Assembly: GCA_002084355.1 (NCBI GenBank) | Contig: NBLL01000044.1 | Span: 1 to 55,007 of the forward strand | DNA length: 55,007 nucleotides | Direction of reading: 5' to 3' | Source of the DNA: Bacteroidetes bacterium 4572_128 | GTDB taxonomy: Bacteria; Bacteroidota; Bacteroidia; Bacteroidales; 4572-128 | Shown: one piece after another, positions 1-55,007 of the stretch | Layout of the letters: each line of letters opens with the position of its first letter | Numbering within the stretch: position 1 is the stretch's first letter | The notes under the pieces: model-generated | What the model was told of the DNA's origin: nothing | The model's input: only the letters and a program-made list of their open reading frames with translations | Databases searched by the model: none | Made by a program: the position numbers and the translations under genes

Positions 1-257
1 GTTTTATGATTAGACGGTGTAACATTCCAATTAAAATCGTTCAAATAAAAAATTTCATGAATATCATTGTATGGAATAAAAGCGATTTTTTCCGCATCAA
101 AAGCTCCTAAATATGACGGAGGCAAATTTTTATCAAAAGTACGAGACTTTCCAATGGTTAAAATCAATTGAACGAAGGATTTATAAATGTCTGATTTTCC
201 TTTTTTTGCCTCCGCCCAAAGCAAACTTTCTTGTTCTAAGGATTCATTTTTATGCAT
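1..257 (-). CDS. N-terminal part of a protein that continues past the left window edge. It may be the PD-(D/E)xK-type N-terminus of a restriction-like enzyme.
   Basis: Own translation of the minus strand from ATG at 257-255 gives MHKNESLEQESLLWAEAKKGKSDIYKSFVQLILTIGKSRTFDKNLPPSYLGAFDAEKIAFIPYNDIHEIFYLNDFNWNVTPSNHK. An in-frame TAA lies upstream at 305-303. The ORF is absent from the track because the window truncates it. WAEAKKG...QL weakly resembles the ExK...Q core of MmeI/HsdR_N-type nuclease domains. Confidence 0.4.
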   Translation of the reverse strand, partial: MHKNESLEQESLLWAEAKKGKSDIYKSFVQLILTIGKSRTFDKNLPPSYLGAFDAEKIAFIPYNDIHEIFYLNDFNWNVTPSNHK

Positions 258-368
258 GGAAACGCAGAAATCTATATTTCCAATAATTTTGGTATTGCTA
301 TTTTATTTTTTAGCTCTTCTTCTCTAATGTTTAAATTGTATGATGTCATTGTATTTTTAATTATCATT

Positions 369-403
369 TATAATACAAATTTAATTTAAAAATTTGTATT
401 ATA
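369..403. other. Perfect 14-bp inverted repeat (TATAATACAAATTT / AAATTTGTATTATA) with a 7-nt loop. It may be a terminator or operator between the array and the gene starting at 257.
   Basis: Arms 369-382 and 390-403 are exact reverse complements, read directly. Confidence 0.5.
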
Positions 404-557
404 ATTTAAATTTTAATACATTAAAATTTTGACGTTTTTTTGAAAAAAAATTTTTTTTTAATTATAAAAAGTCTTAAAATTTTCACGTTTTTTGAAAAAA
501 ATATTTTTTTTATTTTGAAATTAAAAAATATTAAAATTTTGGACGATTTTTGAAAAA
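404..557 (+). repeat. Tandem A/T array, forward orientation (cores TTTTGACG, TTTTCACG, TTTTGGACGA), about 3 units.
   Basis: Repeated TTAAAATTTTG[G]ACGxTTTTTGAAAAAAA units abut the stop codon of ORF 558..1172. Confidence 0.85.
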
Positions 558-1468
558 TTATTTTTTTTTTGTTTTTACAAAATCAAAAAAATTTTTAATT
601 AAATTGAATTTATAATCAAAATCTTTTTCATCCTCAATATGAAATTGATAATCACCAGTTCCCCAATGTCCTTTTTCTGAAATATCTTTACAAATTTTTT
701 TTGTGTCATAAATTTTAATTTCTTTTTTTCCGAAAATAACTTTTAAAGATTTCTTTAAAAAAATAACACTTAAAAATGAACGATTATTTATTTTAAAAGA
801 AATATAAAGTTTTCTATAAAAGATCTCAATATTTCTATCAAAAGCTAAAATATTTTTTCTTAATTTTTGATACAAATTTTTTAAATTTTCGTTTGTCTTT
901 TTAATATGGTAATCCTCTGTATTTTTAGAATTTTTTACTTTTGATTTTTTAGATACATTTTTTCCTATAATAATTTTTTCATTTTCTTCTTTGATTTTAT
1001 CAAAAATTTGATATTCTTCTCGTTTTTTAAGTTTCTTCACTAATTCTTGGTATTCTATTTCTTTTTTTAAATTATTCAAATTTTTAAAAGAACCAAAAGA
1101 AAAAAAGTTCAAAACTTCCATATTAAAATTTGTTAAATTTTCAATGGATAAAGAATAGATTTTTAAGTACAATTTTTAACAGTGTTTACATAGTTCATTA
1201 ATTGCTCAAAATGTGCTCCATTCAACTCTGTTTCAAATCGTTTCACTTCTATTATAACATTTTGATTGTCTGATTTTAAATTAATATCTAAACGTTTTTT
1301 TCCTTCTGTTTTTTTTTCAAAAATAACACTTTTAAAATCAAAAACATCCCAAGCTAAATTTTTGAAAAGATCTAAGACAAGGCTATTTGTTGTCTGAGTT
1401 TCACAAATATTTTTATTTTCTTTTTTTAATAATTCTATTTTATTTTTTAATTTTCTTAAATTTTCCAT
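558..1468 (-). pseudogene. HsdR_N-like PD-(D/E)xK nuclease domain plus DUF5655-like C-terminal domain protein, split into two frames.
   Basis: ORF 1163..1468 carries D-x(n)-E-x-K (RLDINL...VIIEVKR) followed by FEQLMNY, as in type I HsdR N-terminal domains. ORF 558..1172 ends with a HWGTGDY-containing domain resembling DUF5655. The ORFs overlap by 10 nt in different frames. Adding one base to the T5 run at 1173-1177 joins them (..TVKKLYLKIYSLS..). Confidence 0.5.
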
Positions 1469-1499
1469 AATTATTTTATTAATAAATCACAATAATAAT

Positions 1500-2095
1500 A
1501 AAAAAATTTTAATTTAAAAAAAACATCATTTTTTTGAAAAAAATTTTTTAATTTTGAAATTTAAAAAAATTAAAAATTTTGGACGATTTTTGAAAAAAAT
1601 TTTTTTTATTTTGAAATTAAAAAATCTTAAAATTTTGGACGATTTTTGAAAAAATTTTTTTTAATTTTTAAATATTAAAATTTTGGACGATTTTTGAAAA
1701 AAAAAAAATTTCAAAATTGAAATTAAAAAATATTAAAATTTTGGACGATTTTTGAAAAAAAATTTTTTTTTAATTGAAATTAAAAAAATGTTAAAATTTT
1801 GGACGATCTTTTGAAAAAAAATTTTTTTTAACATTGGAGGTTTCTTTTTTAACACCAATGTTTATTAAATGTTGTTTTTTTAAAAATGTTAAAATTTTGG
1901 GCGAATTATGAAAAAAGTTTTTTTTAATTGAAATTTAAAAATGTTAAAATTTTGGGCGAATTATGAAAAAAATTTTTTTTTAATTTGAAATTAAAAAATG
2001 TTAAAATTTTCACGATTTTTGAAAAATTTTTTTTTAATTGAAATTTAAAAATATTAAAATTTTGGGCGATTTTTGAAAAAAAAATTTTTTTATTA
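1500..2095 (+). repeat. Tandem A/T array, forward orientation, about 10 units of 54-58 bp (cores GGACGA, GGGCGA, TCACGA).
   Basis: TTAAAATTTTGGACGATTTTTGAAAAAAA recurs at about 1581, 1636, 1684, 1742 and 1799. The GGGCGAATTATGAAAAAA variant occurs at about 1889 and 1943, with further cores at 2009 and 2064. Confidence 0.9.
1830..1862 (+). repeat. CATTGG hairpin element (AACATTGGAGG...CACCAATGTT) embedded in the array.
   Basis: The 8-bp arms AACATTGG / CCAATGTT were read directly. The same element recurs at 17303, 17394, 19391 and 52772. Confidence 0.7.
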
Positions 2096-2147
2096 TATTT
2101 TTGTACATTTTCAAATTTTTTATTTGAATAATTTTTAAATTAAAAAT

Positions 2148-2189
2148 AAAATCCAAAAAACTGCCTAATTAAACAATCTTTTGGATTTT
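2148..2189 (-). terminator. Possible terminator hairpin downstream of fabH.
   Basis: AAAATCCAAAA (2148-2158) and TTTTGGATTTT (2179-2189) are exact reverse complements. The 20-nt loop is long for an intrinsic terminator. Confidence 0.3.
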
Positions 2190-2211
2190 TTATCTTTATG
2201 TAAAATTTATT

Positions 2212-3201
2212 TTAGTAAGCCCATTTCAAATAAATTGCTCCCCAAGTAAAACCTCCGCCAAAGGCAGCAAGTATTAAATTATCGCCTTTTTTCAATTTGC
2301 TTTCCCATTCCCACAAACACAGTGGAATAGTTCCATTTGTAGTGTTTCCATATTTTTCTATATTTACCATAACTCTTTCCAGAGGTACATTTATACGTCT
2401 TGCAGTTGCATCAATAATTCTTTTATTTGCTTGATGTGGAACTAACCAATTAATATCATCTCCTTTGATATTATTTTTTTTTAGAATTTCCTCTGCAACA
2501 TTTGCCATATTTGTTACTGCAAACTTAAAAACTGGCTGTCCTTCTTGATAAATAAAATGCTCTTTTGCATTTATAGTTTCGTGTGATGATGGTTTTACAG
2601 AGCCTCCTGCTTTCATATGTAAATGTACTTTTCCTGCACCGTCAGCCTTTAAAATACTATCCATTATTCCAACTTCCTCTGTGGTTGGTTCCAAAAGAAC
2701 TGCTCCACCTCCGTCACCAAAAATAATACAAGTTGAACGGTCAGTATAATCTACTATAGATGACATTTTATCCGCACTAACAACTAAAACTTTTTTATAG
2801 TTTCCTGTTTCTATATATTTAGAAGCAGTTGTTAATCCATATAAAAAACCAGAACAAGCTGCCATTAAATCAAAACTGAACGCATTTTTTATTCCAACCA
2901 TATCACTAATAATATTAGCAGTAGCTGGAAATTGCATATCTGGAGTAACAGTTGTGCATATTAATAAATCAATTTCATCTGGCGAAATTCCTTTCTTTTT
3001 TAATAACTTTTCGACAGCCTTAGCTCCTATATAAGAAGTTCCTAAATTTTCACCTTTTAAAATTCTTCTTTCTTTGATACCCGTTCTGGATAATATCCAT
3101 TCGTTATTGGTATCAACCATAGTTTCTAACTCTTTGTTTGTCAAAATATAATCTGGAACATATCCTTGTATTCCAGTTATTGCTGCTCTTATTTTACTCA
3201 T
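2212..3201 (-). CDS. fabH: 3-oxoacyl-ACP synthase III (KAS III).
   Basis: 329-aa [51 protein letters not shown], the active-site context AACSGF and C-terminal GGGFTWGA are typical of FabH. It has a 4-nt overlap with plsX. Confidence 0.93.
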
Positions 3202-4148
3202 ATTTTTTGTTTAAATGCAGTTTTTATTTTTTCAGATAAATTTACTTCTATGACAGTTTTTGTTTTTATTATCATATTTTTTATTGCAAAAATACTAGAG
3301 GCACCATGTCCTATAATTACATTTGAATTAATTCCAAGTATTGGTGTTCCACCGTAAGATTCTGGATTAAAAGTATCGAAAAATTTATTTTTCACTTTTT
3401 TCTTTTTTATTAAAGAATAAAAAGCCTCCGCACCTTTCAAAACAATATTGCCCGTAAAACCATCACAAACAATAACATCTGCTTTTTCATCATTAAAAAA
3501 ATCTGTTCCTTCTACATTTCCTATGAAATTAAAATCATCAGTATTTTTCATAATTTCATAAGTTGCTTTAGTCAATAAATTTCCTTTTTCTTTTTCTGAA
3601 CCTATGCTTAATAATCCAACTCTCGGATTTTTTATTCCAAAAATACTTTCTGCATAAACAGAACCAATAATAGCGTATTGATATAAGACTTCTGGTTTAA
3701 CATCTGGATTAATTCCAACATCAAGCAATACCGCTAATTTACCATTATCTTTTGGCATAACAGTAGAAATCGCTGGACGAATTACATTTGAAATAACTTT
3801 CACTGTGTACATCGCACCAACAAGCATAGCTCCTGTATTTCCTGCACTTGCAAAACCGTCTATTTTATTAGAACTTAACAATTTATAACCAATAGAAATA
3901 CCAGATTTTTGTTTTTTTACGAAAGATTTTGCTGGATGCTCAGACATTCCAATTGTTTCTGATGCATGAACTATCTCAAATTGGTTAATATCTTCCTGTT
4001 CCTGTTGAAAAATTTTTTTTATTATTTTTTCGTCTCCAATTAAAACCAATTTAATATTTGAGGATAGTTCTTTTTTTGCTTCTATAGCACCACGTATTCT
4101 TATACGTGGACTATAATCGCCTCCCATAATATCTATACCAATTTTCAT
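3198..4148 (-). CDS. plsX: Phosphate acyltransferase PlsX.
   Basis: 316-aa ORF starting [14 protein letters not shown], with AGNTGA and CDGFTGNI motifs. It sits in the conserved rpmF-plsX-fabH order. Confidence 0.93.
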
Positions 4149-4175
4149 AATTTTTTAAATTATTGGTTCCATTTT

Positions 4176-4361
4176 TTATTGATTTTCAGATTTTTCCACT
4201 GCAAGTTTACCTCTATAATAACCGCATTCTGGACAAACTCTATGATAAAGTACTGTTCCACCGCAGTTGGAACAATTAGCTAAAGTTCGTGGAATCGCTT
4301 TATAATGCGTCCTACGTTTGTCTCTTCTTTGTTTTGATATTCTGTGTTTTGGATGTGCCAT
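4176..4361 (-). CDS. rpmF: 50S ribosomal protein L32.
   Basis: 61 aa, MAHPKHRISKQRRDKRRTHYK, plus a CxxC...CxxC zinc ribbon. Confidence 0.93.
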   Translation of the reverse strand: MAHPKHRISKQRRDKRRTHYKAIPRTLANCSNCGGTVLYHRVCPECGYYRGKLAVEKSENQ

Positions 4362-4369
4362 TTTAAAAA

Positions 4370-4912
4370 TTATTTTTTATTAAAATTTTTTAGTGCTAAC
4401 CATCTATGGTCAATAATATTTTCTTTTTTCGATTTTAAATTTTCTAATTTTTCTATAATTAATGGATTACAAGTAGAAAAACCATTTTCATCATTTTGAT
4501 GAACTTTTTTATAAGGCATACTCAAAACAATACATTCATAAATGTAATGCTTTAAATCAATTTGTTTATCAAATTTTGAAATTGCCATATAATCATCTTC
4601 TTTTTTGTAATCAAAAAATTCATCTAAATTTTCACGAAATCTAATTAATAATTTCCCATTATATTTAATTGGAAAATCAAAATAATCCATACATCTATCG
4701 CATTGAACATTTACGAAACCTTCAATTTTTGTAAAAATTTTTATATAGTTTCTTTTCAAATCTAAATTTATATCAACGACTAAATTAGCTTTTTTAATGG
4801 TTGATAATTTAATTTTTGAAAAAAAATTATCTTTTACAAAAAATTTAAGATGTAAATCTTCATTTTTTAAATTTTGCAAATAAATAACGTAATTATTTTC
4901 TAAATTATTCAA
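4370..4912 (-). CDS. yceD: YceD/DUF177 family protein (23S rRNA accumulation protein).
   Basis: 180 aa, immediately upstream of rpmF as in most bacteria. It has the CDRC motif typical of DUF177. Confidence 0.7.
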   Translation of the reverse strand: MNNLENNYVIYLQNLKNEDLHLKFFVKDNFFSKIKLSTIKKANLVVDINLDLKRNYIKIFTKIEGFVNVQCDRCMDYFDFPIKYNGKLLIRFRENLDEFFDYKKEDDYMAISKFDKQIDLKHYIYECIVLSMPYKKVHQNDENGFSTCNPLIIEKLENLKSKKENIIDHRWLALKNFNKK

Positions 4913-4992
4913 AAAATTTTTTTTATTTTTTAAAATTGCAAAATTATTATTTTTATGTAAAAAAAAAAAATTTTTTCATATAAATTTATAAA

Positions 4993-5415
4993 ATGAAAAT
5001 TTTAATTATTTGTACAGGAAATTCTTGTAGAAGCCAAATGGCAGAATCTATATTAAAAAGTTTTGATGAAAATCTTGAGGTTTTTTCGGCTGGAACAATA
5101 ATAGAGAAATATGTAAATCCTTATGCTGTGAAAGTTATGAAAGAAGTTGGAATAAATTTATCAAAAAATTATCCAAAAAATGTAAATATTTTTTTGAAAA
5201 ATAAATTTGATTTTGTAATTACCGTTTGCGATGGTGCGAAAGAAATTTGTCCAGTTTTTTTAGGAGATGTAAAAAAATATTTTCATATTCCTTTCGAAGA
5301 CCCAGCAAATGCAAAAGGCTCTGAAGAAGAGATTTTGAAAATCTATAGAAAAAGCCGTGAAACTATAAAAGAAAAATTTTTGTATTTTTACAAAAAAGAA
5401 ATTTTTGTATTTTAA
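4993..5415 (+). CDS. LMW phosphatase-family arsenate reductase (thioredoxin-coupled ArsC type) or LMW protein-tyrosine phosphatase.
   Basis: 140 aa. P-loop CTGNSCRS at the N-terminus, and VITVCDGAKEICPVF carries the two extra Cys typical of the Trx-coupled ArsC family. Confidence 0.75.
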   Translation: MKILIICTGNSCRSQMAESILKSFDENLEVFSAGTIIEKYVNPYAVKVMKEVGINLSKNYPKNVNIFLKNKFDFVITVCDGAKEICPVFLGDVKKYFHIPFEDPANAKGSEEEILKIYRKSRETIKEKFLYFYKKEIFVF

Positions 5416-6046
5416 AATGAAATATATAAAAATATTAAAATATCGTATTTCTAAAAAGAAAAAAGAATTATTAATTCAAAATAATAAGAAAAATTTATTT
5501 TTTATTTTCATAAAATTTTTTTTGGAAATTATAATTGGTTTTTATAGGATTTTGATGGCAAAATTTTATCTGAGAAATGTTACTAAATTAGGGAAATTAG
5601 TTTCTATAAAAAATAAGCCATTAATAAAAGCAAATGGAAAAATTTACATAGGAGATAATGTACGAATTTGGTCTTTTGTTAACAAAACAAAATTACTTGT
5701 TGATAAGAATGGAACTTTAAAGATAGGTGAAAATTCTCGTATAAATTCTTGTCATATTTCTGTGAGCAATTTTGTAGAAATTGGTAAAAATGTCAGGATT
5801 GCTCCGGGAGTTTTGATTTTAGACAGTGATTATCATTTAGTAGAAAATCATTTCTCTGAAGATGGGAAAAATTCTCCGATAATTATAGAAGATGATGTTT
5901 GGCTTGCGATGCGTTGCATAATCTTAAAAGGTGTTAAAATTGGAAAATCATCAGTTGTTGCTGCTGGTTCAGTAGTAACAAAAAATGTTCCTCCAAATTG
6001 TGTAGTTGCCGGAGTTCCTGCAAAAATTATAAAAAAAATTAAATAA
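5405..6046 (+). CDS. Hexapeptide-repeat (LbH) O-acetyltransferase. The start is uncertain (ATG at 5417 or 5555 also possible).
   Basis: The C-terminal half WLAMRCIILKGVKIGKSSVVAAGSVVTKNVPPNCVVAGVPAKIIKKI is the classic left-handed beta-helix acyltransferase signature. Confidence 0.75.
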   Translation: MYFKMKYIKILKYRISKKKKELLIQNNKKNLFFIFIKFFLEIIIGFYRILMAKFYLRNVTKLGKLVSIKNKPLIKANGKIYIGDNVRIWSFVNKTKLLVDKNGTLKIGENSRINSCHISVSNFVEIGKNVRIAPGVLILDSDYHLVENHFSEDGKNSPIIIEDDVWLAMRCIILKGVKIGKSSVVAAGSVVTKNVPPNCVVAGVPAKIIKKIK

Positions 6047-6084
6047 TAAAATTTCATTTTTTAAAATTATTTTAAGGTTTTTAA

Positions 6085-6140
6085 TTTTTTAAAATTTCAT
6101 AAAAAAAAATTTTTTCAAAAAAACGCAAAATTTTAATGAT
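6085..6140 (-). repeat. Single array-type unit, reverse orientation.
   Basis: TTTTTCAAAAAAACGCAAAATTTTAATG read directly. Confidence 0.6.
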
Positions 6141-6424
6141 TTTTTTTATATGCACACGCAATTGATTTGTATGCTTCACGTGAAAAGGATATAATGTTTT
6201 TCAAAATGATAAACGATATCCTGTAAAAGGAGATAATATATTTGCAGTAAATATTGGGATAAATTACAGATGAAATAAAAAAATATAGATATAATGAATT
6301 TAAAATAGAAATTATGAATGTTACCAATAACAAAGCTGTAGTTATAATATTATGACATAAGAACAAAAGAAATTAAAAAAAACTTACATAATTATCTCTG
6401 ATTCCGAATTTTATATAATTAATT

Positions 6425-6590
6425 TTTCCAAAAAAAAAGCATTTTTTTTGAAAAAATATTAAAAATTTTGGCATTTTATTGAAAAAAATTTTTTTTGAAA
6501 TAAAATATTAAAATTTTCGGTATTTTTGTAAAAAAATAATTTTCATAATTTTTTAATTAAAAATTAAAAATTTTGAGGAAGTTAAAAGAA
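6425..6590 (+). repeat. Short degenerate array, forward orientation, about 3 units.
   Basis: ATTAAAAATTTTGGCATTTTATTGAAAAAAA and ATTAAAATTTTCGGTATTTTTGTAAAAAAA read directly. Confidence 0.65.
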
Positions 6591-6619
6591 TTTAAATTTT
6601 AATTTTATAAATAAAAAAA

Positions 6620-7818
6620 ATGTACGATATAATAATTATTGGAGGCGGAGCTTCTGGAATGTTTGTCTCTAATTTTCTTGCTGAGAAAGGGAAAAAAGTT
6701 TTAATCTTAGAAAAGACAAAAATTCTTGGTCGTAAGTTGTCTATTACAGGAAAAGGACGATGCAATTTGACTAATTTAAATGATAAAGATGAATTTTTAA
6801 ATCATTTTCACACAGACAAAGAATTGGTGTAAAAACTGCTTCAGAAAGAGGAAAAAGAGTTTTTTTGAAAAGTAATAATGCAAAAGAAATAGTCTTTGCT
6901 TTGAAAAATTTACTAAAAAAAAATAAAGTAGAAATTATTTATAAAGCAAATGTAAAAAAATTTATAAAAAAAGAAAATGAAATTATCGCAGTAAAATTAG
7001 AAAATAAAAAAATTTTTCGTGGAAAATATTTTGTTTTAGCAACAGGTGGTGCTTCTTATCCAAGAACAGGTTCAACAGGAGACGGTTATAAATTAGCAAA
7101 AGATCTTGGTCATGAAATAATATCAATACGACCATCATTAGTTCCTTTTGAAATCAAAGAGCAAAAAAAAATTGAAATCTTAAATGGTTTAATTTTAAAA
7201 AATGTAAAATTAAAAGTTCTTGTAAATAATAAAAAAGAATTGGAAAAATTCGGTGAAATGCAATTTTATAAATGGGGAATTTCCGGTGCAATAGTTTTAA
7301 ATTTAAGTAGGAAAATAGTTGATTTTTTGAATGGAAAAAAGAAAATAAAAATTTCTATAGATTTAAAACCAGCTTTAAGTGACGAAAAATTAACTAACAG
7401 ATTAATTAGAGAGTTTAAAAAATTCCCGAATTTAAGTATAGAAAAAATTCTAAGAAAATTAATTCCAGAAAAATTAATAAAAATTTGTTTGCAAGAAACA
7501 AAAATTTCATTTTCGAAAAATGTCAAAATAATTTCAAATAATGAAAAAATAAAAATTGTAAAATTCTTAAAAAATTTTTCATTAGAAATTACAAAAGATA
7601 GAGGTTTTTCAGAAGCAATTATAACGGCTGGAGGAATTTCTACAAAAGAAATTTATAAAAATAATTTGCAATCAAAAATTTTAAAAAATTTATTTTTTAC
7701 CGGAGAAGTTATAGACGTAGATGCAGATACCGGAGGTTACAATTTACAATGGGCATTTTCAAGCTCCTATTTAGTAGCAGAAAAATTAATGAATAATGAG
7801 GAAATGAAGAATTTTTAA
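6620..7818 (+). pseudogene. HI0933/YhiN-family FAD-dependent oxidoreductase, disrupted by an internal deletion and frameshift.
   Basis: ORF 6620..6832 has the FAD fold IIIIGGGASGMF and GRKLSITGKGRCNLTN. The next conserved block (..IGVKTASERGKRVFLKSNNAKEIVFAL..) reads in another frame from about 6826. A segment usually present between these blocks is missing. The C-terminus GGYNLQWAFSS is typical of the family. Confidence 0.7.
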
Positions 7819-7865
7819 TAATGAAAGCATTTTGCATTCCTCATTCACATTATTTATTCCTCATT
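7795..7865. terminator. AATGAGGAA / TTCCTCATT hairpin region between convergent genes.
   Basis: AATGAGGAA at 7795-7803, with ATTCCTCATT at 7836-7845 and again at 7856-7865. It overlaps the last codons (N-E-E) of both convergent ORFs. Confidence 0.45.
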
Positions 7866-10356
7866 TTTCTTTGTACTAATGTTAAATTCTACATTTTCTC
7901 CTTTGTAGTTTTCACTTTCTTCTATAGAAATTTTTATTTTTACTTCTGTTGTTTCTATTTTTTTACTTGCTTTAAAAACAATTTTTTCAGTATGATTTGC
8001 ATTTGCAGAGATTTTTTTCACAGTAATTTTTTTCTTATATTTTAAGTTTTTAGAAACATTTTCTGTTTCTACAAGGATTTTAATTTTTTTTAAATTTTTT
8101 TTACTGGTATTTCTTATTGTAAGGATTAATTTTCCTTCTTCTTTTGCGTTTAAAATATTATCTCTTCCATCGTCTATAAATTCTATTATTTTCATTTCTA
8201 AAATAGGACGTTTATCATTTTTAGAAATTTCTTCATTTTCATTTTCCTCTTCCTCTTCCTCTTCCTCTACTTCTTTTTTTTCTATATCTATATTTTCTTT
8301 TTCTGGAATTTCGTTTTTTGAAGTTTCTATTATTAATTTAAAACCTTGTGGCAAATTGTTATTTTTTTCTTCAAAAGTAATATTGAAATTAAATGTTCCA
8401 TCTATGATTTTTTTACTAGCTTTAATTTTTAAAATTCTTATATCTTTTTCTCCTGCAGAGAGTTTTTTGAAAATAGCCGATTTATCATATTTCAAAGCTT
8501 TATGAGCATCTTTAGAATTTAATTTAATTTTCAATTTTTTTAATTCTATTTTACTTTTATTTGTTATGGTAATTTGTAAATTTCCTTCCTCTTTTGCATT
8601 TAAAATATTATCAAAAGATGGTTCAACAAATTTATATTCTATTTTGAATTTTTCATCTTCTTTTATAAAAACTTCTGGTTCTATTTGTTTTATAATTTCT
8701 AAAGTGTCTTGAATTGTTTCTATGATACTGTCTGTATTATTTTCTTCTTCATATTCTTCTTCGTTAAATTCATCAGTTTCCCATTTATCTTCTGGATGTG
8801 TTGCGTTTTCATTTTCTAAAATGAAACTCATTTCAGCATCTTCTAAATAAAGTGGTTTTTTTTGTTTTCCAAACTCATAAGCAATCCCAGTTCTTGGATG
8901 TATAAGTTTAATATTAAAAATATCAAAAGTTTCACAATCTTCAAGAAGTTGTTTTGCTCCTATTACTTCAACATCTTGTAAATTTTGTTTTAAAATACGC
9001 GCTTCATCTCTTCGAATTTTTACATATTCTACATTTCCTAATATTGTCACTGGAAAATATTCAGCTTCAGCATTATAATAACCAAGTATATCTATTTTTA
9101 GATGTATTATTTCATAAGATTTTTTAATATTTTCTCTTCTGGAAAGTTCTACTTTTTGTGCTCTATCTATTTTTATTTCACTTTTTTCATCTGTCAGCAT
9201 TACATTAGCAATTGAATCTATTTCTTTTTGTTTTTTTATTGCAAGATCTTCATTTAATAAAAATTTTTGTTCTCTAAGAACAATTAACTCTAATGAATCA
9301 TCTTCAATTTGTCTATATTTTTCATACATTTCTAATGTAAATAATTCAGCTTTATTTATACGTTCTTCATATTCTGCTAAAGTTTCGAATTCATCTTTTG
9401 AAGCAAATAGATCTACTAATTCTATTTCATTTGAAGTTTTTATAGTATTAGAATTTTTAGATAAATTTTCTTCTAATAAATTATAATAATCCCATAATTT
9501 TAATGTATTATCATCACTTGCGCTTACAATATATTTTCCATCTGGACTAAATTGAACACAATTAATTATTGATTTATGTCCAGTAAATATTCCTAATATA
9601 CGACCACTTTCAGTTTCCCAAATTCTTATGCTTGTATCACAACCTGCACTCACAATATAATTTCCATCTGGACTAAAATCTACAGAATTTATTTTATTTG
9701 TATGTCCTATAAAACTTCTAATTGTGTCTCCAGAATTTACATCCCAAAGTATTAAATTTTTATCAGCACTTGAACTAATTAAACTTCTTCCATCTGGACT
9801 AAATTCTATGTGAGTAACAATATCTTTATGCTCTTCTAATGTTTTTCTTGCATATTTTCTTGTAATATCCCAAATTCTTATGGTTTTATCATTGCTTGCT
9901 TTCTCTTCTGTCCCAAAATATTAGATTATTATCTTCACTTCCACTAATAATATAATTTCCATCTGGACTAAAAGCAAGCGATACAATTTTAGTTTTATGC
10001 TCTTTAAAAACATTTAAAATTTTTCCATTTGAAATTCTAGATAATCTAAAATTATTATCAGAAGTATCTGCATTTATAATAAACTCTCCATCAGAACTAT
10101 ATGCAACAGCATTTATATTATTATCATAACCTTTAAAAGTTCTAATTTCTTCACCGCTTTCTATCTTCCATAATTTTAAAGTTTCATCCCAACTTCCACT
10201 AATTATATATTTTCCGTCAGAAGAGAAATGAACAGAATTTACTCTGTTTTTATGTCCTTTTAATGTTCTAACAAATTCATTTTTTTCTTCCTGAGAATAT
10301 GTTTCCTTAATAAAAAAAAGAAAAAAAATTATAAAAAGAATATTAAATGTTTTCAT
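7854..10356 (-). pseudogene. Secreted WD40-repeat protein, tandem paralog of 10424..12907, broken by an out-of-frame deletion inside the WD40 region.
   Basis: ORF 9889..10356 (signal peptide plus 3 WD repeats) ends ..WDRRESKQ*. The next frame continues ASNDKTIRIWDITRKYARKTLEEHKD... into ORF 7854..9653. Relative to the paralog ([43 protein letters not shown]), about 25 codons are missing. Confidence 0.75.
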
Positions 10357-10423
10357 TTTTATTAAATTAAATAAAAAAAAATTAAAATTTCCAATTCTAA
10401 AAAAAATTGGAAATTCTTAAAAA

Positions 10424-30002: not shown

Positions 30003-30965
30003 TACAATTTATTAAAAAAATTTTTTTCAAATTCGTCCAAAATTTTAATATTTTTTAAATTAAAATTAAAAAAAAATTTTTTTCAAAAAACGCCCAAAAT
30101 TTTAATATTTTTTAATTTCAAAATTAAAAAAAAATTTTTTTCAAAAAACGCCCAAAATTTTAATTTTTTTTAATTTCAAAATTAAAAAAAATTTTTTTCA
30201 AAAAACGCCCAAAATTTTAATATTTTTTAATTTCAATTAAAAAAAATTTTTTCAAAAACGTCCAAAAATTTAATGTTTTTTTATTTGAAATTAAAAAAAA
30301 ATTTTTTTCAAAAAACGCCCAAAATTTTAATATTTTTTAATTTCAAAATTAAAAAAAAATTTTTTTCAAAAATTTAATATTTTTTAATTTGAAATTAAAA
30401 AAAATTTTTTTCAAAAAACGTGAAAATTTTAATGTTTTTTTATTTGAAATTAAAAAAAAATTTTTTTCAAAATTCGTCCAAAATTTTAATATTTTTTAAT
30501 TTCAATTAAAAAAAATTTTTTTCAAAAAACGCTCAAAATTTTAATATTTTTTAAATTAAAATTAAAAAAAAATTTTTTTTCAAAATTCGTGAAAATTTTA
30601 ATATTTTTTAATTTCAATTAAAAAAAAATTTTTTTCAAAAATCGTGAAAATTTTAATATTTTTTTATTTGAAATTAAAAATTTTTTTTTCAAAAAACGTG
30701 AAAATTTTAATATTTTTTTATTTCAATTAAAAAAAATTTTTTTCAAAATTCGTGAAAATTTTAATGTTTTTTTATTTGAAATTAAAAAAAAATTTTTTTC
30801 AAAATTCGTGAAAATTTTAATATTTTTTAAATTAAAAAAAATTTTTTTCAAAAAACGCCCAAAATTTTAATTTTTTTTAATTTCAAAATTAAAAAAAAAT
30901 TTTTTTTCAAAAAACGCCCAAAATTTTAATATTTTTTAAATTAAAATTAAAAAAAATTTTTTTTT
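30003..30965 (-). repeat. Largest tandem array, reverse orientation, about 16 units of about 57-60 bp (cores CGCCCAAAA, CGTCCAAAA, CGTGAAAA, CGCTCAAAA).
   Basis: TTTTTTTCAAAAAACGCCCAAAATTTTAATATTTTTTAATTTCAAAATTAAAAAAAAA is repeated with point and homopolymer-length variants across the whole convergent intergenic gap. Confidence 0.93.
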
Positions 30966-30988
30966 ATTTGCATTGTTTAATTTTTATT

Positions 30989-32546
30989 TTAAAAATCATA
31001 ATAAAAATTATTCAAAGAAGTTCGCATAGCAAAATAATAAAATAAACTCTTATGATTTTCAAATTTATTATTTTCTTTTCTTTCTGAAATTCCAAAAGAA
31101 ATATTTAAGTTTGTTTTTGGATTTAACAAATATGAAATACAAAATTCTTTGTAAATAAGAAAAGTTTTTATTCCATGAGAATTTTTATCTCCTTTAAAAT
31201 TTTCATCTAAATATGGTAAAAAAATATTTTTTCCGAAATTAGTATTTGTACTATCTTTTCCATAGATAACATAATTAAATTTAAATTCTAATAAAATATT
31301 CTTATATCTGTAATTTAAAAAAGAAACCGATTCTTTGAAATTTGCACCTATAGGATGTGCAAGTGCTTCTTGATAATGAGTGTAATTTTTCAAAACTTCT
31401 TCTGAAGAATAAACATAAGGTTGAACTTGATTATATTCGCTTTGAAAAATTAAATTTTTTATATTAAATAAATCAAAAAATTTATACCCAATTTGAAAAG
31501 CATATTTTTTTAATTTCAAATCATCAAAAGAAAATTGATTATATAAATAACTTTTTTTTGAAATTTTCAATTTTATATTTGTTCCTAAAATTGTATTATA
31601 TTTTTTTATAAGAATGTTTGATAAAATCAAAGGATTGAAATAATTTATATCAAAATTTCCACCGAAAATTGTTCCTTCGAAAATAGAAACTTCCAAATAA
31701 TTATCAAATAAAAAACTTAATAAATGAAAATTTGCCCATTTTTTATCAAAACCACCAATTTTTGTAGAATGTTTAGAAAATTCTCCTAAGTCCATCAAAG
31801 AAGTAAATAAATTCGTATAACGAAAATTCTTATATTTAGAACTTATTTTCAAAAATAAATATTTTAAAATTATTATTTATTGGAAAATAAGTATATGAAA
31901 TTAAACCGCAAGAATAAGCATAATCATAAGCATTTTCTTTGTAAGGTTTCACTCTGCCTTGTCCATTTACAACATAAATTTCATCAACTTTTTTATGAAT
32001 ATAATCATTGAAAATACTTTGATTTTCATAAAAAGATGTAAAAAAAGAAAAATTATAAAGAATCTTTCCACGAACAGAAAAGCCTCTTGTATTTGTAAAA
32101 GTGTTTTTTTTTGAATTTATATTTTTTCCAATTTCAAAATTAAAAATGGGGTCAAAAGTAATTTTGAAATCATTATTTTTGAAAATAATAAAATTTTCTT
32201 TTCGTAATTTTCTTAAAAAATAACTGTCTTTTTTGAAAAAAAAAATTTTTGATTTATTTGTTTGATAAACAAAATTTAAATTTATTAATTCTTCAAATTC
32301 ATTTTCTAAATATGGTTTAAAAGAAGTTTGAAAATTTATATTTTCTATAATAATTTTTCTTTCTAAGGGTAAATTAAAACTTCTATTTAGAGGTAAAAAA
32401 GAATTTTGAGCATTAATTTTTATAGAAAAAATAAAAAAAATAAATATTATATAAAAATTTTTTTTCTGAAAAAACAACATTTTTTTTGATTTTTTTGAAA
32501 TAAATTTCAAAATATTTAAAATTCTAATAATAAAAAAATTTTTCAA
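30989..32546 (-). pseudogene. RemB/Wzi-like outer-membrane beta-barrel protein, frame-disrupted.
   Basis: ORFs 31836..32546 and 30989..31852 overlap in different frames. The N-terminal part has a signal-like segment and FTNTRGFSVRGKI..FFTSFYENQ. The protein ends in the aromatic YYDF, typical of OMPs. From memory, the central GYRSLLLSD-type block of the family appears to be missing at the junction. Confidence 0.5.
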
Positions 32547-32691
32547 AAATGTCCAAATTTTTATTTGAAAAAAAATAATTTTTTACAAAAAATTATAAAT
32601 TTATAATTTTTTTAATTTGAATTAAAAAAATTGAATTTCTTCATATTTACACAAAAATTAAAAAAAAATCATTTTTTGGAAATTTTTTTTT

Positions 32692-35438
32692 TTAATTATT
32701 ACAAATTTTAGAGAAATTACAAATTCGACAATTTTCTATACTTTTATTTTGTGAAAAATATTTTTCTTCTGAGAAAATTTCTTTTAAAATATTTTTTAAA
32801 TATTTTTCAAATTCTTCTTTTTCATTTTTCACAAAATCATTAATTTCTTTTTTATTTTTTTCTATAGAAGTTTTTAATTTTTGTTTAAAAATTTCTCTTG
32901 TGTAAAACAAAGACGGCGAGATTAAATTTCTATTATTTTTTATTTGATAAAGATATGAATAAAAAAATATTTGAAATATCTCTTTTTTATTCCTTTTTTC
33001 AGAGGAAAAAATTTCTTCAATTTCTTTGAAATATAATTTATTTTTATCAAAAGAGCCAGTTTTATAATCAATAATTCTAATTAAATTATCTTTTCTATCT
33101 ATTCTGTCTATATTTCCTTGAATATTAATTTTCATATTTTCCAACTTTATTTTTGTAGAAAAATTTTTTTCTAATCCAAGAATTTCAAATGGACATCTTT
33201 CTTTATCAATTTTTAAAATGTAAAATACATATTCTTTCAAAATATTTTTTACAACTCTCAAATCTCCAAAATCATTATTTTCATCAATAGAATACATTTT
33301 GTAAATTGATTTTTTTATCGCATTTTCTATTTTTTTATTTCCTTTTTTAAGAAAAATATCTATATCTTTTTCATAAATTAACTTTTTTGAATTTTCAAAA
33401 TCTTTATATAAAAAATTCATAGTTTCGTGAAGCAATATACCAAATTTCATCTCGTCAATTTCTTCTGATAAAATATTTTAAGTATTTATAGAAGTCGCAG
33501 ATATTGGCTTTTTTTCATTAATTTTAATTAAATCATCAATAATTTTTTTATTTTTTTTAATTTTAATTTCTTTATTTTCTATGAAATTAATATCATAGCT
33601 TAAAACTTTTTTTGAAATTTTAAAATCCGTTTCATACATAATTTGAAAAAGAAAACGACTCATTTCTCCACTATTATTTTCGGAAACAGAATTATTATAT
33701 AATAAAAAAATATTTTTACTTCTTTGCAAAAGTCTATAAAAATTATAAGAAAATAAAGCGTCTTGATTTTCTATGGTAAAAAGTCCAAAAGCACGTCTCA
33801 AATTATACGGAATTACAGAAGTTCCGATGGAGGTTTTTGGTAAAATATTTTCATTGCAAGACAATAAAATAACATTTTCAAAATCAATAACACGAGTCTC
33901 AGAAAGTCCCATAATTTGTAAGCCAAGAAGTGGTTCGCCTTCGAAATCAATATTTTTTGAAGAAATAATTTTTTTTAACAAAGATAAAAAAGTAGAAATT
34001 TCCATAATTTCTTTATCTTTTTTCTTTTCAATTTCTTTATTTAAAATTGTTTGTAAAGACTTTATTGCAAGATAAGTATTATAAATAAATTCTTTTTCTA
34101 AAAGTCCAGCATTTTCATATTTTTCAATATGATTATCAATATTTTCTGCACTTAATTCAGAAAATATTTCTTCCAAAATATTTAATATATATTTGGAAAT
34201 TTCATTAATAGCAATATTTTTTTTAAAAATTTTTTTCAACAAACCATTTAATTGCAATTCATTTTCTTTGAAATAAAATTTTTTGCTTTTTTTAATGAAT
34301 TTTTCAATTTCTAAAGCATTTTCGTAATTATTATTTTTTAAAAATTGATGTTTTAAAATATTTAAAATGTCTTTGTAATAAAAAGAATATTCATTTTTAT
34401 CGGAAATATTCTTTTGTAATTCTATCAAATAATTCACAAAACTATAAACAGGCGTAGATTTCAAAGGGTAAGAAATACTAACATTTATATCTTTTATTTC
34501 TGTGGGCATCGCATAAATTACCGGAATAAGTAAATTTTTATTATTTAAAATAATTGCCGTTTTTTCATTAAAAAAATTTTTATTATCTTTTAAAATTTGA
34601 TGAACAATTTTTGCTTGTCCAACATCAGATGAAGACGCAATAATTTGAATATTTTTTTCATTTTTGAAATTATTAAAATTATTTACATTATCAGAGCTTT
34701 TAAAATTTTTAATATTTTTTCGTAAAAAATACGAAGCTTGATGAAATTTATTATTCAAATAAAATTCGTCATAATCCCAATAAAATTCGGCAATATTTCG
34801 TTTTTTTTTTTTTCAAATTTTATATCAAAATTTTCAATATTTTCAACGAACTCTCTTGAAATCATTCCATCGTAGGCGATATTTTTTTCAAAAAGTTCTT
34901 CCTTAAATTTTTTATAAATTTCATATAGGACTCTCCAAATTTCTATAAAATTTTTTCTATTTTCTCCGTAAGGTTTTGTGTCAAAACTTGTCAAAAACTG
35001 TTTTAATGCTTCTGCTTGTTCTTCGGAAAAATCTATAGAAAAAGTTTTTTCTATATCTTTTAGCTCTTTTATATTTCTAAAAATTGATTTTGCATCTACA
35101 AGATTTTTATCTAATTCGTCAAAATCTTTCAAAAGCATTTCTCCCCATGGATAAAAATCATCAAAATTTTCATTAATTTTTCTTGCTTTTTTATAAATTT
35201 TATGTAAAATAAAAATCAAAGTTAAATCGTCTGCTTTTGAAATCTTAATATTTTTTTGAAAAAAAATATCTAATGTAATAATTTCTGGCAAAAAAATTGG
35301 CTTTTCAATTATTTGTTTTAAATAATTTACAAAAAATAATTTCGCCCTTTTACTCGGTAAAACTATAGCAATTTTATCTAAATTATTGAAATGTTTTTTG
35401 TAAATATTTTCTGTAATTTCGTATAAAAAATTTTTCAT
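32692..35438 (-). pseudogene. AddB-like PD-(D/E)xK helicase-nuclease family protein, broken by a frameshift at a 13-nt homopolymer and by an in-frame TAA.
   Basis: Three consecutive ORFs. The C-terminal one has the RecB-type nuclease motif IDRIDRKDNLIRIIDYKTG and a terminal C..C.....C cluster. The frame changes at the T13 run 34801-34813 (A13 in sense). A TAA at 33480-33478 is in frame between ..SATSINT and NILSEEIDEMKFGILLHE... Confidence 0.7.
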
Positions 35439-35453
35439 TTTTTTTCAAATTTA

Positions 35454-35483
35454 AAAAATTGCTTATTATAAAAAGCAATTTTT
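35454..35483 (-). terminator. Intrinsic terminator downstream of the C69 peptidase gene.
   Basis: AAAAATTGCTT (35454-35464) and AAGCAATTTTT (35473-35483) are reverse complements. On the minus strand the stem is followed by a T-run. Confidence 0.5.
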
Positions 35484-35544
35484 ATGATATTTTTTTTAAA
35501 ATTAAATTAGAATTAATGTTTTTTCAAAAAAATTTTTCAAGTTT

Positions 35545-37131
35545 TTAAAATTTTTCATCATATTTTGTCCATATAAAATCGCCCAATTCCCATGCTTTAT
35601 TAACGACTTTTTTCCCCATTTTATTTGTGTATTTTGTAAGGAATTCTATTCTATCTTTTTTATTTTTCAAATTCATTGCTTTTTTCTCTATGTTTTTTTG
35701 TTCGTCAAACATTTTTTTTTGCATAGGAATAAAAACTTTATCTACATCTTTTCTCATATCTCCCCAACGTTGTGCAGTCAAAGTACTCAAACGATTAAAT
35801 GCCCACCATGCCGATTTTCTCGTAAAACCATTAATTCTTCCTGGTGTTTTGTAAGATTTTGGCAAATCTGTCACAGAACAATAAACAGGAATATAAATGG
35901 AAGTTGCTACATTATCTTGTGCTAGCCAAACTAAACCACCAATTTCATCATCAAGCCAATCTCTTGATTGTGTGATTGTTGCATACATAGTGTACCATCG
36001 AGCAATTGTTCTTTCGCCAAGTTCATTCCAACCGCCGTTAATTTTAAATAACTCATACATTCCATAAGGCATAAATGGATTAGCAAAAGGTGAAATTATA
36101 GATTTACCATCTTTATCTGTAGATTTTATATTTTTTACCATGTCAAAAGGTGTTCCTTCAAAATAGTCTTTGAAAACATTAACCATATCAATTAAATAAA
36201 CTTTTTTATCTGGTTTAACAGAAAAAGGATAATTTTTATCATTCGGATCTAATTTTAAAGATGGAGCCATTAAATTAAAAACTTGCCATTCTCTGCGTCT
36301 TGAGGCAAAAGAATTTCTACTTTTAGGAGCATAAACTTCACAAAATTTGAAAACCTCGCCTTCTTTCCACCATTTATTTTTCTTCGCCACTTCAAAAATA
36401 TTCTCCGATGCAAGAAAAAAATCTTTATTGGATAAATCAATTTCCTTAATTGTACTTGCATTTGCATTTACAGAAATATGCTCGTCCGGAACTCGCTGAG
36501 CTGCCCAAACCGCTCCAACTTTATTTTTTCCATTACCAAGAATTTCAAAATGCCAAACTTCTTTTTTATCAGCAATAGTCAAACATTCACCTGCATCATT
36601 CCATCCGTATTTTTTTGTCAATTCATCTGCAAGTTTAATAGCTTCTCTCGCTGTTTTACATCTTTCCAACATTAATTTTTCTAATCTTTGACAATCAATT
36701 AAACCAATGTCAGATTGCAAAATTTCACGTCCTCCAAAAGTTGATTCACCAATCGCCAATTGAAATGTATTCATACAAGGATATGCAGTATTTATATAAC
36801 CGTAAGTTTTTTTTACTTGGGGAATTTCACCAATTTTTATATGTTTATAAGTTGGCATCGCAAAAGAATCACAAGAACTCCTCTTATATAAAAAAAACTT
36901 GTCATTTTTTTTATGCTTTTTTTCGCTTTGAATATCCATCCAAGATCTTGTTTTATGACTGTCGTCTGTGTGCGAAGTCATCACAGAACCATCAAAACTT
37001 GCTTTTTTACCAACAGTAATTGAAGTACAACCCTCAGGAATTTCATTTTTCCAATCAGATTTATCTATCTGCGAATAAGCATAATTAGAAATTAAAAAAA
37101 ATAACAATAAAATTGAAAAGATTTTTTTCAT
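35545..37131 (-). CDS. Secreted C69-family dipeptidase.
   Basis: 528 aa with a signal peptide. EGCTSITVGKKASFDGSVMTSHTDDS contains the N-terminal nucleophile Cys context typical of peptidase family C69. Confidence 0.85.
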   Translation of the reverse strand: MKKIFSILLLFFLISNYAYSQIDKSDWKNEIPEGCTSITVGKKASFDGSVMTSHTDDSHKTRSWMDIQSEKKHKKNDKFFLYKRSSCDSFAMPTYKHIKIGEIPQVKKTYGYINTAYPCMNTFQLAIGESTFGGREILQSDIGLIDCQRLEKLMLERCKTAREAIKLADELTKKYGWNDAGECLTIADKKEVWHFEILGNGKNKVGAVWAAQRVPDEHISVNANASTIKEIDLSNKDFFLASENIFEVAKKNKWWKEGEVFKFCEVYAPKSRNSFASRRREWQVFNLMAPSLKLDPNDKNYPFSVKPDKKVYLIDMVNVFKDYFEGTPFDMVKNIKSTDKDGKSIISPFANPFMPYGMYELFKINGGWNELGERTIARWYTMYATITQSRDWLDDEIGGLVWLAQDNVATSIYIPVYCSVTDLPKSYKTPGRINGFTRKSAWWAFNRLSTLTAQRWGDMRKDVDKVFIPMQKKMFDEQKNIEKKAMNLKNKKDRIEFLTKYTNKMGKKVVNKAWELGDFIWTKYDEKF

Positions 37132-37225
37132 AAAAATTTAAATTTATAATTAAAAATAATTTTTTAAATTTATAAAAAATTTTAAAAATTCGTTTTTTTG
37201 CAAAAAAATTTATAAAATATAATTT

Positions 37226-37951
37226 ATGCTTTTAAATTCTAAATTAGAAAATATATTATTTCTTGACATTGAAACTGTACCACAGGTTTCAAATTATTTT
37301 GATTTTTCTGAACGAATGCAAGAATTATGGAAAAAAAAATCAAAATATTTTTTAAAAGAAAATGAAAAAGCAGAAGACAAAGAAATTTTTCAACGTTCGG
37401 GGATTTTCGCAGAATTTGGAAAAATTATTTGTATCTCTGTTGGGATAATTTTTGAGAAAAACGGTGAACGTTTTTTTCGTGAAAAATCTTTCTTCGATGA
37501 TAATGAAAAAAAATTACTTATGGATTTTAATGAAATGTTAAAAAAAACAAAAAAAATTAAAATGCTTTGTGGACATAATATAAAAGAATTTGATGTTCCA
37601 TATATTGCGAGAAGAAATTTAATTAATGGTTTAAAATTGCCATATTTGATAGATATTTCTGGGAAAAAACCATGGGAATTGAAACATATTTTAGACACTA
37701 TGGAGATGTGGAAATTTGGAGATTTTAAAAATTATACCTCTCTGGATTTATTAACAGAGGTTTTTAATATTCCAACACCAAAAAACGATATGGACGGAAG
37801 CAAAGTTGCTGATGTATATTGGAAAGAAAATAATTTACAAAGAATAGTCAATTATTGTCAAAAAGATGTTTTTGCAACAACTCAGTTGTTTTTACGTTTA
37901 AAAAGTCAAGAATTAATTAGTCAAAAAAATGTAACATTCGCAAAAAAATAA
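37226..37951 (+). CDS. RNase H-fold 3'-5' exonuclease (PolB-exonuclease-like, DEDD).
   Basis: 241 aa with ILFLDIETVP (Exo I D-x-E), GHNIKEFDVPYI (Exo II) and YCQKDV (Exo III). Confidence 0.75.
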   Translation: MLLNSKLENILFLDIETVPQVSNYFDFSERMQELWKKKSKYFLKENEKAEDKEIFQRSGIFAEFGKIICISVGIIFEKNGERFFREKSFFDDNEKKLLMDFNEMLKKTKKIKMLCGHNIKEFDVPYIARRNLINGLKLPYLIDISGKKPWELKHILDTMEMWKFGDFKNYTSLDLLTEVFNIPTPKNDMDGSKVADVYWKENNLQRIVNYCQKDVFATTQLFLRLKSQELISQKNVTFAKK

Positions 37952-38039
37952 AAAATTTTTTTTGCGAAAATTTGTTGTTTTTTTGTGATTTTTTTATGTT
38001 TTTTCAAAAAAAAAAAGTTTTTTTTGAAAATTAAAAAAA

Positions 38040-38606
38040 ATGTTTATTTTTATAAAATTCTTTATCAAAAAAATGTTTAAATTTATAAAAAATATGGAAA
38101 GATTTATGTATAATTTTAGGCTTAAATTTTTTTTATTAAAAATGTTTGTTTTTTTTGTTTTCTGTTTTTCTCAAATAAAAGCTGAAGAAATAAAATCAGA
38201 AAAACCATTTCAATTTATAGAAACTCAAAAATCTTCTAAAGATTTAAAAAAGTTTTTAAATGAATTGAAAATTAATATAGAAACACATTCTTGGAAAAAA
38301 GTTATAGCAAAATGTTACAAAGATGATTTTAAAAATCAAACTATAAATATAGAAAAAGGAACACCACTTTATATTGCAGAAATACTTGGAATTTGTAATG
38401 AAAAAAATTGTTTTCTTTCTAATAAAGAAAGAGAAAAAATTTCTTATTCTGATTTAAATAAAATAGAAAAAGTTTTTTTTACATTCCTTGACGAAAGCAA
38501 AAATACTAAAGTGATGGGCGAAATTGTTTTAGAAGGTGGAAAAAGAATTAATTTATTTTTAGAAATAATAAAAGTAAATGATAACTTTTTTTTAAAATTC
38601 CCATAA
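38040..38606 (+). CDS. Hypothetical secreted protein (likely start ATG 38106).
   Basis: A signal-peptide-like MYNFRLKFFLLKMFVFFVFCFSQIKAEE starts at 38106. I recognise no family. Confidence 0.45.
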   Translation: MFIFIKFFIKKMFKFIKNMERFMYNFRLKFFLLKMFVFFVFCFSQIKAEEIKSEKPFQFIETQKSSKDLKKFLNELKINIETHSWKKVIAKCYKDDFKNQTINIEKGTPLYIAEILGICNEKNCFLSNKEREKISYSDLNKIEKVFFTFLDESKNTKVMGEIVLEGGKRINLFLEIIKVNDNFFLKFP

Positions 38607-38608
38607 AA

Positions 38609-39289
38609 TTAAACTATTCCTTTCAATAAAGGGACAAAAATAAAATTTCCATATTCTTGTTTTTCTAATTTATTTTTGCTAATTTTAGATATTCTTGTCA
38701 TTATTTGTAAGTTATTATCGCCTACAGGAATAACAAGTTTTCCACCGATTTTTAATTGTTCTAAAAAGTATTTTGGAATATTCTTAGCACCTGCTGTAAC
38801 TAAAATTTTATCAAATGGAGCATAATTAGGCATTCCAAGTGTTCCATCTTTATAAAATAAATTTGCTTTATATCCTAATTTTGTCAATAAATTTTTTGCT
38901 TTTAAATATAAATTTTTATAACGTTCTAAAGTAAAAACTTTTGCTCCCATTTCTGACAAAATTGCTGTTTGATAACCAGAGCCAGTTCCAATTTCTAAAA
39001 TTTTATCTCCAACTTCCACTTCTAATATTTCAGTTTGGAAAGCCACTGTATAAGGTTGAGAAATTGTTTGTCCTGAACCAATGGGAAAGGCTTTATTTTT
39101 ATAAGCAAAAACACTAAAACTGCTTTCCATAAAAAGATGACGAGGAACTTTTTCTATTGCATCTAAAACTTTTTTATCTGAAATTCCTTGTTTTATTATT
39201 TGATTTACAAGCCTTTTTCTAAGTCCTTTATATAAATAATTATCCATTTTAATTTTTTTACAAAGATACAATTTTTTATAAAAAATCAT
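38609..39289 (-). CDS. pcm: Protein-L-isoaspartate O-methyltransferase (likely start at 39247).
   Basis: GQTISQPYTVAFQTEIL and the SAM motif ILEIGTGSGYQTAIL. The MDNYLYKGLRKRL start is more plausible than the ORF-track start. Confidence 0.9.
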   Translation of the reverse strand: MIFYKKLYLCKKIKMDNYLYKGLRKRLVNQIIKQGISDKKVLDAIEKVPRHLFMESSFSVFAYKNKAFPIGSGQTISQPYTVAFQTEILEVEVGDKILEIGTGSGYQTAILSEMGAKVFTLERYKNLYLKAKNLLTKLGYKANLFYKDGTLGMPNYAPFDKILVTAGAKNIPKYFLEQLKIGGKLVIPVGDNNLQIMTRISKISKNKLEKQEYGNFIFVPLLKGIV

Positions 39290-39810
39290 TAAAAAATTGA
39301 CGTTTTTTTGAAAAAATTTTTTTTTTAAATTATAAAAATATTAAAAAATTGACGTTTTTTTGAAAAAAAAATTTTTTTTTAAATTATAAATAATTTAAAA
39401 AATTGACGTTTTTTTGAAAAAAAAAAATTTTTAAATTATAAATAATGTTAAAAAATTGACGTTTTTTTGAAAAAATTTTTTTTTTTAAATTATAAAAATA
39501 TTAAAAAATTGACGTTTTTTTGAAAAAAAAAATTTTTAAATTATAAATAATTTAAAAAATTGACGTTTTTTTGAAAAAAAAAATTTTTAAATTATAAATA
39601 ATTTAAAAAATTGGCGTTTTTTTGAAAAAAATTTTTTTTTAAATTATAAAAAATGTTAAAAAATTGACGTTTTTTTGAAAAAAAAAATTTTTAAATTATA
39701 AAAAATGTTAAAAAATTGACGTTTTTTTGAAAAAAAAAATTTTTAAATTATAAATAATGTTAAAAAATTGGCGTTTTTTTGAAAAAATTTTTTTAAATTT
39801 TTAAATTAAA
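39290..39810 (+). repeat. Tandem array, forward orientation, about 10 units of about 52-57 bp (core AAAAAATTGACGTTTTTTTGAAAAAA).
   Basis: TTGACG occurs at 39297, 39349 and onward. TTGGCG variants occur at about 39611 and 39769. Confidence 0.92.
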
Positions 39811-39827
39811 AAAAACTTATAAAAAAT

Positions 39828-40454
39828 CTAAACTAAGCCTAATTTTTTCATAAAAATTTTATTTCTATTTTTTGCACGTTCTAATAATGTTGAATATTTT
39901 ATTACTTCTGTGTATAATGAGCCATCATCATTTCCATCTTCACCAACAATAATTTTAGATGGTCTAAATAAATAATCAAACTTATATGGAATTTTAAATT
40001 CTCCATCATGTCTTCTCACATCACGTGCATCTATACTTTCTCCAATTAGATAACCATAAAAAGTATTAATTTGAAACTTATCTTGTGAATAATTTAAAAT
40101 TAATGAAGCATAATCATTTATTTGATTTAAAAAATTGGAAACATTTACATGTGGAGCTTTAAATTCAATTATTATACATTTTCCTTCTTCTGGAAAAAGC
40201 AAAATATCTGGTCTTTTTATTTTTCTATTTTCTCCTAATGATAATAAAATTCTCTCTTCTTCTTCTGAAAATTCTTTTCTGAAAATTTTTTGTCCATTAA
40301 TTTTAACATCACAAAGTCTTGCTTCAGAAATACCTTTAAAATAAATAAAATCTTCATTAATTAACCATAAATCACTTTTTTCTGGATCATTCGACGATTG
40401 TTGAAATATTAAATTATGTAATAAATTTTCATCAATATTTCTTTTATTTTCCAT
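39828..40454 (-). CDS. Small PD-(D/E)xK nuclease-fold protein, downstream partner of the GHKL ATPase.
   Basis: 208 aa. KRPD(83)ILLFPEEGKCIIIE(97)FK(99)APHVN is followed by NQINDYASLI, a D...ExK...Q..Y arrangement as in restriction-type and Shedu-like nuclease cores. It lies 20 bp after the upstream gene on the same strand. Confidence 0.65.
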   Translation of the reverse strand: MENKRNIDENLLHNLIFQQSSNDPEKSDLWLINEDFIYFKGISEARLCDVKINGQKIFRKEFSEEEERILLSLGENRKIKRPDILLFPEEGKCIIIEFKAPHVNVSNFLNQINDYASLILNYSQDKFQINTFYGYLIGESIDARDVRRHDGEFKIPYKFDYLFRPSKIIVGEDGNDDGSLYTEVIKYSTLLERAKNRNKIFMKKLGLV

Positions 40455-40474
40455 TTGAAACTTTAATTTTCTAT

Positions 40475-41917
40475 TTAAAATTTTATCAAATAATTCAAGA
40501 ACAATTTTTCGTCTTGCAATATTTTTTCTAATTTTTTAGAATAATCATCAGATTTTGAAGGATTTAAGTTTTCTATTTTTTCTAATTGTTTTTTTAAATT
40601 AGCATCTTGTTTTGCTCTTATTTTTGCATCTATGATATAATAATTTTCTAATATTTTTTCTTCTGTGTCATTAATTTTAATTTTTTCGTGTTTTATAATT
40701 TCGTCATTCAAAAGAAAAAGGTTTTTTAATTCCTTAATTTTATTGATTTTTTCATTATTTCTTTCATTTATTTCGTGATACATTTTCAAAATAATTTCAT
40801 TTGCTTTATTTTCTATATCATTTAATATTATCTCTTCCTTATCAAAACGACCGAGTAATTTTTCAAAATCTTTTTTGAAAACACTTTTTTGGGGAATATT
40901 TAATATTCCTCCTCTTGTATCCGAAATTTTATTATCTATATAATCTCCAGATATTAAAAAAAGATAATTTTTTTCATCTATATGTTCATCATGTTTCAAT
41001 GAATTAAATTTTATTTTTTTTTCAATATCATGTTTCAATGAATTAAATTTTATTTTTTTTTCAATAGTTTCGCCTTTGCTTGTAAATTTTATAGCATTTT
41101 TTATTTTATACTTTTTATTTATTTTGAATGCTTTAATTTGAAAATTTTCTGTATTATTAATTTTTTCAATTTTTCCATCAATGCCAATAACAGAATAATG
41201 AACATTAAAATTTTCTTTTATTTCTGTTTTATTATTTAATTTATCATTACAATAAAGTTCTAATTTTATTGTGGGTAAATTTTCTCTGTGCGAACAAAAA
41301 TATTCTAAATAATGTGCTATTATTTTTTCTTTTAATTCTATTATGTCTAAATTATTATAATAAGAATGAATATCTTTATCAGCTAATAATTCTCTCATTA
41401 TTAATTTAGTACTTGAAAATTCAGCTTTAACTTCAATATTTTGTTTTTCTAAAATCAAAGCATTTTTAGATAAAAAATTTTTTGACATTGATAAAATAAA
41501 ATTTCTTTTTTTAAAGAAAAAATTGTTTTTTTTATAAATGCTTTCATATTCGACTTCTTTAAAAAATTTAATAAATTGTATTCTTCCTGTTCCTTTATTT
41601 TTAAATTTCTTGCTATTATCATCAAGGTTTTTTAATCTGTTAAAATTTTCTTCATTAAACCCTATACCTGTATCTTCAATAATAATTTTTTCTAATTTTT
41701 TGTTTATGAAAAGTTCTTCTTTTATATCAGAAAAAAATAATTGTATTTTTATTTGTCCATTGTTTTTTTTTTCTTCTAATAAAGAAATGGCTTCTAATGA
41801 ATTGGTAAAAGCTTCAAAAATTGCTTGTAATTTTTCATTAGATTTTTTTATTTTTTCAATTCTTCCTCGATAAGATATTCCAGTTCCTCTTATGTAATTT
41901 CCTTTTTTCATTTGCAA
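40475..41917 (-). CDS. GHKL-superfamily ATPase (MORC/Hsp90/MutL-like Bergerat fold) with a long helical, Lys/Glu-rich C-terminal region.
   Basis: 480 aa. N-box FE(35)AFTN(39)SLEA, then IIIED(82)TG(84)IG(86)F (DxGxG), then KNKGTGRIQF (Gly-rich lid). A 39-bp in-frame tandem duplication lies at 40988-41065. Confidence 0.7.
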   Translation of the reverse strand: MQMKKGNYIRGTGISYRGRIEKIKKSNEKLQAIFEAFTNSLEAISLLEEKKNNGQIKIQLFFSDIKEELFINKKLEKIIIEDTGIGFNEENFNRLKNLDDNSKKFKNKGTGRIQFIKFFKEVEYESIYKKNNFFFKKRNFILSMSKNFLSKNALILEKQNIEVKAEFSSTKLIMRELLADKDIHSYYNNLDIIELKEKIIAHYLEYFCSHRENLPTIKLELYCNDKLNNKTEIKENFNVHYSVIGIDGKIEKINNTENFQIKAFKINKKYKIKNAIKFTSKGETIEKKIKFNSLKHDIEKKIKFNSLKHDEHIDEKNYLFLISGDYIDNKISDTRGGILNIPQKSVFKKDFEKLLGRFDKEEIILNDIENKANEIILKMYHEINERNNEKINKIKELKNLFLLNDEIIKHEKIKINDTEEKILENYYIIDAKIRAKQDANLKKQLEKIENLNPSKSDDYSKKLEKILQDEKLFLNYLIKF

Positions 41918-41989
41918 TTTATGTTTAAATTTTTATTGCAAAATTAAAATTTTAATAATAAAAATGAAAATTTTTTTAATCTTTTTTTA

Positions 41990-42232
41990 ATTTTTAAATT
42001 CGTAAAATAATTTCGTTTTTTTGAAAAAAAATTTTTTTTTAATTAAAAAAAAATCATTAAAATTTTGGCGTTTTTTTGAAAAAAAATTTTTTTTTTTTTA
42101 ATTATAAAATATCGAAAAATTGACGTTTTTTTCAAAATATTTTTTTTAAAAAAAATATTAAATTTTGGGCATTTTGGGAAAAAATTTTTTCAATAAAAAC
42201 ATTAAAATTTTGGGCATTTTGGAAAAAAAAAA
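41990..42232 (+). repeat. Tandem array, forward orientation, about 5 degenerate units (cores TTTCGTTTTTTTG, TTGGCG, TTGACG, TTGGGCATTTTGG).
   Basis: Read directly. The last unit runs straight into the truncated esterase reading frame. Confidence 0.8.
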
Positions 42233-42237
42233 ATTAT

Positions 42238-42862
42238 ATATCTTTCAATAAAGATACACTTTTTTATAGGTTTTTAAAACCAAAGAATTTTGACGAAAAT
42301 AAAAAATATCCTTTGGTTATTTTTTTACACGGTGCTGGAGAAAGAGGAAATGATAATTCTAAGCAATTAAGAAATTCTGTAAAAATATTTGCTGAAAAAC
42401 AAGAAAAATATCCATGTTTTGTTTTTGTTCCGCAGTGTCCAAAGAAAAAACGTTGGGTTGAAGTTTCAATTAACTTTTGAAGTTTTAGAAAAACTTTTAA
42501 AAAATAAAAATATAGATAAAAATAGAATTTATTTGACTGGTTTATCTATGGGAGGTTTTGGCACTTGGGATTTCTTATCGAGATTTCCTGAAATTTTTGC
42601 TTGTGGAGTTCCAGTTTGTGGAGGCGGAGATGAAGAAAAAGCAAATTTAATAAAAGATATTCCAATCTGGGCTTTTCACGGAGCAAAAGATAAAGTTGTA
42701 AAAGTTGAACGTTCGCGAAATATGATAAATGCAATAAAAAAATTTACAGAAAATAAATGTAAATATACTGAATATAAAAATTTAGGACATAATTGCTGGA
42801 CGAAAACTTATAATAATGATTTATTATTAGAATGGATTTTTTCTCAAAAAAAAATAAAATAG
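42238..42862 (+). pseudogene. Alpha/beta-hydrolase carboxylesterase, 5'-truncated and frame-disrupted.
   Basis: Own translation from about 42241 gives SFNKDTLFYRFLKPKNFDENKKYPLVIFLHGAGERGNDNSKQL...PQCPKKKRW..*, with the stop at 42478. ORF 42389..42862 in another frame has the nucleophile elbow GLSMGG and the catalytic-His context NLGHNCW. There is no start codon or signal peptide upstream, only array sequence. Confidence 0.7.
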
Positions 42863-44766
42863 ATGAATGATTTTCAAAAAAAATTCCTTGAAGAAGCTAC
42901 AGATTTAATCCTTAATTTAGAGGAAAATATATTAATTCTTGATAAGAATTTTGAAAATAAAGAATTAATAGAAGAAATTTTTAGGACTATGCATTCTTTA
43001 AAAGGTGGTGGTGGAATGTTTGGTTTTGATAAAATCACAAATTTAACTCATAATTTGGAAACTGTTTATGATTTTATTCGTTCAGATAAAGAAAAAGTTA
43101 CAAAAGAATTAGTTAATTTAACATTTCAATCTGTTGATATTTTAAAAATTATTTTAGAAGATAGAAGCTTAGAAATCCAAGAAAATAAAATAAATTATGA
43201 AAATTTAATAAAAAAAATTGATGATTTTACGAAAAAATTTTATTCTAATAATAAAAATGATAATGAAAATAATAACCATATAGAAAATAAAGAATTAAAA
43301 ACTTTTTACATTTATTTTCAAACAAATGAAAAAATTTTCGACAATGGAACAAATCCAATTTTTTTAATGGAAGATTTATCTGAATTTTCCGAAATAAGAA
43401 TTTTTCCAATTTTAAAAAAAATACCTAATTTTGAAAAATTAGATATTTATAAATCTTATATTTCTTGGAATATAATTTTATCAACCAAAGAAGATGAAAA
43501 CCATATAAGAGACATTTTTATTTTTATTGAAAATGAAAATATTATTAAAATAAAAAAAATTTCTGATGATAATTTATTGAAAAATGAAAATTTTATTTCT
43601 CATTTAAAATCAAATGATGAAATTTTTAATTCAGAATTGAAAATTGAATTTTTTGAAATTTTCAAGTATTCGTGTTTCTTCGGAAAAATTGGATAATTTA
43701 GTTAATTTAATAGGCGAATTAGTTACAACTCAGGCAAGTTTAAGTCTTTTTGCGGAACAAAACAAATCAAATAAATTAGATATAATTTCCGAAAATGTAG
43801 AAAATTTAACACGAGAGCTTAGAGATATAGTTTTAGACATTTCACTTTTGCCATTAGATACTTTATTTTTGCGTTTTAAACGACTTTTAAGAGATCTATC
43901 AGAAAATTTTGGCAAAGAAATAAATTTTATTATTGAAGGAGGAGATACAGAATTAGATAAAAGTTTAATTCAAATTTTAAGTGAACCTTTGATGCATATT
44001 TTGAGAAATGCTGTTTCGCATGGAATAGAAAAACCAGAAGAAAGAATTAAAAATAATAAAAATAGAAAAGGAACAATTTTATTAAAATCTTATCATTCCG
44101 GAGCAAATGTTTGCATAGAAATTAAAGACGATGGAAAAGGAATTGATATAGAAAAAATCAAGAAAAAAGCATTTGAAAAAAATCTAATTAATGAAAATAA
44201 TAATTTAAACAATGAAGAAATTTTAAATTTTATTTTTTATCCAAAGAGTTGGTTTAGATGTTGCAAAAAAGAAAATTAATGATGCAAAAGGAGACATAAA
44301 AATTCATACCAAATTCGGCGAAGGAACAAGTTTTATTATAAAAGTTCCGATAACTGTTTCAATAATTGATAGTTTATTATTAAAAATTGATAGCTTACAT
44401 TTTATTGTTCCTGTAATTTCTGTAGAAAAAATAATTTCTATAAAAGAAGAAGATTTGAAAAACAATTTTAATTCTATGCTTATTTATGAAGATAAAAAAA
44501 TACCATTTTTTTATCTAAGAAAAGAATTTAATTTATTAAAAAATATTCCTAAATTACAACAAGGAATTCTTATTTTTAATGAAAAAACTTTATTAATCTT
44601 AATTATTGACGAAGTTTTAGGAGAACACCAGGCAGTTTTAAAACCTATCGGAAAACATTTTAAAAATCAAGAATTTATTTCAGGTGCTTCTATAATGGGA
44701 GATGGAAATATTGCATTAGTTCTTGATACAAATAAAATTTTAAAATATTTTTTAAATAAAAAATAA
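42863..44766 (+). pseudogene. cheA: Chemotaxis histidine kinase CheA, degraded by at least two frame breaks and deletion of part of the ATP lid.
   Basis: Hpt domain with FRTMHSLKGGGGMFGF. Dimerisation and kinase domains with IRVSSEKLDNLVNLIGELV, HILRNAVSHGIE and IKDDGKGID. The frame then changes at about 44238-44250 (..LNFIFYPK / ..RVGLDVAKKKINDAKGDIKIHTKFGEGTSFIIKVPITVSIIDS..), and the usual GFST...SGRG segment is missing. The CheW-like P5 domain runs to 44766. Confidence 0.8.
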
Positions 44767-44767
44767 A

Positions 44768-44815
44768 AAACATTAAAATTTTGGACGATTTTTGAAAAAA
44801 TTTTTTTATTTTGAA
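44768..44815 (+). repeat. Single array unit, forward orientation.
   Basis: CATTAAAATTTTGGACGATTTTTGAAAAAATTTTTTTATTTTGAAATT. Confidence 0.75.
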
Positions 44816-44818
44816 ATT

Positions 44819-44890
44819 CTGTACAATGCGATGTTTTCACTGTACAATTATTATAATAGCGGTGGAAACACCGCCAAAGCGCAAATTATA
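44819..44890. repeat. Two GC-rich hairpin elements head to head (one decayed copy, one with a perfect GCGGTG-GAAA-CACCGC stem-loop).
   Basis: 44826-44850 TGCGATGTTTTCACTGTACAATTATT differs from the 19236 copy by three G/C-to-A/T transitions. At 44859-44874 a perfect 6-bp stem with a GAAA loop is followed by CAAAGCGCA. Confidence 0.65.
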
Positions 44891-44987
44891 AGATTTTTTT
44901 ATTTTATTTTATATATTTTTTTTAAAAAAACTCTATTTTTGAAAAAAAGCAAAATTTTAATATTTTTTGAGAATTTGAAATTATTTT

Positions 44988-45641
44988 ATGAAAGAAATAG
45001 AAGAAAAAACAATAACTTTTAGATTTGCTTCCATTGAAAATTTAAAGGAAGTTATAAATATAAAAGCTATTATAAAAGATGAAAAATTTGATAAATGGTT
45101 TAATTATAATTATAAAATTTCTGATAAGGAAAAAAACATTTTAGAAAATTTAATTAAAAAAAACAGATTGAATTTATCTCTTTATAGCGAACAAAAATTA
45201 GCAATAAAATTTATAGCCCCCATTTTAAATGAAGTAGATTTTAATTTTAAAGATATAAAAGATTGGTATGGAGAAGAGATAAATTGCAAATTAAATGGAT
45301 TTTTATTAAAAGGAAAACCTGATTTAATGATTGCTACAGGAATTTCTTTTCCTAAAAAACCTTATTTTTTTTTACAAGAATATAAAAGATCTATAAATCC
45401 AAAAGGAAATCCAGAATATCAAGTTCTTGCAGGAATGTTAGTAGCAATGCAATTAAATAAAAAAAATAAAATTTATGGAGGCTTTGTTATAGGTAGAATT
45501 TGGCAATTTATTATTCTAGAAAAATTGGAGAATGGAAATTATGAATATTTTGTTTCTTATGCTTTTGATTCTTTAAAATTTCAAGATTTAAAACAAATTT
45601 ATATAAATTTACAAGCAGTTAAATTCTTATTTTGCAAATAA
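44988..45641 (+). CDS. HsdR_N-like PD-(D/E)xK nuclease-fold protein (stand-alone).
   Basis: 217 aa. SEQKLAIKFIAPILNEV.. is followed by GKPDLMIA....YFFLQEYKRS (D...ExK), the layout of type I HsdR N-terminal-domain proteins. Confidence 0.55.
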   Translation: MKEIEEKTITFRFASIENLKEVINIKAIIKDEKFDKWFNYNYKISDKEKNILENLIKKNRLNLSLYSEQKLAIKFIAPILNEVDFNFKDIKDWYGEEINCKLNGFLLKGKPDLMIATGISFPKKPYFFLQEYKRSINPKGNPEYQVLAGMLVAMQLNKKNKIYGGFVIGRIWQFIILEKLENGNYEYFVSYAFDSLKFQDLKQIYINLQAVKFLFCK

Positions 45642-45654
45642 AATTTTTAAATGC

Positions 45655-45835
45655 AAAAAAAAAATTTTTAATTTAAATTCATTAAAATTTTGGACGATTT
45701 TTGAAAAAAAATTTTTTATTTTGAAATTTAAAAATATTAAAATTTTTACGATTTTTGAAAAAAAAATTTTTTAATTTTGAAATCAAAAATCATTAAAAAT
45801 TTGCATTTTTTGAAAAATTTTTTTTTTGAGATAAA
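45655..45835 (+). repeat. Tandem array, forward orientation, about 3 units.
   Basis: CATTAAAATTTTGGACGATTTTTGAAAAAAAA, ATTAAAATTTTTACGATTTTTGAAAAAAAAA and CATTAAAAATTTGCATTTTTTGAAAAA. Confidence 0.85.
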
Positions 45836-45869
45836 ATCTATAATTGTATAAATTTAATAAATATTTTTT

Positions 45870-48124
45870 TTATTTAAATTTTATTTTTAATTTATCTAAT
45901 TCAATATCAATTTCTTCGTCAAAAATTTGTAATAATGGCTCTTTAAATGCCTGAGTTGTTATCATTTTTTCCAAAGTAATTAATAAAGAAGGCAATAATA
46001 ATAAATTTGATAACATTGCAATTAATAAAGTTACAGACAACTGTTCCGCCAAAAGTTGAAGCGGAAAAAATTCCAAAACCGAAAAATAAAACTATCGAAG
46101 TGTAAATCATGCTAAAGCCAGTTTCTCTCAAAGACGTTATTATTGAGCTGTGAATATTCCATTCGGTAAATTTTAATTCTTGCCTATATTTTGAAAGAAA
46201 ATGTATGGTATCATCAACGGAAATTCCAAAAGCAATACTAAAAACAAGAACAGTAGAAGGTTTTATAGAAATCCCAAAATAACCCATTAAAGCAGCAGTT
46301 AAAACCAAAGGGAATAAATTTGGAATCAAAGAAATTAAAACCATACGCCAAGAAGAAAACATAAAAGCCATAAAAACAGCAATTAAACTTATCGCAATAA
46401 ACAAACTTGTAAATAAATTTTTAATTAAATAAGTTGTTCCTTTTACAAAAACCACACTTGAACCTGTAATAATCGTTTTAAATTTATTCTTATCAAAAAT
46501 AGAATCTAAATCTTTATGAATATTTTTTTCTAAATTTCGCATTCCTACCGTTCCAATGTCAGCAACTTTATAACTTATTCGTGTAATTTGTCCAGTGCTG
46601 TCTATGAAATTTCGCAATAAATTTTTTTTATTTTTATCTTTTGAAACATAAGATAAAATAAAATTTTTTTCAGAATTACTTGGCAATTTATAATGTTTTT
46701 CTTTTCCATTGAAAAATGCTTGTCTGGAAAATTTTATTCCTTCTACCAAAGAAAGCGGTTTAGAAATTGATTTATACTTTTTTAATTCTTCTTGTAATTT
46801 TTCTATCTTTTTTAAAGTGGAACTTTTTATAACACCTTTTTTTCTTTTTGTGTCTATGACAATTTCCAAAGGCATAACTCCATAAAAATGTTTTTCAAAA
46901 AATTTTAAATCTAAATAAATTGGGTCATCTTTTGGAATATCATCAACAATAAAACCTGTAGTTTTCATTTTCATTATGCCAATTATTGCAAATATGAAAA
47001 TTAAAAAACTCATATAATAAACTGTTTTTCTATGATTTTCTGTTATGAAAACTAATTTTTTTATAATTTTAGCAATTAAATTATTTTTCAAATGTTTCGT
47101 TTGATTTTTATTTGGCGGCTCTAATGAGAAAAATATTATCGGAATTAAAATTAAAGAAAATAAAAAAATCCCTAATATATTTAAAGAAGCAATAATTCCA
47201 AATTCTTGTAAAATTTCACTTGATGTTAAAATAAAAGTTGCAAAGCCAGAAGCGGTTGTTAAATTTGTTAGGAAAGTTGCGTTCCCAATTTTTTGAACCA
47301 TTCGTACTAATGCTTTTGCTTGGTTTCCGTGTTTTCTGTATTCTTGATGATATTTATTTATCATAAAAACAAAATTCGGAATACCAATAACAATTAATTA
47401 CAATCTTGAAAGACCTAAAAAATAAATATAAAATAGTTGCAGTAACTAAAACAGCTAAAATAATAAACATATTTAGCTCTTTTTTTACTTTTTTTGCAAT
47501 TAAAGTCCTTGTGTAAGGAAGTCCAGAGAAATGAATTTCATCATTATATTTTTTTGCAAAAGCTCTTGCAAAATATTCTATACTATCAACAACAGCCTCT
47601 CGTTCTTTTGAATCAAATTTTTTTTTATTGACCGTTACAGCCATTAAATAAGCATTTTCGTTATAAAGTATTTTTTTATAAAATGGCAAACTATATAAAA
47701 CAGTTTTTATACTATCTAATTCTTTCTGAGTTTTTATTTCATTATTTATGATTTTTTTTAACTCGAACTTTTTTAATTTACTGTTTTTTTTCAAATTGTA
47801 AACATTGCCAACAGAAACTAAATTTTCTATTCCTTTTAGGTCTGTTATAAGTTCTCCGAGTTTTATCCATTCTTTAAATTTTTCTAATTCAAATAAATTT
47901 TCATCTTTTATTCCAATAACAATAATATTTGCATCATCTCCAAATAAGTTTTTGAAATTTTGATAGTTCAAATATGCAATGTCTTTTTCTGGAAGTAAAG
48001 CTGCATATTGATAAGATAATTTTACGAAAGTAGCTCTATAAGCCATAAAAATCGTAAAAATAAAAATTGCAGTTATTAAAAGTAATTTATTTCGTAAAAT
48101 AAAAATTGAAATTTTTGTCCACAT
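45870..48124 (-). pseudogene. MMPL/RND-superfamily exporter (COG1033-like), broken into three frames.
   Basis: ORFs 47354..48124, 45943..47364 and 45870..46076. At about 47395-47410 the sequence reads ..FFRSFKIVI then, in another frame, IVIGIPNFVFMINKYHQEY, so several TM segments expected between these blocks are absent. A second break at about 46040-46055 (..TFGGTVV / SVTLLIAMLSNLLLLPSLLITLEK) is not at a homopolymer. Confidence 0.75.
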
Positions 48125-48296
48125 ATTAATTTTTTAAATCGCAAAAAATACAATTTTTATTTTTAATAAAAATTTGTAATATTATTTTATGATAATTTTT
48201 TTGAAAATCTATTTAATAAATTATAATATTTTTAATCTTATAAATTCTTTTATAAGATTAAAAAAATTGTAATTTTATTTTAATGAATTAACCATT

Positions 48297-48683
48297 CTAA
48301 TGCTTTTTTTCATCTTTAAAGAAATACTGCTGAAATTTATTATTTGGAATATCTTTTTCTTCGTCAAACATCTGTTCAATAGATATTTCTGCAAATATAT
48401 CATCAGATAAAATAATCGCATATTTCAAAACTCCTCTTTTTACTATTGTAGGAAAAAGAAAATTGATTATCCATTCCTGAACTTCTGGTACTATGATTAA
48501 ATTTATACTACTGTCTGTAAGCATATATTTAGGTTTTTTCTCCTTGAATTTTGCCATCCAGTTTTTCATTTCTTTTTTAATATCATCAAAATCCATATCA
48601 TCTGATAACCAAACATTTTTAATCAATGACTTGCTTACGTCATAGTAAATTTCCTGTAATTTGCTATTATAAATTTTTTTCAT
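48297..48683 (-). CDS. Hypothetical protein.
   Basis: 128-aa ORF of non-repetitive composition. I recognise no family. Confidence 0.4.
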   Translation of the reverse strand: MKKIYNSKLQEIYYDVSKSLIKNVWLSDDMDFDDIKKEMKNWMAKFKEKKPKYMLTDSSINLIIVPEVQEWIINFLFPTIVKRGVLKYAIILSDDIFAEISIEQMFDEEKDIPNNKFQQYFFKDEKKH

Positions 48684-48959
48684 TTTTTAATTATTATTTT
48701 TATAAATTATGAAATTAATTAAATTTATTTTGTTCCAAAACAATGAAATAATCTTGGAAAACTAATAATATACTTATCAAAAGCATTATTTTGTGGATGA
48801 GAAAAATATCCAGAAAAATCAACATCTTCTATATAAAATATTCAGCTTTTGATTTTGTATTTTACAAAAATAGTGATTAATTTAAAATTACAAAATATTT
48901 TAATATTTTTTGGGAGATAAAAAATCATTAAAAATAAATTTTTCATTTTTACAATCAAA

Positions 48960-49275
48960 ATTTAAAACAAAAATTTTGGAGAATTTTGAAAAAAATTTTT
49001 TATAAAAACATTAAAATTTTGGGGAATTTTGAAAAAAATTTTTTTTATAAAAGCATTAAAATTTTGGGGAATTTTGAAAAAAATTTTTTTTATAAAAACA
49101 TTAAAATTTTGGAGAATTTTGAAAAAAATTTTTTATAAAAACATTAAAATTTTGGGGAATTTTGAAAAAAATTTTTTTTATAAAAACATTAAAATTTTGG
49201 GGAATTTTGAAAAAAATTTTTTGAAAAAAATTTTTTTTATAAAAACATTAAAATTTTGGGGGATTTTGAAATTTT
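48960..49275 (+). repeat. Tandem array, forward orientation, about 6 units of about 55 bp (core CATTAAAATTTTGG[G/A]GAATTTTGAAAAAAA).
   Basis: Read directly. The 83-aa track ORF 49029..49280 is just a translation of these units. Confidence 0.9.
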
Positions 49276-49316
49276 TTTAATGCTTTTTTAATTATTAAAA
49301 AAATGACGAAATCTTT

Positions 49317-49393
49317 TAATGAGGAATTAAGAATGAAAGTTTTAAATCATTTCTCATTTCTAATTCCTCATTACTTATTAAAAATTCCTCATT
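49317..49393 (-). terminator. Long AATGAGGAATT hairpin downstream of korB.
   Basis: AATGAGGAATTAAGAATGA (49317-49335) pairs with TCATTTCTAATTCCTCATT (49354-49372) with two central mismatches. A third arm, AATTCCTCATT, lies at 49383-49393, next to the korB stop at 49399. Confidence 0.55.
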
Positions 49394-49398
49394 AAAAA

Positions 49399-50406
49399 TT
49401 ATTTTACTTCCCAAACACTACCACTGCAAAGAAGATCGTCCATATTTTTAATGGATGTTTTTTCTTGAACTTCTTTAATTTGTTTTTCAACAAGATCGTC
49501 GTAATGATTCTCTTTTACAGCACGTATTACACCCATTGCAATTGGAAATTCTGGCGAACGCATATTTATTAAAGCATTATGTAAAGCGGTATCTTTTTCC
49601 TGTGCATCATGAATTAAAATGTCATCTTCTGTAATTCCATTTTTACCTATTTCAACAACTTTTAATTTGAACCCATCTATCATTAAACCTTTATCTTTAT
49701 TTTTACCAAAAATCATTGCTTGATTATCTTTTAAAAAGATTTGTCTGTCAGATCTCTCTTTTTTATCATTAATGAAATTATATATTCCCTCATTAAAAAT
49801 AACACAATTTTGCAAAACTTCCACAACAGATAATCCTTTATGTTTTTCTGCTTCTTTGAAAATTTCTGTACACATTTTAATATTCGCATCAACAACACGA
49901 GCAAAGAATTTTCCTCTTGCTCCTATTACTAATTCACCCGGATTAAATGGCTGCTCAACAGTTCCGAAAGGCGAAGATTTAGTTTTTGCTCCCATTTTAG
50001 ACGTTGGTGAATATTGACCTTTTGTTAATCCGTAAATTTGATTATTAAATAAAATCAAATTAATATCAATATTTCTTCTCACAACATGAATAAAATGATT
50101 TCCTCCTATTGCAAGTGCATCTCCATCTCCAGTAATTTGCCACACACTCAATTTTGGATTTGCAACTTTTACTCCAGAAGAAATTGCTGGAGCACGACCG
50201 TGAATTCCATGAAAACCATAAGTTCCCATATAATATGGAAAACGTGAAGAACATCCTATTCCAGAAACTACAGCAATATCTTCTGTTGGAATGTTCATCT
50301 CTGCCATAGCTTTATAAACTGCATTTAATACAGCAAAATCACCACAACCAGCACACCATCTAACTTCCTGGTCACTTTTATAATTTTTTACGTTTGCTTT
50401 TTTCAT
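49399..50406 (-). CDS. korB: 2-oxoglutarate:ferredoxin oxidoreductase, beta subunit.
   Basis: 335 aa with the RWCAGCGDFAVLNAV TPP-binding N-terminus and GDGDALAIGGNHFIH. It overlaps korA by 1 nt. Confidence 0.9.
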   Translation of the reverse strand: MKKANVKNYKSDQEVRWCAGCGDFAVLNAVYKAMAEMNIPTEDIAVVSGIGCSSRFPYYMGTYGFHGIHGRAPAISSGVKVANPKLSVWQITGDGDALAIGGNHFIHVVRRNIDINLILFNNQIYGLTKGQYSPTSKMGAKTKSSPFGTVEQPFNPGELVIGARGKFFARVVDANIKMCTEIFKEAEKHKGLSVVEVLQNCVIFNEGIYNFINDKKERSDRQIFLKDNQAMIFGKNKDKGLMIDGFKLKVVEIGKNGITEDDILIHDAQEKDTALHNALINMRSPEFPIAMGVIRAVKENHYDDLVEKQIKEVQEKTSIKNMDDLLCSGSVWEVK

Positions 50407-52253
50407 TACTTTGTTTCCAAAATTTTATTAAAATTTTCTTTTAATTCTACAACTGTAAATGGTAAACCTTGTATTTTATTATACTGCAAATATTCTAAAC
50501 TTGGAAAATTCATACGTAAATAACTTGCAAATTGTCCAAGATTTAATTCTGCAACAACTATTTTTTTAAATTTACTTAAAACATCAAAAGTATTTTTTGG
50601 TAATGGAGCAATATAGTTGAAATGTGCTAATGCAATTTTTTTACCATCTTCTCGCATTTCATTAAGAGCAGTTAAAAGATGTCCATAAGTTCCGCCCCAA
50701 CCAACAATAAGTAAATCAGCATCTTCGTCTCCGTAAATTTTTAATTCTGGAATAAAATTCTCAACTCTTTTAACTTTCTCGGCACGTTGCTTAGACATAA
50801 CTTCATGGTTTTCAGGAACGTAAGAAACTGTACCTGTAATCTCCATTTTTTCTAAACCACCTATTCTATGCTCTAAACCCTTAGCTCCGGGAATAGCCCA
50901 TTTTCTATTTAATTTATCTAACTCTCTTTTATAAGGAAAATATTTCTCTCCTATTTTTGCAAAAGGAGGTTTTATTTTTGGTAATTCCGACATTTTTGGA
51001 ATTCGCCAAGGCTCAGAACCATTTGCAAGAAATCCATCTGTCAATAAAATTACTGGAGTCATATGTTCCACAGCAATTCTACAAGCTTCATAAGCATAAT
51101 AAAAACAATCCGAAGGAGTCGTTGCAGCAATTACAACTGCCGGACTTTCACCATTCCTACCGTAAAGTGCTTGCATTAAATCAGATTGCTCCGTTTTTGT
51201 TGGTAAACCAGTAGAAGGTCCTCCACGTTGAACATTAACAATAACAAGTGGTAATTCTGTAATTACAGCAAGACCGATGGCTTCTCCTTTCAAAGCAAGT
51301 CCAGGTCCAGAAGTTGATGTAACACCTAAATTTCCAGCAAAACTCGCTCCTATTGCTGTGCAAATTCCAGCAATTTCATCTTCCGCTTGAAATGCTTTTA
51401 CTCCTAAATCTTTTCGTCCTGTTAATTCTTGTAAAATTTCACTTGCAGGTGTAATAGGATAAGAACCAAGAAATAATTTTAAATCAGCTCTTTCTGCTCC
51501 CGCAATTAATCCCCAAGCAGTTGCTATATTTCCACTAATATTTCTATAAAAACCTTTTTTTATAGGTGCAGGTGCTACTTTATAATTTCTTGGTAATGCT
51601 TCTATTGTTTCAGCATAATTGAAACCCGCTTTTAAAGCCATCTCGTTAGCTTTCGCTATCTTCGGCAATTTTTTAAATTTCTTTTTAAAGAAATTTATAG
51701 AAACATCTAAAGTCTCATTAAACAACCAATAAATAATTCCAAGAGTAAACATATTCTTACTTCTTAAAACATTTTTAGTAGTCATTCCCATGTCTTTCAA
51801 AGTTTCTTTTGTAAGAAAACTTATAGGAGATTTTATGATATTTCTGTCTTCTAAATTAAGCTCTTCGAAAGGTTTTTCACTTTTGAATTTTGCTTTTTTA
51901 AAATTTTTTTTATTAAAAGTGTCAGAATCAACAATTATCGTCCCTCCTTCTTTAACCCATCTTGCATTTGCTTTCAAAGCCGCAGGATTCATAGCTACAA
52001 GAACATCTGCAAAATCTCCAGGAGTTTTTATTGCTTTGCTACCAAAGTTTAGTTGAAAACCAGAAACACCTCCTACGGTTCCTTGTGGTGCACGAATTTC
52101 AGCTGGATAATCAGGAAAAGTAGAAACATCTTTTCCAACTAATGCAGAAGTATTTGAAAATTGAGTACCGATTAATTGCATACCATCTCCAGAATCTCCG
52201 GAAAATCTTATAACAACTTCCTCAAGTACTATGGTGTCTATTTTTTTACTCAT
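50406..52253 (-). CDS. korA: 2-oxoglutarate:ferredoxin oxidoreductase, alpha subunit.
   Basis: 615 aa. Size and sequence (..RFSGDSGDGMQLIG.., ..GSYPITPASEILQEL.., ..TSGPGLALKGEAIGLA..) are typical of the fused KorA of Bacteroidota. Confidence 0.9.
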   Translation of the reverse strand: MSKKIDTIVLEEVVIRFSGDSGDGMQLIGTQFSNTSALVGKDVSTFPDYPAEIRAPQGTVGGVSGFQLNFGSKAIKTPGDFADVLVAMNPAALKANARWVKEGGTIIVDSDTFNKKNFKKAKFKSEKPFEELNLEDRNIIKSPISFLTKETLKDMGMTTKNVLRSKNMFTLGIIYWLFNETLDVSINFFKKKFKKLPKIAKANEMALKAGFNYAETIEALPRNYKVAPAPIKKGFYRNISGNIATAWGLIAGAERADLKLFLGSYPITPASEILQELTGRKDLGVKAFQAEDEIAGICTAIGASFAGNLGVTSTSGPGLALKGEAIGLAVITELPLVIVNVQRGGPSTGLPTKTEQSDLMQALYGRNGESPAVVIAATTPSDCFYYAYEACRIAVEHMTPVILLTDGFLANGSEPWRIPKMSELPKIKPPFAKIGEKYFPYKRELDKLNRKWAIPGAKGLEHRIGGLEKMEITGTVSYVPENHEVMSKQRAEKVKRVENFIPELKIYGDEDADLLIVGWGGTYGHLLTALNEMREDGKKIALAHFNYIAPLPKNTFDVLSKFKKIVVAELNLGQFASYLRMNFPSLEYLQYNKIQGLPFTVVELKENFNKILETK

Positions 52254-52369
52254 GATTTTAATAAAATCTGTTAGAGTTAATAAAAAATTTTTTTACAAAA
52301 AAAGCAAATTTTTTTAATAAAAAAAAATATTTAATAATAAAAAAAAAAAAAATATAATTTTATATATTT

Positions 52370-52700
52370 TTTTAAAAGTTTAAAAAATTTTTTCAAAAAA
52401 AACGTAAATTTTCATGATTTTTTATATTTAAAAAAATATTTTTTTTTTTTTTCAAAAAACGCCAATTTTTTATGATTTTTAATAATCATAAACTTATGAT
52501 GAATAATTGTGCGGTGAAAACACCGTAAATACGACAACTTTTGTTTATTACTATTTTTTTAATTTTGATGTCGAAATGTTAAAAAAAAAATTTTTCAAAA
52601 AACGTCCAAAATTTTAATATTTTTTAATTTCAAATTAAAAAATATTTTTTTAAAAAAACGCCCAAAATTTTAATATTTAAATAATAATGTGCGAAAAACA
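52370..52700 (-). repeat. Degenerate array units, reverse orientation, interleaved with GC-rich hairpin elements.
   Basis: TTTTCAAAAAAAACGTAAATTTTCATG, TTCAAAAAACGCCAATTTTTTATG, TTTTTCAAAAAACGTCCAAAATTTTAATA and AAAAAAACGCCCAAAATTTTAATA. Confidence 0.8.
52499..52537 (-). repeat. GC-rich hairpin element (reverse orientation relative to the 19224 copy).
   Basis: ATGAATAATTGTGCGGTGAAAACACCGTAAATACGACAA. The first 27 nt are identical to the reverse complement of 19238-19264. A partial further copy lies at about 52686-52715 (GTGCGAAAAACACCGCAATGCGCAT). Confidence 0.75.
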
Positions 52701-52771
52701 CCGCAATGCGCATGGAATAATGAGGAATATGAAAGAATAATGAGAAATTATAATAATAAAAATCTTAAAAC

Positions 52772-52804
52772 AACATTGGAGTTTTTAAAAAAACCTCCAA
52801 TGTT
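52772..52804. repeat. CATTGG hairpin element with the longest stem.
   Basis: AACATTGGAG-TTTTTAAAAAAAC-CTCCAATGTT, a 10-bp stem read directly. Confidence 0.7.
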
Positions 52805-52883
52805 TATTATTTATAAATAATTTTAGAATAAAGAGTTTTATTGTAATTTATTACAATTTGTTAAAAAATTAAAATATAAAGTT

Positions 52884-54170
52884 TTGATTCAGTTTTTTAG
52901 AGAGAATATTTTTTTTTTCCAATCTTTAATTTTATGGGTTTTTATTGGAATTTTTTTAAAAGAATTAACTTATATTATTATACCTCTTTTTTTATTTTAT
53001 TTTAATAAAGAAGAAAAATATATAGAAATACTTATTGGTTTACTTTTTATTTTGACTTTATCTGATAGTCGTCAAGGAGAATTAGCTTTTGCTGCCGAGA
53101 TAAAAACCTTTTTTATTTTATTATTTTTTTACTTTTTTTTATCTGATAAATCTTTTTTCTCTAAAACACCTGATTTTTATAAAAATTTTATTCCGTTTTT
53201 TATTGTTGCTTTTTACTGTTTATTTTACAGTGAAACTTTGCTCTTAGCTTTTCAAAAAACAGTTTCTTATTTACTTTTAGTTATTCTTGTGCCGACTTAT
53301 TTAAGTATTTCTTTTTATCAAAATAAAGAAAAAACTTTACAAATGATAATTTATTTCGGTGCTTTGATTTTATTTTCCGGAATATTATTAAGATTTATTT
53401 TGCCAGATTTCGTATATTTACAAGGACGTTTTTCCGGAATATTAGGAAATCCAAATGGAATGGGAATTTTTTGTCTTTTGTACGGAATAACTTTTTTTAT
53501 TATTACAAAATATCATTCTTATCTTTTTTCAAAAAAAATAAGAAATTTTATAAAAATACTTATTTTTATTTCATTAATTCTGTCTTCTTCCAGAGGAGGA
53601 ATTATTTCTTTATCTTTATTTTTATTTTTTTCTTATTTTTCCAAAATGTCTAATTTTTTAAGTGTAATTATTTTTATTTTAATTTTGGTTTCCTACCAAA
53701 TAATAGTTAGTAATGCTACAGAAATAGTTATTTATTTTGCTTTGGAAGATTATTTTCGTTTAGAAACGCTTGAAGCCGGAGCAGGAAGGTTGGTTGCTTT
53801 TGAATTTGCTTGGGAAAATATACAAGAGAATTTTTATTTTGGAAAAGGATTTTCTTTTTCGGAATTTCTTTTTTTTGAAAACAGAGAAGCATTAAGTATA
53901 CTTGGACATCAAGGTTTAACACATAATTCTTATTTGTCAATTTGGCTTGATACAGGTTTAATTGGTTTATTATTTTTTTTAATTGCTTGGGGCAAAATAA
54001 TTGCTTCTGCAATGAAAAATACTTATATTGCTTTACCTATAGTTTTTGGAGTTTTATTTTCTACAAATATAGAAACCTGGTTATCAGCATCTTTAAATCC
54101 TTTTACTATACAATTATTAATAATTTTTACTTTATTAAACGAAAAATATTTTTTTAAAAATGAAAAATAA
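52884..54170 (+). CDS. O-antigen ligase / O-antigen polymerase (Wzy_C) family membrane protein.
   Basis: 428 aa, polytopic and hydrophobic throughout, with ..SSSRGGIISLSLFLF.. and a loop with GHQGLTHNSYLSIWLDTG resembling the Wzy_C signature. The start (TTG at 52884) is uncertain. Confidence 0.65.
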   Translation: MIQFFRENIFFFQSLILWVFIGIFLKELTYIIIPLFLFYFNKEEKYIEILIGLLFILTLSDSRQGELAFAAEIKTFFILLFFYFFLSDKSFFSKTPDFYKNFIPFFIVAFYCLFYSETLLLAFQKTVSYLLLVILVPTYLSISFYQNKEKTLQMIIYFGALILFSGILLRFILPDFVYLQGRFSGILGNPNGMGIFCLLYGITFFIITKYHSYLFSKKIRNFIKILIFISLILSSSRGGIISLSLFLFFSYFSKMSNFLSVIIFILILVSYQIIVSNATEIVIYFALEDYFRLETLEAGAGRLVAFEFAWENIQENFYFGKGFSFSEFLFFENREALSILGHQGLTHNSYLSIWLDTGLIGLLFFLIAWGKIIASAMKNTYIALPIVFGVLFSTNIETWLSASLNPFTIQLLIIFTLLNEKYFFKNEK

Positions 54171-55007
54171 AAAGATTAAAATCTTATTTTTATATACAGA
54201 ATTAGCTCAATATTTTCTTAGCTGCGTAAACCATTTAACGAATGAGCATAAAAATATAGAAGTTCATATTATTAGATGGAAAATTAATTCTGAAGCACCT
54301 TTTAATTTAAAAACAGGAAAAAATATTTTTTTGCATAAAAGAGAAAATTTTGATGAAAAAAAAATGTTGGCATTTTCAAAAAATTTAGGAATTTCTATTT
54401 TAATTTGCAGTGGCTGGATAGATAAAACTTATTTGAAAATAGCAAAATATTTTTTTAAAAAAATACCAACGGTTTTAATGTTTGACAATAAATGGAAAGG
54501 AAATTTAAAACAATATTTAGCAAGTTTTCTAAGTAGATTTTTTTTATTAAAAAGATTTTCTAATGTTTGGGTTGTTGGCGAGTCTCAAAAAATTTATGCA
54601 AAAAAATTAGGTTTTTCTGATGAAAATATTGGCATAGGTTTTTATTCTGCTGATGTGGATTTTTTTTATAAAATGTTTAAAAAAAATGAACTTTCAAAGA
54701 AAAAAAAATTTCCGAAAAGATTTATTTTTGTTGGTAGATATATAGAAAATAAAGGAATTTTTGATCTATGGAAAGCATTTATAGAATTGCAAAAAGAATA
54801 TCCAAATGATTGGGAACTTTGGTGTCTTGGAGAAGGAGAATTTTTTGATAAAAAAATTGAAAATAAAAAAATTAAACATTTTGGTTTTGTTCAGAAGAAA
54901 GATATTCATAAATTTATAGAAAAAACAGGAGTTTTTATTTTACCAAGTCATTTTGAACCTTGGGGAGTTGTTGTTCATGAATTTGTTTCTGCAGGTTTTC
55001 CTTTGCT
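54160..55007 (+). CDS. Family 1 (GT4-type) glycosyltransferase, 3'-partial at the window edge.
   Basis: Own translation from ATG 54160 gives MKNKKIKILFLYTELAQYFLSC...FVGRYIENKGIFDLWKAF...ILPSHFEPWGVVVHEFVSAGFPL (E-x7-E region). It overlaps the preceding stop by 11 nt. It is absent from the ORF track because it is truncated. Confidence 0.8.
   Translation, partial: MKNKKIKILFLYTELAQYFLSCVNHLTNEHKNIEVHIIRWKINSEAPFNLKTGKNIFLHKRENFDEKKMLAFSKNLGISILICSGWIDKTYLKIAKYFFKKIPTVLMFDNKWKGNLKQYLASFLSRFFLLKRFSNVWVVGESQKIYAKKLGFSDENIGIGFYSADVDFFYKMFKKNELSKKKKFPKRFIFVGRYIENKGIFDLWKAFIELQKEYPNDWELWCLGEGEFFDKKIENKKIKHFGFVQKKDIHKFIEKTGVFILPSHFEPWGVVVHEFVSAGFPL

Follow-up and report, generated by a model that had tools for sequence, protein, structure and literature searches.

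A modular AT-rich minisatellite family occupies the intergenic spacers of an uncultured Bacteroidales clade

The window analyzed here, a 55,007-nucleotide stretch of DNA from Bacteroidetes bacterium 4572_128, belongs to an uncultured Bacteroidales clade with 23% GC and carries, among others, genes for alpha-2-macroglobulin (A2M), PEPCK, a WD40 protein, PCMT and HolB. Nearly all of its long gene-free spacers are occupied by tandem copies of one repeat, with the consensus TATTAAAATTTTGGACGATTTTTGAAAAAAATTTTTTTTATTTTGAAATTAAAAAA, and this repeat occurs at about 16 intergenic sites, either arrayed or as a solo copy (Table 1). The unit is ~45-58 bp long, with individual periods of 43-58 bp and one of 91 bp for a higher-order unit; copies are joined head-to-tail, 2-17 per array, in one orientation inside any given array, and every array is intergenic, as in a minisatellite or VNTR. 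An earlier note, made from the letters of this DNA alone, had described one unit family recurring intergenically over about a tenth of the window. Tandem Repeats Finder called arrays at all the larger sites it cited, and its 15 intervals add up to 5,429 bp (9.87% of the window), with a GC content of 7.7-16% against 23.3% for the window as a whole. Two of the 15 supposed tandem sites, 6085-6140 and 44768-44815, hold single copies only, and 52370-52700 contains the family as four interspersed degenerate copies.

Table 1. Arrays, solo units and hairpin (H) modules in the window; array calls are from Tandem Repeats Finder (TRF)
Feature	Position	TRF call	Strand	Setting and remarks
Array, 3 units, cores TGACGT/CACGT/GGACGA	404..564	388-570	+	Abuts stop of minus-strand ORF 558..1172
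Array, ~10 units, cores GGACGA/GGGCGA, period 48-58 bp	1500..2095	1531-2092, 56 bp, 10.4 copies	+	One H module at 1830-1862
Solo unit AAAATTTTGCGTTTTTTTGAAAAAA	6085..6140		-	
Degenerate array, 2-3 units, cores GGCAT/CGGTAT, period ~49 bp	6425..6590	6441-6537	+	
Array, 9-10 units, core GGACGA	13060..13590	13144-13579, 57 bp, 7.7 copies, 94% matches	-	Between divergent genes (WD40 start 12907, PEPCK start 13716); orthologous array in sister species L006
Degenerate units + 91-bp higher-order repeat	17120..17655	17244-17467	-	Between holB and Mtase-Mrr gene
H hairpins in the 91-bp higher-order repeat (GGCATT unit + H hairpin) of 17120..17655	17303-17334, 17394-17424			
Array, ~4 units, alternating GGACGAA/GGCATT cores	19265..19545	19422-19542	-	H hairpin 19391-19422
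Array, ~9 units, diverged variant AAAAAAATTGGCATTTTATTAAAAAAA..., period 49-54 bp	23735..24240	23751-24238, 54 bp, 9.4 copies	-	Upstream of A2M gene
Main array, 17 units, cores GGGCGT and CACG(A/T) in blocks	30003..30965	30014-30964, 57 bp, 17.2 copies, 85%, score 1198	-	Between convergent genes (A2M stop 29918, minus-strand ORF stop 30989)
Solo degenerate unit, core AAAAATTTGGACATTTTTGAAAAA	32539..32562		-	
Array, 10 units, core TGACGT (AAAAAATTGACGTTTTTTTGAAAAAA), period 51-54 bp	39276..39815	39276-39787, 52 bp, 9.8 copies, 89%	+	Spans PCMT gene start codon (39289) to next gene's stop (39828)
Array, ~4 degenerate units, cores GGCGT/TGACGT/GGGCAT	41982..42233	41982-42229	+	
Solo complete unit	44775..44817		+	Identical in JGI contig L212
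Array, 3 units	45655..45835	45663-45817	+	Between convergent genes; identical in L212
Array, 7 short units, cores GGGGAA/GGAGAA, period 43-45 bp	48960..49275	48970-49222, 45 bp, 5.7 copies, 94%	+	
Four degenerate units amid short GC-containing hairpins	52370..52700	52557-52680	-	Identical in five assemblies
Solo H hairpin module AACATTGGAGG-N-CTCCAATGTT, then GTTTT	52772..52804		-	

Comparing mean unit identity within arrays (0.89), between arrays (0.78) and among shuffled units (0.655 +/- 0.04), we found that the copies form a single homologous family. A 25-nt core pattern, AAAATTTTGGRCGWWTTTTGAAAAA, searched with up to two mismatches permitted, has 32 matches in the window and none in 100 dinucleotide-preserving shuffles. 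The unit is built of two halves: the left, ATTAAAATTTTGGACGATTTTTGAAAAAAATTTTTTTT, is conserved, and the right is exchangeable, being usually an A/T spacer, ATTTTGAAATTAAAAAAT, and sometimes a terminator-like hairpin, AACATTGGAGG..CCTCCAATGTT, here called the H module. It is ~90% A/T and rich in stop codons, and in many cases the period is not divisible by 3. Amid DNA of ~10% GC, the core has retained its four to five G/C positions in 85-95% of 210 distinct units, a figure inflated because the unit set and most loci were picked by core-based patterns; diverged arrays still keep some G/C. Unit inspection bore out the proposal that each array has a core variant and period of its own: GGACGA with 57 bp at 13060, TGACGT with 52 bp at 39290, GGGGAA with 45 bp at 48960, TTGGCAT with 53-54 bp at 23735, and GGGCGT plus CACGAA at ~57 bp in the main array, where identical variants are grouped in blocks. 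Homopolymer length, which had been named as the main difference among copies, is only part of the variation, since core and spacer substitutions, module swaps, a 14-bp internal duplication and hairpin-module insertion also occur. Modular structure, an excess in convergent regions and a link to rearrangements and deletions had been overlooked in the earlier note.

The arrays lack the signatures of structured RNA, promoters and CRISPR. A 231-nt piece of the main array, folded on both strands, was in neither case more stable than shuffles (z-scores +0.9 and +1.1), Rfam gave nothing meaningful for the whole window at the gathering threshold or for the main array at E<=1, and ARAGORN made a single doubtful call in the window, within a coding gene. 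The Bacteroidota promoter element TAnnTTTG is not enriched, with 8 of 116 sites falling in arrays that make up 10% of the window; the full -33/-7 motif, TTTG-N17-23-TAnnTTTG, has two of its seven occurrences in arrays, and the spacing from TTTG to TAATTTTG inside the unit is 14-15 or 25 nt. A scan for sigma-70-type promoters likewise stayed at shuffle level (19 found, 21 expected). The alternation of a conserved ~30 bp with a less conserved ~25 bp at a period of ~55 bp resembles a CRISPR, but the "spacer" halves are all versions of a single A/T sequence or a recurring hairpin, whole units of the same array have an identity of 0.89, the arrays sit in ~16 spacers of one 55-kb window, and no Cas domain turned up in Pfam scans covering 40 ORFs of the window, in agreement with the earlier reading of these arrays as something other than CRISPR. 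Searches for a known counterpart, including the Rfam check that had been suggested, were also negative: no PLSDB plasmid matched a full array by blastn, and the core pattern was absent from IMG/VR.

In the collections searched, the family is confined to the window species, the metagenome-assembled genome (MAG) GMC9.metabat2.18 and one sister species, and is thus restricted to one clade. Among matching loci in the genome-contig collection, 74 of 76 come from that one Bacteroidales MAG, with 551 core matches in 454 kb of its loci; the other two are single matches, and the one inspected (L073) lies within a coding region. In the JGI scan, eight family-bearing contigs match clade coding sequence at 89-99%, other family-bearing contigs are weakly or not alignable to the clade sequence compared, and the remaining matches are singletons. 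PEPCK identity goes from 92% within the clade to <=77% outside it, and the next PEPCK relatives (L089-L091, <=77% identity) have compact spacers and no synteny. Literature searches by topic found no description of this repeat family, and those by accession found no paper on the source samples or MAG.

Comparison with the sister species shows how the arrays evolve. Upstream of PEPCK, the window and the sister species L006 carry arrays in the same position and orientation, with ~9 copies and the GGACGA core; the spacer variant that has been homogenised differs between the two species. These orthologous arrays, homogenised separately in sister species, are a case of concerted evolution and sustain the earlier suggestion of local homogenisation instead of independent insertions. 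Moreover, the arrays coincide with structural breakpoints. Synteny blocks between the window and L006 terminate at arrays, and a 3.4-kb segment present in L006 and missing from the window has both endpoints inside repeat units, the array at 17120..17655 bordering the indel. Downstream of A2M, the orientation and variant of the array and the neighbouring gene all differ between the window and the otherwise 95-97% identical GMC9 MAG. Contig ends of this MAG lie within 200 bp of a core in 27 of 54 cases, against a background of 22%, and with half of the inspected ends in arrays we attribute the shattered state of this lineage's MAGs to the repeat family.

Such breakage raises the question of assembly artefacts of low-complexity DNA, which the earlier note had named as one outcome that would overturn its reading. 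Short-read contigs do often end in arrays or have N gaps within them, contig L005 has 3 copies where the window has 7 (maybe a collapsed short-read assembly), only the window assembly shows the ~320 bp in the middle of the main array, and odd 55-85-bp deletions occur elsewhere in the window. However, independent metagenome assemblies of several samples contain these arrays base for base, and the family recurs in two further lineages; because of this reproduction, an artefactual origin is largely refuted already and hardly credible. ENA scaffold L092 matches the arrays at 17120-17655 and 19265-19545 with 100% identity, the region 52254-52883 is identical across five assemblies, and the ends of the main array were recovered in L009 and L098 (30003-30323 at 100%, 30647-30988 at 98.4%). 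The 45-bp-period array at 48960-49275 recurs in JGI contig L185, bar a 14-bp internal duplication, and contig-internal arrays have equal copy numbers in window, JGI and ENA contigs. Apparent copy-number differences (L005, L001, L009) fall in collapsed or N-gapped short-read contigs, and the population that was sampled is nearly clonal; several arrays are unchanged from one sample to another. Between species, arrays differ in composition and length. The "pseudogenes" of the window were considered as genome decay and rejected as such, since they come from 55-85-bp deletions specific to the window, which scaffolds identical to it elsewhere lack, as does the sister species; the apparent split of holB is an assembly defect, because L092 and L006 both have the gene intact (377 aa). 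Long reads are needed before array lengths or apparent pseudogenes in assemblies of this kind can be trusted.

The placement of arrays relative to genes bears on any function in transcription. The 64 arrays that have a gene on either side comprise 31 in tandem contexts (16 sense, 15 antisense), 24 between convergent genes and 9 between divergent ones. There is no strand bias relative to genes and a modest excess toward gene 3' ends, and this lack of an orientation rule is more in keeping with tolerated junk than with a signal for transcription. The arrays might nonetheless be stacked weak terminators or insulators, in which hairpin modules and A7/T8 palindromes would halt read-through where the AT-richness of the genome leaves no room for GC-rich terminators. 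The H module, which some units carry instead of the A/T spacer and which has the same position within units at ~35 sites, has a predicted fold of -8 to -13 kcal/mol followed by a T run; it is oriented as a terminator of the upstream co-directional gene 20 times and oppositely 6 times, and the surplus of convergent over divergent arrays points the same way. Yet the majority of units have no hairpin, array RNA folds no better than shuffles, tandem contexts are split between sense and antisense, divergent promoter regions are filled by arrays too, and the A2M gene has a strong palindromic terminator of its own (-20 kcal/mol) outside the array, so that we hold a terminator role to be very unlikely. 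The modularity of the units and the recurrent placement of the H module can also be read as the mark of a non-autonomous mobile element of the MITE, REP/BIME or BOX type, spread by a transposase encoded elsewhere and followed by tandem amplification of an internal module. Inverted hairpin doublets and an associated TCGACATCA motif are reminiscent of REP/REPIN, the GGACGAT of the unit core also occurs in other, MITE-like families of a related MAG, dozens of unrelated spacers are occupied, and the excess at gene 3' ends is REP-like. None of the 45 5' flanks inspected (of 67 extracted), however, shows terminal inverted repeats (TIRs), target-site duplications (TSDs) or conserved end modules, and in these flanks the arrays start with a partial unit directly after gene ends. 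Most units lack a stable hairpin, pairwise comparisons revealed no filled/empty site polymorphism, the Pfam scan of 40 window ORFs found no transposase, and the viral and plasmid collections gave the negative results described above. We judge a mobile origin of this kind to be unlikely.

Architectural DNA is a further reading, with the arrays as rows of putative protein sites (GGACGA core, A4T4 and T5GA7 flanks) or as curved supercoiling or insulating spacers. Retention of the G/C core, with its selection-inflated frequency, speaks for it, as do the conserved position of an array between species at one locus and the presence of the GGACGAT 7-mer in the arms of two other, MITE-like repeat families of the related MAG. 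Intrinsically bent DNA, suggested earlier, fared less well than the repeat family itself: local bending is predicted at ~27-42 degrees per 30 bp against ~23 in dinucleotide shuffles (Bolshoy-Trifonov), with a smaller excess in the same direction in a second wedge model (wedge parameters after published tables), but the ratio of end-to-end to contour length does not differ from that of shuffles, with no extra long-range compaction. Two arrays have their strongest A/T period at ~11 bp, others at 17.7 or 27 bp, and since this period varies by array, helical phasing is not a conserved property of the family. The unit period itself ranges from 43 to 58 bp, and no placement rule relative to genes was found among the 64 arrays. 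Whole arrays have fixed TGACGT, GGGGAA, TTGGCAT or CACGAA, cores so different that a single sequence-specific binder is hard to reconcile with them. GGACGAT was also considered as a genome-wide signal and rejected, its 74 occurrences outside detected cores being only a mild excess over the 55 expected under a Markov model, and this excess probably comes from degenerate units and other repeats. On balance, an architectural role seems improbable. We are more doubtful about a functional satellite whose units would be candidate sites for a lineage-specific protein (e.g., a domesticated transposase or nucleoid protein) recognising the GGACGAT core, serving chromosome organisation or transcription insulation in so AT-rich a genome, with the H hairpin as an alternative module.

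The explanation we favor, and consider reasonably probable, is a non-coding minisatellite family of modular build, specific to this lineage: a selfish or neutral bacterial "satellite" DNA. Family homology and local homogenisation are observed directly. Replication slippage, unequal homologous exchange and conversion between neighbors would let arrays grow, shrink and stay uniform, and the arrays may then persist as selfish or neutral filler that any spacer would tolerate, the 3' sides of genes perhaps somewhat better. The effects visible in the data are structural: the arrays provide dispersed homology for deletions and rearrangements, and they interrupt short-read assemblies. For the initial spread to many spacers, ectopic recombination and a putative mobilising enzyme are candidates. 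Some observations run against neutrality. The G/C core is retained even in diverged arrays and could reflect selection, for example on a putative protein-binding site; at one locus an array keeps its position and rough size between species, and several arrays are sample-invariant. Predicted local bending above shuffles and the terminator-like orientation of the H module (20 vs 6) may likewise indicate function.

Several known systems resemble this family in part. Like MIRUs and bacterial VNTRs, it consists of 40-100 bp head-to-tail units at many intergenic loci, with locus-specific variants and no coding capacity. MIRUs, however, lie inside operons, have small ORFs overlapping flanking stop and start codons and make up a tiny share of a GC-rich genome, whereas the present units are ~90% A/T, account for ~10% of the sequence and occupy all spacer types; a relationship in sequence is not expected. 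"Candidatus Portiera aleyrodidarum" of Bemisia tabaci also combines AT-richness, large intergenic regions, tandem repeats and rearrangements (PMC5322561). Portiera is a gammaproteobacterial endosymbiont of insects with a genome of ~350 kb, from which dnaQ, mutL, holA/B and ruvC have been lost; in the clade studied here a single family dominates, and the holB split of the window is the assembly defect noted above. REP/BIME elements of enterobacteria and NIME of Neisseria share intergenic mosaics, a few short tandem modules, a 3'-end excess, a hairpin module and a role as rearrangement substrate, but REPs are GC-rich palindromes in alternating orientation, associated with RAYT transposases, and the present units are direct repeats in one orientation per array, mostly without a stable hairpin, the optional H module being the only one. 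BOX elements of Streptococcus pneumoniae (boxA-boxB(n)-boxC) are dispersed and intergenic too, with a ~45-bp module in variable tandem number; they have defined terminal modules, boxA and boxC, and a stable fold, whereas the array flanks inspected show no terminal modules and modularity is internal to the unit (A/T spacer or H hairpin).

To our knowledge, it is rare among bacterial genomes that about a tenth of the sequence belongs to a single tandem-repeat family present in nearly every long spacer. If the core truly binds a protein, the arrays would represent a novel type of architectural element in chromosomes. If our favored reading as minisatellite DNA is right, this clade would be a natural bacterial system for satellite-like concerted evolution and for repeat-mediated deletion and rearrangement, that is, for ongoing genome reduction outside the classic insect endosymbionts.

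The tandem arrays of the window are a genuine observation. Tandem Repeats Finder recovered all the larger sites listed by the earlier note (table below), 6085-6140 and 44768-44815 proved to be solo copies, and 52370-52700 holds degenerate, interspersed copies. The family had been estimated to fill about a tenth of the window, and the cited intervals indeed total 5,429 bp (9.87%), with a GC content of 8-16% against 23.3% for the whole window. A 25-nt core pattern (up to 2 mismatches) occurs 32 times in the window versus 0 in 100 dinucleotide-preserving shuffles. Unit orientation is uniform inside each array without exception, and about 14 of the 16 window spacers of at least 145 bp contain family copies.

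Coordinates of repeats and missing segments (in the window unless a locus is named; arrays from Tandem Repeats Finder)
Feature	Position	Period (bp)	Copies	Matches
Array	30014-30964	57	17.2	85% (score 1198)
Array	13144-13579	57	7.7	94%
Array	39276-39787	52	9.8	
Array	23751-24238	54	9.4	
Array	48970-49222	45	5.7	
Array	1531-2092	56	10.4	
Higher-order repeat	17244-17467	91		
H module copies	1830-1862, 17303-17334, 17394-17424, 19391-19422, 52772-52804			
Missing-segment sites	11563, ~13806, 16159-16172, 16785, 20576-20579, 31852-31873, 33479, 34807			
~130-140-nt element	L081 5400-5560; L020, L037, L048, L052, L053, L066, L078			

The same arrays recur, with identical flanking proteins, in contigs assembled from several independent samples (ENA, NCBI metagenome assemblies, Logan and JGI), which rules out an assembly artefact. 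The ENA scaffold L092 reproduces the arrays at 17120-17655 and 19265-19545 base for base, two others (L009 and L098) recover the initial 320 bp and final ~340 bp of the main array, and 52254-52883 is the same in five assemblies except for one homopolymer base. The JGI contig L185 contains the 45-bp array in its interior and differs by one 14-bp duplication, TTTTGAAAAAAATT, which lies in one unit of the window (49205-49236); nearby, an A3 run of the window is A4 in all other assemblies. N gaps or contig ends are frequent within arrays in short-read assemblies, and in the related GMC9 MAG (Bacteroidales bacterium GMC9.metabat2.18) a unit core lies at most 200 bp away from 27 of 54 contig ends, where the background rate is 22%. 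The window itself lacks clean ~55-85-bp segments every few kb, compared with the otherwise 100%-identical L092, L009 and L098 and with the sister-species contig L006, and no direct repeats flank them. Since these segments are intact in the identical scaffolds and the sister species, the split genes (WD40, PEPCK, holB, M20, AddB-like, 952-aa PD-(D/E)XK and 523-aa genes among them) look like assembly defects rather than true pseudogenes. A CheA-like kinase, unusual in Bacteroidales, lies at 42863-44766 (+) as separate ORFs (Hpt; H-kinase_dim plus HATPase_c; CheW-like), and this splitting may also be due to the window's deletions.

The 210 distinct units taken from the window and from related loci give the consensus TATTAAAATTTTGGACGATTTTTGAAAAAAATTTTTTTTATTTTGAAATTAAAAAA, with core G/C positions retained in 85-95% of units, figures inflated by core-based unit selection. 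The left half is conserved (ATT-AAAATTTT, a GGACGA-type core, then TTTTTG-A7-T8), and the right half is exchangeable, mostly ATTTTGAAATTAAAAAAT or a near variant. At ~35 sites (window, L006 and L013-L088) the right half is replaced by the H module, a hairpin AACATTGGAGG-N8-10-CCTCCAATGTT followed by the T run GTTTTTTT, whose insertion point within the unit is constant at all sites and whose insertion generates the 91-bp higher-order repeat. The module has a predicted fold energy of -8 to -13 kcal/mol, lies downstream of a co-directional gene in 20 cases versus 6, and resembles a terminator or REP element. In many copies TCGACATCA flanks it on one side, and some copies form inverted doublets (L076, L013).

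Unit identity averages 0.89 inside an array and 0.78 from one array to another, and shuffled units reach 0.655 +/- 0.04; therefore, the units form a single homologous, locally homogenised family, largely as the earlier note had proposed. Upstream of PEPCK, the window and L006 each have an array; the two agree in position, orientation, core and copy number (~9) and differ in the homogenised spacer variant, one per species, which is the signature of concerted evolution. A DNA methylase-Mrr nuclease fusion gene (window 17660-19141 (-); L006 14071-15372) is flanked on both sides by arrays with alternating GGCATT/GGACGAA variants, the same in both species; the 92-nt tRNA-Ala called by ARAGORN within this ORF (18342-18433 (-)) is probably a false positive. 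Synteny blocks between the window and L006 terminate at arrays. Moreover, a 3.4-kb gene block of L006 (10180-13583; ORFs of 568, 46, 152 and 153 aa) is missing from the window (17249-17317) with both endpoints inside direct units, a pattern that fits recombination between units. The window and the GMC9 MAG are 95-97% identical over the alpha-2-macroglobulin (A2M) gene, and the arrays 3' of this gene have a different orientation, variant and neighbouring gene in each.

The gene content of the window is bacterial, including PlsX, FabH, PEPCK, 2-oxoacid:ferredoxin oxidoreductase, A2M and C69 peptidase, and the best named relatives of PEPCK are Bacteroidales MAGs, one at 92% identity and the remainder at 77% or less. 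The window also encodes large, eukaryote-like WD40 beta-propeller proteins (7854-12907 (-); one is 827 aa long and has 7 strong WD40 repeats, and fragments also occur) and a bacterial A2M of 1,863 aa (24327-29918 (+)); content of this sort occurs in host-associated bacteria. A core-pattern scan in which each GTDB species was represented by one genome gave at least 76 loci, 74 of those listed belonging to the GMC9 MAG; the two others listed have a single core match each, and the one inspected (L073) lies within a coding region. In the sister species (L006-L008; ~94% coding-DNA identity) spacers carry the same family, and in PEPCK relatives at greater distance the spacers are compact. Among the matches listed from JGI metagenomes, scanned with a looser tandem pattern, at least 8 contigs with the family match clade coding sequence at 89-99%, other such contigs show weak or no alignment to the limited clade sequence compared, and the rest are chance singletons. 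Thus, the family is restricted to this clade in that nothing else was seen among the matches listed in both collections.

Several identities were rejected. Fold z-scores of +0.9 and +1.1 and the lack of an Rfam match exclude a structured RNA, and the family matches no plasmid or phage element known from PLSDB or IMG/VR. It is not a CRISPR, as previously recognised from the non-unique spacers, and the scanned window ORFs include no cas genes. The Bacteroidota -7 motif is merely proportional to array area, which excludes a promoter array; real promoters lie outside the arrays, for example TAATTTTG, 26 bp 5' of the PEPCK start codon. By their defining tests the family is not CRISPR, REP, MITE or BOX. 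The suggestion of bent DNA stands unproven: two wedge models (Bolshoy-Trifonov and De Santis parameters) predict local bending above dinucleotide shuffles, but long-range compaction shows no excess, and an A/T period of ~11 bp dominates two arrays only, with 17.7 or 27 bp in others, so helical phasing is not conserved across the family.

Functional or mobile roles draw jointly on three features: the G/C core persists in ~10% GC DNA, H orientation is terminator-like, and the core 7-mer GGACGAT is common to two other GMC9 repeat families. One is a GC-rich palindromic element with ~23-bp arms (TATGCGTCATCGTCCACGCTTGA...TCAAGCGTGGACGATGACGCATA) that include this 7-mer; it looks MITE-like, is repeated at several GMC9 loci (L019, L039, L086, L066, L022 and others), has no copy in the window and often adjoins arrays of the unit family. 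A conserved ~130-140-nt element (CCAAATCGTCATTAAAACATT...GGACGATGCAACGAAATCATCGTGGACGATGAATCATAAT...CACAAAAAGGTTC) is found at 18 or more GMC9 loci and not in the window, without an Rfam match at E<=1. The three features leave room for protein-binding arrays or for a mobilisable modular element, two readings that we consider equally unlikely. In 45 of the extracted array 5' flanks, inspected by eye, neither terminal inverted repeats nor target-site duplications nor dedicated end modules were seen. That the arrays are stacks of terminators or insulators seems very improbable. The 64 arrays with genes on both sides are tandem-sense in 16 cases versus tandem-antisense in 15, and convergent in 24 versus divergent in 9; therefore, they follow no transcriptional orientation rule, and their preference for gene 3' sides is modest. 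The main array sits between convergent genes, directly 3' of a predicted strong palindromic A2M terminator (29954-30001). This near-perfect, A/T-rich 48-nt palindrome just past the A2M stop (-20 kcal/mol, z = -9.8) is probably a bidirectional terminator, and the GMC9 orthologue has another palindrome at the equivalent position.

The best-supported reading is that the family is probably a lineage-specific, non-coding minisatellite. On this reading the arrays would persist through slippage, unequal exchange and gene conversion, spacers tolerate them, and their effects are structural, as recombination substrates and assembly breaks. Among the closest analogues are MIRU-type interspersed minisatellites, together with REP/BIME and NIME mosaics and BOX elements; at the genome level, the spacers of Portiera (Bemisia tabaci) are likewise filled with repeats (PMC5322561). 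The family thus belongs to a known class, the dispersed bacterial minisatellites, and stands out by its abundance, extreme A/T content, modularity and host lineage.

What the first reader, a model, noticed from the sequence alone, without database searches (positions are those of the whole stretch)
39828..41917. Candidate two-gene defence cassette: a GHKL (MORC/Hsp90-like) ATPase plus a small PD-(D/E)xK nuclease, bracketed by repeat arrays
Two co-oriented ORFs 20 bp apart form an isolated operon between arrays 39290-39810 and 41990-42232. The first (480 aa) shows the Bergerat-fold motifs in the right order: E35-x3-N39, D82-x-G84-x-G86, and a Gly-rich KGTGR lid. These are followed by about 350 aa of Lys/Glu-rich, probably helical sequence. 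The second (208 aa) has a compact D83...E97-x-K99 core followed by Q..Y, as in restriction-type and Shedu-like nuclease domains. Comparative genomics (the 'paraMORC' proposal) has predicted that GHKL ATPases linked to nucleases are restriction-like systems. I cannot match this particular short-nuclease architecture to any named, experimentally characterised defence system. The neighbours are housekeeping (pcm) or decayed genes, so the pair looks like an inserted accessory module.
Basis: partly seen in the sequence, partly recalled or inferred. Interest (0 to 1): 0.72.

Follow-up and report, generated by a model that had tools for sequence, protein, structure and literature searches.

The report
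One GHKL-nuclease gene, split by deletion
The supposed two-gene defence cassette is a single, already described kind of gene (an ATPase fused to a DNA-cutting domain, probably anti-phage) that looks like two genes only because this database record lacks 58 bases present in every other assembly of the same organism.

Summary
But they are two halves of one gene. Every homologue found is a single protein of about 700-740 aa: 80 of 80 full-length GTDB loci, and all full-length members among 339 representatives at E<=1e-30. A contig from the same population is identical to the window at every aligned base over 8.1 kb and encodes an intact 710-aa protein. Within the gene the window differs by a 30-bp deletion, a 39-bp tandem duplication and a frameshifting 58-bp deletion. 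Similar record-specific deletions break the neighbouring cheA, esterase and AddB-like genes, so this is most likely an assembly artefact. The protein has a GHKL ATPase, an Hsp90/MutL/MORC-type middle domain, a helical region and a C-terminal PD-(D/E)xK nuclease. That is the paraMORC3 architecture of Iyer et al. 2008. VcSduA of Vibrio cholerae, a protein with the same domain order, is an experimentally validated anti-phage nuclease. In 22 of 80 genomes the gene lies inside a type I restriction-modification operon (hsdM-hsdS-gene-hsdR). It lacks the Shedu signature domain DUF4263 and has no PADLOC match. The flanking repeat arrays occur throughout the window. Verdict: an ordinary, probably artefactually broken, new member of a known kind.

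The parts
39828..41911 (-). One disrupted gene for a GHKL ATPase-PD-(D/E)xK nuclease fusion. The intact form is 2133 bp / 710 aa.
   Evidence: P0002 (710 aa) covers both window ORFs colinearly. L001 is identical to the window at every aligned base apart from indels. All 80 related GTDB loci carry a single ORF of about 700-737 aa, except two cut by a contig end.
40475..41911 (-). N-terminal ORF (478 aa from the ATG): GHKL ATPase, transducer/middle domain and most of the helical region. It ends in 15 out-of-frame codons and a premature stop.
   Evidence: Full-length model, pLDDT 85.6. Foldseek hits to Hsp90/TRAP1, SMCHD1, MORC4 and MutL span about 350-480 columns.
41660..41815 (-). GHKL motif I (E35-x3-N39, codons 41815-41801) and motif II (D82-x-G84-x-G86, codons 41674-41660).
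   Evidence: Read directly. The columns E33, N37, D80, G82 and G84 (P0002 numbering) are invariant in 37 sequences.
41216..41217 (-). Lesion 1: junction of a 30-bp in-frame deletion that removes LSDFPKIDKT.
   Evidence: The lost segment contains invariant P237 and nearly invariant D235.
40988..41066 (-). Lesion 2: a perfect 39-bp tandem duplication (2.0 copies) that adds IEKKIKFNSLKHD.
   Evidence: TRF finds period 39 with 100% matches. The duplication is absent from L001 and from P0002-P0004.
40522..40523 (-). Lesion 3: junction of a 58-bp frameshifting deletion (loss of EVNELVQSIPVQNKTALAQY). It creates the stop at 40475-40477 and so the apparent second gene.
   Evidence: The lost segment contains invariant P470, L477 and Y480. 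There is no microhomology at the junction.
39828..40454 (-). C-terminal ORF (208 aa): the complete PD-(D/E)xK nuclease domain, called as a separate gene only because of lesion 3.
   Evidence: Model pLDDT 88.6. The best fold matches are McrC, EndoMS/NucS, SfsA, R.BspD6I and SduA.
40158..40208 (-). Nuclease catalytic core, D83 ... E97-x-K99 in ORF2 numbering (D585, E599, K601 of the intact protein).
   Evidence: Invariant in 54 sequences and in 37 sequences.
39276..39787 (.). Downstream intergenic tandem array (52-bp unit, 9.8 copies). It is not part of the gene, and not specific to it.
   Evidence: Arrays with the same unit are found at at least 13 sites in the window.
41982..42229 (.). Upstream intergenic tandem arrays (45-55-bp units). 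This record lacks a further 113 bp at 42228.

Best explanation
Window 39828-41911 (minus strand) is one gene for a protein of about 710 aa. The domain order is: N-terminal GHKL (Bergerat-fold) ATPase, an Hsp90/MutL/MORC-type middle (transducer) domain, a helical region, and a C-terminal PD-(D/E)xK endonuclease. In this database record the gene carries three lesions: a 30-bp deletion, a 39-bp tandem duplication and a 58-bp frameshifting deletion. The last lesion makes it read as a 478/480-aa ORF plus a 208-aa ORF. The lesions are most likely errors of this assembly. Less likely, they are real and the gene is a dead pseudogene in this one strain.

The intact protein belongs to the paraMORC3-type class of GHKL-nuclease fusions and most likely acts as a single-protein anti-phage/anti-plasmid nuclease. 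The proposed mechanism is as follows. ATP binding at E33/N37/D80xGxG drives dimerisation of the GHKL domains, as in MutL, GyrB, Hsp90 and MORC. The middle and helical domains form a clamp that engages DNA. The ATPase cycle then licenses cleavage by the D585/E599/K601 site.

Shown here: the gene is one unit; the domain identities; conservation of both catalytic sites; the defence and type I R-M genomic context. Inferred by analogy with GHKL enzymes and with VcSduA: dimerisation, DNA clamping, ATP-gated cleavage and phage targeting.
For: One gene. Every hit to the 480-aa ORF other than the window's own record is a longer single protein, nearly all of 700-730 aa. P0002/P0003/P0004 are 95/94/88% identical to the 480-aa ORF and run through both ORFs. 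All 80 GTDB loci hold one ORF. Full-length representatives cover profile positions about 2-708.

Lesions specific to this record. L001 shows 0 mismatches over 8.1 kb and 10 differences in length, one of them only the overhang at the contig end: 8 deletions and the 39-bp duplication. The deletion junctions carry 0-6 bp of microhomology. P0002 is encoded identically in ENA and NCBI assemblies. Two further window-only deletions, at 33479 and 34807, are absent from all independent contigs covering those sites, five and four respectively; these include a scaffold whose name points to the same sequencing project. The lost segments contain invariant residues.

Domains. Pfam HATPase_c, HATPase_c_3 and HSDR_N match 21, 20 and 27 of 37 members. 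The AF2 model has pLDDT 85.6. Foldseek matches TRAP1/Hsp90, SMCHD1, TopoVI-B, MORC4, MLH1 and PMS2. The nuclease model matches McrC, NucS and SduA. E33, N37, D80, G82, G84, N105, G107, G109, R110, T168, E511, D585, E599 and K601 are invariant.

Defence context. HsdS is the immediate upstream neighbour in 16-17 of 80 loci, with stop-to-start gaps of -14 to +18 bp. 22 of 80 loci lie in hsdM-hsdS-gene-hsdR operons. Other neighbours include N6_N4 methylases, AAA_15/OLD, Fic, RhuM and YhcG.

Homology and literature. The family is homologous over its full length to a 672-aa gammaproteobacterial family embedded in type I R-M operons (hhalign probability 99.9%, E 4.6e-31). PMC2292703 defines paraMORC3. 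In PMC12137116, the E27A and K557A mutants of VcSduA lose phage defence.
Against: No member of this particular family has been tested. PADLOC has no model that matches it. The Shedu signature domain DUF4263 is not detected. In this genome the neighbours are housekeeping genes (pcm, esterase, cheA), not a defence island. The nuclease fold matches are weak (best E 0.0097). I could not inspect reads, so 'artefact' versus 'real deletion' rests on the pattern of differences alone. The 39-bp perfect duplication and the lack of microhomology at the junctions are unusual for simple de Bruijn graph collapse.
Confidence: 0.82

Rival explanations
1. One reading: a true two-gene operon in which a separate GHKL ATPase and a small stand-alone PD-(D/E)xK nuclease work together.
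For: Two ORFs with their own start codons lie 20 bp apart. One JGI contig shows a similar split of 466 aa + 228 aa, 36 bp apart.
Against: 80 of 80 GTDB loci and all full-length representatives are single ORFs. The boundary is a 58-bp deletion that removes invariant P470, L477 and Y480 and leaves an out-of-frame tail. Otherwise identical DNA from other assemblies encodes the fusion. C-terminal-only ORFs on long contigs are frameshifted or truncated remnants.
Confidence: 0.03
2. The lesions are real: this strain carries a freshly inactivated pseudogene, as part of genome-wide deletional decay, rather than an assembly artefact.
For: Defence genes are often lost, and decayed copies of this family exist elsewhere (L095, L096). 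The deletions lack the repeat flanks expected from assembly-graph collapse, and one lesion is a clean tandem duplication.
Against: There are 9 internal length differences and no substitutions over 8.1 kb. Two more window-only deletions are missing from all independent contigs covering those sites. The lesions hit essential-looking genes (cheA, an AddB-like nuclease, an MMPL transporter) at intervals of about 1-1.5 kb. This spectrum is not what natural divergence produces.
Confidence: 0.12
3. The protein is a bona fide Shedu (type I-D, GHKL N-terminal domain), that is, an orthologue-level relative of VcSduA rather than a parallel family.
For: It has the same domain order. PMC12137116 states that proteins with the domain organisation of VcSduA were annotated as paraMORC3. 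A 672-aa Vibrionaceae relative of our family has its catalytic Glu at position 27 and its nuclease Lys at 556, against E27 and K557 in VcSduA. E. coli SduA appears among the nuclease fold matches (rank 10).
Against: Pfam DUF4263 matches 0 of 37 family members and 0 of 3 proteobacterial relatives at E<=0.1, whereas HSDR_N matches 27 of 37. No PADLOC SduA model matches. The SduA fold match is weak (E 0.12, probability 0.18). The V. cholerae 672-aa relatives lie in trmE-integrated type I R-M islands, not at the VSP-II locus of VcSduA.
Confidence: 0.3
4. The protein is a housekeeping DNA-repair or chromosome-maintenance factor (MutL/MORC-like), not an immune nuclease.
For: GHKL plus nuclease is also the MutL architecture. 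Most loci (58 of 80) have no conserved partner. In this genome the neighbours are housekeeping genes. Iyer et al. raised this possibility for stand-alone paraMORC3.
Against: The distribution is patchy and crosses phyla: Bacteroidota, Campylobacterota, Spirochaetota, Acidobacteriota, Pseudomonadota, and plasmids. Tandem paralogues and swapping of the nuclease module occur. Pseudogenes are frequent. The gene is embedded in R-M operons and mobile islands. The closest experimentally tested analogue is anti-phage (PMC12137116).
Confidence: 0.08

Closest known systems
paraMORC3 family (Iyer, Abhiman & Aravind 2008, PMC2292703)
   Same: GHKL ATPase plus an S5-type middle domain plus a C-terminal restriction-endonuclease-fold domain with E-D-ExK motifs. 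Prevalent in Bacteroidetes and Proteobacteria. Sporadic, laterally mobile distribution. Often stand-alone, without conserved neighbours. All of this matches.
   Different: I could not compare with their seed sequences. They reported no conserved neighbourhood for the nuclease-bearing subset, whereas here 22 of 80 loci are embedded in type I R-M operons.
VcSduA, the GHKL-type Shedu (type I-D) of Vibrio cholerae WASA lineage (Adams et al. 2025, PMC12137116; classification in Gu et al. 2023, 10.1101/2023.08.10.552793)
   Same: A single polypeptide with an N-terminal GHKL ATPase (motifs I-IV), a clamp-like middle domain and a C-terminal PD-(D/E)xK nuclease. Similar size and spacing of catalytic residues. 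In VcSduA both activities are required for direct (non-abortive) phage protection.
   Different: The nuclease of VcSduA is reported as DUF4263. This family gives no DUF4263 or PADLOC Shedu match and scores instead against HSDR_N.
672-aa 'ATP-binding protein' of Gammaproteobacteria (e.g. WP_269598986.1 of Salinivibrio; 96% identical copies in V. cholerae, 86-91% identical in Klebsiella and E. coli)
   Same: Homologous over its full length (hhalign probability 99.9%, E 4.6e-31, 588 columns). Same position after hsdS in type I R-M operons.
   Different: Only about 21-24% identical and about 40 aa shorter. It is carried on trmE-integrated mobilisable islands. It too is uncharacterised.
MutL / MORC / Hsp90 / topoisomerase VI-B GHKL ATPases
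   Same: The Bergerat fold plus transducer domain is the best structural match. ATP-driven N-terminal dimerisation is the expected engine.
   Different: No MutL C-terminal endonuclease domain, no MORC-specific motif or CW/coiled-coil partners, and no Top6A partner. The nuclease here has the PD-(D/E)xK fold and is fused in cis.
Genes embedded in type I R-M operons (PrrC/RloC, TgvAB, RhuM, YhcG, Schlafen/AlbA_2 proteins)
   Same: It occupies the same hsdS-hsdR slot, and those hitchhiker genes are found in the same loci.
   Different: The domains are unrelated. No evidence yet of functional coupling to HsdMSR.

Membership tests
GHKL ATPase superfamily | Bergerat-fold motifs I (ExxxN), II (DxGxG), the ATP-lid Gly-rich loop and motif IV (Thr) | tested here: met
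   E33, N37, D80, G82, G84, N105, G107, G109, R110 and T168 are invariant in 37 sequences. HATPase_c scores 31.5 and 37.7 bits against a cut-off of 26.4 in P0049 and P0050, but below the cut-off (about 20 bits) in the window copy. Foldseek E 2.4e-10 to TRAP1.
GHKL ATPase superfamily (MutL/MORC/Hsp90 type) | A transducer / S5-like middle domain directly after the ATPase domain | tested here: met
   Foldseek alignments of about 350-480 columns cover the N+M domains of TRAP1, the SMCHD1 ATPase module, MORC4 ATPase-CW and the 40-kDa MLH1/PMS2 fragments. The nearly invariant S288-K289-x-E291 is a candidate gamma-phosphate sensor (inference). This rests on a predicted model.
PD-(D/E)xK nuclease superfamily | The (E)...D...ExK catalytic constellation on an alpha/beta core | tested here: met
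   E511, D585, E599 and K601 are invariant. HSDR_N matches 27 of 37 members, best E 1.6e-6. The top fold matches are all nucleases of this fold, but weak (best E 0.0097).
paraMORC3 (Iyer et al. 2008) | GHKL + S5 + a conserved C-terminal RE-fold domain with E-D-ExK; found in Bacteroidetes and Proteobacteria; sporadic distribution | tested here: met
   Architecture and motifs. Taxon spread. Description of the family.
paraMORC3 (Iyer et al. 2008) | Sequence-level clustering with the published seed members | not testable with these tools
   Seed sequences and gi numbers are not on hand.
Shedu (SduA) | DUF4263 (PF14082) nuclease domain | tested here: not met
   0 of 37 members and 0 of 3 proteobacterial relatives match at E<=0.1. 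No PADLOC SduA hit at E<=1. E. coli SduA 8ps5 is only rank 10, with E 0.12 and probability 0.18.
Shedu type I-D / VcSduA | Homology to VcSduA (A1552VC_00276) | not testable with these tools
   The sequence is not retrievable, because Supplementary Table 7 is truncated. The only indirect hint is E27/K556 in a Vibrionaceae relative against E27/K557 in VcSduA.
   One ORF in 80 of 80 loci. The split here is a 58-bp deletion.
Catalogued defence systems (PADLOC-DB v2.0.0) | A significant match to any system model | tested here: not met
   No hits for either ORF. For eight full-length members there were only chance-level hits to Cas4 and a methyltransferase model (E 0.002 or weaker).
Accessory gene of a type I R-M operon | Conserved position between hsdS and hsdR, same strand, minimal spacer | tested here: inconclusive
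   True in 22 of 80 loci, with gaps of -14 to +18 bp. Also true in Salinivibrio and V. cholerae relatives. Not true at the window locus or in the other 58 loci.

The most novel reading that the evidence does not exclude
The ~710-aa Bacteroidota-centred family and its 672-aa gammaproteobacterial sister may form a distinct branch of GHKL-nuclease immune proteins that no defence catalogue yet covers. Its nuclease is HSDR_N-like rather than DUF4263. In about a quarter of genomes the gene is translationally coupled to hsdS inside type I R-M operons. It might therefore act together with, or as a back-up for, the type I enzyme. For example, it could be an ATP-gated second nuclease that uses HsdMS-dependent methylation status, or that fires when HsdR is blocked by anti-restriction proteins.
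Probability: 0.25. Interest if true: 0.5.

Novelty: new member of a known kind. Interest (0 to 1): 0.2.

Why it matters
There are three practical points.

1. This public MAG contig carries deletions found only in this record, about every 1-1.5 kb. Any 'pseudogene', 'split gene' or 'genome decay' reading from this window is therefore unsafe.

2. The gene adds a large uncharacterised family to the GHKL-nuclease class. The family has 339 representatives at E<=1e-30, mostly in Bacteroidota, and PADLOC misses it. The only tested example of the class that I found is VcSduA.

3. The recurrent hsdM-hsdS-gene-hsdR arrangement is a testable hint of cooperation with type I restriction.

None of this changes current understanding of bacterial immunity.

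Tried and rejected
- A PADLOC scan of both ORFs and of eight full-length homologues found nothing meaningful. An NCBIfam scan of the two ORFs found nothing meaningful either.
- A profile search of PDB sequences gave no hits with A1. With A3 it gave only weak histidine-kinase HATPase_c hits.
- tblastn against phage genomes found no match. The BFVD fold search returned only generic GHKL proteins such as RIIA and topoisomerases.
- I tried to obtain the VcSduA sequence or its hit list from the supplements of PMC12137116, but the table is truncated. No supplement is held for the Shedu preprint. Direct homology to VcSduA therefore stays untested.
- I asked whether the V. cholerae 672-aa relatives are VcSduA. 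Their context is a trmE-integrated type I R-M island, not VSP-II next to GrwAB, so probably not.
- I checked whether the deletions are slippage between direct repeats. They are not: junction microhomology is 0-6 bp.
- I checked whether the flanking repeat arrays mark a mobile cassette. This was rejected, because the same arrays fill many spacers of the window and are also present around the intact gene in L001.
- I checked whether short C-terminal homologues on long contigs are natural stand-alone nucleases. They are frameshifted or truncated remnants.
Full report
**1. What is in the window**

Two ORFs lie on the minus strand: 40475..41917 (480 aa from a TTG) and 39828..40454 (208 aa), 20 bp apart. 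The ATG at 41911 gives the 478 aa of the NCBI protein B6I24_05100. On their own the two ORFs score below Pfam's cut-offs: HATPase_c E 1e-3 and HSDR_N E 6e-5. They hit nothing in PADLOC and nothing meaningful in NCBIfam.

**2. They are one gene**

- Every homologue of the 480-aa ORF other than the window's own record is a longer single protein, nearly all of 700-730 aa.
- The closest homologues, P0002/P0003/P0004 (95/94/88% identity, 710 aa), run colinearly through both window ORFs.
- Relative to P0002 the window lacks LSDFPKIDKT, carries a duplicated IEKKIKFNSLKHD, and lacks EVNELVQSIPVQNKTALAQY.
- After that last gap, the reading frame of the second ORF resumes exactly where P0002 continues (…IARRKIVLELFDKILNRKLKFQMENKR…).
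- A scan of one genome per GTDB species returned 80 loci. All of them carry a single ORF, of 697-737 aa wherever it is not cut by a contig end.
- An exhaustive HMM search found 339 representatives at E<=1e-30. The full-length ones cover profile positions about 2-708.
- Short C-terminal homologues on long contigs are frameshifted (L095) or 5'-truncated (L096) remnants. One JGI contig shows a 466+228-aa split.
- So splits occur sporadically, at varying positions. They are not a conserved architecture.

**3. The break is peculiar to this record**

- Contig L001 (ENA ERZ2433796) aligns to window 39820-47520 with zero mismatches over 8.1 kb.
- Apart from an overhang at the contig end, the window differs in nine places. 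Eight are deletions (104, 17, 41, 80, 47, 113, 30 and 58 bp). One is a perfect 39-bp tandem duplication.
- The deletion junctions show 0-6 bp of microhomology.
- In L001 the MMPL transporter (cut by the contig end), CheA (674 aa), the esterase (254 aa) and the GHKL-nuclease (710 aa) are uninterrupted. In the window each of them is hit by a deletion.
- P0002 is encoded identically in NCBI assemblies from other samples.
- To the left of the gene, the window lacks about 53 bp at 33479 and about 58 bp at 34807. All independent contigs that cover those sites have this sequence (five and four respectively). They include a scaffold whose name points to the same sequencing project, and in them the 952-aa PDDEXK_1 gene is intact wherever it is fully covered.
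- Nine length differences and no substitutions is not a natural divergence spectrum. The lost segments also include invariant residues: P237 in the 30-bp deletion and P470/L477/Y480 in the 58-bp deletion.
- I conclude that an assembly or scaffolding artefact is most likely (about 85%), and a genuine recent pseudogene is the alternative. Only read mapping can decide.

**4. The repeat arrays are not a bracket**

TRF finds arrays with the same 52-57-bp AT-rich unit in at least 13 intergenic spacers across the window. They also flank the intact gene in L001. They are a genome-wide property of the spacers, not cassette boundaries.

**5. What the intact protein is**

- In an alignment of 37 full-length members, the following are invariant: E33/N37 (motif I), D80xG82xG84 (motif II), N105-K-G107-x-G109-R110 (the ATP lid), T168 (motif IV), and in the C-terminal part E511, H515, D585, E599-x-K601 and Y617. 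Q613 is at least 90% conserved.
- Pfam across the family: HSDR_N 27/37, HATPase_c 21/37, HATPase_c_3 20/37, DUF4263 0/37. HATPase_c exceeds its gathering score in the most distant members.
- The AlphaFold2 model of P0002 has pLDDT 85.6.
- Its first 400 or so residues match TRAP1/Hsp90 N+M domains, the SMCHD1 ATPase module, topoisomerase VI-B, MORC4, MLH1 and PMS2 at E 2e-10 to 6e-8. This means a GHKL domain plus a transducer domain.
- Residues about 360-505 are helical.
- The model of the 208-aa ORF has pLDDT 88.6. Its matches are weak (best E 0.0097) but are all PD-(D/E)xK nucleases: McrC, EndoMS/NucS, SfsA, R.BspD6I and E. coli SduA at rank 10.

**6. Genomic context**

- The family is mostly in Bacteroidota. 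It also occurs in Campylobacterota, Spirochaetota, Acidobacteriota, Desulfobacterota and others, and distant relatives sit on proteobacterial plasmids and chromids. No phage copy was found.
- Among the immediate neighbours of the 80 loci, HsdS is the commonest (16-17). HsdR-type helicase-nucleases, DNA methylases, AAA_15/OLD, Fic, RhuM and YhcG also occur.
- 22 of 80 loci sit in type I R-M operons, typically hsdM-hsdS-gene-hsdR. The distance from the hsdS stop to the gene's start is -14 to +18 bp.
- A 672-aa gammaproteobacterial family occupies the same slot. Examples are Salinivibrio and V. cholerae trmE-integrated islands with the order hsdR-AAA_15-hsdM-hsdS-gene-RhuM-MobI…int.
- That family is homologous to ours over its full length: hhalign probability 99.9%, E 4.6e-31, 588 columns.
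- At the window locus itself the neighbours are pcm, an esterase and cheA, so the gene stands alone here.

**7. Comparison with what is known**

- Iyer, Abhiman and Aravind (2008; PMC2292703) defined paraMORC3 as GHKL + S5 + a C-terminal RE-fold domain with E-D-ExK motifs. They found it prevalent in Proteobacteria and Bacteroidetes, often stand-alone. That describes this protein.
- Gu et al. (2023 preprint) place GHKL-bearing proteins in Shedu type 1D.
- Adams et al. (2025; PMC12137116) showed that VcSduA (GHKL + DUF4263) protects against T1-like phages and vibriophage X29. The E27A (ATPase) and K557A (nuclease) mutants are inactive, and protection appears direct rather than abortive.
- Our family therefore works, most probably, like VcSduA. 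Membership in Shedu as defined by DUF4263 was tested and not met. Homology to VcSduA itself could not be tested.
- A Vibrionaceae relative has E27 and K556, a suggestive match in dimensions only.

**8. Mechanism: shown and inferred**

Shown here:
- one polypeptide;
- intact, conserved ATPase and nuclease sites;
- an Hsp90/MutL-type N+M module;
- R-M and mobile-island context;
- modular evolution: P0004 is 94% identical to P0002 over residues 1-545, but over the nuclease core 546-680 it resembles P0034/P0036, and tandem paralogues occur in L004.

Inferred from GHKL enzymology and from VcSduA:
- ATP-driven N-terminal dimerisation closes a clamp on DNA and licenses PD-(D/E)xK cleavage of invading DNA;
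- how self DNA is spared is unknown;
- the hsdS coupling suggests, but does not show, cooperation with type I R-M.

**9. Verdict**

The locus is a probably artefactually split copy of a paraMORC3-type GHKL-nuclease gene, that is, a new and untested member of a known kind. Interest is low (0.2). The residual novelty lies in the uncatalogued family and its embedding in type I R-M operons.

Noticed in passing
window 33479, 34807, 40522, 41216, 42228, 42467, 43665, 44245, 46037, 47398: The window record lacks segments of 17-113 bp that are present in all other assemblies of the same population. It is otherwise base-for-base identical to them. These gaps break cheA, an esterase, an MMPL transporter, a 952-aa PDDEXK_1 (AddB-like) gene and the GHKL-nuclease. 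'Decayed genes' in this window are therefore probably assembly artefacts.
   Followed up: yes
window 388-570, 1514-2092, 13066-13579, 17165-17663, 19422-19542, 23751-24238, 30014-30964, 39276-39787, 41982-42229, 45663-45817, 48970-49271, 52557-52680: AT-rich tandem arrays with a related unit of about 52-57 bp (core …TTTTCAAAAAAACGCCAAAATTTTAA…) fill many intergenic spacers. They are conserved in related contigs (L001, L087). Their function is unknown.
   Followed up: partly
window 42863-44766 (+); L001 2865-4889: A complete CheA histidine kinase (674 aa; Hpt, H-kinase_dim, HATPase_c and CheW domains) is encoded in a MAG labelled Bacteroidetes. In the window it appears as several ORFs because of the deletions.
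   Followed up: no
L004 9995-12160 and 12486-12831: A related Bacteroidales MAG carries two tandem paralogues of the gene (84% and 98% identical to P0002). P0004 is a mosaic: residues 1-545 are 94% identical to P0002, but the nuclease core 546-680 is only about 50% identical to P0002 and 70% identical to P0034/P0036. This points to swapping of the nuclease module.
   Followed up: partly
L092 1119-11071 (V. cholerae GCA_037154475.1); L084 75-4789 (Salinivibrio): A 672-aa gammaproteobacterial sister family has 96% identical copies in V. cholerae and 86-91% identical copies in Klebsiella, E. coli and Proteus. It sits after hsdS in type I R-M operons on trmE-integrated mobilisable islands, in the order hsdR-AAA_15-hsdM-hsdS-gene-RhuM-MobI…integrase. 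It is annotated only as 'ATP-binding protein'.
   Followed up: partly
L095 2967-5092; L096 3803-5080: Decayed copies of the family exist in other genomes. One is frameshifted with N-terminal remnants in other frames, and one is 5'-truncated. This fits the frequent loss of a dispensable accessory gene.
   Followed up: yes
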